Program-made: the position numbers and the translations under genes
Shown here: positions 1-64,000 of the stretch, piece after piece
How the letters are laid out: every line of letters begins with the position of its first letter
Numbering within the stretch: position 1 is the stretch's first letter
NCBI GenBank assembly: GCA_021815305.1
Contig: JAKAHC010000004.1
Location: 215,183-279,182 of the forward strand
From: Deltaproteobacteria bacterium
GTDB lineage: Bacteria; Desulfobacterota; Deferrimicrobia; Deferrimicrobiales; Deferrimicrobiaceae
DNA: 64,000 nucleotides
Direction: 5' to 3'
Notes under the pieces: generated by a model
The model's input: the letters and a program-made list of their open reading frames with translations, nothing else
What the model was told of the DNA's origin: nothing
Databases searched by the model: none

Positions 1-26
1 ATCGCCCTGGTTCCCTGCATGGCCAT
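1..26 (-). CDS. 5' fragment of a gene running off the window edge (MAMQGTRA...), possibly an ABC component downstream of the HlyD gene
   Basis: ATG at 26 (alternative 20) preceded by GGGAG, just after the stop of the co-oriented HlyD gene; only 8 codons visible. Confidence 0.35.
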
Positions 27-40
27 GATCTCCCGCCCCG

Positions 41-1090
41 TCAGCGCTTCCCGGGGATCGCGACCTCCACCGTCATCCCGGGCTTCAGGATGCCGGAAGG
101 GTCCTCCACCGCGACCTTCACCCGGAAGGTCTTGATGTCCTCCCGGCCCCGGATCACGTCCCTCTGCGTGGCGAACTCCGCGTAGCGCCCGATTTCCGAA
201 ACCTTCCCCTTGAAGACCTTCCCGGGCACGCCATCCACGGTGACGAAGGCGGCGCCGTCCAGGATCACCCTGCCGATCTTCGTCTCGTCCACGTCGATCC
301 TCGCGTAGAGGCTGGAAAGGTCGACGACCGTGAGGATCGCCGTTCCCGGGCTGACCGTTTCTCCCTTCTCATGCGCCTTGAAGATGACGGTGCCCGTAAC
401 GGGCGTAGCGATGATCGTGTCGTTCAGCCTGGACCGATAAAACGCGAGATTCGCCGAGGCCTCCCCCAGGGCCGCCCTCGCCGAATTCCTCCGGCTCTCC
501 GCCGCGGTCCGCTGGCTGACCGCGTACTCCTCCCTAGATTCCGCCGCGGATACCTTCTCTTTCGCGGAATCGTACGACGCCGCGTCCGCATCGGATGCGG
601 CCGCCATCTGGTCGAAGGACTCCCGCGATATCAGGTTCTTCCCGTACAGCTCCCTTCTCCGTTCGGCCTCCCGCTTCGATTCCGCCATCTGCGCGCGGGC
701 TTTCTCCGCATCCGCCGCCGCGCTCTTCCTGTCCGCCTCCGCGCTGCGGATGTTTACCACGGACCCGCCGACCGCCGCCTCGGCGGCCTTGAGATCGGCC
801 CTCGCCCTTTCGACCCCGGCGATCGCCTGGTCCACGGACGCCCTGACGTCGCCGCTCTCCAGGGAGATCACCCGCTGCCCGGCCAGGATCCTGTCGCCTT
901 CCCGGCAGCGGATCTCCGAGATCCTGCCGGACACCTTGGAGGAGAGGTTCGCCTCGGTTCCGTCGATGATGCCGGTGACGCGGAGAGCGGGAACTCCCCC
1001 GCTCCGGGTCAGGAAGTGGACAACGAACGCCGTGACCAGCGCCAGAGCGGCGATCGCCGGCACGATCACCCGCAGCGACCGTGTTTTCAT
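41..1090 (-). CDS. HlyD-family efflux periplasmic adaptor subunit
   Basis: N-terminal TM anchor, lipoyl half-motifs (SSKVSGRI...EGDRI; IATPVTGTV), coiled coil, C-terminal LKPGMTV. Confidence 0.9.
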   Translation of the reverse strand: MKTRSLRVIVPAIAALALVTAFVVHFLTRSGGVPALRVTGIIDGTEANLSSKVSGRISEIRCREGDRILAGQRVISLESGDVRASVDQAIAGVERARADLKAAEAAVGGSVVNIRSAEADRKSAAADAEKARAQMAESKREAERRRELYGKNLISRESFDQMAAASDADAASYDSAKEKVSAAESREEYAVSQRTAAESRRNSARAALGEASANLAFYRSRLNDTIIATPVTGTVIFKAHEKGETVSPGTAILTVVDLSSLYARIDVDETKIGRVILDGAAFVTVDGVPGKVFKGKVSEIGRYAEFATQRDVIRGREDIKTFRVKVAVEDPSGILKPGMTVEVAIPGKR

Positions 1091-1348
1091 CGGCCCTCCA
1101 TCCCCCGGGGAAACGGCTCCTGCCCGGCACCACCACCGATTCTACCCCGATGGACCCGGATGGAGGTACAAAAGCCGGCGCGCGGCCCGGAGCAGGGACC
1201 GGAGTGGACGGGAATCGGAAACGTGCACGCCGCTTCCCGGACGGCGAGGCGCGAAAACAGAAATGGACTGGACCGATGCGCCGGGGCGGGTCTATATAAT
1301 TGGATAGCCCTCGGACGGCAAAGCGGATTCGGAGGAGACGCGCACCCC

Positions 1349-3163
1349 ATGAACGACCGGCGCACAACGATCAACGACCAGTATTTGAGGGAACTGCATT
1401 TCGACGGGAGCCAGATCATCCTGCACACGGACGGGATCCTGTGCGGAACCACCGCCGAGGTCATTTCCAGCAGGGCTTTCCAGGCGGTTCTGAACATGTT
1501 CCTCGACCACCTCATCGCGAAAGAAGATCCGATCCTGGACGACCTGGCGCCCGACATCGGCTCCGACGCAGGGCGAGCGGAATTCCTGACGCTGCTGCGG
1601 TACCTGTCGGAAACTCCCCTCGTGCACGCGGTGAAGGTCATGCCTGCTGCGAGAGCGTACGCGGAAAATCCCCGCTCCCTTCACGCTTTCATGGAGAAAT
1701 TCTACGATTTCTGGCGATCCTTCGACCGGTACCTCATATGCCACTCGGAGCAGGGTCCCCAAAGCCACGACGTCCGCCCCTACCGGACCTTCACCGTGAC
1801 CGCCGAGCGGCTCAAGGACCTGACCAGGGGCCTGTACAGGGACATCTGCGAGAACATCACGGGGGACCATTGCAGGATCTATCGCCAGGTATCGGCCGGC
1901 GCGGACGTGGGGCTGATCGCCGTCCAGAAGAAGTGGAAGCCCCGGAACGCCGCGGCCGAGGCGCTTACCGGGATCCCCTTCATCCGGCAGGTGCTGATCA
2001 ACCCGCCGCTGATCATCGACCCCCCCGAGAACCGCCGGACCGGCCAGTTCCTCCGCATCGGCACCGACCCGCTGCAGGGGCTGCTCCTGGAGGAGGGGAA
2101 GTGGCTTTGCTACCCGGCCCAGGTGGGTCCCGTGGTGGTGTTCATCTACTTCCACCGGATGTTCATGGGGCTGGGCTGTTCCCTGGCCAACCTGTTCGAA
2201 CTGGCCACGGACGATCAGATCGCCTCGGGCCCCGACGCGGTCTTCCTCTACGGGGTCGATCCGCCCCACCTGTCCGGCTACGGCGAGCTCCCCACCGTCT
2301 TCCACGACGACGAAAGCGGTGGCGCACTGACGGCCGCCATCCCCGGGGAAACCCGTTTCGGCTATTTCGGATACCTGAAGAAGATGGCCCTGACCCTGCA
2401 CAACATCCTGATGATGAAGCGGGGACGGATGCCCTTCCACGGCGCGATGGCGCGGATCCATTTCCGGAACCGGATGACCGCGAACATCCTCGTCATCGGA
2501 GACACCGCCACGGGGAAGTCGGAGACGCTGGAAGCCTTGCGCCTTCTCGGCAAGGACGCCATCCGGGGGATCACGATCATCGCCGACGACATGGGATCCC
2601 TCGAAGTCGGGGAGGACGGCCGGGTGACCGGCTACGGGACGGAGATCGGCGCCTTCATCCGCATGGACGACCTGCAGCGGGGGTATGCCTTCGGCCAGGT
2701 GGACCGCGCCATCATCATGAGCCCCCAGAAGGCCAACGCAAGGGTCCTCATCCCCGTCACTTACCTTGGGGAGGTCCTCCACGGCTATCCGGTGGATTAC
2801 ATCCTGTATGCCAACAATTACGAGCAGGTCGACGAGTTCCACCCCCTCATCAATTCCCTGGCCACGCCGGATGCCGCTCTGCGGGTGTTCCGGGACGGGG
2901 CGGCCATGTCGAAGGGGACGACCACGGCGACGGGACTGGGGCACAGTTATTTCGCCAACATCTTCGGCCCCCCGCAATACCGCGAACTCCACGAAACGCT
3001 CGCCTTGAGGACGTTCGAGGCCGCCTTCCGTACGGGCACGTTCGTCGGGCAGCTCCGGACGCGCCTGGCCGTGCCGGGTTTCGAGAGGACCGGGCCCGCC
3101 GAAGCGGCCGGGGCGCTGTTGCGGAAGATCCTGGGGGAATTCCCTGCATCGGGCACCGGATGA
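1349..3163 (+). CDS. PEP carboxykinase-like P-loop protein (atypical family)
   Basis: ATG 1349 after GGAGGAG; PFHGAM, GDTATGKSET (kinase-1), IIADD (kinase-2), GTEIGAF motifs. Confidence 0.7.
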   Translation: MNDRRTTINDQYLRELHFDGSQIILHTDGILCGTTAEVISSRAFQAVLNMFLDHLIAKEDPILDDLAPDIGSDAGRAEFLTLLRYLSETPLVHAVKVMPAARAYAENPRSLHAFMEKFYDFWRSFDRYLICHSEQGPQSHDVRPYRTFTVTAERLKDLTRGLYRDICENITGDHCRIYRQVSAGADVGLIAVQKKWKPRNAAAEALTGIPFIRQVLINPPLIIDPPENRRTGQFLRIGTDPLQGLLLEEGKWLCYPAQVGPVVVFIYFHRMFMGLGCSLANLFELATDDQIASGPDAVFLYGVDPPHLSGYGELPTVFHDDESGGALTAAIPGETRFGYFGYLKKMALTLHNILMMKRGRMPFHGAMARIHFRNRMTANILVIGDTATGKSETLEALRLLGKDAIRGITIIADDMGSLEVGEDGRVTGYGTEIGAFIRMDDLQRGYAFGQVDRAIIMSPQKANARVLIPVTYLGEVLHGYPVDYILYANNYEQVDEFHPLINSLATPDAALRVFRDGAAMSKGTTTATGLGHSYFANIFGPPQYRELHETLALRTFEAAFRTGTFVGQLRTRLAVPGFERTGPAEAAGALLRKILGEFPASGTG

Positions 3164-3223
3164 CCCCGGTGTTCCACCCCGTGCCTTAAGGAAACACCCG
3201 AAAAAAACATCGAAAGGACAGCC

Positions 3224-3988
3224 ATGCTGCATCTAGGAGCTTTTCTCGTCGGAATCCTCATCGGCTTCCTGGGAGGGTTGTTCGGCAAGGGCGGCAGCGC
3301 GGTGGCGACCCCGCTGCTGGGACTGATCGGTTTCCCGGGGTTCATCGCCGTGGCCGCTCCCCTGCCGGCGACCGTTCCGGGCACGCTCATCGCATCCCTG
3401 GCATACTGGCGGTCGCGCCTCCTCGACTGGCAAATCGTCTGGTGGAGCATCGGGGTGGGAGTTCCCGCGACGATCCTGGGTTCGTACCTCACCAAGTATA
3501 CCGGCGCCCGGCCGCTCCTGATTCTCACGGGGATCCTGGTCCTTGGGTTCGGCATTTCCTTCCTGCTCGCGCCAAAGGAACGGAAATCCGGGGAGAACAC
3601 CGCAAACCCCGGAAAGGAGGATCGGCCCTCCTACTGGAGGGTGCGCCTTTCGCTGGTCGCGGCCGGCGTCGGGCTGATCTCCGGGCTCTTGGCGAACTCG
3701 GGAGGATTCCTGCTTGCTCCCAGCTATGCGCGGATTCTTCAACTGCCCGTCAAGAGGGCGTTCGCGTGCTCGCTCGCCGTGTCCGCCGTCCTGGCCCTGC
3801 CCGGAACGGTCGTCCATGCGTATCTGGGCCATATCTCATGGACGGTCACCGGGCTGATCGCGCTGGGATCCGTGCCCTTTTCGTACTTGGGCGCGAAGGT
3901 GGCGATCCGGACCCAGGCGGCGCGGCTCGAGCGATGGTACGGGCTCGCCCTGACCGCCCTGGGCCTCTATTTCCTGATCCGTCTTTGA
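3224..3988 (+). CDS. TauE/SafE-family (TSUP) permease
   Basis: about 8 hydrophobic segments; duplicated GFLGGLFGKGG / GLISGLLANSGG motifs. Confidence 0.85.
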   Translation: MLHLGAFLVGILIGFLGGLFGKGGSAVATPLLGLIGFPGFIAVAAPLPATVPGTLIASLAYWRSRLLDWQIVWWSIGVGVPATILGSYLTKYTGARPLLILTGILVLGFGISFLLAPKERKSGENTANPGKEDRPSYWRVRLSLVAAGVGLISGLLANSGGFLLAPSYARILQLPVKRAFACSLAVSAVLALPGTVVHAYLGHISWTVTGLIALGSVPFSYLGAKVAIRTQAARLERWYGLALTALGLYFLIRL

Positions 3989-3996
3989 AGGGAGGC

Positions 3997-4040
3997 GGAA
4001 GGGGCGGCACCCGTCAAGGGGCGCGCACCCCTTCCTTGTT
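3997..4040. terminator. Probable terminator hairpin between convergent genes
   Basis: GGAAGGGG(3997-4004)...CCCCTTCC(4028-4035) followed by TTGTT. Confidence 0.5.
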
Positions 4041-4046
4041 CAGGCT

Positions 4047-4145
4047 TCAGACGTGGGTCACGAACGAGAGGAGCACCGCAAGGCCGGCGGCGACGATGGC
4101 TGCCGTCGTGGCCATGCTGTAGTAGAAACGTTTCCTGCTGGTCAT
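4047..4145 (-). CDS. Small 32-aa single-TM membrane peptide (MTSRKRFYYSMATTAAIVAAGLAVLLSFVTHV)
   Basis: Read directly from the sequence; GGAGGG RBS 6 nt before ATG; basic N-terminus plus hydrophobic helix; not in ORF track. Confidence 0.55.
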   Translation of the reverse strand: MTSRKRFYYSMATTAAIVAAGLAVLLSFVTHV

Positions 4146-4304
4146 CGTTTGCCCTCCGCACGGGAACTGCGCAACCGCAATGCGCATGGGGATATGTTTA
4201 CCCCCCCGACGGCAAGCCCGTCAATATCGAATATTACAAATGGCATTTTATTCAATGAGTTGTGGGGATGTAAAACAGGAAACCCCTGTGGATTCCCCGC
4301 CTTG

Positions 4305-5285
4305 TCATGCTTCCGGCAGAATGACGATCTTCCCCTTTACCTGTCGTTGGACCAGCCGTTTCATGGCAGCGGGTGCTTCTTCCAATGGCACCCGCCCGCT
4401 GATGGCGGGTTTCACCTTGCAGTCCCCGAACCACTCCAGGAGTTGCCGCACATTGCGCCGGTGCCCCTCGGGGTCGCGTTTCACCGATTCCCCCCAATAG
4501 ACTCCCACGACGGCGCGCTCCTTGAGGAGGGCCAGGTTGGCGGGAATCTTCGGGATGTCCCCTGAAGCGAAACCGATCACCAGGAGGCGCCCCCCCCAGG
4601 CCGTGGCCCGCAGGGCGGCCTCCGTGCAGGACCCTCCCACCGGATCGTAGACGACGTCCGCTCCCTCCCCGCCCGTCAGTTCCCTTACGCGGTCCCGCAG
4701 GTTTTCCGCAGCATAGTCGATGGTGGCATCGGCGCCCCGCTCCCGGCACAGCGCCAGTTTCTCCAGGCTGGAGGCGGCGGCGATGACCCGTGCGCCCATG
4801 GCCTTGCCGATCTCCACCGCCGCCAGGCCGACGCCTCCGGCCGCACCCAGCACGAGCAGCGTTTCGCCCTCCGCGAGACGTCCGGAGTCCCGGAGGGCAT
4901 GGAGAGCCGTTTCATAGGTGAAGAGGAACGCGGCCCCCGTCTCGAAGTCCATCCCCTCGGGCAACGGAACCAGCCGGCCTGCGTCCGCAACGCACTCTTC
5001 GGCGAATCCTCCCCAGCCGACGATGGCGATGACCCGGTCGCCGGGCACGCAGCCGCGCAGCCCGTCGCCGGCCTCGACGACCACGCCCGCCAGTTCCGCG
5101 CCGGGCGAGAAGGGAAGCGGAGGTTTCACCTGGTAGAGTCCCTGCACCATCAAGGCGTCGGGGAAGTTCAGCGAACTGGCCTTGACGTCCAGGAGAACCT
5201 GGCCGGGACCGGGGCGCGGGGCGGGGACCTCCTGCACCGTGAGATGTTCCAGGGGTCCGAAGGCGGTGCAAAGAAGGGCTCTCAT
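4305..5285 (-). CDS. NADPH:quinone oxidoreductase (zeta-crystallin/MDR family)
   Basis: LNFPD, PFSPGAE, GAAGGVG nucleotide-binding motif; start MRALL after GGAGAGGA. Confidence 0.9.
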   Translation of the reverse strand: MRALLCTAFGPLEHLTVQEVPAPRPGPGQVLLDVKASSLNFPDALMVQGLYQVKPPLPFSPGAELAGVVVEAGDGLRGCVPGDRVIAIVGWGGFAEECVADAGRLVPLPEGMDFETGAAFLFTYETALHALRDSGRLAEGETLLVLGAAGGVGLAAVEIGKAMGARVIAAASSLEKLALCRERGADATIDYAAENLRDRVRELTGGEGADVVYDPVGGSCTEAALRATAWGGRLLVIGFASGDIPKIPANLALLKERAVVGVYWGESVKRDPEGHRRNVRQLLEWFGDCKVKPAISGRVPLEEAPAAMKRLVQRQVKGKIVILPEA

Positions 5286-5502
5286 GGTTTCCTCTCCCGC
5301 GGGTTCGGTGCTTCCCATTTTAGTTCAAGCCCCCCCGGGAGTCTCCTCCCGGAAAACCAAACCGCGGCGATCCGCCCGCGCACGGGCGATCCCGATGCAT
5401 CCGCGCGGCGAAACCTCCCCCCGCGGAACCGTCTCCAAATGGGGAAGAAACAAACGCCTGCGGCGTTCGCGGACCGAAACGCCCGGACAGGAGGTAGGAA
5501 CG

Positions 5503-6054
5503 ATGGATTTGAAAGGGAAACACGTGGCGGTTCTTGTGGAAAATCTCTACGAGGACTTGGAGCTGTGGTATCCGGTGCTCCGTTTCCGGGAGGCGGGGGC
5601 GGAGGTAACGATCGTCGGCGCGGGGGCGCACACCTACTCCTCCAAGCACGGCTACGAGGCGAAAGCCGACAGGAGCGCGGAGCAGGTCGACGTTGCCGGG
5701 ATCGACGCCGTCGTCATCCCGGGCGGGTACGCGCCCGACCGGATGCGCGTCCACAAACCCATGGTGGACCTGGTTCGCGAAACGCACCGCCGGGGGAAAG
5801 TGGTCGCGGCGATCTGTCACGGCGGCTGGATGCTGGCCTCGGCCGACATCCTGAAAGGGAAAAGGGTCACCGGCTACATCGCCATCAAGGACGACCTGGT
5901 GCACGCCGGCGCCACGTACGAAGACAGCGAGGTCGTGCGGGACGGCAACCTGATCACATCGCGGAAGCCCGGCGACCTGCCGGCCTTCTGCCGCACCATC
6001 CTGCAGGCGCTTTCGGAAGCCAGGGGACGGGCGGGCAAGCGCACGGCCGCCTGA
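5503..6054 (+). CDS. PfpI/DJ-1 family protein (type 1 glutamine amidotransferase-like)
   Basis: YEDLELWYP, VIPGG, AICHG nucleophile elbow, ITSRKPGDL; RBS GGAGGT. Confidence 0.9.
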   Translation: MDLKGKHVAVLVENLYEDLELWYPVLRFREAGAEVTIVGAGAHTYSSKHGYEAKADRSAEQVDVAGIDAVVIPGGYAPDRMRVHKPMVDLVRETHRRGKVVAAICHGGWMLASADILKGKRVTGYIAIKDDLVHAGATYEDSEVVRDGNLITSRKPGDLPAFCRTILQALSEARGRAGKRTAA

Positions 6055-6282
6055 GAGAAGAAGGGAGCCGCCGGCCAGGGAGGACGACCCGCCCAAGCTC
6101 GCCCATCCGGTACGGTTTGGCGATCGCCTCGACGGAACCGTGCCGGCGTGCCTTGCGGTCCTGGTGTGGCACTTCTCCGCCGTGATCTTCGACCCAGACG
6201 TCTACCCGATGGACCCGGCCTGGTATACCGGGCACAGCGCAAGGAGGAGGGAAACGGGGGAGAGCCCGGTGAGGGAGGAAGG

Positions 6283-6654
6283 ATGATCCGGATCAAACGC
6301 GTCTACGATGCTGCGGCCCCGACGGACGGAACGAGGATCCTGGTGGACCGGCTTTGGCCCCGCGGGATCGCGAAATCGGAGGCCCGCATCGACGAGTGGC
6401 GAAGCGACGTCGCTCCCAGCCACGCACTTCGCCGCCGGTTCCACACTCATCCGGACCGGTGGGAGGAATTCCTCGATTCGTATCGCAGGGAACTGCGCGA
6501 GGCGGGGAAGGAAGAGGACCTGCGGACGCTTTCCCGGCGCGCCCGGGGGGAGACCTTGACCCTGTTGTTCGCCGCAAGGGACGCGGAGCGGAACAACGCC
6601 GCGGCCCTGAAAATCCTCATCCGCGCCTTCGGCGCGCCCGGAAAGGAATTGTGA
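6283..6654 (+). CDS. DUF488 (YeaO-like) protein
   Basis: IRIKRVYD, RILVDRLWPRG, VAPS, NNAAAL signatures. Confidence 0.85.
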   Translation: MIRIKRVYDAAAPTDGTRILVDRLWPRGIAKSEARIDEWRSDVAPSHALRRRFHTHPDRWEEFLDSYRRELREAGKEEDLRTLSRRARGETLTLLFAARDAERNNAAALKILIRAFGAPGKEL

Positions 6655-6810
6655 AAGGTACCACAGATCGGGCGGGACGCGGGACCTATAGTGGGAACTG
6701 TGAGGTACGGTACCGGGGGCAAGACTGTGAAACTCCGTCCGGGGGATGACGGAACGGAACGGTACGGCCGGGCGAGGGAATCCCCCGTCCGCGCCCAGGG
6801 AGGAATGACC

Positions 6811-7428
6811 ATGGTACAGCTAGCGGAGGTAAGACCGGATTTCGGGAAAACCCCGGAGCCGACGATATCCGTCGAGCCCGGGATGTACAAGGAATGGTGG
6901 GCGAATCCCGCGGTCGTGGGACTGATGGGGTTCGCGACCACCACGATGGCCACGGGGCTTCACAATGCGGGGTACTGGGGGGCCGGAGCGACGCTGGCGC
7001 TGGCCATCGCCTTCGGAGGCACCGCGCAGTTCGTCGCGGGCGTCATCGATCTAAGGAAAGGAAATCTTTTCGGCGGGTCTGCGTTCATGGCATACGGGGC
7101 TTTCTGGTGGTCCCTCTTCGTACTGGACTACGTTCTTCCCAAGACCGGCGTCGCGACGGGCCCCAACGACCTCCTGGGGTATTTCCTCATGTGGACCCTT
7201 TTCACCCTGTCCTTTTTCGCCGCGTCGTTCAAGGTGGGGAATCACCTCGCAGGCCTGTTCGCCCTCCTTCTCGTCGCTTTCCTCCTTCTGGACGGCGTTG
7301 TCCTCGGCGTGGTGCCGGCTGCGGCTGCGGGATGGGAGATCTTTTTCACCGGACTGGTGGCCTGGTACATCGCTTCCGCCATCCTGATCAACGGAGTCCA
7401 CGGGAAGAAGCTGCTGCCCCACTCGTAA
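6811..7428 (+). CDS. Acetate uptake transporter (GPR1/FUN34/YaaH, SatP family)
   Basis: ANPAVVGLMGF, FGGTAQF, AYGAFW motifs; 6 TM segments. Confidence 0.85.
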   Translation: MVQLAEVRPDFGKTPEPTISVEPGMYKEWWANPAVVGLMGFATTTMATGLHNAGYWGAGATLALAIAFGGTAQFVAGVIDLRKGNLFGGSAFMAYGAFWWSLFVLDYVLPKTGVATGPNDLLGYFLMWTLFTLSFFAASFKVGNHLAGLFALLLVAFLLLDGVVLGVVPAAAAGWEIFFTGLVAWYIASAILINGVHGKKLLPHS

Positions 7429-7545
7429 TCGCGCGAAGCGCGCGCCATTGTCCGCCTGCCGGCGAAACGGACCGGGAACCGGCCCTCTTCGCCGGCAGGC
7501 GCATCCTTCCCCGCTTTTCGAGCAAAGGGACCCTTGCGGTCCCAC

Positions 7546-8391
7546 CTACCGCTTCCGCGGGGCGCACGCGTCGAGGAAGCCGTCGATCAGCCGGCGCGCG
7601 ATGGTCCCGCGGCCGGGGATGCGCAGACCGGCGATCTCCTCCGGCCCGAACCAACCGGCATCCACGATCTCCTTTTCCTCGAGCACCAGTTCTCCGCCGT
7701 CGTACTCCGCAGTGAATCCCACCATCAGCGAGTGCGGGAAAGGCCACGGCTGGCTGCCGAAGTATCGCAGGTTCGCCACCCGGATCCCCACCTCTTCCAT
7801 GACCTCCCGGCGAACGCATTCCTCGAAGGTTTCCCCCGGTTCGACGAACCCGGCAAGGACGCTGTGGAAGACCGCGGGGAAGCGGCGGGCGTGGGCGAGG
7901 AGGATCTTCCGCCCGCGCCTCACGGCGACGATGACGGCGGGGGTGACGCGCGGGTAGAAAAGGAGCCCGCAGGACGGGCACTTCCTTGCCCGCTCCTCCT
8001 CCTGGGGATCGGTCGGCCCGCCGCACTTCCCGCAGTACCGGTGCATCCGGTCCCAGTCCATGACCTGGTACGCCCGGCCGGCGAGGGAGAAGAGTTCCTC
8101 CGGCAGCGACCCCAGCAGGGGACGCAGGGAACGGTACGCGGTGCCCTCCGGTTCCGCCGGTTCTGACAGCTCCCCCGAAAAACATGGGGCTCCGTCGAGC
8201 GCACCCAGGTATTGAGTCCGCACCGGCCGGACTCCCCGCTCGCCCGGGTCGCGCCATCGCGGCGGGGCGAACCCCTCGCCGCGGGTTTCGACCAGGAGGC
8301 GGTCGCCGTGGAACAGGAACCACCAGGGCGCAAGGTCCGCGCCCGGAGACGGCGCGATGGCGGGGACGAAGACCCGCGGGCCCTCTTTCAT
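7546..8391 (-). CDS. nudC: NAD(+) diphosphatase
   Basis: Zn ribbon CGKCG..CPSC, Nudix box GETFEECVRREVMEEVG, SQPWPFPHS. Confidence 0.92.
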   Translation of the reverse strand: MKEGPRVFVPAIAPSPGADLAPWWFLFHGDRLLVETRGEGFAPPRWRDPGERGVRPVRTQYLGALDGAPCFSGELSEPAEPEGTAYRSLRPLLGSLPEELFSLAGRAYQVMDWDRMHRYCGKCGGPTDPQEEERARKCPSCGLLFYPRVTPAVIVAVRRGRKILLAHARRFPAVFHSVLAGFVEPGETFEECVRREVMEEVGIRVANLRYFGSQPWPFPHSLMVGFTAEYDGGELVLEEKEIVDAGWFGPEEIAGLRIPGRGTIARRLIDGFLDACAPRKR

Positions 8392-9734
8392 CGGGTCAAC
8401 CAGGAGCGGGAGCGAACGGTCAGCAACGCGTAGGGGAAGATCCAGAAGAGGGTAAAGAAGGAGAAGTAGGCGTAGAAGATGCCGAACAGGAAATCCCAGG
8501 AAAGCTCGCTCCGCAGGTAGTAGAGCATGTTCAGCGAAGTCATGATCCCCATGGCGGACAGGACACGCAGGATCGTCGTCGGGTCATCGACGGCGAACAC
8601 GGCAAGAAGCGCCATGGTGGCGTATCCGACGGGATATCGGAGATTGGTGATCGTCACATCCAGCGCCGCGATCAGCGCCTTGACCGGAGGACGTTTCCAG
8701 ACGATGCGGGCGAAACGGATCTCCTCCCGGATGTAGCTGCGGTCCCACCGGAGGTACATCCTGCAGAGCTTCCCATAGTTTTCGGGGACCAGGGTTCTCA
8801 CCCGGGCCGTGCCCTGGTACACGGAGTCGTACCCCTCTCCGAGGATGAAGTTCGTCAGGGCCCGATCCTCCCCGTAGGTGCACTCCACGCCGAGGAACTT
8901 CTGCTCTCGCCAGAAAGGGAGCACCTCCCGGACCACGGAAGTTCGGTATGCGGAGAGAGCCCCCGGGCAGCAGTAGACGGTTCCGTAGGTGGATTGCGCC
9001 GACCGGAGGAAGTCGAACGACAGGATGAACCGGACGTGGAGCATCCGCGGGATCACTCCGGAGCGGCGGTTGTGGACCAGCACTTTCCCTGCCACGGCCC
9101 CTACTTTCGGATCCCGGAAAGGCCCCGCGATCGCGAGCAGCGTGTCGGAATCGATTTCGCTGTCGGAATCGATCGTAACCACGACCTCCCCGCGGGCGCG
9201 GTGAAACCCCTCCTCGAGGGCCGCCCGCTTCCCCCGGTTCTGGGGGAAACGGACCGTGGTAACACGGTCCGCGCACCGGGCGACTGCGCCCTCGATGTGC
9301 TCCCACGTGTCGTCCTTGCTGCCGTCGTCGATGACGACGATCTCCAGCCGGTCCCTCGGATATTTCGCCGCGGCCACCGAAGCGATCGTTTTCGCGACCA
9401 TGGCCCCCTCGTTGTAGGCGGGGATGATCACGGTCATGGCGGGGGCGGTCCTCATGTCCGCGGCAGGTTTCGGCCGGTAGCTGAACCACAGGAGAGTGCG
9501 GAAACAGAGCATCAAGACCCCCATCAACGCCCAGAGAATGCTCGGCCGGACGAGGAAGCCGGCCCAGTGGTGCTTCTCGGCGGAATGGAGCAGGGGTTGG
9601 TAGACCCGCACGGCAAAGATGTAGTAGAAGATGCCGCAGATGCCGATGAGGATCAACGCCCGCAGGAACCAATCCGCAAGGGGGAATTCCGCAGCGCCCC
9701 GGGCGGTTTCCCATGGCTTCGGACCGGAGGGCAT
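8388..9734 (-). CDS. Processive GT2 glycosyltransferase, hyaluronan synthase/NodC-like
   Basis: IIPAYNE, DDGS, GKRAAL, DSD, CCPG, GEDRALTN, MYLRW; N- and C-terminal TM helices; start approximate. Confidence 0.8.
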   Translation of the reverse strand: MPSGPKPWETARGAAEFPLADWFLRALILIGICGIFYYIFAVRVYQPLLHSAEKHHWAGFLVRPSILWALMGVLMLCFRTLLWFSYRPKPAADMRTAPAMTVIIPAYNEGAMVAKTIASVAAAKYPRDRLEIVVIDDGSKDDTWEHIEGAVARCADRVTTVRFPQNRGKRAALEEGFHRARGEVVVTIDSDSEIDSDTLLAIAGPFRDPKVGAVAGKVLVHNRRSGVIPRMLHVRFILSFDFLRSAQSTYGTVYCCPGALSAYRTSVVREVLPFWREQKFLGVECTYGEDRALTNFILGEGYDSVYQGTARVRTLVPENYGKLCRMYLRWDRSYIREEIRFARIVWKRPPVKALIAALDVTITNLRYPVGYATMALLAVFAVDDPTTILRVLSAMGIMTSLNMLYYLRSELSWDFLFGIFYAYFSFFTLFWIFPYALLTVRSRSWLTR

Positions 9735-9792
9735 TTCCTCCACACCCCGCCCCCCGATCACTTGGTCCTCCCGTACGGCAGAAGTACCCGCC

Positions 9793-10491
9793 TTACCGCC
9801 CCGCAGGGGCATACTTCTCCAGTGCCCTCTTGAGCCTCTCCGCGGAAGCGGGAACCTTGAACCCCTTTCCGGAGAAGATCTCGGAAGGCCGGATATCCTC
9901 GAGTCCGTAGTAGGCCGCGTCGCGCTTGTGATCGACCTGGAGGGAAGACCCTTCCAGGGAAACCCCTGCGAAGAGACCCCGGCTGCGCGAATAGGAGTAG
10001 ATCTCGGCATTGAGCTGGATGTCGGTGGACGCCGTCGCGCGGCGACCCACCGGACCGGCGGCGATTCCCGCGTCGGCGCCAAGGGTGTATTTCCCGTGCA
10101 CGATCCCGTCGATCCCGCGGTGGGTCTTGAAAACGAGAACGAAATCGGTGGATTCCGCCCCGATCTGCCAGCCGACGCTCCCGCTCATGAGAGTGACGAA
10201 CACCGGGTCGCTCCACGCCCCGCCTCTTTCCCTGACGACGAGCACGCCCGTTCCGTACTGGCCGCCCAGGACGAAACCGAGCTTGATCACGCCGGGAATG
10301 ATCGCGATCCCCTGCGCGTTGGCGAGCAGCGCGGGCGGTATCGCCTGTTCCGGGATCTCCATGATCTTGGCGAGCACGTCGGCGGCGGTTTCCACCTTTG
10401 CCGTCTCCTCGCTCGCCGCGCGCGCGGCCAGCGCGGGGAGCGCCAGGAGAAGGACAAGAACGGGGACGATCACCTGAACGATTCTTTTCAT
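9793..10491 (-). CDS. Lipid-binding SYLF (Ysc84) domain protein, secreted
   Basis: Signal peptide; IPGVIKLGFVLGGQYGTG, GSVGWQIG, SRSRGLFAGVSL. Confidence 0.88.
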   Translation of the reverse strand: MKRIVQVIVPVLVLLLALPALAARAASEETAKVETAADVLAKIMEIPEQAIPPALLANAQGIAIIPGVIKLGFVLGGQYGTGVLVVRERGGAWSDPVFVTLMSGSVGWQIGAESTDFVLVFKTHRGIDGIVHGKYTLGADAGIAAGPVGRRATASTDIQLNAEIYSYSRSRGLFAGVSLEGSSLQVDHKRDAAYYGLEDIRPSEIFSGKGFKVPASAERLKRALEKYAPAGR

Positions 10492-10789
10492 ACGCTTCAC
10501 GCTCCTTTTCCGCTGGTCTTGAAGACGGGAACTTGTCCGGGCGCACCCACGGGCTTCCCGGGATCGCCCACACCGTACGATGCAAATTCTTCCGGGAAAG
10601 TGCCCCCTTCGCAAACGAAAAGGGCTGACCCCCGTTTTCGTAATCGTTATGTCCGGTGATACCCGACCCGGTCCCCCGCCGCCGCGATCGCGCGCAGATT
10701 CCGGGGGTGGATCTCCGGCAAGGCATTGGGATAGTCTACTTCGGACGACACGGCGGCGGAAGACCGTACCGCGGCGGCAGGAGGGGAGC

Positions 10790-11842
10790 ATGCTGGACGA
10801 AATCCTTCGGAGGGAGTTCTACCACAACCGGGTCTCGGAGTACCTGGTCTGCCTTGCGCTCATCGCGGCGGGGGTCTTCGTGGTCCGGGTCGCGCAGGGC
10901 CTGGGCCTGCGGCGCCTGCGGACGCTGGTTGGAAAGACCCCGTTCACGTTCGACGATTTTCTTGTCGACCAGATCCCGAGGACGGGGATCCCGCTGGCCT
11001 ATCTCGGGATCGTGGAGGCCGCGCTGCGTTCCCTGAAGCTCACCCCCCGGGTCGAGAGGATCCTCGACACGGGCGGCATCATCCTCCTCACGCTCATCGC
11101 CGTCCGGTTCGCCGTGTCGCTGCTCCGGTACGCCTTCGCGGATCACTTGCGAAAGCGCGGAGAGGACTCCTCCCGGGATCGCGCCCTGAAAGGGGTTGTG
11201 AACCTCGTGACCGTGCTGGTGTGGGTCACCGGCGGCCTCTTCATGCTCGACAACCTGGGGTTCAGGATCTCCACCATGGTCGCCGGGCTCGGCATCGGCG
11301 GGGTCGCGGTGGCTCTCGCGTCGCAGAACATCCTGGGCGACCTGTTCGCCTACTTCATCATCCTGTTCGACCGGCCCTTCGAGGTCGGCGACTTCGTCAC
11401 CGTGGGGGATTTCATGGGCGTCGTGGACCGCCTCGGGCTCAAGACCACGCGCCTCGCGGGCCTCGGGGGGGAGCAGATCATCATGTCGAACAAGGATCTC
11501 ACCGACTCAAGGGTGCGCAACTACAAGCGGATGGCGAGGCGCCGCGTGGTCTTCCGCATCGGCGTCACGTACCGGACTCCCCCGGAGCGCCTCCGGGAGA
11601 TCCCCGGGATCGTCCGGGACATCTTCGGAGAGGTCGAGGGGACGACCCTGGACCGCGTCCACTTCTTCGCCTACGGGGATTTCAGCCTGATCCACGAGGC
11701 CGTCTATTACGTCGAGGGGAACGACTACACGAAATACATGGACATCCAGCAGAAGGTCAACCTGAGGATCTACGAGGAGTTCGAGAAGCGCCGGATCGAA
11801 TTCGCCTACCCGACCCAGACCCTGTACCTGGCCAGGGGTTGA
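10790..11842 (+). CDS. MscS-family mechanosensitive channel
   Basis: GLGIGGVAVALASQ, DRPFEVGD, FAYPT motifs; RBS GGAGGGG. Confidence 0.9.
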   Translation: MLDEILRREFYHNRVSEYLVCLALIAAGVFVVRVAQGLGLRRLRTLVGKTPFTFDDFLVDQIPRTGIPLAYLGIVEAALRSLKLTPRVERILDTGGIILLTLIAVRFAVSLLRYAFADHLRKRGEDSSRDRALKGVVNLVTVLVWVTGGLFMLDNLGFRISTMVAGLGIGGVAVALASQNILGDLFAYFIILFDRPFEVGDFVTVGDFMGVVDRLGLKTTRLAGLGGEQIIMSNKDLTDSRVRNYKRMARRRVVFRIGVTYRTPPERLREIPGIVRDIFGEVEGTTLDRVHFFAYGDFSLIHEAVYYVEGNDYTKYMDIQQKVNLRIYEEFEKRRIEFAYPTQTLYLARG

Positions 11843-11863
11843 AGGGGAGGCGCGGCCGCACCT

Positions 11864-12694
11864 TCAGGCCCGGTCGCGCACGGCCTGGTGGATCGAGCGG
11901 GCACCGACGGCTCCAAGGATCACGATTCCCCCGGCGATCGACAGCGGCCCGGGCGTTTCCCCCGTGGCGAGGAGAACCCACAGCGGGTTGAGCACCGGCT
12001 CGATCATGGGAACGAGGACGGCCGTGACGGCGGTGACGTGCCGGATCGCCAGAGCGTAAAGGATGTAGGGTACCCCCAGTTGGACCACCCCCAGAAGAAG
12101 GAGCGCCGCAACGCCCCGGGCATCGGGAGGGGGGCCGAACAGAAACGGGAGTCCCACCGCCGCCGCGATGAGGTTCCCGAGGAAGAGGGACTCGATCGTG
12201 GAGGCGCCCTTCTGGCGGCGCAGGAAAAGTGCCAGCCAGCCGAAGCAAAAGCCGCTCGCAAGCGCCGCGATGTTTCCCCAGAGGCCTGCGGGCGTCAGCT
12301 TGTCCATGAAGAAGAGCACCATCCCCCCCAGGACCACCGCGATCGCCGCCCAGTCGCTGCGGCGCGCAGGCTCGCCGAGGAACCACGGGCTGAACAGCGC
12401 GACGTAGACCGGCGCCGTGTATTGCAGGAGGATCGCGTTCGCCGCCGTGGTCATCTTGTTCGCCAGGACGAACAGGATGACCGTCCCCGCATACGCCAGC
12501 GCTCCCCCGATCTGGAGGAACGATCCGGTGATCCTCATGTTCCGGAAAAAGGCCAGGATGAGGAGCGCCCCGACCAGGCTGCGCACCCCCGAGATGGCCA
12601 TCGGGTTCCAGGCGATCCCCTTGATGAGGACTCCCCCGAGGCTCCAGCCCAAGGCCGCAAGGACCAGGAACAGCAGGGCCTTCCGCCGGCTCAT
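11864..12694 (-). CDS. DMT/EamA-family transporter
   Basis: about 10 TM, TTAANAILLQYTAP, IEPVLNPLW; ATGA overlap with HAD gene. Confidence 0.85.
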   Translation of the reverse strand: MSRRKALLFLVLAALGWSLGGVLIKGIAWNPMAISGVRSLVGALLILAFFRNMRITGSFLQIGGALAYAGTVILFVLANKMTTAANAILLQYTAPVYVALFSPWFLGEPARRSDWAAIAVVLGGMVLFFMDKLTPAGLWGNIAALASGFCFGWLALFLRRQKGASTIESLFLGNLIAAAVGLPFLFGPPPDARGVAALLLLGVVQLGVPYILYALAIRHVTAVTAVLVPMIEPVLNPLWVLLATGETPGPLSIAGGIVILGAVGARSIHQAVRDRA

Positions 12695-13377
12695 GGGATG
12701 CGGACGTCCTCCAGGGAACCGGCGATGGAGTCGGCGAGGGCGAGCGCCTCTCCGGGGTAGCTGTTGGTCACCGCGATCACGGTCATCCCCGCCCCCTTGG
12801 CGGCCTCGATCCCGGCGGGGGTGTCCTCCACGACCAGGCACCGGTCCGGCGAGGAGATCCGCGATGGATGCAGGAGAGCCAGCTTCCGGAAAGCCAGCCG
12901 GTACGATTCCGGGTCGGGCTTGCTCTTCCGCACGTCGTCGGCCGTGACGATGAGCGGGAAGCACGCCGTCAGTCCGAGCCGCTCCAGGACAGGGAGGATG
13001 TCGGACCGGAGCGCCCCGCTGCACACGGCCAGCGGGATGCGGGCGGCGTGCAGGGACCGGATCAGCGGGACGGCGCCGGGGTAGGCGCTCACCCCCGTGC
13101 GGACCGCGGCAAGGAACACCTTCGATTTCGCCGCGACAAGCTGCGCCATGCGCAGGTCGTCGAACGCCCTGCCGTGGGCGCGAAAGGCTTCCCGGAAGGC
13201 ATCCCTGTCGTCGAACCCCATGTACGTGTCCACGTACTCCTGCCACGTGAACCCGATGCCCAGCGGCCAGAGGACCGACCGGAACGCCTCGTAGTGCAGC
13301 GGCTCCGTGTCGACGATCACCCCGTCGAAGTCGAAGATGACCGCGTCCGGCCTGGGCAGCGCAAGGATCCTTCCCAT
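12691..13377 (-). CDS. HAD-family phosphatase
   Basis: FDFDGVIVDTE, KSKPDP, VEDTPAGIEAAKGAGM. Confidence 0.9.
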   Translation of the reverse strand: MGRILALPRPDAVIFDFDGVIVDTEPLHYEAFRSVLWPLGIGFTWQEYVDTYMGFDDRDAFREAFRAHGRAFDDLRMAQLVAAKSKVFLAAVRTGVSAYPGAVPLIRSLHAARIPLAVCSGALRSDILPVLERLGLTACFPLIVTADDVRKSKPDPESYRLAFRKLALLHPSRISSPDRCLVVEDTPAGIEAAKGAGMTVIAVTNSYPGEALALADSIAGSLEDVRIP

Positions 13378-13721
13378 GATTCCCCCGGTCGATTGTACCT
13401 CGCTCCGGGGGAAACGGATCTTCGAGTAGAGTACCCCGATGGAGCGATTTTCGTCTTGCGGCCTTCGGTCCGGGTCCGGGGAAGGGCTGCGGATCTACCG
13501 GATCGGCACGGACACGAGCACCGCCGCGAGAGCATCGCCGATGGCGGCCTCCAGCGTCAGGAGGGTCCGCGTGTTCTCGGCCATCCGCATCGTGCCCGCA
13601 GCGGGGGGATGGCGATCGCCCCGCTGATGCGACGCAGCAGCCCTCCGAGGGCGAACACGGCTGGAACGGTCAAGGGTGCGCCGCTCTCCTCCGGTTCCGC
13701 GGACTCTCCCCCGCGGCCGGG

Positions 13722-14309
13722 CTATTTCCTTCCGTACAGCCCCACCAGCCCGGCCTTCTCGAGGATGTGCCCCCGCATCGCCTCTTCGAGCCGGGCTTTC
13801 GTGGCTCCGGCCTCCAAAGGGAGCGGGGCGTCGAGCGCGTAGAGCTTGAAGAAGTACCGGTGGGTCCCGCCGGGAGGGCAAGGCCCTCCGTACCGCTGCG
13901 CGCGGAAGTCGTTCGTCCCCTGCAGCGCGCCCGGAGGAACGGCGTTCTCGGAGATCCCGCCCGTCGAGGGCGCGATGTTCCATACGACCCAGTGGACCCA
14001 GGTGCCCCGCGGCGCGTCCGGGTCGTCGACGATCAGCGCAAGGGATCTCGCGTTTCCCGGCACCCCGTCGAACGTCAGGGGCGGGTTCACGTCGGCGCCG
14101 TCGCAGGTGTACTTCGACGGGATCGCCCCGTTGTGGGGAAACGCGGGGCTGGAAAGCGAAAAACCGTTCATCGCGCGAACCTCCTCGTACCTTGCATAGG
14201 GAGCCAGGAGCGATACGACGGCGACGGACGCCAGGAACAGGTTCCTTCGTCTCCCCAAGGCCCCCCGGACTTCCCGACCGCCGTTCCCCAGTTTTCCCAC
14301 GAGGATCAT
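13722..14309 (-). CDS. YbhB/YbcL (PEBP/Raf kinase inhibitor-like) protein
   Basis: DDPDAP, WVHWV, GPCPP, HRYFFKLYALD; true start may be downstream of 14309. Confidence 0.88.
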   Translation of the reverse strand: MILVGKLGNGGREVRGALGRRRNLFLASVAVVSLLAPYARYEEVRAMNGFSLSSPAFPHNGAIPSKYTCDGADVNPPLTFDGVPGNARSLALIVDDPDAPRGTWVHWVVWNIAPSTGGISENAVPPGALQGTNDFRAQRYGGPCPPGGTHRYFFKLYALDAPLPLEAGATKARLEEAMRGHILEKAGLVGLYGRK

Positions 14310-14438
14310 CCTAAACCCGCCGAAGCCCTGTCGGACCGGTCATCCCCTGTTTTTCCCCCGGAATCCACCGCATCGAACGCGAGGATCCGCGCATCTCCAA
14401 TACAGAATACAACGGGGCATGGGGAAAGAGGACATTCC

Positions 14439-15563
14439 ATGAAGATCGCGGTTCCGAGGGAAATCCGCGAGGGAGAGCGGCGGGTCGCCCTTGTCCCCGA
14501 GTCGTGCGCGAGGCTGGTGAAGGCAGGGATCGCGGTGACCGTCGAATGCGGCGCAGGGGAAGCGGCGTTCTTCCCCGACGATGCCTACCGGGAGGCCGGC
14601 GCCGGCATGGTGACCGGCGCGCCGGAACTGCTCGGGGGGGCGGACCTCGTCCTCAAAGTGCTGCCCCCCGCGCACCGCTCGTCCCTCGGAAAGCACGAAG
14701 TGGACATGATGAGGAAAGGGGCGATGCTTCTCGGCACGCTGTTGCCGTCGCGCCACCCGGACGTCGTGGAGAAGCTCGCGGCTCGCGGGATCACCGCGTT
14801 CGCCACCGACCGGATTCCGCGCATCACACGCGCCCAGTCCATGGACACCCTTTCCTCCATGGCGAACATCGCCGGATACAAGGCGGTGCTGATCGCCGCG
14901 AACCTGCTTCCGAAATATTTCCCCATGCTCACGACCGCGGCAGGCACGGTGTTCCCCGCCAAGGTTTTCGTGATCGGTGCGGGCGTGGCGGGGCTCCAGG
15001 CCATCGCCACGGCGCGCCGCCTGGGCGCCGTCGTGGAGGCGACGGACACGCGTCCGGCGACCCGGGAGCAGGTGGAGAGCCTGGGGGCGCGCTTCGCGGG
15101 CGTGGAGACCGAGGAAGCCGCCCAGGACGCTTCCGGGTACGCGAAGGAGCTTTCCCCGGAGTATTCCCGGAGGCAGGCGGCGCTCCTCGCCGCGCGGTGC
15201 GCCGCCGCGGACGTGGTCATCACGACGGCGCTCATCGGCGGCGTGAAGGCTCCCAGGCTCATCACCGCGGAGATGGTGCGGGGGATGAAGCCGGGATCGG
15301 TGATCGCGGACCTCGCCGCGGAGGGGGGAGGAAATTGCGAGCTGACCCGCCCGGGGGAAACCGTAACGGTCGGCGGCGTCACGATCCTCGGCCCCCTCAA
15401 CCTGCCGGCGGAGATGCCCTGGCACGCCAGCACCCTGTATTCGCGCAACCTTGCCTCGTTCGTCGCCGCGTTCTGGAAGGACGGGCGGTTCGTCCTCGAT
15501 CTTGCGGATGAGATCCTCCGCGGCGCCCTCGTGACGCACGCCGGAGAGGTCCGGTCCGGGTAA
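14439..15563 (+). CDS. pntA: NAD(P) transhydrogenase subunit alpha, part 1 (dI)
   Basis: ERRVALVP, PRITRAQSMD, GAGVAGLQAIATA, GGNCE. Confidence 0.93.
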   Translation: MKIAVPREIREGERRVALVPESCARLVKAGIAVTVECGAGEAAFFPDDAYREAGAGMVTGAPELLGGADLVLKVLPPAHRSSLGKHEVDMMRKGAMLLGTLLPSRHPDVVEKLAARGITAFATDRIPRITRAQSMDTLSSMANIAGYKAVLIAANLLPKYFPMLTTAAGTVFPAKVFVIGAGVAGLQAIATARRLGAVVEATDTRPATREQVESLGARFAGVETEEAAQDASGYAKELSPEYSRRQAALLAARCAAADVVITTALIGGVKAPRLITAEMVRGMKPGSVIADLAAEGGGNCELTRPGETVTVGGVTILGPLNLPAEMPWHASTLYSRNLASFVAAFWKDGRFVLDLADEILRGALVTHAGEVRSG

Positions 15564-15586
15564 GGAACCCCTGGGATAAGGAGCGC

Positions 15587-15889
15587 ATGCCGATGAGCCA
15601 GGATCTCGAACTGGGCCTCTACGTCTTCGTGCTGGCCACGTTCCTCGGCATCGAGGTCATCCGCCGGGTCTCTCCGCTGCTGCACACCCCGCTGATGTCC
15701 CTGACCAACGCCATCTCGGCTATCGCGATCGTGGGGTCGATCCTCGTGGCCGGCGAGCAGAAGACCCCCCTCTCCACCGTCCTGGGCACCCTGGCGGTGG
15801 CGTGCTCGATGATCAATATCGTCGGCGGATACCTCATCACCTACCGCATGCTGCGGATGTTCAGGAAAAGCGGGAAGGACAAGCGATGA
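15587..15889 (+). CDS. pntA: NAD(P) transhydrogenase subunit alpha, part 2 (membrane)
   Basis: LHTPLMSLTNAIS, NIVGGYLITYRML. Confidence 0.92.
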   Translation: MPMSQDLELGLYVFVLATFLGIEVIRRVSPLLHTPLMSLTNAISAIAIVGSILVAGEQKTPLSTVLGTLAVACSMINIVGGYLITYRMLRMFRKSGKDKR

Positions 15890-17265
15890 TCGACCGGGTC
15901 GTCCCGCTGCTCTACCTCACGGCGGCGGTCTCCTTCATCCTGGCCCTGAAATGGCTCTCCGCGGTTCCCACGGCGCGCCGGGGGGTGATCGTCGGAGCGG
16001 CCGGGATGGCGCTGGCAGTGATCGGAACGCTGCTCAAGCCCGAGATCGCGAGCTACCGATGGATCGCAGTCGCCCTCGTCGCGGGCACGGCCATCGGCAT
16101 CCCCATGGCGTTGATGCCCATGACGGCGGTGCCTCAGCGGACCGCGCTCTCCCACGCCTTCGGGGCGCTGGCGGCGGCGCTGGTGGGGACGGCGGAATAT
16201 TACCTCCGGGCTCCCGCCATCGACAGGTTCACCATGGGGGCCTTGAGCCTCGAGGTGCTGCTGGGATTCCTCACCTTCACCGCGTCGCTCATGGCTTTCG
16301 GAAAGCTCCAGGAGATCCTTCCGACGCGACCCGTCACTTACCGCCACCAGAACATCTTCAACCTCTCCCTGTTCGTCCTCGCCGCGTCGGCCGGCGTGTA
16401 CCTGGTGATCCGTCCGGAGGCCGCCTGGCTGTTTCCCGTCTTCGGGGTTCTCGCCCTGGTTTTCGGAGTGCTGCTGATCATTCCCATCGGGGGCGCGGAC
16501 ATGCCCACCGTGATCTCCCTGCTCAACTCCTACGCGGGTCTGTCGGCCGCCGCCATGGGATTCGTACTGAACAACAAACTGCTGATCATCGCGGGCTCGC
16601 TGGACGGCTCCTCGGGTCTCATCCTTTCGGTGATCATGTGCCGGTCGATGAACCGGTCGTTCGGCAACGTGCTGTTCGGAGCCTTCGGACAGGTGCAGGC
16701 GACCCCGGCGGCGGAGACGCGCGCGGTCCGCAGCGCCACACCCGAGGAGGCCGCGGGGATTCTCCAGGTCGCCGGCAAGGTGATCGTGGTCCCCGGGTAC
16801 GGGATGGCGGTGGCCCAGGCCCAGCACAAGGTCCGCGAACTGTACGACGTCCTGACGAAAGCCGGCGTTTCGGTCACGTTCGCCATCCACCCCGTCGCCG
16901 GGCGGATGCCGGGGCACATGAACGTCCTCCTCGCCGAGGCGGACATCCCGTACGACCGGCTGGCGGAGATGGAGGATGTCAACTCGGACTTCCCGCAGGC
17001 CGACGTCGCCCTCATCATCGGCGCCAACGACGTCACCAACCCCGCGGCGCGCCATGACAGGAACAGCCCGATCTACGGAATGCCGATTCTGGACGCGGAC
17101 AAGGCGCGCACCGTGATGGTGATCAAGCGGAGCATGAGCCCCGGCTTCGCCGGGATCGACAACGAACTGTACTATATGGACCGCACGCTCATGGTCTTCG
17201 GAGACGCCAAGACGGTGGTCGGGCACCTCGTAAGGGAACTCGCGGGCGGATCGGGGCATGCATAG
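15886..17265 (+). CDS. pntB: NAD(P) transhydrogenase subunit beta
   Basis: IGGADMP, PGYGMAVAQAQ, HPVAGRMPGHMNVLLAEA, GANDVTNP. Confidence 0.95.
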   Translation: MIDRVVPLLYLTAAVSFILALKWLSAVPTARRGVIVGAAGMALAVIGTLLKPEIASYRWIAVALVAGTAIGIPMALMPMTAVPQRTALSHAFGALAAALVGTAEYYLRAPAIDRFTMGALSLEVLLGFLTFTASLMAFGKLQEILPTRPVTYRHQNIFNLSLFVLAASAGVYLVIRPEAAWLFPVFGVLALVFGVLLIIPIGGADMPTVISLLNSYAGLSAAAMGFVLNNKLLIIAGSLDGSSGLILSVIMCRSMNRSFGNVLFGAFGQVQATPAAETRAVRSATPEEAAGILQVAGKVIVVPGYGMAVAQAQHKVRELYDVLTKAGVSVTFAIHPVAGRMPGHMNVLLAEADIPYDRLAEMEDVNSDFPQADVALIIGANDVTNPAARHDRNSPIYGMPILDADKARTVMVIKRSMSPGFAGIDNELYYMDRTLMVFGDAKTVVGHLVRELAGGSGHA

Positions 17266-17312
17266 CCTTCCCGCGGCATGGCTTGCCCGGAGACTCCGCC
17301 TGCGGGACGGCT

Positions 17313-18575
17313 TCAGGGAACCGAGGTCTCGACGCTGAGCAGTTTCGGCCCCTGCTTGGTCCGGAAGGCCCCCCCGAGGGTTTCCCAGATCCAGCCGGAG
17401 TAGCCGTACCCGCCCACGGCCTTCGTGACGAAGGCGCCGCGCCACGATTCCGCGCGCGTCTGGTTCAGGGCCACCGTTCCGAACTTTCCGAAGGAGATCC
17501 GTTCCACGGGGTGGCAATACGCCTCCCCGCGGAGCCCGTCGGCGACCCTGCGGGCGGACTCCCCTCCGAACACGGCGGCCCGCAGGCCGTACTTGTGGGC
17601 GCTGGCCCTTCGCAACACCTCCTCTTCCGTGTCGAAGGGGGTGGTGAAGGCCACGGGTCCGAACACCTCCTCCCGCATTCCCAGCATGTCGTCGGATGCG
17701 CCCTTCACGATGGTGGGGAAGACGAGGTTTCCCCGGACCTCCCCGCCGACCACGATCCCGGCCCCCCTGGCCCTGGCATCCGCAAGCTGCCTGCGGATCC
17801 GCTCCACGGCAAGGTCGCTTGCGACCGGCGTGATGTCCGTCCCGTCCTCCGAGGGGTCGCCCACCCGCAGGCGGCGGACCCGGTCCGCGAACCGATCGAG
17901 GAATTCGCCGTAGACAGAGGAGTGGATGAAGATGCGCTTGGGCGCGGTGCACGTCTGTCCGGAATACATGAACTTCGCGGTCATGAGGTCGGATAGCGCC
18001 AGATCGGAATCCGCGTCCCCGAAGACGATGAAGGGATCCTGTCCCGGCCCCTCGAACACGAGCTTCTTTCCGCTTCTCCGGAACGCCTCCTCGTATGGAA
18101 GCACGTTCCCGTCGAACCCGAAGATGACGACGGACGACACGCCGGGGTCCGCGAGCGACGCCTCCAGGAACTTTGTCCCCCCGCCGCGGTAGAAGGTCAC
18201 GGCGTCCCCGAAGATCGGCCGGTACATCTCTTCGGTGAGCCGCATCACCTCGGCCCCTTTCGAGGAGAACTTCACGTTCACCCGGTTCCCCACCAGGTAG
18301 ATCGACGTGATCGCCGTGTTGAGCCACGCGCTGCCGTTGTAGGAGAGCATCAGGGAGACGGAGGATCCCTTGCCTCCCAGCGGCCCGCGGTCCCGCAGGG
18401 ACGGCGCTGCCTCCCCGAACATCCTCAGCCTGTCCACGGTGATGTCCACCTCCCTCGCGCTGTCCCTCACCGTGAAGAGGAGGTCTTTCACCGCCATGGA
18501 CACCATCTCCCGCTTGTGCTTCTCCAGCGCGCGGGAGAGCCGGAAGACATTTTCGAGCCGCTCGTCGAAGGACAT
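17313..18575 (-). CDS. Divergent aldehyde dehydrogenase-family protein
   Basis: FEGPGQDP, SGQTCTA (catalytic Cys), EEVFGPV, YGLRAAVF. Confidence 0.75.
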   Translation of the reverse strand: MSFDERLENVFRLSRALEKHKREMVSMAVKDLLFTVRDSAREVDITVDRLRMFGEAAPSLRDRGPLGGKGSSVSLMLSYNGSAWLNTAITSIYLVGNRVNVKFSSKGAEVMRLTEEMYRPIFGDAVTFYRGGGTKFLEASLADPGVSSVVIFGFDGNVLPYEEAFRRSGKKLVFEGPGQDPFIVFGDADSDLALSDLMTAKFMYSGQTCTAPKRIFIHSSVYGEFLDRFADRVRRLRVGDPSEDGTDITPVASDLAVERIRRQLADARARGAGIVVGGEVRGNLVFPTIVKGASDDMLGMREEVFGPVAFTTPFDTEEEVLRRASAHKYGLRAAVFGGESARRVADGLRGEAYCHPVERISFGKFGTVALNQTRAESWRGAFVTKAVGGYGYSGWIWETLGGAFRTKQGPKLLSVETSVP

Positions 18576-18822
18576 GGACGCACCTCAACCGCTCATGCTT
18601 TCGATTCCTTCCCGGAATACTATAGTTTCCGGAGGTCTCGATGAAAACCCTTCTGCTGGAGAACGTCCACCCGGCCGCCGCGGGCGGCGCGGGAGCGCCC
18701 GACGGTCACGGCAGGCCGCGCCGGAATCGTCCGCACACCCTGTGCGGAAACTTTTTCCGCCATCCGGGGTTTCACGGGGAAAGCGCGCCGATTTGCGCGC
18801 AATCCCAGCGGAGGAACAACCC

Positions 18823-19152
18823 ATGTCGAAGAAAACGGTTCTTGCTCTTGCGTCGCTCGGTGCGATCCTGCTGACCGTCCCCGCGTTCGCCGCGGACCCG
18901 GGCATGCCGGGGGTGGAGAAACGCCGGCAGATCCAGCAGGAGCGCATCGGCCAAGGGGTCTCCAGCGGGCAGCTGACCCCGCGGGAGACGATGAATCTCG
19001 AACGGCAGCAGGCGGGGATCGAGCGGGCCGAGCGGCGGGCCGGAGCGGACGGCAAAATCACCCCCGGGGAGCGCGCCAGGCTCCACAGGAGGCAGGACCG
19101 CGCCAGCCGGAACATCTTCCGGAAAAAGCACAACGCGCGCACCGCGCAATAG
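18823..19152 (+). CDS. Small secreted Arg/Gln-rich protein with repeated G(Q/K)(L/I)TP(R/G)E motifs
   Basis: RBS GGAGGA, signal peptide ending AFA, GQLTPRE / GKITPGE repeats. Confidence 0.75.
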   Translation: MSKKTVLALASLGAILLTVPAFAADPGMPGVEKRRQIQQERIGQGVSSGQLTPRETMNLERQQAGIERAERRAGADGKITPGERARLHRRQDRASRNIFRKKHNARTAQ

Positions 19153-19228
19153 GACGTCCGTGACAGGGCGCCTCCCACTTTGCTACTGTTAGCCTTGGCC
19201 CGTTTCGAAGAACCCTCGGGAGGCGCCC

Positions 19229-21241
19229 ATGCCCTCTTCCCTCTCCCCCCTGTTCCGCCCGTCCCGGATCGCCGTCATCGGCGCGTCCGGAAACCCGGAC
19301 AAGATGGGATTCCAGATCTTCCGCAACCTCAAGGAGGCGGGGTTCGCCGGGGAGATCGTGCCGGTGAACCCGAAGGGGGAGGTGATCCTGGGCGTCCCCT
19401 CGTTGCAATCGGCCGCCGAAATCCCGGAGGGGACCGACCTCGCGGTCGTGATCATCCCGGCGAAGCTCGTCCCCGGCACGATGCGGGAACTGGGGAGACG
19501 GAAGGTCCGGTCCGCGGTCGTGATCACCGGCGGATTCGCGGAGTCCGGCGAGACGGGGGCCGCGCTGCAGGAAGAGATGGCGCAGGCCGCGAAGGCTTCG
19601 GGCATCCGCGTGATCGGCCCCAACTGCCAGGGGGTGAACTACCCCTACCACGGCCTGTGCGCCTCCTGGCCCCTCATCACCCGGCGGGGAGAGATGGCGA
19701 TCATCTCGCAGAGCGGGACGGTAGGGGCCGCGCTGATCGACTGGGCCTCGGAGGAGCGCCTGGGATTTTCCGCGTTCGTCAGCATGGGGAACCGGTCCGA
19801 CGTGGACGAGGCCGACCTGATCGGGTACTTCGCGGAGGACCCGAACACGAAGGTGATCGCGCTGTACATCGAGGGGGTCCGTGACGCCGGGAAGTTCGGG
19901 GCCGCCGTCCGCGCCTGCCCCAAGCCGGTGGTGATCTTCAAGGCGGGCCGAACCGAGCGGGGCAGGAAGGCCGCGGAGTCCCACACCCGTTCGCTGGCGG
20001 GGAGGGACGAGGTCTACGACGCCGTGTTCCGCCAGCTCGGCGTGCACCGCGCCGGAACCCTCGAGGAGCTGTACGACTTCGCCAAGGCGCTCGCGTACCT
20101 CCCTCCCCCCGCCGGACCGCGGACGCTCATCGTCACCAGCTCGGGGGGATCCGCCATCATCGCGACCGACGCCGCCGAGGAAAGGGGCTTCCGCGTCACG
20201 CCGCTGTCCCAGGCGCTTTCCGCGCGGCTGCGGGAGATCCTTCCGTCTCACTGCATCGTGGGGAACCCGCTCGACCTCACCGGGGACACCGATGCCGCGC
20301 GCTACCGGAGCGTGCTGGAAGCGGCGGAAGGGGAGTACGACGTGGTGATGACGATCTTCGGCGACCCGATCCCCGGGGCATCCGAAGTGGTCCGCCCCGG
20401 GAAGTGCGAACTCGTCGCGTACCTCGGCGGGGCGGAGGTGGAGCGCGAAGAGCGGGTGCGGTTCCACGAGCGGAAGATCGCCGTCTTTCCCACGCCGGAG
20501 CGCGCCGTCTCGGCCCTTTCCTGTCACGCCCGGTTCCGGAGGGACCGCTTCCCTCTCTCCGTGGGCGATACGGCACAGGCGGCGGCGCCGGCGGCGAAGT
20601 CTCTCTCCCCGGAAGATGCGATGGGGCTTCTCTCCGCCGCGGGGTTCCCGGTGACGCGGTTCCTTCCCGCGGGGACCGGGGAGGAGGCGGAGGCTGCGGC
20701 CCGGAAGATCGGTTTCCCGGTGGCGGTGAAAATGAACTCGCCGGAGGTCACGCACAAGAGCGACGTCGGAGGAGTCTTCCTGAACGTCGGGGATGCGGAG
20801 GGCGTCCGCGCGGCTTTCCGGGGGATCCGGGACGCGGAGGCGCGCGCCGGCGCGCGCGCCGGGGGGGCGCTCGTCTGTGCGATGGCGCCGCCGGGCCACG
20901 AGGTGATCGTCGGGGTGACGCGGGACCCGCAGTTCGGCCACGCCGTGATGTTCGGCCTCGGGGGGATCTTCGTCGAGGTGATGCGGGACGTGACGTTCCG
21001 CGTGGCTCCGCTCTCGGACGAGGACGCAGGGGAGATGATCGCCGGGATCAGGGGGTACCGGGCGCTGACGGGACTTCGCGGCAAACCCCCGGCGGACCTC
21101 GCGGCCCTGCGGGCGCTGCTGCTGCAGCTTTCCGCGTTCCTGGGGTCGCACCCGGAGATCGAGGAGCTGGACATGAACCCGGTCATCGTCCACCCGCGGG
21201 GGCTGACCGTGGCGGACGCGCGGGTGGTTCAGGGGGCCTGA
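19229..21241 (+). CDS. Acetate/acyl-CoA ligase (ADP-forming), fused alpha-beta
   Basis: IAVIGAS, IGPNCQG, SQSG, SHT phospho-His, NPLD, HKSDVGGV, DMNPV. Confidence 0.9.
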   Translation: MPSSLSPLFRPSRIAVIGASGNPDKMGFQIFRNLKEAGFAGEIVPVNPKGEVILGVPSLQSAAEIPEGTDLAVVIIPAKLVPGTMRELGRRKVRSAVVITGGFAESGETGAALQEEMAQAAKASGIRVIGPNCQGVNYPYHGLCASWPLITRRGEMAIISQSGTVGAALIDWASEERLGFSAFVSMGNRSDVDEADLIGYFAEDPNTKVIALYIEGVRDAGKFGAAVRACPKPVVIFKAGRTERGRKAAESHTRSLAGRDEVYDAVFRQLGVHRAGTLEELYDFAKALAYLPPPAGPRTLIVTSSGGSAIIATDAAEERGFRVTPLSQALSARLREILPSHCIVGNPLDLTGDTDAARYRSVLEAAEGEYDVVMTIFGDPIPGASEVVRPGKCELVAYLGGAEVEREERVRFHERKIAVFPTPERAVSALSCHARFRRDRFPLSVGDTAQAAAPAAKSLSPEDAMGLLSAAGFPVTRFLPAGTGEEAEAAARKIGFPVAVKMNSPEVTHKSDVGGVFLNVGDAEGVRAAFRGIRDAEARAGARAGGALVCAMAPPGHEVIVGVTRDPQFGHAVMFGLGGIFVEVMRDVTFRVAPLSDEDAGEMIAGIRGYRALTGLRGKPPADLAALRALLLQLSAFLGSHPEIEELDMNPVIVHPRGLTVADARVVQGA

Positions 21242-22902
21242 GCCGCCCCCCGCCGGAAGAAGAAGGCGTGGTTCGATGTGAACCAGGGGGGCGTGCGTGC
21301 GGCGATCGCCCGGATCGCGGGATCGCAAAGAAGCCTCCGCCGCAGGAACCGCCGGGCCTGCGCCCTCCCCCACCCCCCGCTTTCGGGAATCGGCCTGTAC
21401 AGCCCGAGGGGATCGTCCTCCCCGCGGGGTTCCCCTCCCGCGGTGGATCCGTCCCCCCCGCGATCGGCAAACGCGGCGTCCCGGGGCAGGTTCAGGATCG
21501 AAAGGTTCAGGAACCCGATCTCCCCGGCGTGCTCCGAGAGGAACGAGTGCGTCCGCTCCGCGTCGCGCTCCGTTTCCCCCGGCGCCCCGAGCATCACGTA
21601 CACGTAGGCGTCGATCCCCGCCCGCGAAAGGTTCCGCAGGATCGCCGACGCCTCTTCCACGCGCGTGCCTTTCCCCATCCGGTCCAGGAGCGCCTGGGAG
21701 CCGCTCTCCAGCCCCAACTGGAGCATCGAGCACCCCGACGCGGCGAGGGACGCGGCGAACCCCGGGTCGAGCAGCTCCCGCCCGAACCGCGCAAAGCCAT
21801 GCCACGAAATGCCGCGCAGCCGTTCCCCCCGTTCCGCGACCGACCGGAGGACCCGCACGGGAATCGCGTTGTCGGTCAGGTGAAATCGCCGGACGCCGTA
21901 CTTCCGGGCCATATCGAGGAGCAGGTCGGGAAACGTCGCAGGGTCCGACTCCGCGTACGGGTGGGTCGGAGCGACCCCTTCCGGGCAAAAAGCGCACTTC
22001 CGGTAGTAACACCCCCGGGACGACGCCACCGGGAGCACCGGCTCCGGGGAAAGGTAGTCCGGAAGCGGTGCAAATCCGTAGTCGGGATGGAACTCGACCT
22101 CTCCCCCCGCTTCAAGGTGGTACCCGGCGTCCGCGAACCCGCCGGCCACGAGGAAGGAGAGGACCGTTTCCCCCGGCCCGAAGCCGATCCCGTCGAACGC
22201 GGGAAGTCGGAGCCCCGACCGAAGCAGCGCATTCTTCCAGGAACTGAACATCCCCCCGCCGCCGTAGAGCCGGGTCCCGGGGAGGGCGGCCCGCACCATG
22301 CCCGCCAGCTCGAAGGCGGGAAGCACCTGGTGGCGGTAATGGACGGAGATCGCGACGGCCCGGGGGCGCATCCGCGCGATCCTCGGCAGGAGATCGTTGC
22401 GGAAATAGGGGGAAAACAGGGTGCTCTCCCCACCCGATGCGACGCGCGCCAGGTCCGCGGGGGAGAACTCCGACAGGCCGCCGTGCGCGTAGTCCCCCAG
22501 GGTCAGCCGTTCGGAGCCGCTCTCTCCGCGGTATGCGGAGAGCCCCGCGTCGAGGTGGCGGACGGCGGAAACGTACCGGCGGAACGAGCCGGCGGCGGGG
22601 AGGGACCGCAGGAACGCGAGGGACCGGGACACGTTCCTCGCTGCGCGGTGGAGGGCCGTCGGCGGGGACGCTCCCGCCGCGGCCTCGATGCGCGGCCCGT
22701 CCAGCAGGTGGAGGTACGCCTCGAGGTTGGCGTCGACCGCTTCGGCGCGGACGCCGCGGCCGCGAAGGCGGGACAGGAGCACCGCCGTTCCCAAGGGCGG
22801 CTCCGCCGGCTTCACGGCGGGAGGGTGGATCAACAGGATGTCGATCGGGGGCGCGCCGGCCGCTCTGTCCATGTCGCCCGATCCATCCCTTGCCGACATC
22901 AT
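21229..22902 (-). CDS. Radical SAM protein with N-terminal B12-binding-like domain
   Basis: SRGCYYRKCAFC (CX3CX2C), GLESGS, N-terminal IHPP..PPLG; alternative start 22872. Confidence 0.82.
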   Translation of the reverse strand: MMSARDGSGDMDRAAGAPPIDILLIHPPAVKPAEPPLGTAVLLSRLRGRGVRAEAVDANLEAYLHLLDGPRIEAAAGASPPTALHRAARNVSRSLAFLRSLPAAGSFRRYVSAVRHLDAGLSAYRGESGSERLTLGDYAHGGLSEFSPADLARVASGGESTLFSPYFRNDLLPRIARMRPRAVAISVHYRHQVLPAFELAGMVRAALPGTRLYGGGGMFSSWKNALLRSGLRLPAFDGIGFGPGETVLSFLVAGGFADAGYHLEAGGEVEFHPDYGFAPLPDYLSPEPVLPVASSRGCYYRKCAFCPEGVAPTHPYAESDPATFPDLLLDMARKYGVRRFHLTDNAIPVRVLRSVAERGERLRGISWHGFARFGRELLDPGFAASLAASGCSMLQLGLESGSQALLDRMGKGTRVEEASAILRNLSRAGIDAYVYVMLGAPGETERDAERTHSFLSEHAGEIGFLNLSILNLPRDAAFADRGGDGSTAGGEPRGEDDPLGLYRPIPESGGWGRAQARRFLRRRLLCDPAIRAIAARTPPWFTSNHAFFFRRGAAQAP

Positions 22903-22924
22903 CGGAACCGCCGCCCCTTGCGTA

Positions 22925-23053
22925 TCAGTCGTCCTCGTCCACGATCTCGAAGTCGCCCTCGTTCCCGCAGTGAGGGCACCGCTCCGGGGTGTCCTCCACG
23001 TCGATCTTGAATTCCTTCCCGCATCCGGGGCACAGGACCACCCATTTGCTCAC
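22925..23053 (-). CDS. Small 42-aa zinc-ribbon protein with acidic tail
   Basis: GTG start after AGGAGGGG; CPGC...CPHC; ends DFEIVDEDD. Confidence 0.75.
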   Translation of the reverse strand: MSKWVVLCPGCGKEFKIDVEDTPERCPHCGNEGDFEIVDEDD

Positions 23054-23112
23054 GGATTCCCCTCCTTTCCCTCGCCTCCGGGTATGCAGCCGCAACCTTC
23101 CGCATACGGCAT

Positions 23113-23430
23113 TCAGTATGCGTCCTTCTCGACGCGGTCCCCCTTGCGCAGGCGGTCCGCGGCGGTGGTCATATTGAGGGGCGTCGGCCGCCGGATCGTC
23201 ACGGTGACCCGGTCGCCGATGCGGAACTTCCCGAGGTCCACGCCGGCGTCCGGGTCGACCTTGTAGCTCCAGGAGGCGCCGGCCGCGTCCCGCACCGCGA
23301 GCGTCCCCGCCACGGGATCGAGCCGGACGATCGTTCCCGCCACCGTCCGCCCGTCCGAAGGGACCCCCGGCGCGGCTGCGGACGCCACGAGGAGCAGCGC
23401 AGCGCCGAGAATCCGGAACGGCCTTTTCAA
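23113..23430 (-). CDS. Small secreted beta-rich (OB-fold-like) hypothetical protein
   Basis: TTG start overlapping the aguA stop (TTGA), RBS GGAGGGAG, signal peptide. Confidence 0.6.
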   Translation of the reverse strand: MKRPFRILGAALLLVASAAAPGVPSDGRTVAGTIVRLDPVAGTLAVRDAAGASWSYKVDPDAGVDLGKFRIGDRVTVTIRRPTPLNMTTAADRLRKGDRVEKDAY

Positions 23431-24527
23431 GAAGGATCTCCCTCCCCGGCAACCCCGCGGACGGGCTGCTGCTGCGTCATGCAATGGAGGGTACCGAACC
23501 CCCAGGCGAGGTCCACCGCGTGGATCCCCACCACTGGCCGGTCCGGGAACAGTTCCGAGAGGACGCCCAGGGCAATGCGGTCGTTGGGGTCGTTGAAGGT
23601 GGGGACCAGGACGGCGGCGTTGCAGACGTAGAAGTTCGCGTAGCTCGCCGGGAGGCGGAGGGCGTCGAAATGCAGCGGGGCCGGCATCGGCAGCGGGACG
23701 ATCTCGAGGCGGGAACCGTCCTCGAGACGGGCGCCCGACAGCCTTTCCCGGTTCTCCTCCAGGGGCCGGTAATTCGGATCTCGCGGGTCGGACTCCCTGC
23801 AGAGGACCACGGTGCGGGGCCCCGTGAAGCGGCACAAATCGTCCACGTGGCCGTGGGTATCGTCCCCGGCGATCCCCCGTCCCAGCCAGATCACGTGGGT
23901 CGTCCCGAGGGTGACGCGGAGCACCGCCTCGATCTCGCCGCGGGACATCCCCGGGTTCCGGACCTGGGTCCGCTGGTCCAGGAGGCACTCCTCGGTCGTA
24001 AGGAGCGTTCCCCTCCCGTTGACGTCGATCGCCCCCCCTTCCAGGACGACTTCCCGTCCCCCCGATTCCGGGCGGACGAGGCGCAGCCCCAGGGAGGCCG
24101 CGACCTGCTCCGGCACCTCCGCGTCCCTCCGCCAGTCCGGGTATCTCGCCCACGCGGTGAACCGGAACCCCGCCACGGCGAGCTCCTCCGGGTTCTCCCC
24201 GTCACGGACGAAGATCGGGCCGAAGTCGCGCGTCCAGCCCCGGTCCGTCGGGATACGGAACCATTCGACGCGGGAGGGATCCACGCCGGCGCGGCGAAGG
24301 AGGCGGGCCGCCTTCGCCTCGCGTTCCCCGTTCTCCACGAGGATCCGCACGACCTCGCCCGCGGCGATCTTCCGGACGATCTCTCCGTAGACCCACGGGA
24401 TGACGGAGAACTTGCCCGGCCAGTCGGAGGCGTTGCGGGGCCACCCGAGCCAGGTCGCCTCGTGCGGCTCCCACTCCGCCGGCATCCGGAAGACCCGGAG
24501 CGCCGCGGTCCCACCCCCTCCGCTCAA
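23427..24527 (-). CDS. aguA: Agmatine deiminase
   Basis: RMPAEWEPH, WTRDFGP, LEGGAID, DDTHGHVD, GTLHCMTQQ; start approximate. Confidence 0.92.
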   Translation of the reverse strand: MSGGGGTAALRVFRMPAEWEPHEATWLGWPRNASDWPGKFSVIPWVYGEIVRKIAAGEVVRILVENGEREAKAARLLRRAGVDPSRVEWFRIPTDRGWTRDFGPIFVRDGENPEELAVAGFRFTAWARYPDWRRDAEVPEQVAASLGLRLVRPESGGREVVLEGGAIDVNGRGTLLTTEECLLDQRTQVRNPGMSRGEIEAVLRVTLGTTHVIWLGRGIAGDDTHGHVDDLCRFTGPRTVVLCRESDPRDPNYRPLEENRERLSGARLEDGSRLEIVPLPMPAPLHFDALRLPASYANFYVCNAAVLVPTFNDPNDRIALGVLSELFPDRPVVGIHAVDLAWGFGTLHCMTQQQPVRGVAGEGDPS

Positions 24528-25453
24528 CGCTCCTTCTCCCACGGACCCCCGTCGAGGAACCGCCTGCCGATGGGGCCGTAGGCGTCGATCCTCCGGTCGC
24601 GCAGGAACGGCCAGTTCCGCCGGATGTCCTCGATCCGGTCGAGGTCGACCTCCGCGACGAGGATCTCCTCCCGGTCCGTCGACCCCTGCGCGAGCACCAC
24701 CCCCTGCGGGTCGCACAGGAAGGAGGAACCCCAGAATTCGATCCCCGCCCCGCCGTCTCCCGGGGTCTCTGTGCCCACCCGGTTGACCGCCGCGACGTAC
24801 ATCCCGTTGGCGATCGCGTGGCCCCGCTGCACGGTCCGCCAGGCGTCCATCTGCCGCGCGCCGTGCGCCTCCTTCTCGCGGGGGTGCCAGCCGATGGCCG
24901 TGGGGTAGAACAGGATGGCCGCCCCGGCGAGCGCCGTGATCCTCGCTCCCTCCGGGTACCATTGGTCCCAGCAGATGAGCGTTCCGATCCGCCCCGCCCG
25001 GGTGTCGAAGGCGGGAAACCCCAGGTCCCCCGGGGCGAAGTAGAACTTCTCGTAATAGGACGGGTCGTCCGGAATGTGCATCTTCCGGTAGATCCCCGCC
25101 ACGCAGCCGTCGGCGTCGATCACCGCGGCGCTGTTGTGGTACAGGCCTGCGGCGCGACGTTCGAAGACGGGCGCGACGACGACCACCCCCTGCTCGCGCG
25201 CCGCAGCCGAGAGGGCGTCGGTCGTGGGTCCCGGCAACGGTTCCGCAAGGTCGAAACACGCCGCGTCCTCCCGCTGGCAGAAATAGCGAGACCGGAACAG
25301 TTCCGGGAGGCAGACCACGTCCGCCCCCAGGAGGGACGCCTCGCGAACCCGCGCGACGCCCCGATCCAGGTTCTCCGCCGGGTCCGGTCCCACGGCCATC
25401 TGGACCAGGGCCGCGGTGAAACGCCGGGGAGGGGAGGGTCGGTCCGCACTCAT
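24524..25453 (-). CDS. aguB: N-carbamoylputrescine amidohydrolase (nitrilase family)
   Basis: LPELF, YRKMHIP, ICWDQWYPE (E-K-C triad); adjacent to aguA. Confidence 0.88.
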   Translation of the reverse strand: MSADRPSPPRRFTAALVQMAVGPDPAENLDRGVARVREASLLGADVVCLPELFRSRYFCQREDAACFDLAEPLPGPTTDALSAAAREQGVVVVAPVFERRAAGLYHNSAAVIDADGCVAGIYRKMHIPDDPSYYEKFYFAPGDLGFPAFDTRAGRIGTLICWDQWYPEGARITALAGAAILFYPTAIGWHPREKEAHGARQMDAWRTVQRGHAIANGMYVAAVNRVGTETPGDGGAGIEFWGSSFLCDPQGVVLAQGSTDREEILVAEVDLDRIEDIRRNWPFLRDRRIDAYGPIGRRFLDGGPWEKER

Positions 25454-26076
25454 TCCGGGACGTCCCGGAAGAGCCAGGGAGTGACCTGTTTCCGCTCACG
25501 CTCGTACCGCGCGATCTCCGCGCCGTAGGTCAGGGTCAACGCGATCTCGTCCCGCCCCTCGAGGAGGCAGGACTTCGCGAACGGGTCGATCTCGAACCGG
25601 CAGGAGATTCCTCCGGGACCGGTGACGGACTGTTCCGGGAGGTCGATCGCGATCTCGCTCCCGGGGGCGGCCAGCAGGGCGTCCATCAGGACCCGCACCT
25701 CCGGGGCCTTGAGCGCCACCGGCAGCATCCCGTTCTTCAGGCAATTGTTCCGGAAGATGTCGCTGTAGCTCGGGGCGACCACCGCGCGGAAACCGAAGTC
25801 CATCAGTGCCCACACGGCATGTTCGCGGGAAGAGCCGCACCCGAAGTTCTCCCCCGCCACCAGCGCCCTTCCCCCGCGGTACTCCGGGCGGTTCAGGGGG
25901 AAGTCCGCGCGCGCCGAACCGTCGGCGTCGTAGCGCCAGGCGAAGAAAAGCCCTTCCCCCAGCCCGGTGCGCTTCACGGTCTTGAGATACCGGGCGGGGA
26001 TGATGGCGTCGGTATCCACGTTCCCCCGGTCCAGCGGGACGCCCACCGTGGTGATCGAGACGAATTTCTCCCTCAT
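25450..26076 (-). CDS. leuD: 3-isopropylmalate dehydratase small subunit
   Basis: [30 protein letters not shown]. Confidence 0.93.
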
Positions 26077-27476
26077 CGCGCCACCTCCCTCACGTCCGCG
26101 ATCCTCCCCGTGACGGCGGCCGCTGCCGCCATCTGCGGGCTCATCAGATGCGTGCGCCCCCCGGGCCCCTGCCGTCCCTCGAAGTTCCGGTTCGAGGTGG
26201 ACGCGCACCGCTCGCCCGCCTTGAGCTTGTCCGGGTTCATGCCCAGGCACATCGAGCACCCCGGAAGGCGCCACTCGAAGCCGGCCTCGAGGAAGACCCG
26301 GTCCAACCCCTCCGCCTCGGCCTGTTTCCTCACCAGGCCCGATCCGGGGACCACGAGCGCCGTCACCCCTTTCGCCACCCTTTTCCCCCTGGCCACCTGC
26401 GCGGCGGCGCGAAGGTCCTCGATGCGGCCGTTGGTGCAGGAGCCGATGAAGACCTTGTCCACGGGGATGTCCGTCAGTTTCGTCCCCGCCGCCAGCCCCA
26501 TGTACTCCAGCGCCCGGAGCATCCTCGCCCTCTCCTTCGGATCCGGCTGCGCTTCCGGGTCCGGAACCCTCCCTCCCACGGGGAGGGCGTCCTGCGGGCT
26601 CGTCCCCCACGTGACATGCGGCTCGAGGGCGTCGGCGGAAAGCGCCTCCTCGCGGTCCCACCCGGCGCCGGGATCGGACGGCAGCCCTTCCCAGTAGGCG
26701 ATCGCAGCCGCCTCGTGCTCCGGCCCCGGAGCCAGGGGCCGCCCTTTCACGTAGGCGTACGTAACCTCGTCCGGCGCGATCAGGCCGAACCGGGCCCCGG
26801 CCTCGATCGTCATGTTGCAGATGGTCATCCTGCCTTCCATCGACATCCGCCGGATCGTGTCCCCGGCGAACTCGACGGCGTGCCCCGTCCCCCCCGCCGC
26901 GCCGATCTTCGCGATCACGGCGAGAATGATGTCCTTGGGGGTGACGAAGGGCGCAAGGGCCCCCGAAACGACGACGCGCATCTGGAGGGGCTTCCTCTGC
27001 CACAGCGTCTGCGTCGCGAGGACGTGCTCGACCTCGGAGGTCCCGATCCCGAAGGCGATCGCCCCGAACGCCCCGAGGGTGCCCGTGTGGGAATCGCCGC
27101 ACACGATCGTGATCCCCGGCTGCGCGAGCCCCGACTCGGGCCCGATGATGTGGACGATCCCCTGCCGGGGGTCGTCGATGTCGAACAGCGTGATCCCCGC
27201 CCCGAGGGCGTTCTCCCGGAGCGTCCGGATCTGCTCCCGGCTCTCCCGGTCGTCGATCCGCGTGGAACGATCCGGGGTCGTGGGCACGTTGTGGTCCTGG
27301 ACGGCGAGCATCGCTCCCGTCCGCCGCACGGAGCGCCCCGCGAGGACAAGCCCCTCGAACGCCTGGGGGCTGGTGACCTCGTGCACGAGGTGCCGGTCGA
27401 TGTACAGCAGGACGTTGCCGTCGTCGCGTTCCGTCACCAGGTGGCGGTCCCATATCTTCGAAAACATCGTCGCCAT
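26073..27476 (-). CDS. leuC: 3-isopropylmalate dehydratase large subunit
   Basis: [44 protein letters not shown]. Confidence 0.95.
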
Positions 27477-27760
27477 GGAAAAACTCCTTCCTCCCGGCCG
27501 GGGGTCTCCCCCCGGACACCGGGTCGAATGACGGCGCGGCCGCCCCGCGGAGCCGGGAGAACCGGACCGGAAACTCCATTATAGTGGCAGGCCGGCGCAA
27601 ACGCAGGGGGGAACGCGATTCCGGGACCGCGAGGCTCGCGGGGACGAGGGGAGGAACCCGCTTCCAGGGGAAATGAACCGCGCAGCAGGAGCCGGGCTTA
27701 AGGTACGATGGACATCTGGGGGGACCGTCGGAACTCCGGATCGAAGGAAAGGAGGCCTCC

Positions 27761-28249
27761 ATGATCCGCGTAAAGACCTTTACTTCCACGATGAAGATCT
27801 TCCACACGAAGCAGGAGCTGGACGAACTGGACCGGGCGGTGAACGACTTCCTGGCCGCCGAGGGGATCCGGACCGTGGTCTCCGTCAGCGACGCCGTGAC
27901 CACGGGGTCGAAGGGGGAGTCGATCGGGATCATCCGGGTCCTGACGTATGAGGATCCGGGAGTCTCCCGGGAGGAGTATTACGAGCGCTTCGACCGGAAG
28001 ATCCGGGAGTGGGGCATGGAGATCGAGGACCTGGGCAGGAAGGCCGACCGGCTCGGCGCATCTGCGCGTTCCCGGTACCAGGAGCAGGTCGGGGAGCTCA
28101 AGACGCTCCAGGAGAAGGCGAAAAGCAGGCTGTCCCAGATGAGGAAGGCGAGCGGCGAGGCGTGGGGAGAGTTGCACTCCGGCGCCGAAACGGCGCTCGA
28201 GGAGCTGGCCAAGGGGGTGAAGTCGGCGGCGACGAAGCTCAGGAAGTAG
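27761..28249 (+). CDS. Hypothetical protein: small alpha/beta N-domain plus helical coiled-coil C-domain
   Basis: RBS AGGAGG; GC3-biased codons; C-terminal amphipathic helices (..SGEAWGEL..). Confidence 0.7.
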   Translation: MIRVKTFTSTMKIFHTKQELDELDRAVNDFLAAEGIRTVVSVSDAVTTGSKGESIGIIRVLTYEDPGVSREEYYERFDRKIREWGMEIEDLGRKADRLGASARSRYQEQVGELKTLQEKAKSRLSQMRKASGEAWGELHSGAETALEELAKGVKSAATKLRK

Positions 28250-28320
28250 CGGGAAAGAATCTCCCCGTCAGGTGGCGGGAGGTCCGCTGGGGGATCCCGA
28301 TCGGGAGTAAACAGATACGA

Positions 28321-29337
28321 ATGCGGAACGGGCAAAGACACGGGGAGACGTGGAGGCGCCTGGCGGAGGGCGGCCTCTCGTGGGGATCGTTCCGCGCGCG
28401 CGCGCGGGTCCTCGAGGGGATCCGCTCCTTCTTCCGGGACCGCGGGTTCCTCGAGACGGACCCGCCGTTCGCGCAAAGGTACCCGAACGTCGACCCCAAC
28501 ATCTTCCCCGTCCGGATCGCCGACGCGTCCGGAGAGCGCACGCGGTTCTACCTGCACACCTCCCCCGAGCTCGCGATGAAAAAGCTCCTCGCGGCGGGAT
28601 CCGGAAACATCTTCTTCCTCGGGAAAGTGTTCCGTGACCGCGAGGGGTCGCCGCTGCATGCCCCCGAGTTCACGATGCTCGAATGGTACCGCGTCGGAGG
28701 CGGGGCCGACGACGTGATCCGGGACGTCGAGGAACTGGTCCGGAAACTGGCCCGACGGATCAACGGCAGGGAGGCGCTTCAGCGGGGAGGGAAGGAGATC
28801 CCCGTCGACCGGCCGTGGGAACGGCGGGAGCTCTCCTCCGTGCTGCGGGAACGGATCGGGGCGGAGATGACGGACGCCGCGGGGTTGCGCGAGGGACTGT
28901 CCCGGCTCGGAGTGCGCGCCGGTGCGGACGAATCCTGGGAGGACCTGTTCTTCCGCGCCTATCTCGAGGTCGCGGAGCCCCACGCCGCCGCCCTGGGGGC
29001 GTGCTTCCTCACGGGATACCCCGCCGCGCTCGGGGCGATGGCGCGCCGGCGGGCCGGGGCGCCGGAGGTCGCGGAGCGATTCGAGGGATATGCCGGGGGC
29101 GTGGAGCTGGTCAACGGCTACGAGGAACTGACCGACCCGGAGGAACAGGAAGCGCGCCTGCTGGATCTCGCCGAACGGCACCGTCGGCTGACGGGGGAAC
29201 GGCTCCCCCTCGATCCGGAATTCCTGGACGCTCTCCGGCGCGGGCTCCCCCCCTGCGCGGGCGCGGCGCTCGGAGTCGACCGGCTCGTCATGCTGCTGCT
29301 GGGCGGTCGGGACCTCTCGGAGGGAATGTACCTTTGA
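28321..29337 (+). CDS. epmA: EF-P lysine aminoacylase (GenX/PoxA)
   Basis: LHTSPELAMKKLL, FRDRE..H.PEFTMLEWY, ELVNGYEEL, GAALGVDRL; lacks anticodon-binding domain. Confidence 0.9.
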   Translation: MRNGQRHGETWRRLAEGGLSWGSFRARARVLEGIRSFFRDRGFLETDPPFAQRYPNVDPNIFPVRIADASGERTRFYLHTSPELAMKKLLAAGSGNIFFLGKVFRDREGSPLHAPEFTMLEWYRVGGGADDVIRDVEELVRKLARRINGREALQRGGKEIPVDRPWERRELSSVLRERIGAEMTDAAGLREGLSRLGVRAGADESWEDLFFRAYLEVAEPHAAALGACFLTGYPAALGAMARRRAGAPEVAERFEGYAGGVELVNGYEELTDPEEQEARLLDLAERHRRLTGERLPLDPEFLDALRRGLPPCAGAALGVDRLVMLLLGGRDLSEGMYL

Positions 29338-30566
29338 CCTCCCCGGCATTCCTCCTCGGCGTCCTGTTCTTCGGCCACATGTGCACCGACATCGTGCAGG
29401 GGTCCCTCCCCGCCCTTCTTCCGTTCCTGAAGGACCGTTTCGACCTGTCGTACGCCGCCGCCGGGTCGCTCCTCATGGCGGCCCACATGACCTCCTCGGT
29501 GATCCAGCCGCTGTTCGGCTACGTCACCGACCGCCATCCCCTCCCGGTCCTCCTCGCGCTGGGGTGCCTGGTCTCCGGCGTCGGGATCGCTCTTGTGCCC
29601 TTCTCCCCTTCGTTCGGGTGGCTCGTCGCCTTCGTCATGTTCACCGGTCTGGGAACGGCCGCGTTCCACCCCGAGGGATTCAAGGCGACGGCGTGCATCG
29701 TTTCGGAGCGGCGCGCCACGGGGATGTCCTTCTTCTCCGTGGGCGGGAACCTAGGGATCGCCGTCGGCAGCCCCCTGGCGATCTTCCTCGTCTCGCGGCA
29801 CGGCCTCCGCGGAGCGTCGGTCCTCCTCCTCCCGGCCGCCGCCGCGGCCCTGATCTTCCTCCCCGTGCTTCCCGCGATCCGCCGCAGGATCCATTCGGTC
29901 TCCGCCGCGCCGCAGGCGAACGCGATGAGCGACGTCAAGAAACCGCTGTACGCGGTTTCCCTCCTCATCCTCATCGTGGTGATGCGCTCCTGGACCCAGC
30001 TGGGGCTCGCCACCTACATCCCGTTCCTCTACAAGGAAAAACTCGCGAGCGATCCGGCATACGTCGCCACCCTGCTCTTCCTCTTCTTCGGGGCCGGCAC
30101 GGTGGGCACGCTCCTCGGGGGGCCGCTGGCGGACCGTTTCGGTCACCGCCGGCTGCTGTTCGTCTCCACGGCGCTCCAGGTGCCCCTCCTCTTCGTCTTC
30201 CTGTGGTCCTCCGGCTGGCTCGTATTCGTCATGGCGGCGCTGCTGGGCTGCACGATCGTATCCACCTTCGCCGTCACCATCGTGATGGCCCAGGAGATGT
30301 TCCCCCGGAGGATGGCCACCGCTTCCGGCGCCATCGCAGGGTTCGCCATCGGCACCGGCGGGGTGGGCGTGACGCTCCTCGGAGTGGTCGCCGACCATTA
30401 CGGCGTCGGCGCCGCCACGCACCTCATCAACCTCCTTCCCGCCACGGGCGCGATCCTCGCGCTGCTTCTCCCCCTCCCATGGAAAACGGGGGACGAGAAC
30501 GGAAGGGGGATCTCCAGGGCGGAGGCAAGGGCAGAAGTGTCCTCCGCCGCGCCACCCGCCTCTTGA
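29334..30566 (+). CDS. MFS transporter (Fsr-like)
   Basis: TTG start overlapping the epmA stop; QPLFG, AAFHPEG, GGNLG, GGPLADRFG. Confidence 0.88.
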   Translation: MTSPAFLLGVLFFGHMCTDIVQGSLPALLPFLKDRFDLSYAAAGSLLMAAHMTSSVIQPLFGYVTDRHPLPVLLALGCLVSGVGIALVPFSPSFGWLVAFVMFTGLGTAAFHPEGFKATACIVSERRATGMSFFSVGGNLGIAVGSPLAIFLVSRHGLRGASVLLLPAAAAALIFLPVLPAIRRRIHSVSAAPQANAMSDVKKPLYAVSLLILIVVMRSWTQLGLATYIPFLYKEKLASDPAYVATLLFLFFGAGTVGTLLGGPLADRFGHRRLLFVSTALQVPLLFVFLWSSGWLVFVMAALLGCTIVSTFAVTIVMAQEMFPRRMATASGAIAGFAIGTGGVGVTLLGVVADHYGVGAATHLINLLPATGAILALLLPLPWKTGDENGRGISRAEARAEVSSAAPPAS

Positions 30567-30641
30567 CAGCCTCGGCAGGCCCCCCTACGATGGGGTGGCC
30601 TTGACCGAGCGCCCACTCGGTAAGCGATCCCGGAGGATTCC

Positions 30642-31952
30642 GTGACCCGACACATCCGCACCCGGACCGTCGCCTCGTTCCTCATCCTCGCGGCGCTCGC
30701 CGCCGCGGCGGGCGCCGCCGACAACGCCGCCCTGTCGCCGTCGGGGACCTCCGCCTCCGCCGTGACCTGGACGCTGGAGCAGGTCGCCGCAATCGCCGTC
30801 TCGCACCACCCGCTCGTGCGGCAGGCCGACGCGCAGACCGCCGCCGCCGCCGCAAGAAGGGGGCAGGCGGAATCCGCGTGGTACCCCTTCATCGACCTCT
30901 CCACGGGCGTCTCCCGCACAAGGGCGTTCTCGGTCCAGGCGCAACGGAGCGCGACGGTGCGCAGCGAGTTTCTCCAGGCGGACCTCTCGGTCGTTTTGAC
31001 CGATTTCGGGCGGACGCGGACCGACGTGAACCGCGCGGCGGCCCTCGTGTCCGCCTCCCGCGAGGACGGGACCTCGGTCCGCGAGGACGTCGGGTACAAT
31101 GCGAAGGTGGCCTACTTCAACGTGCTGCGCGCAGTCCGCTCCCTGGAGGTCAGCCGCGAAACGCTGCGGCAACGGGAGTCGCTCCTGCGGCAGGCGCAGG
31201 CGTTCTACGAGGCGGGCATCCGGGCCAAGATCGACGCCATCCGCGCGGAGGCGAGCCTCTACGACGCCCGGGCCCAACTGACCCAGGCGGAAAACAACCT
31301 GCGGGTAGCGCGGATCACCCTCCTCAACCGGATGGGGATCGAGGGGCCGGCGGACTATATCCTGACCGATTCCCTGGCCTCGGAAAAGATCCCCGGAACG
31401 ATTGCGGACTGGGTCGCCGAGGCGGAAAAGAACCGCCCGGAGCTGAAATCCCTCCGCGAACAGGAGCGCGCCGCCGCGTATTCCGTGCGGTACGCCCGGG
31501 GAGGGTACCTGCCGTCCCTGACGGGCTCGGCGGGGTACGGCTACGCCGCCGAGGACATGCCGCTCCAGGAGAACTACCTGTTGGGCGTGACGCTCACCTA
31601 TCCCCTCTTCTCCGGGTTCCTGACCCGGGAGCAGGTCAGGGAGGCGCTGGCATCCCTCGCCTCGATCCGCCACGGCCTGACCGACTCGCGGCGGCAGGTG
31701 CGCCTGCAGGTGGAGCAGGCGGGGTACGGCGTCGGCGAGGCCGCGGAGCGGATCGTGGCGCGGACGAAGGAGCGGGACGCGTCCGAGGAGAACCTCCGCC
31801 TCGCGACCGCGAGGTACGAGGTGGGCGTCGGAGACATCATCGAGATGATCGACGCGCAGGTCCAGATGACCACTGCCGACACCGCCGCCATCGACGCCCA
31901 GTACGACTACAGCGTTTCCCTCGCGACGCTCCTGCGCGCGATGGGCCGCTGA
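30642..31952 (+). CDS. TolC-family outer membrane efflux protein
   Basis: Signal peptide; NRPEL, YLPSL, ARYEVG helical repeats. Confidence 0.88.
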   Translation: MTRHIRTRTVASFLILAALAAAAGAADNAALSPSGTSASAVTWTLEQVAAIAVSHHPLVRQADAQTAAAAARRGQAESAWYPFIDLSTGVSRTRAFSVQAQRSATVRSEFLQADLSVVLTDFGRTRTDVNRAAALVSASREDGTSVREDVGYNAKVAYFNVLRAVRSLEVSRETLRQRESLLRQAQAFYEAGIRAKIDAIRAEASLYDARAQLTQAENNLRVARITLLNRMGIEGPADYILTDSLASEKIPGTIADWVAEAEKNRPELKSLREQERAAAYSVRYARGGYLPSLTGSAGYGYAAEDMPLQENYLLGVTLTYPLFSGFLTREQVREALASLASIRHGLTDSRRQVRLQVEQAGYGVGEAAERIVARTKERDASEENLRLATARYEVGVGDIIEMIDAQVQMTTADTAAIDAQYDYSVSLATLLRAMGR

Positions 31953-31967
31953 CCGGCAGGGGGATTC

Positions 31968-33155
31968 ATGACGGAGAACAGCGCAGAAACCGCAACCCCG
32001 AAAAACAACGGCCGCAGGAAGAAGGCGATCCTCGTCTTCCTCGTCGTCCTGGTGGCGATCGTCCTCGCCGGCTTCGGCTATTGGGAATACCGCCGGACCC
32101 ACGTGAGCACCGACGACGCATACATCGACGGGCGGATCCACATGGTTTCTTCCCGGATCCAGGGGAAGGTGGTGGACGTAAAGGCGAGGGACAACCAGTA
32201 CGTGAAGGAGGGGGACCCGCTCCTCCTCATCGACCCGGAGCCGTTCGCCGTCCGGGAGTCCGCAGCGGCGGCCGCCCTCTCGGGGGGAAACGCCGACCTC
32301 GTCGCGGCGAGGGCCGACCTGGACTCCGCCCGTTCGGACGTGGACGCCGCGCAGCGGGACCTCGAGGGGGCGAAGACCCTGCTCGCGCAGCTTTCGGCGG
32401 GCGTCGATGCGGCCCGCGCGAGGACCGCACTCGCTTCGGCGCGCCTTGCCCAGGCGTCGAGGGACGCGGTCCGGATGAGGAAGCTGTTCGCGAAGCAGGC
32501 GGTCAGCCGGGAGACGTTCGAGAAGTCGCAGACCGGCGAGGAAGTTGCGCGGGCGCAGAACGACCTGGCCAGGGAGGAGTTCCGGCTCGCGGAGGCGGCG
32601 ATTCCCACCCAGGAGGCGCTGATCGCCCAGCGCGCCGCCGTCCTCTCGCAGCGGCGGTCCGTGGTGGTCCAGCGCCAGGCGCGGGTCGTCCAGCGGGAGG
32701 CCCAGGTCAGGCAGCGCGAGGCTGCCCTGTCCGAGGCGAAGCTCAACCACCGCTACACCGAGGTCCGCGCCCCGGCGGACGGGTACGTCACGCGGAAGGG
32801 CGTGGAAGTGGGGCAGATCGTCTCCCCGGGCCAGTCTCTCCTCGCCGTGGCGACGCTGGGCGACGTTTGGATCCTGGCGAACTACAAGGAAACGGACATC
32901 GGGAAGATCCGCCCGGGACAGGACGTGGAGATCCGCGTCGACACGTTCGGCGGGAGGAAGTTCAAGGGGAAGGTGGACAGCATCATGGCGGGTACCGGTT
33001 CCGCCTTCTCCCTGTTCCCGCCGGAGAACGCCACGGGCAACTACGTGAAGGTGGTGCAGCGCATCCCGGTGAAGATCCTCCTGGCTCGCGGGGAGGACCC
33101 GGGACACATCCTGAGGATCGGCATGTCCGTGGTCCCCACGGTGCTCGTCCGGTAA
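31968..33155 (+). CDS. EmrA-like HlyD-family adaptor
   Basis: STDDAY, ANYKET, PPENATGNYVKVVQRIPV. Confidence 0.9.
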   Translation: MTENSAETATPKNNGRRKKAILVFLVVLVAIVLAGFGYWEYRRTHVSTDDAYIDGRIHMVSSRIQGKVVDVKARDNQYVKEGDPLLLIDPEPFAVRESAAAAALSGGNADLVAARADLDSARSDVDAAQRDLEGAKTLLAQLSAGVDAARARTALASARLAQASRDAVRMRKLFAKQAVSRETFEKSQTGEEVARAQNDLAREEFRLAEAAIPTQEALIAQRAAVLSQRRSVVVQRQARVVQREAQVRQREAALSEAKLNHRYTEVRAPADGYVTRKGVEVGQIVSPGQSLLAVATLGDVWILANYKETDIGKIRPGQDVEIRVDTFGGRKFKGKVDSIMAGTGSAFSLFPPENATGNYVKVVQRIPVKILLARGEDPGHILRIGMSVVPTVLVR

Positions 33156-33162
33156 GGGGCCG

Positions 33163-34755
33163 GTGAACGGCGAGAAGGACCCGGGGAGGATCGGCAACGC
33201 CGTCGGCGCGGCCCGCGACGGCAAGTGGATCGTCGCCGTCACGGTGATGCTTCCGACGCTGATCGAGATCATCGACACCAGCGTCGCCAACGTCTCCCTC
33301 GACCACATCCGCGGATCCCTCTCCTCGGGGATCGACGAGGCGGCGTGGGTCCTCACGTCGTACCTGGTGTCCAACGCCATCATCATCCCGATGACCGGAT
33401 GGCTCGCCCGCACGTTCGGGCGGAAGCGGTACCTCACCTTCTCCGTCCTCCTGTTCACCGCCGCCTCGTTCCTGTGCGGCTCCTCGACGAGCCTGGGGAT
33501 GCTCGTGTTCTTCCGCGTCCTCCAGGGGATCGGCGGCGGGGCGCTGCAGCCGATCTCGCAGGCGATCCTCCTGGAGACGTTCCCGCCGCAGGAGCACGGG
33601 ATGGCGATGGCCATCTTCGGCGTCGGCGCCATGTTCGGTCCCATCGCCGGCCCGCTGATGGGCGGGTACATCACGGACACCCTCTCCTGGCGCTGGATCT
33701 TCTACGTCAACATCCCGTTCGGGCTCCTCGCCGTTTTCATGATCTCGATGTTCATCAAGGACCCCCCGTACATGAAACGGCAGTTCGGGGAGAAGGTGGA
33801 CCGGTGGGGGATCGCCCTGCTCGCCGTGTGGGTCGGCTGCCTCCAGATCATGCTCGACAAGGGGCAGAGGGAGGACTGGTTCCATTCCACCTTCATCCTG
33901 GTCCTCTTCGCCGTCGTGGTCCTCGCCCTCCTGCTCTTCGTGATCGTGGAGCTGTTCCTCGCCGAGAACCCCGTGGTCGACCTGCGGGCGTTCCGGAACA
34001 TCTCCTTCACCAGCGGAAACGCGGTGATGTTCATCGCCTTCTTCAACCTGCTCGGGAGCATCGTCCTCCTTCCCCTGTACGCGCAGCTGCTCCTCGGGTA
34101 CACGGCGACGCTTGCCGGGCTGGTCCTCTCGCCGGGCGGGGTGGCCACGCTTCTGACCATGCCGCTCGTGGGAAGGTTCATCGGGCGGCACAATCCGAAA
34201 TACCCGCTCGCCCTGGGCGTCCTCGTGTGCGCCTTCTCCACCTGGGACATGTCGAACTTCTCGCTGGGAGCGGATTTCAACGCCCTGCTCTGGCCGCGGA
34301 TCTACCTGGGTTTCGGCATGGGGCTGCTCTTCATCCCCCTCACGACGCTCACCCTGTCCTCCATCCCGAAGCCCCAGATGGGGAACGCCACGGGCATCTA
34401 CAACCTGTTGCGGAACCTGGGGGGGTCGATCGGCGTGTCCTTCGCGACGACCATGTTCGCCCGCCGGGCCCAGGTTCACCAAAGCTACCTGGTGGAGCAC
34501 ATGACCCCGCTGGATTCGGCTTTCCGGTCCGCGGTGGCCAAGGGGCAGGCGTTGCTCCCCTCCCGGGGGATCCCCGACGCCGTCGCGGGGAACGCGACCC
34601 TTGCGAGGCTCTACCGCGAAGTGGTCCGTCAGGCGACGATGATGGGGTTCAACGACGCGTTCTATATCCTGTCGGTGCTGATGGCGTGCGTCCTGCCGAT
34701 GCTGCTGCTGCTGCGCAGGCCGGCGCACCAGGCGCCCCCCGTCGTGGGGCACTGA
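33163..34755 (+). CDS. EmrB-like DHA2 MFS efflux permease
   Basis: DTSVANV, WVLTSYL, RVLQGIGGG, WRWIFYVNIP, RNLGGSIG. Confidence 0.92.
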   Translation: MNGEKDPGRIGNAVGAARDGKWIVAVTVMLPTLIEIIDTSVANVSLDHIRGSLSSGIDEAAWVLTSYLVSNAIIIPMTGWLARTFGRKRYLTFSVLLFTAASFLCGSSTSLGMLVFFRVLQGIGGGALQPISQAILLETFPPQEHGMAMAIFGVGAMFGPIAGPLMGGYITDTLSWRWIFYVNIPFGLLAVFMISMFIKDPPYMKRQFGEKVDRWGIALLAVWVGCLQIMLDKGQREDWFHSTFILVLFAVVVLALLLFVIVELFLAENPVVDLRAFRNISFTSGNAVMFIAFFNLLGSIVLLPLYAQLLLGYTATLAGLVLSPGGVATLLTMPLVGRFIGRHNPKYPLALGVLVCAFSTWDMSNFSLGADFNALLWPRIYLGFGMGLLFIPLTTLTLSSIPKPQMGNATGIYNLLRNLGGSIGVSFATTMFARRAQVHQSYLVEHMTPLDSAFRSAVAKGQALLPSRGIPDAVAGNATLARLYREVVRQATMMGFNDAFYILSVLMACVLPMLLLLRRPAHQAPPVVGH

Positions 34756-34784
34756 AGGAACGGGAGAGCGGAGGAAACGCACGG

Positions 34785-35414
34785 ATGTCGGACACCGCAA
34801 GGAGCAGGGCGATCCTCGCCACCGCCTCCCGCCTTTTCGCGGAGAAGGGGTACGGGAACGCGACGACCTCGGAGATCGCACGCGCGGCGGGGGTCGCCGA
34901 AGGGACGATCTACCACCACTTCGGGAGCAAGGACGGGATCTTCCTGACGATCTTCGACGAGACGATCGAAGGGTATCTCGCCGGGATCGAGGAGCTGCTG
35001 GCCCGGGGAGCGACGGGGCGGGAAACCCTCTCCGCGCTCACGCGGTTCCAGTTCGACTACGTCTCCCGCCACAGCGAGCGGTACCTCATCCTGCTGCGGG
35101 ATTTCCCCGCCGACCTCACAGCGGGGCCCCTCGCCGAGGGCTCCCCCCAGAAGAAGAAGCTCGACCGGATCACGGAGCTCTTCCGCAGGGTCCTCGCCCG
35201 CGGGAAGGCGGACGGGACGCTTCACCTTCCCTTCCCGGTGCGGGACACCGCGGAGATTCTCCGCGGTTCGTTCTACGGCGCCATCCGGCTCAAGATGACC
35301 GGGCTCATCCGTGCGCCGCTGCCGCGCCTGGCCCGGATGCTGGAGTCGTACTGGATGGAGGCGCTCGCGCCGCAGCACCCCGCGGAGAGCCCCCGGGGGG
35401 TGCCGGGAGGCTGA
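34785..35414 (+). CDS. TetR/AcrR-family regulator
   Basis: FAEKGY..ATTSEIARAAGVAEGTIYHHFGSK helix-turn-helix. Confidence 0.92.
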   Translation: MSDTARSRAILATASRLFAEKGYGNATTSEIARAAGVAEGTIYHHFGSKDGIFLTIFDETIEGYLAGIEELLARGATGRETLSALTRFQFDYVSRHSERYLILLRDFPADLTAGPLAEGSPQKKKLDRITELFRRVLARGKADGTLHLPFPVRDTAEILRGSFYGAIRLKMTGLIRAPLPRLARMLESYWMEALAPQHPAESPRGVPGG

Positions 35415-35415
35415 A

Positions 35416-35838
35416 TCAGCCGTCCTTCCCCTTGTTCCCTTCCGCGAAGGCTTCGCGGGAGACGGGAAGTGCCGTGGATTGCCCTCGGGCCAGCACCCTT
35501 CCGTCGCCCGCGGTCACCGTGAGCTCGCACACCATGGACTGCCGCCCCTTGTGGACGATGCGCGACTCCCCGATCACCGTCTCGCCCGGCTTCGCCGCAC
35601 GGAAGACGTTCAGGCTCCACTGGACGCCCACCGCGTCGACGACGGCGTTCACCGAGAGGGCGAACGCCGCATCCGCCGCCGCGAACAGCAGCACTCCGTG
35701 ACCGATCTTATGCGCGTTCAGAAAGCGCTCCTCGACGGCGACCGACACCTTCGCATACCCTTCCCGCGCTTCGATCAGCTTCATCCCGAAATGCTGTATC
35801 AACCGATCCGCATGGAATATCTCCCGGACGCGCTCCAT
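35416..35838 (-). CDS. PaaI-family hotdog thioesterase
   Basis: FLNAHKIGHG..FAAADAAF. Confidence 0.85.
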   Translation of the reverse strand: MERVREIFHADRLIQHFGMKLIEAREGYAKVSVAVEERFLNAHKIGHGVLLFAAADAAFALSVNAVVDAVGVQWSLNVFRAAKPGETVIGESRIVHKGRQSMVCELTVTAGDGRVLARGQSTALPVSREAFAEGNKGKDG

Positions 35839-36356
35839 CACTCCCCCCGCCCGAGGTACGCCCTGGCGTACCCGACGTAATGGTCGGACAAAACCCTGTT
35901 CTTCTCCCCGGAGCCGGGACCGAGATCCCTGACGACCCTTCCCGGGACGCCCATCACGAGCGAGTTCGGCGGGATGACCCTTCCCGGGGACACGATCGCA
36001 CCCGCGCCGATCACGCTCCCCCGGCCGATCACGGCCCCGTCGAGGACGATGCACCCGATCCCGAGCAGGCACAGGTCCTCGATGACGCAGCCGTGCGCCG
36101 TCGCGCCGTGGCCGAACGTCACCTCGTCCCCCACCGTGAGAGGGAAATCCTCCTTGACGTGCAGCACGCACCCGTCCTGGATGTTGGTGCGCTTGCCGAT
36201 GCGGACCGGGAGGATGTCCCCGCGGATCACCGCGTTGAACCAGACGCTCGAATCCTCCCCGATCGCAACGTCCCCCACGATCCTGGCCCCTTCCGCCACG
36301 AAGACGGAAGGGTGCAGGCGGAGAGGGCCCACCCTGATCGGATACGGCAACGGCAT
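35838..36356 (-). CDS. Gamma carbonic anhydrase-family protein
   Basis: VWFNAVIRGD, TNIQDGCVLH, GHGATAHGC hexapeptide repeats. Confidence 0.9.
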   Translation of the reverse strand: MPLPYPIRVGPLRLHPSVFVAEGARIVGDVAIGEDSSVWFNAVIRGDILPVRIGKRTNIQDGCVLHVKEDFPLTVGDEVTFGHGATAHGCVIEDLCLLGIGCIVLDGAVIGRGSVIGAGAIVSPGRVIPPNSLVMGVPGRVVRDLGPGSGEKNRVLSDHYVGYARAYLGRGE

Positions 36357-36524
36357 CGAAGAACTCCGGACGGTCGTATCCCCGGATTATACTAAGGATC
36401 GGCGGCCGCGTTCGCCGGAAAGAGCCTCGGGGCTTAAGGGGTACGGCGGGTTCGCGCACCCCCGGGACAAGGATACGGCCCGGCGCGCGGTCCGCCGGGC
36501 CGGGATCGGACGCGCCGGCAAGGT

Positions 36525-36995
36525 TCACTGCGCGAGTTCGGACACCTCCAGCGCGTCCTCGAGCGCGATGCAGCCCCGCACGCTCATCGCCGCGGGACAC
36601 CGCGTCAGGTAGACCTTCATCGCCTCCCGCGCCTCTTCCGCCTTCCCCGCGGGAACCTTGAGCGTGTATCGCACCCGGATCCGCGTGATCCGCAGCACCC
36701 CGTCGACGTCCTCGATGTCCCCTTCCACGTCGGCCCGGAACCGGTCACCGAACGTGGGGATCTTGTTGCCGGCCAGCACCGTGGCCAGTGTCCCCATCAT
36801 TCAGGCCGCCACCGCCCCCACGACGTGGTCGAGCGTGGCCGCGTGCTCTTTTTCCGGCTCCACCTTGTAGAACTTCTTGATTCCCCCGTGCACCCCGTAG
36901 TACACGGGCTCCGGAAACCCCTCGATGTGTGCGATCCGCGTCGGCCCCTTCTCCCGGACGATGGAGATCCGGGAGGTGTGAACCACATTCCCCAT
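36525..36995 (-). CDS. OsmC-like protein with in-frame TGA (predicted selenocysteine at codon 65)
   Basis: Abutting same-frame ORFs 36801-36995 and 36525-36800; joined sequence GAVAA-U-MMGTL...TRCPAA matches the two-Cys OsmC layout; SECIS-like hairpin follows. Confidence 0.8.
36756..36795 (-). promoter_or_regulatory. Putative bacterial SECIS element of the OsmC-like gene
   Basis: CTGGCCA-CGGTGC-TGGCCGG upper stem, GGGGA/TCCCC lower stem; G-containing loop starts 19 nt after TGA. Confidence 0.6.
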
Positions 36996-37253
36996 GGTCG
37001 ATCCTCCTTTTTTTCCCGCCCTCTCCGCGCTTTGAGGTTGACTCCTGCAACCGAAACAATTATAAACCTGTTTTGCGCTTACACACGACCGTGCGATCGT
37101 GCAACCTTCCCGTGGCGCGACGCATCGTATCGCTTACTTCCGTGAAAAGGCGCATATTCGCACGCAAATCGGGCCGCGGGACGAAATGCCGGGAGGGAAA
37201 ACCGCACAATCCGGAAGGCGCGGCTTCGCGCACCGGGGAAGGGAGACGAAGCG

Positions 37254-38591
37254 ATGGCAAAACGTGGTTTCACCAGGCGTGACTTCCTCAAGGGTACCGG
37301 TGCGGGGCTTGCGGCGACGGGGTTGGGGGTCCCCCTCCTCCTGCCCCGCAAGTCGTACGCCGCGAAAAAGACGCTCAAGATCCTCCAGTGGAACCACTTC
37401 GTCCCCGCCTACGACGTTTGGTTCAACAACACCTACGTCAAGGAGTGGGGTGCAAAGAACAACACCGAGGTGATCGTCGACAACATCGGCCTGGCGGGAA
37501 TCAACGCCCGCGCCGCCGCGGAGGTGGGCGGGCAGAAAGGCCACGACCTGTTCCTGTTCCTCGCTCCGCCGTCGGCATACGAAACCCAGGTGGTGGACAT
37601 GAAGGAGGTCTACCAGGAGGTCGAGAAGAAGCACGGCAAGGCGCTTCCCCTCGCCGTCCACAGCACCTACAACCCGAAGACGAAGAAATATTTCGCCTTC
37701 TCCGACAGCTTCGTCCCCGACCCGATCAATTACCGGAAGGACCTGTGGGACGGAATCGGCATGTACCCCGACACCTGGGACGACGTCCGGGTCGGGGGGC
37801 GCAAGATCAAGGAGAAGTACGGGATTCCCGTGGGCATCGGCATGTCGGCCGAACTGGACACGGCGATGGCGATGCGCGAGCTGATGTACTCTTTCGGGGC
37901 CTCCGTGCAGGACGCGCAGGGCAACCTGATCCTGGACTCGAAGCAGACCCTCGAAGCGGTAAAGTTCGCCAAGGCCCTCTACCAGGAGGCGATGACCCCG
38001 GAGGTGCTCTCCTGGGACCCCTCCTCGAACAACCGGGCGATGCTTGCCGGAAAAGTCTCCCTGGTGCTCAACGCCATCTCCGTCACCCGGCAGGCGGAAA
38101 CCGACAAGATGCCGATCGGGAAAGACATCTGGCTCGCCAAGGCGGCCAAGGGCCCGGTCCGCAGGATGGGGACCGAGCACGTGATGAACTGCTACGTCGT
38201 CTGGAAGTTCGCCCAGAACGTCGACGGAGCGAAGAAGTTCCTCGTCGACTACATCAACGCCTTCCGCGGGGCGTTCCTCGCCAGCGAGTTCTACAACTTC
38301 CCATGCTTCCCGAAAACGGTGCCCGATCTCCAGAAGCTGATCTCCAACGACCCGAGAGCAACACCCCCGAACAAGTACGCCGTCCTCTCCGACGTCCTGG
38401 ACTGGGCGACCAACGTGGGGTACCCCGGGTATGCATCGGCGGCGATCGACGAGACGTTCAACACCTGGGTCATCAACACGATGTTCGCGAAGGCGGCGAC
38501 CAATACCTCCACCCCCGAGGCGGCCATCAAGGAAGCCACCGCGAAGTGCCGGCAGATCTGGGCGAAGTGGAAGGAAAAAGGACTCATCTAG
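37254..38591 (+). CDS. Carbohydrate ABC transporter substrate-binding protein (Tat signal)
   Basis: TRRDFLK twin-arginine motif; leads a CUT1 ABC operon. Confidence 0.88.
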   Translation: MAKRGFTRRDFLKGTGAGLAATGLGVPLLLPRKSYAAKKTLKILQWNHFVPAYDVWFNNTYVKEWGAKNNTEVIVDNIGLAGINARAAAEVGGQKGHDLFLFLAPPSAYETQVVDMKEVYQEVEKKHGKALPLAVHSTYNPKTKKYFAFSDSFVPDPINYRKDLWDGIGMYPDTWDDVRVGGRKIKEKYGIPVGIGMSAELDTAMAMRELMYSFGASVQDAQGNLILDSKQTLEAVKFAKALYQEAMTPEVLSWDPSSNNRAMLAGKVSLVLNAISVTRQAETDKMPIGKDIWLAKAAKGPVRRMGTEHVMNCYVVWKFAQNVDGAKKFLVDYINAFRGAFLASEFYNFPCFPKTVPDLQKLISNDPRATPPNKYAVLSDVLDWATNVGYPGYASAAIDETFNTWVINTMFAKAATNTSTPEAAIKEATAKCRQIWAKWKEKGLI

Positions 38592-38601
38592 GGGAGGCAA
38601 C

Positions 38602-39645
38602 TTGGCAACGGTAACGGTTCGTCAACTGGAAAAGCGGTTCGGCGACGTGCACGCGGTGGACGGGATCGATCTGTCCATCCAGGAGGGAGAGTTCCTGGTC
38701 CTGCTGGGCCCCTCGGGGTGCGGCAAGACCACCCTCCTGCGGATGATCGCCGGGCTGGAACGGCAGACCAGGGGCGATATCCTGATCGGGGGGCAGGTGG
38801 TGAACGACCTGCCCCCCCGCGCCCGGAAGATCGCCATGGTCTTCCAGAGCTACGCCCTCTACCCCCACATGTCGGTCTACGACAACATCGCCTTCCCCCT
38901 GAAGGCGCAGGGAGTGGAAAAACGCTCCATCCCGGAACGGGTGGAGCGCGCCGCCGCGATGTTCGGCATCGAGCGGTTCCTCAAGCGCAAGCCTCGCGAG
39001 CTCTCCGGCGGAGAACGGCAACGGGTGGCGCTGGCCCGCGCGGTTGTCCGTGAACCCAGTCTTTTCCTGCTGGACGAACCGCTGTCCAACCTCGACGCGA
39101 AGCTCCGGACGCTGGCGCGCGACGAATTGAAGCAGTTCCAGCGGCGCATCGGCACCACGACGATCTACGTCACCCACGACCAGATCGAGGCGATGGGGCT
39201 GGGGGACCGGATCGTGGTGATGAGCGGAGGCAAGGTGCGCCAGGTGGGCTCCCCGCAGGAGGTGTACGACGAACCGGAAGACACCTTCGTGGCGGGGTTC
39301 CTGGGTTCGCCGCCCATGAACCTGCTGCGCGGCGACAACTGCACCGTCGGCTTCCGCCCGGAGCGGTTTCTCCCCCTGCTGGCGCACGAGTCGCAGGAAG
39401 GGCTGGTCCCCCTCTGGTTCCGGATCGACCGGGTCGAGGACCTGGGGTCGGCCCGGCTCCTCTACGGTTCCCTCCACGACACCTTTCCCAACGAGAAGGT
39501 GATCGTGAGCGTCCCCTTCACGGTCCACATGGATTTCACCCCGGGCGAGGTGTACGAATTCGCGGTGAAGGAAAAGGAAATCAAGTTCTTCGACAAGGAA
39601 ACCGGCCGCCGCACGGAGCCGCGTCCTTTCTGGGTGCGCCGGTGA
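38602..39645 (+). CDS. Carbohydrate ABC transporter ATP-binding protein (MalK-like)
   Basis: TTG start after GGGAGG; GPSGCGKT, VFQSYALYPH, LSGGERQR, DEPLSNLD. Confidence 0.93.
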   Translation: MATVTVRQLEKRFGDVHAVDGIDLSIQEGEFLVLLGPSGCGKTTLLRMIAGLERQTRGDILIGGQVVNDLPPRARKIAMVFQSYALYPHMSVYDNIAFPLKAQGVEKRSIPERVERAAAMFGIERFLKRKPRELSGGERQRVALARAVVREPSLFLLDEPLSNLDAKLRTLARDELKQFQRRIGTTTIYVTHDQIEAMGLGDRIVVMSGGKVRQVGSPQEVYDEPEDTFVAGFLGSPPMNLLRGDNCTVGFRPERFLPLLAHESQEGLVPLWFRIDRVEDLGSARLLYGSLHDTFPNEKVIVSVPFTVHMDFTPGEVYEFAVKEKEIKFFDKETGRRTEPRPFWVRR

Positions 39646-40586
39646 AACCCGCCGCTTCGCCTCCCACGGACCCGGCCCGCCGCGCCGGGTCCGGAGGCGC
39701 GCTCGCCGACAACGAGAAGTGGCTCGGCCGCGTGATGATGGCCCCCGCCATCCTCTACATCGCGGCGCTGGTCGGACTGCCGCTGCTTCTCGCCCTGTAC
39801 TACAGCGTGAGCAACGTGACTGTAGGAAGCGCGGGGTGGCCCTCCTACGTCGGGCTTTCCAACTTCCGGCACGCCTTCGGGAACCCGACCTTCATCCGGG
39901 CGGTCTGGAATACGATCTTCTTCGCCGTCGTCTCCATGGCCATCGTGATGGTCCTTGGGACGATCCTCGCCCTTTCTCTCCTTAAGGATTTCCGCGGAAA
40001 ATGGTTCGTACGGCTGCTGATCCTCCTCCCGTGGGTCGCCCCGATCTCCCTGGGGACCATCGGGTGGCTCTGGATGTTCGACTCCGTCTACAGCGTGATC
40101 AACTGGACCGCGCAGTACTTCGGGATCTTCGGGAAGAGGACCTGGCCGGTCTGGCTGGGCCAGCCGACCCTGGCCATGGCGTCGGTCATCACGGTCCAGG
40201 TGTGGCGCCTCCTCCCCCTGGCCACGGTGATCCTGCTGGGGGGCTTGAGCAGCATCCCGAAGGATATCCAGGAGGCGGCACTGGTGGACGGCGCGAGCGT
40301 GCTCCGGCGCTACGTCCAGATCACCGAGCCCCTCATGCGCCCCATCGCCCTCGTGGCGCTGCTGTTCGGCCTGATCTTTTCCTTCACCGACATGATCGTG
40401 ATCTACGTGCTGACGCGCGGGGGCCCCTTCGACACGACCCAGGTGCTGGCGACGCTCGCCTTCTTCACCGGGATCGACGGCGGGGACCTCGGCGGGGGCG
40501 CCGCGATCGCCCTGTTCCTCCTTCCCGTGCTGGCGGCGTGCGTGATCCTGATCCTGCGGTTCGCCCGGAAAACGGAGGTTACCTGA
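39642..40586 (+). CDS. Carbohydrate ABC transporter permease
   Basis: YVGLSNF, EAALVDGAS (EAA loop), LTRGGP. Confidence 0.92.
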   Translation: MKPAASPPTDPARRAGSGGALADNEKWLGRVMMAPAILYIAALVGLPLLLALYYSVSNVTVGSAGWPSYVGLSNFRHAFGNPTFIRAVWNTIFFAVVSMAIVMVLGTILALSLLKDFRGKWFVRLLILLPWVAPISLGTIGWLWMFDSVYSVINWTAQYFGIFGKRTWPVWLGQPTLAMASVITVQVWRLLPLATVILLGGLSSIPKDIQEAALVDGASVLRRYVQITEPLMRPIALVALLFGLIFSFTDMIVIYVLTRGGPFDTTQVLATLAFFTGIDGGDLGGGAAIALFLLPVLAACVILILRFARKTEVT

Positions 40587-40590
40587 TACG

Positions 40591-41445
40591 ATGAGCGCGA
40601 AACGCGGAACCGTCACCTCACCCGCATGGCGGGTGGTTCACTTCGGAGCGATCTCGGCGTTCGTGCTGTTCGCGGCGTTCCCCTTCTTCTGGATGGTGAT
40701 CTCCGCCTTCAAACAGACGCTCGACCTGATGAACCCGAACAACAACCCGTTCGTGTTCAACCTGCCCCCGACAATGGTGCAGGTCAAGATGCTCTTCGAG
40801 GGGACGGAGTACACGAAGTGGCTGTGGAACACCGCGTGGGTGGGGATCCTCGTCGTGATCATCACCCTCCTGCTCGCCGTTCCCCTCGGGTACGGACTTG
40901 CGCGCCTGTCGGGGAAGACCGGAGAGCGGCTCGGGATCATGATCTTCCTCACCTACCTCGTTCCGCCGACCATCCTCTTCATCCCCCTCTCGAGAGTGAT
41001 CAGCTACCTGGGATTGACCGACTCCCTGTGGTCGTTGGTGGTCGTCTACCCAAGCTTCACGGTGCCGTTCTGCGCGTGGCTGCTGATGGGGTTTTTCAAG
41101 GTCATCCCGCCGGACATCGAGGAGGCCGCCATGATCGACGGGCTCTCCCGGTTCGGGGCGTTCGTGCGCGTGGTCCTTCCGGTTTCCATCGCGGGGCTGC
41201 TCACCACGATCATCTTCAGCTTCACGCTGGTGACGCAGGAGTTCGTCTACGCGCTCACCTTCATCAGCTCGTCGTCGAAGTTCACCGTGAGCGTCGGGGT
41301 TCCGACCTTCCTGGTGCGCGGGGACGTCTATTTCTGGGGGTCGATGATGGCGGCGTGCTTCATCGCGAGCTTCCCCATCGCCGTCCTCTACAACTTCTTC
41401 GTCGACCGGTTCATCGCCGGGTTCACTGTAGGGGCGGTGAAGTAG
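40591..41445 (+). CDS. Carbohydrate ABC transporter permease
   Basis: EEAAMIDG (EAA loop), ends GAVK. Confidence 0.92.
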   Translation: MSAKRGTVTSPAWRVVHFGAISAFVLFAAFPFFWMVISAFKQTLDLMNPNNNPFVFNLPPTMVQVKMLFEGTEYTKWLWNTAWVGILVVIITLLLAVPLGYGLARLSGKTGERLGIMIFLTYLVPPTILFIPLSRVISYLGLTDSLWSLVVVYPSFTVPFCAWLLMGFFKVIPPDIEEAAMIDGLSRFGAFVRVVLPVSIAGLLTTIIFSFTLVTQEFVYALTFISSSSKFTVSVGVPTFLVRGDVYFWGSMMAACFIASFPIAVLYNFFVDRFIAGFTVGAVK

Positions 41446-42691
41446 CCACGGCGGAGGCGGGTTGCCGCCCGGAGTCGGCCCTCGCCTCCAGGAGACCGGC
41501 GGCGAATGGGACCAGCATCAGGGACGCCACCAGGGCGATCACCCCTCTCCACCCCCAGCGCTGGTATGCGTACCCGCCCGCCGTGATCCCCGCGGTGCCG
41601 CCCAGGTAGTAAAACAGCAGGTAGAGGGAGTTCGCGCGCCCCCGGCTGGCGGTGAGTTTCCGGTTCAGCGCGCCGACCGCCGCCGTGTGGACGACGAAGA
41701 ACCCCGCGCACATTCCCACGAGGGACACCCCCACCAGGGCGAGAAAAGGCAGCAGCGCGCAAAGGACGGACAGCGCGAACACCACCGCTCCCAGCGCCAT
41801 CGTCAACCCGTTCCCGAGGCGGTTCCCCAGCCTGCCGGCGACCGGCCCGATCCCCACCCCGACGAGGTACGAGAGATAGAGCATCGTGATGTACTGGGTG
41901 GGGAGCCGGAAAGGAGGCCCCGCAAGGTAGAAGGGAAGGTAGTTGAAGACGGTGGAGAAGGCCCCCAGCGCGGCGGCCCCCACGGAGAAGAGCCGCAGCA
42001 GATCATGCCGCGACAGCAGCGCCGCGAAACCGGCTTCCTCCTCCGGGACCTCCTGCCCCGCCTCCTCCCGGGGGAGCCACCGCCCCGCGTCCACGGTGCC
42101 CGCAAGCAGCAGGACCGACGCGGTGACGAAGGCGTACCGCCAGTGGAGGGGAGGGTGGATGAAACCGGCGAGGAGCCGCCCGCCCAACCCCCCGGCCACG
42201 GTGGCCGAGACGTACGCACCCATCGCGATGTTCAGGCGCTCGGGGGGCAGGCGCCTTACGAGGTACACCATGAGGCACGTGGTGAGCGCGGGGATGAACA
42301 GCCCCTGCGCGAACCGCGCCGCGACCAGGAGGGGGAAGTTCCGCGTGGCCGCGCACAGGAACCCGCACAGGGAGACGAAGGTTCCGCCGAAAAGGATGAT
42401 CGGGCGCGCCGGGAACCGGTCCACCAGCCGCCCGAAGGGGAGCGTCGACAGGGCGATCCCGAAGATCACCGCGGAAACGGACAGGGAGGCGCGCGCCGCG
42501 TCGATGCCGAATTCCCGGCGGAGCACCGGGAGCACCGGCTGGGTGAGGTAGATCGTCGCGAAGGTGGCGGCCACCAGAAAAAAAACCCGCGCCTGGAGGG
42601 ACTTCGACCCCAGGCCCGCAGCCTCCCCCGCCCCTTCCCCGCATTTTGCGATAAAATTCCGGTTCACTATTGAACTTTCCTCCGTTTCCAT
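41423..42691 (-). CDS. MFS transporter (YnfM-like)
   Basis: IYLTQPVLP, GGLGGR, NSLYLLFYYLG; 12 TM. Confidence 0.85.
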   Translation of the reverse strand: METEESSIVNRNFIAKCGEGAGEAAGLGSKSLQARVFFLVAATFATIYLTQPVLPVLRREFGIDAARASLSVSAVIFGIALSTLPFGRLVDRFPARPIILFGGTFVSLCGFLCAATRNFPLLVAARFAQGLFIPALTTCLMVYLVRRLPPERLNIAMGAYVSATVAGGLGGRLLAGFIHPPLHWRYAFVTASVLLLAGTVDAGRWLPREEAGQEVPEEEAGFAALLSRHDLLRLFSVGAAALGAFSTVFNYLPFYLAGPPFRLPTQYITMLYLSYLVGVGIGPVAGRLGNRLGNGLTMALGAVVFALSVLCALLPFLALVGVSLVGMCAGFFVVHTAAVGALNRKLTASRGRANSLYLLFYYLGGTAGITAGGYAYQRWGWRGVIALVASLMLVPFAAGLLEARADSGRQPASAVATSPPLQ

Positions 42692-42769
42692 CGTCTAATC
42701 CACAATAGCCGAAGAATACCCGGGAAGCAAAAAGGGTATCAACAATGGGCATCAAAGGGGGAAACGGGC

Positions 42770-43240
42770 ATGAAATCGTGGATCGTCGGTGCGATCGTCC
42801 TGTCGCTTGCGCTTTCGGGGTGCGCCTCCACAATGGGGCCGAAGGAAGGTGCGGGCACGGTCCTCGGCGGCGTCGGCGGCGCCGTCCTGGGGTCCCAGTT
42901 CGGGGGCGGAACGGGGAGGGTCGTCGGCGCAGCGATCGGCGGCATCGCCGGGGCTCTGCTGGGTCAGGATATCGGCCGCCAGCTCGACCGGGCGGACCAG
43001 ATGGAGATGCAACGGACCGCGCAGGTCGCGCTGGAGGACAACCGGGACAATCGACCGCGAGAATGGCGGAACCCGAACACCGGACATTACGGGTCGATCA
43101 CGCCGAAGCGCACCTACAGGACCGAAAGCGGCCGGTACTGCCGGGAGTACCAGCAGACCGTCGTCATCGGCGGGGAGGAGCAGCAGGCGTACGGCACCGC
43201 GTGCCGCCAGTCGGACGGCACCTGGAAGATCGTGAAATAG
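42770..43240 (+). CDS. Glycine-zipper lipoprotein (17-kDa surface antigen-like)
   Basis: Lipobox LSGC, glycine zipper, YCREYQQ..GTACRQ.DG.W. Confidence 0.88.
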   Translation: MKSWIVGAIVLSLALSGCASTMGPKEGAGTVLGGVGGAVLGSQFGGGTGRVVGAAIGGIAGALLGQDIGRQLDRADQMEMQRTAQVALEDNRDNRPREWRNPNTGHYGSITPKRTYRTESGRYCREYQQTVVIGGEEQQAYGTACRQSDGTWKIVK

Positions 43241-43294
43241 TCCGGGGAGGAAGCGGCACTTCCGGGGGCCGGCGCAGGGCGATATGATGGGTGG

Positions 43295-44092
43295 ATGAAT
43301 TTCCCCACCCTTTCCGTGAACCTCTGCGAGCACCCCCCCTGGGTGATCGCTTCCCCGCGGTTCAACCGGCACCCCCTTCCCCTGGAGATCCAGGGCGTAC
43401 GACGGACCCATCGGTCCCTTTTCGATCGCCTCGACGCGCTTGCGGACCCCGCGGCGCGGGTCAGGCGCTTCCGGGACTACATGGGCATGGTCTTCCGGAT
43501 CGGAGGGTGGCGGCGGGAATCTTCCCGCCCCGCCCGCCGCTCGCTTCGGAACAGCTACCTGCGGTTTCTCCGCGGCTGGATGGCGGACGCGAGCTCCACC
43601 GAAGGGGCCGTGCTCAAGGGCTGGGTGGAGAGCCGGTTCGGCATCGCGCCCACGTTCCACGCGGGCCTCATCGAGGGGGTCGCCTCGGAGCGGTACCTCC
43701 TCTATCTTGCGGAGCGGATGCGGGAGAGCGCCTCCTCCAACGCGATCGAGTCCCAGCTGGACGTCGTCTACGAATTCGTCCAGTACGAGCTGCGCCGGCG
43801 GCAGCCAGGCGTTTCCACCTTCACTCTGTACCGCGGGGTTCGCAACATCGAGGATTACCGCTTCCTCGGGGAGCCCGGGGAGAAACACGCGGTAGTCCGA
43901 CTGAACAACCTGAACTCCTTCTCCTCCCGGATCGAGCACGCATGGGAGTTCGGCAGCCACCTCCTCGAGGCCGAAGTCCCGGCCCCCAAGATCTTCTTCC
44001 GCTCGGACATCCTCCCGGGAGTTCTGCCCAAGGGCGAGGAGGAGGCCCTGGTGATCGGGGGCGAATATGAAGTGACGGTGAGGAGCTACTGA
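43295..44092 (+). CDS. draT: NAD(+)-dinitrogen reductase ADP-ribosyltransferase
   Basis: SYLRFLRGW, EGAVLKGWVESRFG, LYRG, LNNLNSFSS, KGEEEALVIGG. Confidence 0.88.
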   Translation: MNFPTLSVNLCEHPPWVIASPRFNRHPLPLEIQGVRRTHRSLFDRLDALADPAARVRRFRDYMGMVFRIGGWRRESSRPARRSLRNSYLRFLRGWMADASSTEGAVLKGWVESRFGIAPTFHAGLIEGVASERYLLYLAERMRESASSNAIESQLDVVYEFVQYELRRRQPGVSTFTLYRGVRNIEDYRFLGEPGEKHAVVRLNNLNSFSSRIEHAWEFGSHLLEAEVPAPKIFFRSDILPGVLPKGEEEALVIGGEYEVTVRSY

Positions 44093-44094
44093 GG

Positions 44095-45015
44095 ATGCGG
44101 GGCCACGACCCTCGGGATGCGGTCGGGATCGTCCACCGGGCCAGGGGCGCCCTCTTCGGGGTGGCTGTCGGGGACGCGCTGGGCGCCACCACGGAGTTCA
44201 TGAAACCCGCGCAGATCCGGGAGCGTTTCGGGGTCCACAAGGAGATCACCGGCGGCGGATGGCTCAAGCTCGCCCCCGGGCAGGTCACGGATGATACGGA
44301 GATGTCGCTTTGCATCGCCCGGGCGATCGCCGACCGCGGGGGATGGGAGCTTTCCGCCATCGCGGAGCGGTTCGCCCGATGGTTTTCCGGAAACCCCGCG
44401 GATGTGGGCGCCACCTGCCGGCGGGGGATCCGGGAGTACCTCGAAACGCGGCGGCTCGAGACCCCCCCCAACGAATGGGACGCGGGAAACGGGGCGGCGA
44501 TGCGGATGGCCCCCGTGGCGCTCTACACGCTGGGGAGCGAGCGGTTCCTCTCCCGGTGCGCCGTGGAGCAGGCGCGCCTCACCCACAACCACCCGCTCTC
44601 CGACGCCGCCTGCGTCGCCGTGGGAATGCTGATCCAGCGGGGAATCCTCGGATCTCCCCGGAGCGGACTGCTGGCCGCCGCGGAGGATCTCGCCGCCGCC
44701 CACCCGGAGTTCCTCTTCGAGGGGTACGACGGCGAGGCGACGGGGTTCGTCGCCGACACCCTCCGGACGGTATTCTCGGCGTTCTTCTCCACGGACGGTT
44801 TCGAGGAGTGCCTCGTTCGCACCGTGAACCGGGGGGATGACGCGGACACCACCGGCGCCATCGCGGGCGCCATCGCCGGCGCCCGCTACGGGTTCGCGGC
44901 GATCCCGCGGCGCTGGGTCCTGGCGCTCCCCGCCGGACTGCGGGAGGAGATCTCCACCCTCGCCGCGAAACTGGTCCGGATGTCGCCGCTGTTCAACCCC
45001 CCAGCCACCGGCTGA
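44095..45015 (+). CDS. draG: ADP-ribosyl-[dinitrogen reductase] glycohydrolase
   Basis: GDALGATTEF, VTDDTEM, GNGAAMR, GDDADTTGAI; directly after draT. Confidence 0.88.
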   Translation: MRGHDPRDAVGIVHRARGALFGVAVGDALGATTEFMKPAQIRERFGVHKEITGGGWLKLAPGQVTDDTEMSLCIARAIADRGGWELSAIAERFARWFSGNPADVGATCRRGIREYLETRRLETPPNEWDAGNGAAMRMAPVALYTLGSERFLSRCAVEQARLTHNHPLSDAACVAVGMLIQRGILGSPRSGLLAAAEDLAAAHPEFLFEGYDGEATGFVADTLRTVFSAFFSTDGFEECLVRTVNRGDDADTTGAIAGAIAGARYGFAAIPRRWVLALPAGLREEISTLAAKLVRMSPLFNPPATG

Positions 45016-47164
45016 GGTATCCCGCCCTCCACAGGAGCAGGGCCGCCGCGAACGCCAGCAGGAGGAGGTACAGGATCCACGGCCTCCCCTTCTCCGCGAA
45101 CGGGTCCGTCAGGGAACGCTCCGCGCCCTCGGGGAGCTTCGCGGCGGCGGTCAACGAGGCGCCGAACGGAATGTTGATCCTGGCGCGGGCATTCACCGCC
45201 CATCCGTTGGCGTCGAGGATGGGGCCCAGGTTCCGTTTGCGCAGCTTGAGCCATGCAAGGAGCACCGAGGGGCTGGAGACCACCAGGAGGATCCCCAGGA
45301 AAACGAGCGGAACCTGCCACCACGCGAGCCGCAGGATGCCCGACACCACGGAAACGAGCGCGGCGCCGATGGCGCCGACCGCAAGGCCGATCGCCGCGAA
45401 GATGCCGGCGAATTTGGCGACATCGAAGGGGGGCGGGGCGGGGGCCGCCGCCTTCGCCGCCGTGGCCTGCCCCGCCGCGGCGATCATCCGGGCCGTCCGC
45501 TGCTCCTCCGCCGCCTTCGAGCGGGCGGCCGCGATCTTCTGCATCTGCTCCCCGATCGCCCGGGCAAGCTGCTTGTAGGGGGCCCAGAAGGCCTGCCGGA
45601 TGCTGATCGGGTGATCCACGATCCGGAGGATCGTCGCGTCCCAGTCCTGCCCCTTGCGGTCGTAGAACACCCCGTTGCGTCCGACCGTGAGGAAATCGGA
45701 GTCTCCCGCCGTGAAGCCGGCGGCGATCGTCGCCTTCTCCTCGCCTCTCCTGCGGGTGCAGTCGCAGTAGACGAGGCAGACATGGCTCAGGGTGGCGATG
45801 GCGGCGTGCCGGTTCACGTCCGTGACCGGAACGCAAAGGTCGGCGCTGCGCCCGTCCAGGTACAGGGTCCCCGCCTGGAAGCTCCCTTTCCCCTTCCGCG
45901 TATAGAAATCCCGGAAGGAGACGAAGTTGTTGATCAGAAGGTGAAGGTCCCGGCAATAGCGCAACAGCCGCTCCACCGAAGCGATGGCCGCCACCTCGGG
46001 TTCCACGGCCTTGTCCTGCGCCACGAGGTCCAGCAGCGCCGCCCTGCCGTCCTCGGCCAGGATCCGCCGCACCCGCTCTTCGCCGAGTTTCTCCAGGGCC
46101 GTCGCGGGCTTCGACGCGATCCACGCCTCGTACGGCGCGAAACGGCCGCAAAGCGTCCTCCACGCCTCCTCGGTAAGGGCGTCCATTCCCCCCAGAACCG
46201 GCAATGCCACCTCTTCGCCGAACCGCCGCACTGCGCCGGAAAACGCCGGGTTCAGCCCCGCGGACAGCGGCAACGGCTTCCCATCGGCGGGAACGGCCAG
46301 GGGGAACGACATCACCGGCTCCAGGTCCCCACCGAGGCTCATCGCCGCAAGCTTCTGGTAGTCCGCGTCCGACGGGCAAGTGAGGGAAGCCGACCGGCTG
46401 TCGTACGCCGCGAGACGGCACCGCTGGAAGTAGTCCTCGATCTTCGCCTTCAGCGCATGGTGGATCTCGTGCCGCGCCGCCGTCGCCTCCCCGAACGGGA
46501 GCGTCCCGGGGTTTCCCGCGGCGTCCCACCAGTCGACGATCGCCTGCGCCTCCTTGTAGAAAACCTCGATCGTTTCCTCCGTGACCCCGGGCTTTCCGCC
46601 CCGGTCGTTCCGGCCCCCGAGGCATGCGATCGCATCCTCGATCACGGAGCGCAGCGCGGGATCCTCGGCCGCATGGGCAGGCACGATCCCGTCCCCGTTG
46701 AACCGCGCCTGGGAAAAGATCCGTTCGGTGTCGCAGACATCCTCCAGGGAGATCTCTTCCGCGCCCGGCTTCCCGAGGACCGAAAGCACGAGCTTCGCCC
46801 CGGCAAGCACCGCCCTCCCCTCCTCCGTACCGCCGTCGATGGCCGAGAGCGGCAATCGGTCCCGCCGCCTGACGAGAAAATCGAGGTCGGTGAGGACCGT
46901 CCGTGCCCACTTCACGGCGGCAAGGAGCTCCGGGGCGCGGATGTGTCCGTCCGCATCCGAATCCACCAGGTCCAGGGTCTTCCGGTCGAACTCGATTCCC
47001 GGGACAGGGCAGCTCAGGGCCACCCAGAGCTTCTGGTCGAGTGTTTCCAGCGCCGCCAGGTCCGCGCCCGTCTCGAGCAGCGCCTGGTCGAATCCTCCCG
47101 CACGGAAGAACTTCCATCGGTGCGTTGCGCCTCGGACATCCGGGGTCCTGCTGGCCTGGGGCAT
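44993..47164 (-). CDS. Large hypothetical membrane-anchored protein with an N-terminal EF-hand-like loop
   Basis: Start MPQAS after AGGAGG; DSDADGHIRAPE loop; about 3 C-terminal TM helices. Confidence 0.75.
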   Translation of the reverse strand: MPQASRTPDVRGATHRWKFFRAGGFDQALLETGADLAALETLDQKLWVALSCPVPGIEFDRKTLDLVDSDADGHIRAPELLAAVKWARTVLTDLDFLVRRRDRLPLSAIDGGTEEGRAVLAGAKLVLSVLGKPGAEEISLEDVCDTERIFSQARFNGDGIVPAHAAEDPALRSVIEDAIACLGGRNDRGGKPGVTEETIEVFYKEAQAIVDWWDAAGNPGTLPFGEATAARHEIHHALKAKIEDYFQRCRLAAYDSRSASLTCPSDADYQKLAAMSLGGDLEPVMSFPLAVPADGKPLPLSAGLNPAFSGAVRRFGEEVALPVLGGMDALTEEAWRTLCGRFAPYEAWIASKPATALEKLGEERVRRILAEDGRAALLDLVAQDKAVEPEVAAIASVERLLRYCRDLHLLINNFVSFRDFYTRKGKGSFQAGTLYLDGRSADLCVPVTDVNRHAAIATLSHVCLVYCDCTRRRGEEKATIAAGFTAGDSDFLTVGRNGVFYDRKGQDWDATILRIVDHPISIRQAFWAPYKQLARAIGEQMQKIAAARSKAAEEQRTARMIAAAGQATAAKAAAPAPPPFDVAKFAGIFAAIGLAVGAIGAALVSVVSGILRLAWWQVPLVFLGILLVVSSPSVLLAWLKLRKRNLGPILDANGWAVNARARINIPFGASLTAAAKLPEGAERSLTDPFAEKGRPWILYLLLLAFAAALLLWRAGYLSRWLGG

Positions 47165-47237
47165 GGCGAACCTCCTTGGTCGATGCGGATCAGGATAGCA
47201 GAATTTTCGAATTTTCCCTCCGGGCGAACCTGCGGAG

Positions 47238-47278
47238 AATTTCGTAATCCCTCTCGACAGCATGAACAATTTCGTAAT
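47238..47278. promoter_or_regulatory. 11-bp direct repeat AATTTCGTAAT (x2, 30-bp period) in a divergent promoter region
   Basis: Exact copies at 47238-47248 and 47268-47278 in an AT-rich intergenic region. Confidence 0.5.
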
Positions 47279-47398
47279 GGAACGAAGCGGTGACTGCGTG
47301 AATAAACCCTTGTTTTACAAAAACTAATCCCATCTTTCGCCGTGGGCACGGTCATTGCTGCCTTTGTCCCGCACAGCGGAGCTTTCGGGAGGTGGAAA

Positions 47399-47743
47399 TT
47401 GAGAACACGAGCGGCAGCCGCCGTTGCGGTTTCGATGTTTCTCCTGGCATGGAGCGGGTGCGCGGGGACGAACGACTTCCGCCAGAACGCGCAATCCCCC
47501 CAGGCGCAGGCCAAGGCAGCCAGGGCGGAGGCGGTCAAAGAGGCAAGAGAATCCTTCCAGGAGGCGAAAACCTCCGGCGGGGAACTTGCAGCCCCTTACG
47601 ACTATTACATGGCGCAGGAGTACCTCCGACTGGCCGAACACGAGTTGGGAGAGGCCTGCGTGAAAAGCGTGCACGAATTCGCCCGGAAATCGAAAGCCCA
47701 TTCCGCCAAGGCCATCGAAGTGGCAAAAGGAGGTGTCAATTGA
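47399..47743 (+). CDS. Small lipoprotein (DUF4398-like helical)
   Basis: TTG start after GGGAGG, lipobox WSGC, APYDYYMAQEYLRLA. Confidence 0.7.
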   Translation: MRTRAAAAVAVSMFLLAWSGCAGTNDFRQNAQSPQAQAKAARAEAVKEARESFQEAKTSGGELAAPYDYYMAQEYLRLAEHELGEACVKSVHEFARKSKAHSAKAIEVAKGGVN

Positions 47744-48126
47744 GGATCCGCTGCGTCCTGGCGACGGCCGCCCTTTTCGCGGCGGGATGCTCGACGATGC
47801 AGGCCCTGCAGACCCGGCCGACCGATCCGGTGGCGCGGGCGGGGGCCATCGCCGCCAAGATCGACGAGGCCGAGCGGCTCGGGGCGAAGGAATGCTCTCC
47901 CCGCGCCCTTGCCAAGGCCAAGGTCTCCCTGGAACATGTGTCGCATGAATTGAAGGAAGGGTACTACAGCAGTCAATGGCTGGATCCGGACTTCGATGCG
48001 GCCAACAAGGCGGCGCAGGACCTCCTGTCGGAGAGGAAGGCCGCCGCCGAAACGGGGCGGCATTACCGCTGCGTGTCGACGCCGGAAGCCGCTCCCAAGG
48101 GGAAACCCGCCCCTCGAGACGGGTAA
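47740..48126 (+). CDS. Small lipoprotein (DUF4398-like helical)
   Basis: TTG start overlapping the upstream stop, RBS AGGAGG, lipobox AAGC, GAKECSPRALAKA. Confidence 0.68.
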   Translation: MRIRCVLATAALFAAGCSTMQALQTRPTDPVARAGAIAAKIDEAERLGAKECSPRALAKAKVSLEHVSHELKEGYYSSQWLDPDFDAANKAAQDLLSERKAAAETGRHYRCVSTPEAAPKGKPAPRDG

Positions 48127-48326
48127 TCCCCCTTCGTGCGGAGAAGGGGTTGCGGGCGGGAACCGCGACCCCGGGTCTCCACGATCCCCGGGAGGGACCG
48201 CGCGTTCCGGCCCCATTTCGGCGGACGGCTTCGCCTTTGCCTTTCCCCAGGGAATCCCTTTCCCCGACGCGATCGTCATAGAGCAAAGCGGAATGGCGAA
48301 ACACGCGGTCCCACCGGGGAGGATCC

Positions 48327-49268
48327 ATGCGCATCGCGATTTTCGGAGCAGGCGGCGTGGGCGGCTATTTCGGAGGGAGGTTGTCCCGGGCCGGAGAGGA
48401 CGTCCTGTTCCTCGCCCGGGGGGAACACCTTCGCGCGATCCGGGAACACGGCCTGCAAGTGGAAAGCGTGAACGGCGACTTCGTGATCCATCCGGCGCAG
48501 GCCGTGGAGAACCCGGCGCAGGGAGGCCGCGTCGATCTCGTCATCGTCGGGGTGAAGGCGTGGCAGGTCCCGGAGGCTGCGGAGGCGATGCGCCCCATGG
48601 TCGGGCCGGAAACCTCCGTGCTCACCCTGCAAAACGGCGTGGAGGCGCCCGACCAGGTTGCGGCGGTTCTGGGCCCCTCGGTCGTCCTGGGAGGATCGGC
48701 CAACATCATCAGCTTCACCGCCGGGCCGGGACGGATCCGGCACCTCGGCGGACCGGCGTCGATCCGGTTCGGCGAACTCGACAACCGCGGGAGCGAGCGT
48801 TCCCTGATGCTCAAGGAGACCCTGTCCCGCGCAGGCATCCCGGCGGAAATCGCCCCGGAGACCCGTATCGCCCTCTGGGAAAAATTCCTGTTCATCGTCC
48901 CGGTGGGAGGCGTAGGCGCCGTGACCCGTGCCCCGATCGGCCTCCTCCGGACGATCCCCGAAACGAAACGAATGCTCTACCAGGGGATGCGGGAAATCCT
49001 CGGCGTGGCGCACGCAAGGGGGATCTCCCTGGACGAAACGGTCATCGACCGGACGATGCGCTTCCTGGACACGCTTCCGCCGGAAGGAACCACGTCGATG
49101 CAGCGGGACATCATGGGGGGCCACCCCTCCGAGCTGGAGGCGTGGAACGGGGCCGTGGTCCGATTGGGCAAACGGGCCGGCGTTCCCACCCCGTTGCACG
49201 ATTTTCTCTACAGCAGCCTGCTGCCGATGGAACGGAAGTCCCGGGGACAGGTGCGGTTCCCGGGGTGA
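48327..49268 (+). CDS. panE: 2-dehydropantoate 2-reductase
   Basis: GAGGVGG, LQNG, LWEKF, TSMQRD, SELE. Confidence 0.9.
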   Translation: MRIAIFGAGGVGGYFGGRLSRAGEDVLFLARGEHLRAIREHGLQVESVNGDFVIHPAQAVENPAQGGRVDLVIVGVKAWQVPEAAEAMRPMVGPETSVLTLQNGVEAPDQVAAVLGPSVVLGGSANIISFTAGPGRIRHLGGPASIRFGELDNRGSERSLMLKETLSRAGIPAEIAPETRIALWEKFLFIVPVGGVGAVTRAPIGLLRTIPETKRMLYQGMREILGVAHARGISLDETVIDRTMRFLDTLPPEGTTSMQRDIMGGHPSELEAWNGAVVRLGKRAGVPTPLHDFLYSSLLPMERKSRGQVRFPG

Positions 49269-49353
49269 TCCTCGCGGCCCGTCGTTGCGGACCCACCCGG
49301 CGGAAGCGGCCTCTTCCGCGATGGCCGCCCCCGCCGGGAAGATGTCACGTTCC

Positions 49354-50721
49354 TTACCAGTCTTCCTTCTGCTTCTCCGCCATCTTGTCGAAGTAGAGTT
49401 CCGGGGAGGTCAGCTTCCGGATCTCTTCCTCCGTGTACCCCAGCGCCCTGAAATTCAGCACGCCGTTCGGTGCGTGGCAGTTCTCGCAAGAAAGCGCCCT
49501 CTTTTTCGTCACCAGGTGGCTGCTTCCGAAGTAGATCACCTGCCAGCCGGGAACGGGATCGTACTCCTGGATTCCGAGGGTCTTCGCCGCCGATGCGACT
49601 CCGGCCAGGGTGTCGCCCGTGGCCATCGGCGGGGCGAAATCCATGGAAAGCAGCTTCCCCGTCTTCCGGTCGAAGTACGCTTTCCCCTCGTACATCTTGA
49701 ACGGGTAGATCTTGCTCTCCTTGTCCCCGCGGCTCCCTTTCGGGCCGATGAACGTCGGGGTGTTGGTGACGGTCTTGTTGTACCAGGCATACACCGGCGC
49801 GGTCTCGTTGGCTTCCTTGCGCAGCGTGGTGGGCTCGAAGAAGCCGTCGGGCCCCTGGGTCCACCGGGTGAAATCCTTGGCGAGCGCCCCGCCCGTCTTC
49901 GGGATGTGGCACGTCTGGCATGCGACGCGGGCGACGTGGCGGTTGAGATCCTTGTCCTGGTGGGGTGACGCCTCGTGGCAATCCCCGCACGATACGCGTA
50001 CCCCGTCGCTGGCCCAGTTGTTCGGATCGAATCCCGTCGGGATCCTGTGGTCCTTCGCCGCGTGGCAGTCGACGCACACCATGCCCTTCGCCGCGTGAAC
50101 GTCGGTCTCCTTGGTGAAGGCGAACCCGCGCTTGATGAGCACTCCTCCCCCGGCCGCCTCGTGGCACACCATGCAGTTCTTGACCCCGGGCTTCCCCACC
50201 GAAAGCGCCGCCTTCACGCTGCGGTCCTGCCCCATCACGACCCGTCCCGCCGCATCCTTGTATGGCTGGCGCAGCCGGAAGTCGTAGGATAAGGAGTGAC
50301 ACACGAGGCAGTCTATGGCGTTCTCGGCGTCCTTCCCCGTGCTGCCCACGTCGCTGATGTGGTTCCCGGGGTGGCAGGTGTTGCACCCGGTGAACTTCGT
50401 CTTCCCCGTCTTCGGGTTCGGCGGGATCTCCTTCAGGTTGTTCACGATGTCGTTCCCGTTGCACATCGTGTAGATGCGGTTCTTCATCCCGTACTCTTTC
50501 CCGGGCGTAAGGTTGTCCACGTTCCCCACCGGCGAAGCGTGCTTCCAGTGGACGGTGCCGAGGAACATCTTCGCCGTCCCCGGGTGGCACCCCTGCGCCT
50601 CGCAGGTCGACGGCCCATGGTAGCCGTTCTTTTCGATGTAGGCTTTCCCGGGATGCTCCTTCGCCAGGGCGAACGAACCCGTCACCGCCAACAGGAACAA
50701 CACGATCGGATACCGTTTCAC
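49354..50721 (-). CDS. Periplasmic octaheme c-type cytochrome (octaheme tetrathionate reductase-like)
   Basis: GTG start, signal peptide; 7 CXXCH (CNTCH, CLVCH, CMVCH, CVDCH, CGDCH, CQTCH, CENCH) plus one CX4CH (CEAQGCH); DVH..G, ACQTCHIP, KIYPFK. Confidence 0.85.
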   Translation of the reverse strand: MKRYPIVLFLLAVTGSFALAKEHPGKAYIEKNGYHGPSTCEAQGCHPGTAKMFLGTVHWKHASPVGNVDNLTPGKEYGMKNRIYTMCNGNDIVNNLKEIPPNPKTGKTKFTGCNTCHPGNHISDVGSTGKDAENAIDCLVCHSLSYDFRLRQPYKDAAGRVVMGQDRSVKAALSVGKPGVKNCMVCHEAAGGGVLIKRGFAFTKETDVHAAKGMVCVDCHAAKDHRIPTGFDPNNWASDGVRVSCGDCHEASPHQDKDLNRHVARVACQTCHIPKTGGALAKDFTRWTQGPDGFFEPTTLRKEANETAPVYAWYNKTVTNTPTFIGPKGSRGDKESKIYPFKMYEGKAYFDRKTGKLLSMDFAPPMATGDTLAGVASAAKTLGIQEYDPVPGWQVIYFGSSHLVTKKRALSCENCHAPNGVLNFRALGYTEEEIRKLTSPELYFDKMAEKQKEDW

Positions 50722-50774
50722 GCTCCCCTCTCCTTTTGCGCGGGCGCGAAGGGATTTCCCCGGCCCGTCCGTTG

Positions 50775-51101
50775 TCAGCATCCCGCAGTCTTGCGGAAAT
50801 ATTTGCTTACGTTCTTGCCGTCCTTGACCTCGTACTTCAGCCGGATCTCGTCGCCGACGACGATCCGGTGGTCCTTGAACTTGTCCAGCGTCAGTTCGTC
50901 GTTGACGATCACGGTCACCAGGCCCCCGCCCTTGTTGTCCTTCAGGGTGGCCGTGGCCGTGGCGGCGTCGGGACCGGAGATGTCGATCTTCGTGATCACT
51001 CCGATCATCTTGATCTCGTCCGCCGAAGCGGAAGCCGGAACGAAAACCGTCGCCGCGAGGGCGACCGCGAACAGAAGGAATACGACCGCGAACCGTTTCA
51101 T
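50775..51101 (-). CDS. Small periplasmic beta-rich protein ending in -AGC
   Basis: RBS AAGGAG, signal peptide ending ASA, single C-terminal Cys before TGA. Confidence 0.78.
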   Translation of the reverse strand: MKRFAVVFLLFAVALAATVFVPASASADEIKMIGVITKIDISGPDAATATATLKDNKGGGLVTVIVNDELTLDKFKDHRIVVGDEIRLKYEVKDGKNVSKYFRKTAGC

Positions 51102-51168
51102 TGCGCTCTCCTTGTGCAGCCGTGGAGGCCTTGGGCGTTCCCGCCCAAGGCCCTCCACGCCTCATTTG

Positions 51169-52698
51169 TCAGAACTTCACCTCGAACGTGCCGTAGATGT
51201 CCTGTGCGCTCTTCATGGGGGTCAGCATCTGCGCGTTCATGGGACTCGCCGCGAGATCCGCGATCTTCACCGGCGCGCCGACCCAGTTGTTGGTCCCCGT
51301 GTAGTCGAAGTCGTAATACTGGTACCCGAACCGGAAGAACGCCTTCGAGAAATAGGAGGAAACGGGGGCGGCGTTGATCTCCTGGATCAGGTATACCTCG
51401 TAGACGCTGCCCCGGGTTCCCAGCTTGCTCGTCCAGATGTCGTCCCCGGCGGGAACGAAGGTGATCCAGTTCTTCGAGCCGTAGTTGTACTCCGCGCCGA
51501 TCTTCGTCCGCGTGGAGGGGAAATCGTACCTCCCGCCCGCGTAGATCGCCCCGCCCGTCTTGGATTCGGCCTGCCCCGTGTACATCAGCCCGGCGCCGGT
51601 GTCGATGCCGCCGAACACCACGGTGTTCGAGTTCGGATGGGTCTTGGACAGGGCCACGCTACCGAACACGTTGAGGGTTCCCGGGCCGACGCGCTTCAGG
51701 GTGCTGAGGGCCGTCGCGCCGAACCAATCGATGTCCCCGAGATCGGTGTGGGGGCTCAAGGGGCCGAGGGTGGAGGACGCGAAGACCGGGAAATCGAAGA
51801 TGTGCATCCCCCGGTTGTACTGCAGGTTCAGGTACAGGCGGTCCGTGTCGTACGGGACGACGGATACGCCGATCATGTCCGTGTCCTTGAGGTTGTTGTT
51901 CGATGTGAACGGGCTCGTATAGCCGTTCTCGAACCCCCGGCCGTAACAGAACTTCGCGTACGCGCCCGGAAGCGCCTCGACGTCCGGCGCCCATCCCAGC
52001 GTCAGGCCGTCGAACGCGTAGTCGACCAGCAGGGCGGGGATGCCGCCGTTGCCGGGCTTCTCCCGGTTCTCGCGCAGGTGGGACGGGATGCCCCCCGTGG
52101 AGGGGCGCCGCCCGACGGAGAACCAGACGGGAGCATCGAGGATGTTCGACCAGGTCGCGTACGCCTGGTCCACGGTGAGCCTTCCGTCGCCGGGGACGTG
52201 CCCTTCCGTCCCGTCGAACACGCCGATCCGGTCCGCGAAGAAGGTGCCGGAAGTCGCCGCGGTGTCGCCGTTCCCCCACGTTTTGTACATGAGCAGACGC
52301 GCCGTGAAACTGACGTCGCGCGTTGCCTTCGCCTTCAAGTTCAGGCCGAACCGGTTGGTGTAGAGCACGTCGTTCTTGACCGTCTCCGCCTGGGAGAGCG
52401 GCGGAGCTCCTACCATGCCGCCCATCTGCCAGGCGACGATGTTCGCAAACCCGTAGTAGTTGGGGACCTTGCCGGACAGGGAGTCGACCCGGAACCGGTA
52501 GTCGCCCCCGATCGTCAGCCAGTCGGATAGCGACTTCTTGTTTTTCGTCTGGGTCACCTGCTGCTGCAGGTCCCGCACCTCCTTCGACAGGGCGTCCAGT
52601 TTTTTCTGGATCTCCTCGTCTGCCGCGCGGGCCCCCTGCGGGAGAACCAGGGTTGCCATCAGGATTGCCGCCAACACGAAACCACACCGCCTGCCCAT
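51169..52698 (-). CDS. Outer-membrane beta-barrel porin (DUF3373-like)
   Basis: Signal peptide, N-terminal coiled coil, GGDYRFR, GRRPSTGG, KLGTRG, C-terminal aromatic (FEVKF). Confidence 0.8.
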   Translation of the reverse strand: MGRRCGFVLAAILMATLVLPQGARAADEEIQKKLDALSKEVRDLQQQVTQTKNKKSLSDWLTIGGDYRFRVDSLSGKVPNYYGFANIVAWQMGGMVGAPPLSQAETVKNDVLYTNRFGLNLKAKATRDVSFTARLLMYKTWGNGDTAATSGTFFADRIGVFDGTEGHVPGDGRLTVDQAYATWSNILDAPVWFSVGRRPSTGGIPSHLRENREKPGNGGIPALLVDYAFDGLTLGWAPDVEALPGAYAKFCYGRGFENGYTSPFTSNNNLKDTDMIGVSVVPYDTDRLYLNLQYNRGMHIFDFPVFASSTLGPLSPHTDLGDIDWFGATALSTLKRVGPGTLNVFGSVALSKTHPNSNTVVFGGIDTGAGLMYTGQAESKTGGAIYAGGRYDFPSTRTKIGAEYNYGSKNWITFVPAGDDIWTSKLGTRGSVYEVYLIQEINAAPVSSYFSKAFFRFGYQYYDFDYTGTNNWVGAPVKIADLAASPMNAQMLTPMKSAQDIYGTFEVKF

Positions 52699-52755
52699 GT
52701 CTTCCCTCCTTGGTACCGGCGGAGGTCGCCCCCCCACCCGGCAGGAAGGACACAG

Positions 52756-52770
52756 GCGAAAAGCATGCCA
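52756..52770 (-). promoter_or_regulatory. Sigma54 (-24/-12) promoter of the porin-cytochrome operon
   Basis: Minus strand TGGCATGCTTTTCGC = GG-N10-GC, about 58 bp upstream of the porin ATG. Confidence 0.72.
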
Positions 52771-52853
52771 CGTCTCCATATAGCGATAACCCACAAGAAA
52801 TCAATGGGTTTTGTCCCTGGATCCACACCCATTGCTTCCCCGGATGTTTCGCT

Positions 52854-52946
52854 TTGTTTCAACGGTAAATGAAACAACGGTTTGGCGGGAACATATTTGG
52901 GTACAACCGGTTTCATTTCAATGCATTGTGATGAAATCACCGGTTG
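52854..52946. promoter_or_regulatory. Candidate upstream activator (enhancer) sites
   Basis: Perfect TTGTTTCA-N8-TGAAACAA (52854-52877) and imperfect inverted repeat CAACCGGT...ACCGGTTG (52904-52946). Confidence 0.6.
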
Positions 52947-52999
52947 AAACAAAATGCAACGCGTGTTACCATGGCGAAACATTTCGGCCAGGGGGAGCC

Positions 53000-54724
53000 A
53001 TGGAAACCACCGATCTCTTCGAAAATCTGCTCATCGAATCGATCTCCGATTGCGTGTTGGCCCTCTCGCCGCAAGGGAAGGTCCTGTTCGCCAACCGGTC
53101 GTTTCTCGCCAAGCATGGGTACCGCCTCGATGAAATCGCCGGGAAACCGTGCCGCGAAGTGGTGCACGAGTCGATCTGCGACAACGGATGTCCGTTCACG
53201 GAGGTCCTGGAAACGGGCCGTCCGGAGGATCGTTTCGACGTGGAGGTCCGCGGAAAGGACGGCGAGGAGATGAGCGCCTGCGTCAACTTCACTCCCCTGC
53301 GGGACCTCTCGGGAACGGTGATCGGGGTGGTCGAGGTGATCCGGGACATCACCAAGCTCAAGGAACTGAAGGACAACCTGAAAAGGACGAGCTCCATGTA
53401 CCGCAGGGAGCGCATCAAGATCGACACCATTCTCGACAACATCCCTTCCGGCGTCTACTCGGTGGACAAGGACATGCGGCTGCTCTCCTTCAACCGGACC
53501 CTCGAAAGGATCACCGGGTACGCGGCGGACGAAGTCCTCGGGAAAAAGTGCACGGAAGTGCTGCGCTCCGACTTCTGCGAGGCGGGCTGTCCCCTGAAGC
53601 GGTCGATGCACACGGAGGAGACGATCCGCGGAGCCGAGGTGAACCTGCGGGCGAAAGACGGGTCCGTGGTCCCCATCGCCTCGAGCACCGCGGTGCTGAG
53701 GGACGAGGAGGGACGCCCCATCGGCGGGATCTGCTCCTTCCGGGACCTCCGTGGGCTCCACTCGATCCCCTTCCCCCATGCGCAGGTGCGCGAATTCCAG
53801 GGGATGGTGAGCAAGAACCCGAAGATGCACGAGATCTTCGGACTGATCGAGACCGTGGCCGATTCCGACGCCAACGTCCTCATCGAAGGGGAAAGCGGTA
53901 CGGGAAAGGAGCTCGCCGCGAGGGCGATTCATCGGCTGAGCGCCCGGTCGGAAAAACCGTTCCTCGGCGTCAACTGCGCCTCCCTGAACGAGAACCTGAT
54001 GGAAAGCGAGCTGTTCGGGCACGTGCGGGGGGCGTTCACGGGAGCCGTCAAGGACCGCATGGGAAGGTTCGAGATGGCGGAAGGCGGCACCCTTCTCCTC
54101 GACGAAATCTCGGAGATCGGCCCGCACCTCCAGGCGAAGCTCCTGCGCGTGATCCAGGAGCGGGAATACCAGAGGGTCGGCCAGACGCAGACCCGGAAGG
54201 CCGATGTGCGGATCATCTCGGCGGCCAACAGGTTCCTGAAAGGGCGCATGGAGAAGGGCGCATTCCGGGACGACCTCTATTACCGGCTCAACGTGGTGTC
54301 CATCACCCTCCCGCCCCTGCGGGAACGCAAGGAGGACATTCCCTTCCTGGCGGAACATTTCCTGGCCCGGTCCCAGGACCGGCAGGGGTGCACCGCCAAG
54401 ACGTTTTCCCCGCTGGCGATGCAGGCGCTTCTCGAGTACCCGTGGCCGGGCAACGTGCGGGAACTCGAGAACGCCGTCGAGCGGGCGAAGATCTGCTGCA
54501 GGGGAAACCTCATCGAGGAATCGGCGCTCTCCACGGAGATTCGCCACAGGGTGGCGAAAAGCGGGATGCGCGGCTCTCCCGGCGGGACGGCGGCAAGGGA
54601 ATCGGAAAGGATCCGGGAAACCCTGGGGCGGTGCCGCTGGAACCGGGCGGAGGCGGCGGCGCTGCTCGGAGTAAGCCGCGTCACGCTCTGGAGGCGGATG
54701 AAGCAGCTGGGCATCGTCTCCTGA
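53000..54724 (+). CDS. Sigma54-dependent activator with tandem PAS domains and Fis-type HTH
   Basis: [40 protein letters not shown]; two PAS domains each with CX8CX3CP. Confidence 0.92.
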
Positions 54725-55003
54725 GCGGAGTGGAAGCCCCCCGCGAGCCCGGAGCCCCCGGCAGAACACGTTGCCGAACCGAATCGGGCCGCCAAATGCT
54801 GCGTTTCACAAATACGGTAATGTAGCCGGGCGCAGGGCGCAGCGGGGGGTTCCACGAAGCGGCGTATGGAGCGAGGCACTGATCGGTTTCGTCGAGCGGA
54901 ATCGCAGCGAGCGGGCGAAGGTCGCGAGCGTAGCGGAGTGGAAGCCCCCCGCGAGCCCGGAGCCCCCGACAGAACACGTTGCCGAACCGAATCGGGCCGC
55001 CAA
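54724..55003 (+). repeat. 72-bp direct repeat (54724-54795 and 54932-55003) flanking a palindromic spacer
   Basis: Copies differ at one base (GGCAG vs GACAG); spacer motif GCGGGGGGTTCCAC is complementary to GTGGAAGCCCCCCGC in the repeat. Confidence 0.85.
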
Positions 55004-55019
55004 GGCCGGGAGGTAAGTC

Positions 55020-55817
55020 ATGGAGACAGGGAGCATCGGTCGGCGGGATTTCGCCGCCTGGGCTGCCGGCGCGCTGTTCTTCTGTGGGGCGGCGGTCCGC
55101 CCCGTGGGAGGGCACGACGCGGCGATTCCCCCCATCGACGCGGCCGCGCCGGCGAAGACGGCGACGGCGACGTTCGCACTGGGGTGATTCTGGGGACCCG
55201 ACTCCCGGTTCGGGAGTCTTCCCGGCGTCATCCGGACCCGCGTGGGGTACACGGGCGGGACGACGAAGAACCCGACGTACCACCTGCTGGGGGACCACAC
55301 GGAGTCCGTGGAGGTCGATTACGATCCCGTGCGCATCGGCTACGCGCGGCTGCTGGACGTCTTCTGGGCGAGCCACCACCCGGGGGATCGCCCCTGGACG
55401 CGCCAGTACCGGGCCGTCGTCTTCTATCACGACGAGGAGCAGCGGCGGGAGGCGGTCGCGTCGCGCGACCGGGTGGCGGAGCGGATCCACGGGAAGGTTT
55501 ACACGGAGATCCTCCCCGCGGGGGTGTTCTACCCCGCGGAAGGGTATCATCAGAAATACGCCCTCCGGAACTACCCCGATTTGGAAAGGGAGTTCCGCGC
55601 CATCTACCCGAAAGAGGGCGATTTCGTCGCTTCCACGGCCGTGGCGAGGGTCAACGGGTACGTCGCGGGGGATGGGTCCCTCGCGCAGCTGTCGAAGGAG
55701 CTGTGGAACCTCGGCCTGTCGCCGGCCGCCGGCAGAAAACTGTGGGAGATCGCCTGCAGGAAAGCGGATCGGCGGGGAAGCGGCGCCGGGACGGACTCGG
55801 CCTGCCCTGTGAGGTGA
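55020..55817 (+). CDS. msrA: Peptide-methionine (S)-S-oxide reductase with in-frame TGA (predicted Sec at codon 56), Tat-exported
   Basis: ATG 55020 after GGAGG; GRRDF Tat motif; FALG-TGA-FWG in place of GCFWG; GYTGG, HTE, FYPAEGYHQKY. Confidence 0.88.
55200..55218 (+). promoter_or_regulatory. Putative SECIS element of msrA
   Basis: GACTCCCG-GTT-CGGGAGTC perfect 8-bp hairpin; G-initiated loop 20 nt after the TGA at 55185-55187. Confidence 0.7.
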
Positions 55818-56054
55818 CGTTCCCTTGGAGGGAAGACTCCGCTTGCGATTCCGGTACCGAAGTGATACTGTGACGGCAGTTCAAATACTCCGAGACGCAA
55901 TCCTCTCCCCCAGGGTCCTTTCGAAGAAGCAGGCCCGCCGCCCCGGCCGGGCCGCTGAAGCTTCTCCCGAGATTTCACCATGCGGAAGATCGGACGGGCG
56001 AACCGCCCGCCCAACGGTTGTGCTTGGTGAAAACCCGAAGGAGAAGAAGAGAAA

Positions 56055-57323
56055 ATGGCGGAACAGGAAACATCGAGGGAAAGAGCGTCGTTTGAGACTT
56101 TCGGGCTTCGGCCCGAGATCCTCCGCGCCGTCGCGGAGAAGAGCTACACCACCCCCACCCCCATCCAGGAGAAAGCGATCCCCCTCGTCCTCGAGGGGAA
56201 GGACCTTCTCGGCTGCGCCCAGACCGGCACCGGGAAAACGGCCGCCTTCGCCCTCCCGATCCTCCACCGCCTGCAGGATGCGCCATGGAAGGGACCCGGA
56301 CGGCGGCCCATCCGCGTCCTCGTGCTGACGCCGACGCGGGAACTGGCCTCCCAGATCGCGGAGAGCTTCGGCGCGTACGGAAAGTACACGGGGCTAAAGC
56401 ACGCCGTCGTGTTCGGCGGCGTCAGCCAGCACCCGCAGGCGCAGGCACTGCAGCGGGGGATCGACATCCTGGTGGCCACTCCCGGACGGCTGCTCGATCT
56501 CATGTCCCAGCGGCTTGTCGATTTGCGCACCGTCGGCACCTTCGTCCTGGACGAAGCCGACCGGATGCTCGACATGGGTTTCATCCAGGACATCCGGCGG
56601 GTCATCGACCAACTGCCCGGGAAACGGCAGACGCTCTTTTTCTCGGCCACGATGCCCCGGGAGATCCAGGGGCTGGCCGATACCATCCTGCGCGACCCGG
56701 TCAGGGTGGCGGTAACGCCGGTGGCGACCCCGGCCGAGGCGGTGGAACAGCGGGTCCACTTCGTGGAGAAGCACGACAAGATCGAACTGCTCAAGCACCT
56801 GCTCACGGATCCCTCCGTCAAAAACGCGCTGGTCTTCACGCGCACGAAGCATGGCGCCGACGGGGTCACGACGCAGTTATCCCGACACAAGGTCAAGGCC
56901 GAGGCGATCCACGGCAACAAGTCCCAGAATGCCCGGGAAAAGGCGTTGGGCAGTTTCAAGCGGGGCCTGACGCGGGTGCTCGTGGCGACGGACATCGCCG
57001 CAAGAGGCCTCGACATCGCCGACCTGTCCCACGTGATCAATTACGACCTTCCCAATGAACCGGAAAGCTATGTCCACCGGATCGGGCGCACGGGGCGCGC
57101 AGGCGCATCCGGCATCGCCCTGTCCTTCTGTTCCTTCGAGGAGCGCCCCTTTCTCGCCGGCATCGAACGGCTGATCCGCAAACATCTCCAGGTGGTTGCG
57201 GAGCACCCATACCGCTCCGCCCGCAACCCCGGACCGCCGACGGACCTCGACCCGCGACGCGCCCACGGCGTGCCGGCGCTGTCCCTGGTCCATCCGGACG
57301 AGGTGTTCCCGCGGGGCAGATGA
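56055..57323 (+). CDS. DEAD-box RNA helicase (RhlE-like)
   Basis: Q motif [39 protein letters not shown]; frame stays open 42 codons beyond the TGA. Confidence 0.92.
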
Positions 57324-57480
57324 TACGGCGGCGCGGCCGGACGTGCCGACGGACGTCCGGGGCGCTCGCGGAAAGAGTCGAAATGGAACGGCGGTTTCGG
57401 GGGCGGCAAACCGGGCAAACGCGGACCGGAGCAGCGCCGTCCGGAGCGATAAAGTCCGGCGGATGGGGTAGGATGGATCC

Positions 57481-58272
57481 GTGGGTGCCCCTCTCGAAAC
57501 CCTCTTCGCCGGCGGCGACCGCCTCGAATTCGCCTGGCGCGGCCCCGGGCCGGAGGACGCTCCAACGCTCGTCTTCCTGCACGACGGAACCGGGTGCGCC
57601 GCGACATGGCGGGATTTCCCCGAAACGCTGGCCCGGAAGACGGGGTGCGGCGCGCTCGTCTACAGCCGAGCCGGGTACGGCGGCTCCGATCCCGTTCCCC
57701 TGCCGCGGCCGCTCACGTACATGCACCGGGAAGGTTTCGACGTCCTTCCCGAAACGCTCGATGCGGCGGGGGTCCGCGAGGCCTTCCTCGTAGGGCACAG
57801 CGACGGGGGCTCCATCGCGCTGCTCCACGCTTCCACCCGGCGCGCCTTGCCGAGGGTGCGCGGCTTGCTGCTCGAGGCCCCGCACGTGTTCTGCGAGGAG
57901 ATCACCGTGCGTTCCATCGAGAGGACGCGCGAGGAGTACCTTCAAGGCGACCTGCGGACGAAACTCGAACGGTACCACGGCGGGAACGTCGATTGCGCCT
58001 TCTGGGGCTGGAACCGGGCCTGGCTCGATCCCGGCTTCCGCGCGTGGAACATCGAGGACCGGCTTCCCGAAGTCACGGTCCCGGTGCTCGTGGTGCAGGG
58101 AATCGACGATCCGTACGGGACCCTTCGCCAGGTCGACGCAATCGAGCGCGGGTGCGGCGGGCCGGTCCGCCGGTGCATCCTTCCGCGGTGCGGCCACAGT
58201 CCGCACCGTGAATGCCGCGAGAGCACGCTCGCGGAGATGGCCGCGTTCGTCCGCGGACTCGCCGGGGCCTGA
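57481..58272 (+). CDS. Alpha/beta hydrolase
   Basis: LVFLHD, GHSDGG nucleophile motif, GHSPH. Confidence 0.88.
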   Translation: MGAPLETLFAGGDRLEFAWRGPGPEDAPTLVFLHDGTGCAATWRDFPETLARKTGCGALVYSRAGYGGSDPVPLPRPLTYMHREGFDVLPETLDAAGVREAFLVGHSDGGSIALLHASTRRALPRVRGLLLEAPHVFCEEITVRSIERTREEYLQGDLRTKLERYHGGNVDCAFWGWNRAWLDPGFRAWNIEDRLPEVTVPVLVVQGIDDPYGTLRQVDAIERGCGGPVRRCILPRCGHSPHRECRESTLAEMAAFVRGLAGA

Positions 58273-58277
58273 TCGGC

Positions 58278-61250
58278 TTACAGCACGTCTTCCGGGGTGA
58301 ATCCCCGCCGCAACGTGTTCTCCGTCACCACCCTCGGCTCCAGGAACTGCCGCAGGTAGTCGGGGCCGCCGGCCTTCGACCCGACACCCGACATCCGGAA
58401 GCCGCCGAACGGTTGCCTGCCGACGATGGCGCCGGTGATTCCCCGGTTGATGTACAGGTTCCCCGTGGAGAACTCCCGGGCCACCCTCCCGATGTTCGCA
58501 GGGCTCCGGGAAAAAAGCCCCCCCGTCAACGCGTAGATCGTGTCGTTGGCCGCCTTGATCGCCGCGTCGATGTCGTCCGCCTTCACGACGCACAGTACGG
58601 GGCCGAAGATCTCCTCCCGGAGGACCCTCGATGAGGGAGGAAGATCGACGAACACCGTGGGCGGCGCGTAGGATCCGGCATCCGGCACGGGAACCTGGAC
58701 GAGGATCCTCCCGTCCCTTTTCCCGATCTCGATGTACTCGAGGATACCCTTCCGCGCGGCCTCGTCCACGACGGGGCCCATAAAGTTCGCAGGGTCCTCC
58801 GGGTTGCCGATGGAGATCCCCCTGACGGCCTCGCACAGCCGCGCAAGGAACCGGTCGTAGACTTCCGAAAGTACGATCACCCGGGAGCATGCGGAGCACT
58901 TCTGTCCCTGGTATCCGAACGCCGACAGGACCACGGCGGGCACCGCCTGGTCGAGGTCGGCGTCGCCGTCCACGATGATCGCGTTCTTGCCGCCGGTCTC
59001 GATGACGACCTTCTTCGGCCCTTTCTGCCCCGGTTGGGTCTTCCCCGCTTTTTCGACGATCCGAAGCCCCACTTCCAGCGAGCCCGTGAAGAGGATGAAG
59101 TCGGTGTGCCCATGCTCGACCAGGTAGTCCCCCACCACGGACCCGCGGCCGGGGAGAAATCCGAGCACACCGTCGGGGATCCCCGCTTCTCGAAGGATTT
59201 CGAATGCGAGCCACCCGATCCCCAGGGACAGGCTGGAAGGCTTGTAGAGCACCGAGTTGCCCGCGACCAGGGCTGCGGAGGTCATCCCCATCGAGATGGC
59301 CAGCGGGAAGTTCCACGGGGCGACGACCAGACCCACCCCCCGCGGGCGATAGAAATACCGGTTCACCTCGCCCGGCGCATCGCCCATCCGGATCGGCTTC
59401 CCCAGGCGCACCATCTCCCTGCCGTAATACTCGAGATAGTCGATCGCCTCGCACACGTCGGCGTCGGCTTCCGCCCAGTTCTTCCCCACCTCGAAAACTT
59501 CCCAGGCCGCCAGCTCCATTCGCCGCCTGCGCGCGATCCCGGCGGCCCGGAACAGGACCTCCGCGCGTTCCTCCGGAGCGCGGCTTCCCCACGCGGGTTG
59601 CGCCCCCATGGCCGCCGCGACGGCCTCGTCCGCCATCTCCCGCGTCAGCGACGAGGTGACGCACGCCACCTCCCCGGGGTCGTGGGGGTTCCGCGATACG
59701 AGTTTTTCCCGCGTCCGGTGTTCCCGGCCGCCGTAGACGGCCGGGCGCTCTTTCCCCGCCTCTTTCCGCACCTTCGTCAAGGCTTCATGGAACGCCGCCC
59801 GGTTCGTCCCGATCGAGAAATCAAGCGGCGGCTCGTTCGCGAACGGGACGGGCCCGGGAAATCCCGCGGCGCCGGGAGGTTTCACGGGGCCGGACACATC
59901 GACGAACGGCTCCGGCTCCGCGAGGAGCGCATCCCTGGACTCGGTGCCGTCTGCCGTTTTCCGGAGGAAGCCCTCGTTCGATGTGTTCTCCAGGAGGCGG
60001 CGCACCAGGTACGCCATCCCCGGGATCAGTTCCCCGATGGGGACGTATTCGCGGACCGTGTACCCCATCTTCCCGAGGGCGCGCTTGACCGGCTCGGCCA
60101 TTCCGAAGAGGGTCTGGAATTCATACCGGTCCGCGGGCACCCCCAGCCGATCCGCAAGAACCAGCGCCTTGGCGATGGAGCGCACGTTGTGGGAGGCCAC
60201 CGCAAGGGAGAGGACATCGTGGTTCGAAAGAGCCGTCTCGGCGCACTTCTCGTAGCTCCAATCGGTGTGGCCTTTGACGCCGTAGACCGGCACGGGCCAT
60301 CCGCGCTGCAGCGCGACGGTCTTCTCGTACTCCCAGTACGCCCCCTTGACCAGGCGAACCTGGATGCGGCGATCGCGCTCCTTCGCCCAGCGGATCAACC
60401 GGTCCAGGTCCCGCCGTGCGCACGCAAGGTACGCCTGGAGGGTGATCCCGGCGTGCTCCCACCCCCGGAACTCCGGCTCGTCGAGGAGGCCCGTGAAGAC
60501 ATCGAGCGTGATCTCCTTGAAGGCGAAGGTCTCCATGTCGACGTGCACCGCGCCCCCCGCGTCCCGAACCTTCCGGAAGATCGGCCGCAAGCGGCGCTTC
60601 ACCTGTTCGACGCTGTCGTCGTGATTCACCGGTCCGATCCGGGAGTACAGGGAGCTGATCTTGACGGAGAGGTTCAGCCGGGGAAAGCGCTTTTCCCGTT
60701 CCGGGTCCCCCGGCGGCCAGGAGGCAACCTCCTTTCCGAACGTCTCCACCGCGGACAGGTAGCGGTCGCGGCAGGTCTCCGCCTCCGCCTCGGACACCGC
60801 CGCTTCTCCCAGGAGGTCCACGGTGAACGCCCTCCCCTCGCGGAAGATCCTGCGAAGCGTCCGGATCCCGTCGCGGGGATCCTCTCCTGCGATGAAGTTT
60901 TTCGAGAAACGCGTGATGTTCCCGCGGATGAGGCGACCCGCCACCGGCCCCGCCGGGCCCGAAGCGGCGCAGGAAAGCAGCGTCTTCGCGATCCCCGGGA
61001 TCCGTGCATCCCCGGAAAGGAAATATTCCCTGATGTGCCGGGTAATCTGCCGCGTCGTGGTCAGCGCGGGAAGGACGTCGATGAACCGGAAGAGGGCGAC
61101 CTTGAACCCGGGGCGGTCCATCGCCCCTTCCAGCATTCTCTCCACCAGGAATCTCCGGTGGAACACCGCCGGGGTCCCGGCCTCCATGAGGCGGAAGATC
61201 TCGAGCCCCTTCTCGCGGACGGCATCTTCCAGTATCGGATCCAGGCTCAT
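58278..61250 (-). CDS. putA: Bifunctional proline dehydrogenase / P5C dehydrogenase
   Basis: LFRFIDVLP, VDLLGE, RLVKGAYW, YLVRRLLEN, PWNFP, ETGGKN, GQKCSA, QPFGG. Confidence 0.95.
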   Translation of the reverse strand: MSLDPILEDAVREKGLEIFRLMEAGTPAVFHRRFLVERMLEGAMDRPGFKVALFRFIDVLPALTTTRQITRHIREYFLSGDARIPGIAKTLLSCAASGPAGPVAGRLIRGNITRFSKNFIAGEDPRDGIRTLRRIFREGRAFTVDLLGEAAVSEAEAETCRDRYLSAVETFGKEVASWPPGDPEREKRFPRLNLSVKISSLYSRIGPVNHDDSVEQVKRRLRPIFRKVRDAGGAVHVDMETFAFKEITLDVFTGLLDEPEFRGWEHAGITLQAYLACARRDLDRLIRWAKERDRRIQVRLVKGAYWEYEKTVALQRGWPVPVYGVKGHTDWSYEKCAETALSNHDVLSLAVASHNVRSIAKALVLADRLGVPADRYEFQTLFGMAEPVKRALGKMGYTVREYVPIGELIPGMAYLVRRLLENTSNEGFLRKTADGTESRDALLAEPEPFVDVSGPVKPPGAAGFPGPVPFANEPPLDFSIGTNRAAFHEALTKVRKEAGKERPAVYGGREHRTREKLVSRNPHDPGEVACVTSSLTREMADEAVAAAMGAQPAWGSRAPEERAEVLFRAAGIARRRRMELAAWEVFEVGKNWAEADADVCEAIDYLEYYGREMVRLGKPIRMGDAPGEVNRYFYRPRGVGLVVAPWNFPLAISMGMTSAALVAGNSVLYKPSSLSLGIGWLAFEILREAGIPDGVLGFLPGRGSVVGDYLVEHGHTDFILFTGSLEVGLRIVEKAGKTQPGQKGPKKVVIETGGKNAIIVDGDADLDQAVPAVVLSAFGYQGQKCSACSRVIVLSEVYDRFLARLCEAVRGISIGNPEDPANFMGPVVDEAARKGILEYIEIGKRDGRILVQVPVPDAGSYAPPTVFVDLPPSSRVLREEIFGPVLCVVKADDIDAAIKAANDTIYALTGGLFSRSPANIGRVAREFSTGNLYINRGITGAIVGRQPFGGFRMSGVGSKAGGPDYLRQFLEPRVVTENTLRRGFTPEDVL

Positions 61251-61380
61251 CTCACTGCGTTAGATGCCCGGCGGACGGTTCCCGACCCATCCGCGGGGCG
61301 ACCTTCGGCCGCCGGACGGCGTAACCCCGGCCGTCCGGGACAGAATGACAGGCCCACAGCGCAATCGGGGGATCCGAACA

Positions 61381-61457
61381 TGGTCGGGACGGCCGGATTC
61401 GAACCGGCGGCCCTCTGCTCCCAAAGCAGATGCGCTACCAGGCTGCGCCACGTCCCG
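61381..61457 (-). tRNA. tRNA-Pro (anticodon TGG)
   Basis: 77-nt cloverleaf CGGGACG...TCTGC-TTTGGGA-GCAGA...GTTCGAATC...CGTCCCG-ACCA. Confidence 0.95.
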
Positions 61458-61572
61458 ACGGATGCGCGTTGGGCCTGTAGTTTAGCGCGTTCCGGGGCGG
61501 GCGGGAAGCGCGGTCCGCCCCGGGGACAGGAGGGAGAACGGGAGGTCCCGTAGCGGGGGGCTCCGCATCCCG

Positions 61573-62181
61573 CTATTGCAGGAGCACCCCGGCGGCCTTC
61601 ATCTCCGCGATCAGCCCGCGCATCGCCTGCCCGCGGTGGCTGATGCGGTTTTTCTCCTGCGTCGGGAGTTCCGCCATCGTCTTCCCGAGAGGGGGAACGC
61701 GGAACAGGGGATCGTATCCGAACCCCTCCGCGCCCCGCGCCTCGGGGAGGATCTCCCCTTCCACCTTCCCCGCGGCCTCGGCGACGACCCTGCCGGGAAG
61801 GGCGGCGGCGGCGGCGCAGACGAACGCGGCCTTCCAGGGGCGGGGGAACCGCGCAAGCTCGTGGAGCAGGTGGGCGTTGTTCGCCGCATCCGTGGCCCCC
61901 GGGCCCGCATACCGGGCGGAACGAACACCGGGGAGCCCCCCAAGGGCCTCCACGGAGAGCCCCGAGTCGTCCGCGACGCAGAGGACGCTGTACGCCTGGG
62001 CGTAGTGGAGCGCCTTGAGGCGGGCGTTCTCCGCGAAGGTCTTCCCGTCCTCCGCCGGCTGCCGGGTGTCGGGCAAATCCGCAAGCGTCACGACCTCCAC
62101 GATCTTTTGCAGCCCCAGCCCGAGGAGCGCCCGGATCTCCACGACCTTTCCCCGGTTCTTCGTCGCGATCAGGAGTTTCAC
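61573..62181 (-). CDS. rdgB: RdgB/HAM1 non-canonical purine NTP pyrophosphatase
   Basis: [29 protein letters not shown]. Confidence 0.93.
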
Positions 62182-62924
62182 GTCCCTTTCCCTCCCGTCC
62201 AGCGCCGCTGCGCCTTGAGCACCTTCCTCCCCGCAGCGCCGGCGGCGTCGAGCATCGCGTCGAGCTGATTCCGGCTAAAAGGCGCGCGTTCCGCCGTCCC
62301 CTGGACCTCGATGAGTCGACCGTCCCCCGTCATCACCACGTTCATGTCCACTTCCGCCGCGGAGTCCTCGGAATAGTCGAGATCGGTTACGACCCGCCCC
62401 CCGACCACCCCTACGCTCACCGCGACCACGTGGTCGAACACGGGGTTGCGCGGCACCTGCCCCGCGGAAACCAGCTTCCGGCACGCCAGCCACAGGGCGA
62501 TCCATGCCCCGTTGATGGACGCGGTGCGGGTCCCTCCATCGGCCTGGAGGACGTCGCAGTCGATGGTGACCGTGCGTTCCCCCAGCGCCTCGAAGTCGGT
62601 CACCGCACGCAGCGCGCGCCCCACAAGGCGCTGGATTTCGTAGGTCCGCCCCTGCACTTTCCCGGTGCGACCTTCCCTGGCGACCCGGGTGTTCGTGGAA
62701 CGCGGGAGCATCGCGTACTCGGCTGTGACCCATCCCTTCCCCCCGCCGCGGAGAAAGGGCGGCACGCGATCCTCCACCGTCGCCGCGCACACCACGCGGG
62801 TCTCCCCCATGGAGAAGAGCACGGAGCCCTCGGCGTGCTTCTGCACCCCGATCGTCACGTCGATCGGCCGCAACTCCCCCGGCTTCCTGCCGTCGGCTCT
62901 CTTTGCGCCCATCGGTTCCGCCAT
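62178..62924 (-). CDS. rph: Ribonuclease PH
   Basis: [45 protein letters not shown]. Confidence 0.95.
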
Positions 62925-63148
62925 CGCTCCCCCGCGCCCTCCGATCGGAACGCGCGAAATCCTCGCGTCCTCTGCGGGGACATTATATCCGGAAACGGGT
63001 TTGGCACGGGGCGCAGCCGACAGGCGAGGGAGACCGGGCCGTACGGCTTCGGGAGGAAGTCGATCCCCGGACGGAGCACGGGGGAGCGCACGCGGCGGGC
63101 CTGTCCGTATCCGTCGCGGCAGCAGGGGCCCGGAGGGGAATGCGGGTT

Positions 63149-64000
63149 TCAAGGATCCGGATAAGGGGGATTTTCCCGGAGGATGAGATCCAGAACCTCC
63201 ACCATCTCGTCCACCTCCTCGCGGGAGACGGTCAAGGCGGGCATGAACCGAAGGGTATCGGGAACGGGAGCGTTGATGAGAAGGCCGCGGCGCAGCGCCC
63301 GCTCGACCACGGAGGCGGCGATGTCCTTTCCCAGGACGAGCGCCAGCAGGAGGCCTCTCCCGCGCACCTCGCCCAACCCGCGTTTCGCCGACAGAGCCGC
63401 AAGCCGCCCGCGGAGATGCTCCCCGGCGGACACGACCGCTTCGAGGAACCCCGGCCGGGTGAGGGTTTCCATCACCGCGCACCCTGCCGCCGTGACCAGG
63501 AGGTTCCCGTTGAATGTCCCGCCCTGCTCTCCCGGCTCGAAGACGCTCACGGCCTCCTTCGCCGCCAGCGCCGCCAGCGGGACTCCTCCGCCCATCCCCT
63601 TTCCAAGGGTCATGACGTCGGGCTCGATCCCGGCGTGCTCGTAGGCGAAAAGCCTCCCGGTGCGCCCCATCCCGGTCTGGATCTCGTCGACCATGAGGAG
63701 GACCCCCCTCTCCCGCGTGAGCGTTCGAAGCCCCCGCAGGTAGTCGTCGGTCGCGGGGATCACCCCCGCTTCCCCCTGGATCGGCTCGACCAGCACAGCG
63801 GCCGTTTTCTCCGTGATCATGGCGGCCGCGGCGGGCAGGTCGTTCAGCGGCGCCCTGGGAAATCCCGGCACTTTCGGTTCGTACAGGTTTCTCCACTGGG
63901 GCTTGTCGGAGGCCGACATCGTCGCAAGCGTGCGCCCGTGAAAGGAGTGCTCCATCGTGACGATCTCGAAGGCCCCCCCGCGGAATTTCGCGCCCCATTT
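63149..64000 (-). CDS. argD: Acetylornithine aminotransferase (class III), 5' part outside the window
   Basis: [40 protein letters not shown]; frame open to the window edge. Confidence 0.88.

Follow-up and report, generated by a model that had tools for sequence, protein, structure and literature searches.

The window, i.e. the whole 64,000-nucleotide stretch of Deltaproteobacteria bacterium DNA that was analysed, carries on its minus strand two abutting open reading frames that share one frame: a 64-residue ORF (36801..36995) that closes at a TGA, and a 91-residue ORF (36525..36800) that begins at the codon directly after it. When this TGA, the only one in frame within the 156 codons of the joined gene, is translated as a residue (U), the read-through product is a 156-residue protein that reads ...LDHVVGAVAA-U-MMGTLATVLAG...YLTRCPAAMSV.... 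An earlier note on this DNA had described the two same-frame ORFs split by a single TGA and the joined protein DHVVGAVAA-U-MMGTL...YLTRCPAA, and the ORF list and the read-through translation bear out both. The upstream ORF is preceded by an AGGAGG ribosome-binding site (Table 1); direct reading of the sequence gives no AGGAGG-like site upstream of the ATG at 36800 that opens the second ORF. Scanning 36300-37300 gave no promoter-like site, and the two terminator-like sites in the same interval lie on the opposite strand and are within shuffle expectation. Across the TGA the sequence is identical in contigs of three additional DNA runs, all of one study, and no alternative base is listed, although no single listed piece covers the whole stretch; among the runs listed for it, none is of RNA. 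Of 98 related loci only 11-17, all from the closest relatives, have the same neighbours as this gene (flanks of 1.5-2.5 kb). A redox partner was sought among the gene neighbours in these flanks of the 98 loci and none was found, and no functional link is drawn.

Table 1. Features of the predicted selenoprotein gene and its surroundings in the window.
Feature	Position	Strand	Basis
Predicted OsmC/Ohr-type selenoprotein gene, one CDS of 156 codons (ATG 36993-36995)	36528..36995	minus	ORFs and read-through; Pfam OsmC; codon-position variability
AGGAGG ribosome-binding site, 7 nt 5' of the ATG at 36995	37003..37008	minus	direct sequence reading
In-frame UGA, codon 65, probably read as Sec at the peroxidatic position	36801..36803	minus	TGA in 174/179 loci; alignment to OsmC/Ohr Cys
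Extended element, in which GGGGA (36791-36795) pairs with UCCCC (36756-36760) as an outer helix enclosing the core	36756..36795	minus	minimum-energy fold; conservation below that of the core
Core SECIS-like hairpin, 7-bp stem CUGGCCA/UGGCCGG, apical loop CGGUGC	36769..36788	minus	fold, pairing, fourfold-site entropy
Cys133 codon TGT (C-P-A-A), presumed resolving Cys	36597..36599	minus	near-invariant in both alignments; aligns to the Cys-Pro of 1ukk/6d9n
Stop codon TGA	36525-36527	minus	ORF list
Hexapeptide-repeat protein and 4HBT thioesterase, downstream of the gene	35419-36356	minus	
TetR-type regulator	ends near 35411		
ABC transporter operon (solute-binding protein, ATPase, two permeases), upstream and divergent	37254-41442	plus	
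MFS transporter	41426-42691		

The joined protein belongs to the OsmC/Ohr superfamily by both sequence model and fold. Residues 56-144 match Pfam OsmC (PF02566) with 40.7 bits against a gathering threshold of 27.5 (E = 3.3e-10). An AlphaFold2 model of the joined protein, built on 21 sequences, has a mean pLDDT of 87.1, and Foldseek against the PDB yields 60 matches with E <= 0.001, every listed one of which is OsmC, Ohr or OsmC-like; identity to these known structures in the structural alignments is 9-19%. A profile of 33 family members aligns with the Thermus thermophilus OsmC 1ukk (E = 7e-7) and places column 65 on the Cys of the A-G-C-F motif and Cys133-Pro on the Cys-Pro of G-C-P-V. Similarly, a profile of the close members places column 65 on the S-A-C-F Cys of the Ohr 6d9n and Cys133 on its V-C-P-Y Cys. 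We take the aligned residues of 1ukk and 6d9n to be the peroxidatic and resolving cysteines of OsmC/Ohr; in the known enzymes the peroxidatic Cys lies on the central helix and the resolving Cys about 65 residues on, and residue 65 and Cys133 fall on these two in both alignments. The two profile alignments support the proposal of the earlier note that Sec replaces the peroxidatic Cys, and they place Cys133 on the later resolving Cys-Pro which the note mentions for OsmC/Ohr proteins. Assignment below the superfamily level is another matter: the joined protein scores 16.5 bits against the NCBIfam OsmC model (TIGR03562, cut-off 85.8) and 16.8 bits against SACOL1771 (TIGR03563, cut-off 166), and the Ohr model (TIGR03561) is unmatched. 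Since these scores fall far under the subfamily cut-offs and the NCBIfam model NF041052 is also unmatched, the exact activity of the protein cannot be taken from a characterised subfamily.

Codon 65 is nearly always TGA among the relatives of this gene. Strong matches occur in 19 of 41 related genomes, the gene's own included, and each match contains a single TGA, which falls at the same codon of the alignment. When species-representative genomes were scanned, 527 relatives came up, and all of the best 80 have TGA at codon 65; a scan of metagenomes that started from a homologue of the Cys form gave 297, and among the best 80 of these 75 have TGA and five TGC. Together the 179 related loci show TGA in 174, TGC in five and TGG in none; among the near relatives there are about 35 Sec forms to each Cys form. 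In protein databases the codon-65 column holds C in 10 and W in 10 of the 20 close full-length homologues. More distant homologues (29-59% identity) have C in 25 of 32, W in one, and A, D, S or G in six, three of which also lack Cys133; a catalytic role for this position therefore does not extend to all relatives. The earlier note had proposed that homologues be searched for Cys or TGA at the aligned position, and both are found there, TGA and TGC in the related loci and C in half of the close and most of the distant database proteins. Homologues with Cys at the position aligned to the UGA are one mark of a bacterial selenoprotein gene; a UGA conserved in orthologues, with coding constraint on both sides of it, is a second, and is also found.

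The coding constraint is apparent from variability at the three codon positions. The 179 genes reduce to 165 distinct ones, of which six with lengths outside 140-166 residues (mis-set starts or truncated contigs) were dropped, leaving 155 Sec genes and four Cys genes. Mean minor-allele fractions at positions 1/2/3 are 0.083/0.070/0.439 for codons 2-64, upstream of the TGA, and 0.193/0.153/0.469 for codons 77-150 downstream of it. The third positions are thus far more variable than the first and second on both sides of the TGA, as expected if both halves are coding and under purifying selection.

The genome, which is 97% complete, contains the machinery for selenocysteine insertion. Presence of selA, selB, selC (tRNA-Sec) and selD is a further mark of bacterial selenoprotein synthesis, and one that the earlier note had asked for; all four were found above their curated cut-offs (selA 538.7 bits, selB 301.9 bits, tRNA-Sec 74.1 bits, selD 313 bits). 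The selB search also brought up an EF-Tu-like match with an apparent TAG in frame; this candidate was rejected, since the TAG is the tuf stop codon. The selD gene of this genome (G000:C5:107630-108625, locus L010, outside the window) is a selenoprotein gene too: its single in-frame TGA falls within C-A-G-U-A-S-K, and in the GC-rich hairpin that comes after this TGA, GGU again lies in the loop. Across the related genomes selA is present in 18 of the 19 that carry the OsmC-type gene, the exception being a genome only 59% complete, and four of the five genomes without a selA match also lack the OsmC-type Sec gene; these related genomes are non-independent samples.

Bacterial SECIS elements follow a distance rule in which the loop lies roughly 16-37 nt from the UGA. 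Here a stem-loop with a G-containing apical loop stands directly 3' of UGA65; 12 nt separate the UGA from the stem, and 19 nt separate it from the first base of the loop. The minimum-energy fold includes the outer GGGGA/UCCCC arms, so that folding bears out the hairpin of the earlier note (CTGGCCA/CGGTGC/TGGCCGG with outer GGGGA/TCCCC, loop 19 nt after the TGA). The stability of the fold is unremarkable: the 77-nt fold of the window sequence is no better than its shuffles (z = -0.91; 41 of 200 shuffles at least as stable), and an Rfam scan of 36000-37500 at E <= 10 gave no SECIS family, its sole match being a chance snoRNA of 14.8 bits. In DNA this GC-rich a lone fold is unremarkable, and statistical support therefore had to come from related sequences.

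That support comes chiefly from synonymous sites. In the 155 distinct Sec genes the entropy of fourfold-degenerate sites is mostly 1.3-1.96 bits across the gene, but over codons 69-75 it is 0.90, 0, 0.11, 0, 0.58, 0 and 0.74 bits, and these codons lie exactly over the hairpin; third-position variability in the hairpin region (codons 66-76) is 0.12. Codon 72 encodes T, A, G, M or R, yet in all but two rows of a 142-row alignment its third base, which is a base of the hairpin loop, is G; the exceptions to the final G are AAT in locus L197 and GGT in loci L177 and L188. Among 142 distinct 54-nt segments the 7-bp core stem is paired in 98.3% of 994 cells, as against 2-53% in a control in which the pairing partner was slid. 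Two of the seven pairs show changes on both sides, C-G to U-A in four sequences and G-C to C-G in one, and most other stem changes keep wobble pairs (e.g. GCC to GCU opposite G). The core stem is nearly invariant, and with double changes in five of the 994 cells the covariation support is thin; because the stem hardly varies, the argument for an RNA element rests mainly on the synonymous-site suppression. The outer helix is paired in 80.3% of cells, and its pair 12-45 is GC in 46, AU in 23, GU in 16 and other in 55. On the pattern of suppressed silent change, then, the hairpin is taken to be constrained at the RNA level.

A reading of the locus that dispenses with recoding is that of two separate small genes, with termination at UGA65 and reinitiation at the AUG next to it (UGA-AUG-AUG) to give polypeptides of 64 and 91 residues that together rebuild an OsmC-like fold without its catalytic residue. 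Two ATG codons do directly follow the TGA, and many database records list the 91-residue piece, and N-terminal pieces that end at residue 63-64, as separate proteins. However, the Met-Met pair is also kept in the Cys forms (C-M-M-G-T), which identifies it as a protein motif rather than a start signal, the second ORF has no ribosome-binding site, and full-length single-chain homologues have Cys exactly at codon 65. Separate genes would moreover leave unexplained both the suppressed silent variation across a hairpin whose stem starts 12 nt past the TGA and the co-occurrence with selA. This reading is highly unlikely.

Slightly less probable again is that the UGA is read as Trp or another standard residue, through an alternative code or near-cognate suppression, rather than as Sec. 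The evidence for it is the W stored at codon 65 in half of the close database homologues. Since TGG is absent from all 179 loci, these W entries are most simply a TGA that gene callers translated under a Trp-reading code. Furthermore, this gene and 7 of 18 relatives from related genomes end in a terminal TGA, so that TGA is a stop in these genomes; the homologues that replace the TGA codon have Cys and not Trp at position 65, and the genome has the full Sec machinery. A pseudogene, or a sequencing or assembly error, in which the TGA would be a nonsense change in a former Cys codon, requires only one base change from TGC or TGT but has a negligible chance of being correct, being effectively refuted by the conservation of the TGA in 174 of 179 loci from many records, by the purifying selection on both halves, and by the identical letters in contigs of three further runs with no alternative listed.

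The recoding signature, the family and fold, the alignment with known redox residues and the Sec machinery are all present at this locus or in its genome. It thus appears, from comparative sequence evidence, that the TGA within the gene almost certainly encodes Sec at the catalytic site and that the two short ORFs are one gene. The fuller reading, that 36528-36995 is a single selenoprotein gene encoding a 156-residue peroxidase of the OsmC/Ohr superfamily with Sec as the predicted catalytic residue 65, is very probably correct; selenium incorporation and peroxidase activity are what this reading predicts of the product. The hairpin 3' of UGA65 (36769-36788, loop CGGUGC) would bind SelB carrying Sec-tRNA(Sec), and the ribosome would then insert Sec at UGA65 rather than terminate; the second TGA, without such a hairpin, would act as the stop. 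OsmC/Ohr peroxidases are homodimers in which the peroxidatic residue attacks a hydroperoxide, a resolving Cys follows and a dithiol re-reduces the enzyme. By analogy the selenoprotein would likely form a homodimer in which the Sec65 selenolate attacks a hydroperoxide to give a selenenic acid, Cys133 resolves this to a selenenyl-sulfide, and a dithiol donor re-reduces the latter.

The few Cys forms appear to show what happens to the element when Sec is lost. Four of the five TGC loci have a GCC to TCC change that breaks the hairpin stem and two of the five have ACA at codon 72, while in one TGC locus the hairpin is still intact. A quick FastTree tree of 173 rows, in which four distant Cys homologues served as the root, requires six Sec/Cys changes, at least four of which are forced by well-supported branches. 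We infer, the direction of change included, that Sec has probably reverted to Cys repeatedly and that the SECIS has then decayed. The branch thus displays in one alignment both the constraint that a SECIS likely places on synonymous sites within a gene and its apparent decay after reversion from Sec to Cys, and it supplies a natural Sec/Cys pair for testing what selenium contributes to catalysis of the OsmC/Ohr type.

The gene is poorly served by public annotation. Most of the best 120 database matches are pieces of 90-119 residues that start right after the TGA, and many representatives of 50%-identity clusters end at residue 63-64 or start at residue 66; evidently gene callers cut the gene in two. 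In 10 of 20 close full-length homologues W stands at the Sec position, and some pipelines evidently used a code in which TGA is Trp. Public collections consequently store the gene as a 91-residue C-terminal piece, as N-terminal stubs of 63-64 residues, or in a W form. Because the gene is mis-split and NF041052 is blind to it, hundreds of genomes would under-count their selenoproteins and lose a probable peroxide-defence enzyme from their annotation. In contigs of three metagenome runs the summed depth rises from about 16-28 to 105-230 (5- to 10-fold) over 36762-36806, and the assemblies break there; this spike fits a near-identical SECIS stretch common to several co-occurring organisms.

Selenoproteins of the OsmC type are known as predictions. 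Lists of prokaryotic selenoprotein families have included an "OsmC-like protein" from the Sargasso Sea study onward, which gives three sequences, COG1765 and the motif UxxT (Zhang, Fomenko & Gladyshev 2005, PMC1088965); the GOS analysis of 2008 lists five Sec and 161 Cys sequences (PMC2398784), and an OsmC-like selenoprotein also appears in the Olavius symbiont study of 2007 (PMC1976440) and in reviews of 2022 and 2026 (PMC9312934 and PMC13188914). Within the library searched in full text, all mentions of Sec OsmC proteins come from such catalogues of predictions or from reviews, and no experimental work on one was found. The description of the protein by the earlier note as a hidden selenoprotein thus stands for public annotation but not for the kind, since OsmC-like selenoproteins have been published from 2005 on (PMC1088965).

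The published family resembles the present one in its OsmC superfamily membership (PF02566), in a predicted Sec in place of the redox Cys, in a SECIS directly downstream and in having Cys homologues. It differs in its UxxT motif, its COG1765 (YhfA type) assignment and its marine origin (three Sargasso and five GOS sequences). The present branch has U-M-M-G-T, so that Gly rather than Thr stands at +3 from Sec, with Thr at +4; this Gly does not vary in the close alignment and is conserved to 90% or more in the wide one. The branch profile matches OsmC 1ukk at E = 7e-7 versus 0.026 for E. coli YhfA 1ml8; among the source names of the close homologues, COG-style labels of both kinds occur. NF041052, "OsmC-related (seleno)protein", is likewise a curated model, built for proteins of the OsmC type that are known in Sec form, but it does not match the joined protein at E <= 1 and so falls short of its 95-bit threshold. 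Its hits in 41 genomes were without exception OsmC paralogues other than this gene; they have no internal stops, and no score exceeds 95 bits. A second OsmC-family gene of the same genome (G000:C7:206831-207127, locus L044 1486-1920, minus strand, some 8 kb ahead of where the window begins) encodes 144 residues with its Cys in C-V-M-T (CxxT); its Pfam OsmC score is 62.8 bits, and its matches to SACOL1771 and NF041052 (33 bits) stay below the cut-offs of those models.

The thiol peroxidases of the OsmC/Ohr superfamily (1ukk, 1qwi/1nye, 6d9n and 1n2f among others) have the same fold and the same positions for the peroxidatic residue, on a long helix, and for the resolving Cys-Pro; they have Cys at the peroxidatic site, whereas Sec is predicted in the present protein, which also has conserved motifs of its own in its N-terminal third (Y-G-V-H-G-G-I, F-Y and T-L-D-H). 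By the motif and NF041052 tests the branch is not clearly the catalogued OsmC-like one. By their labels, the records of the 527 relatives come from several phyla (Deferrimicrobiaceae and other former Deltaproteobacteria, Thermoanaerobaculia, Actinomycetota, Nitrospirota and Methylomirabilota). Whether these form a separate, mostly-Sec branch of the OsmC superfamily with the motif U-x-x-G-T, set apart by motif and model tests from the catalogued marine UxxT/COG1765/NF041052 type, is evenly balanced. On the separate-branch reading, the SECIS hairpin may be almost identical in nucleotides among all the relatives, and a common selenoprotein of anoxic soils and sediments would be missing from both the curated models and the published catalogues. 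The OsmC selenoprotein kind is already known, and what is added to it is modest: a widespread, mostly-Sec branch that is routinely mis-annotated and that the curated models miss.
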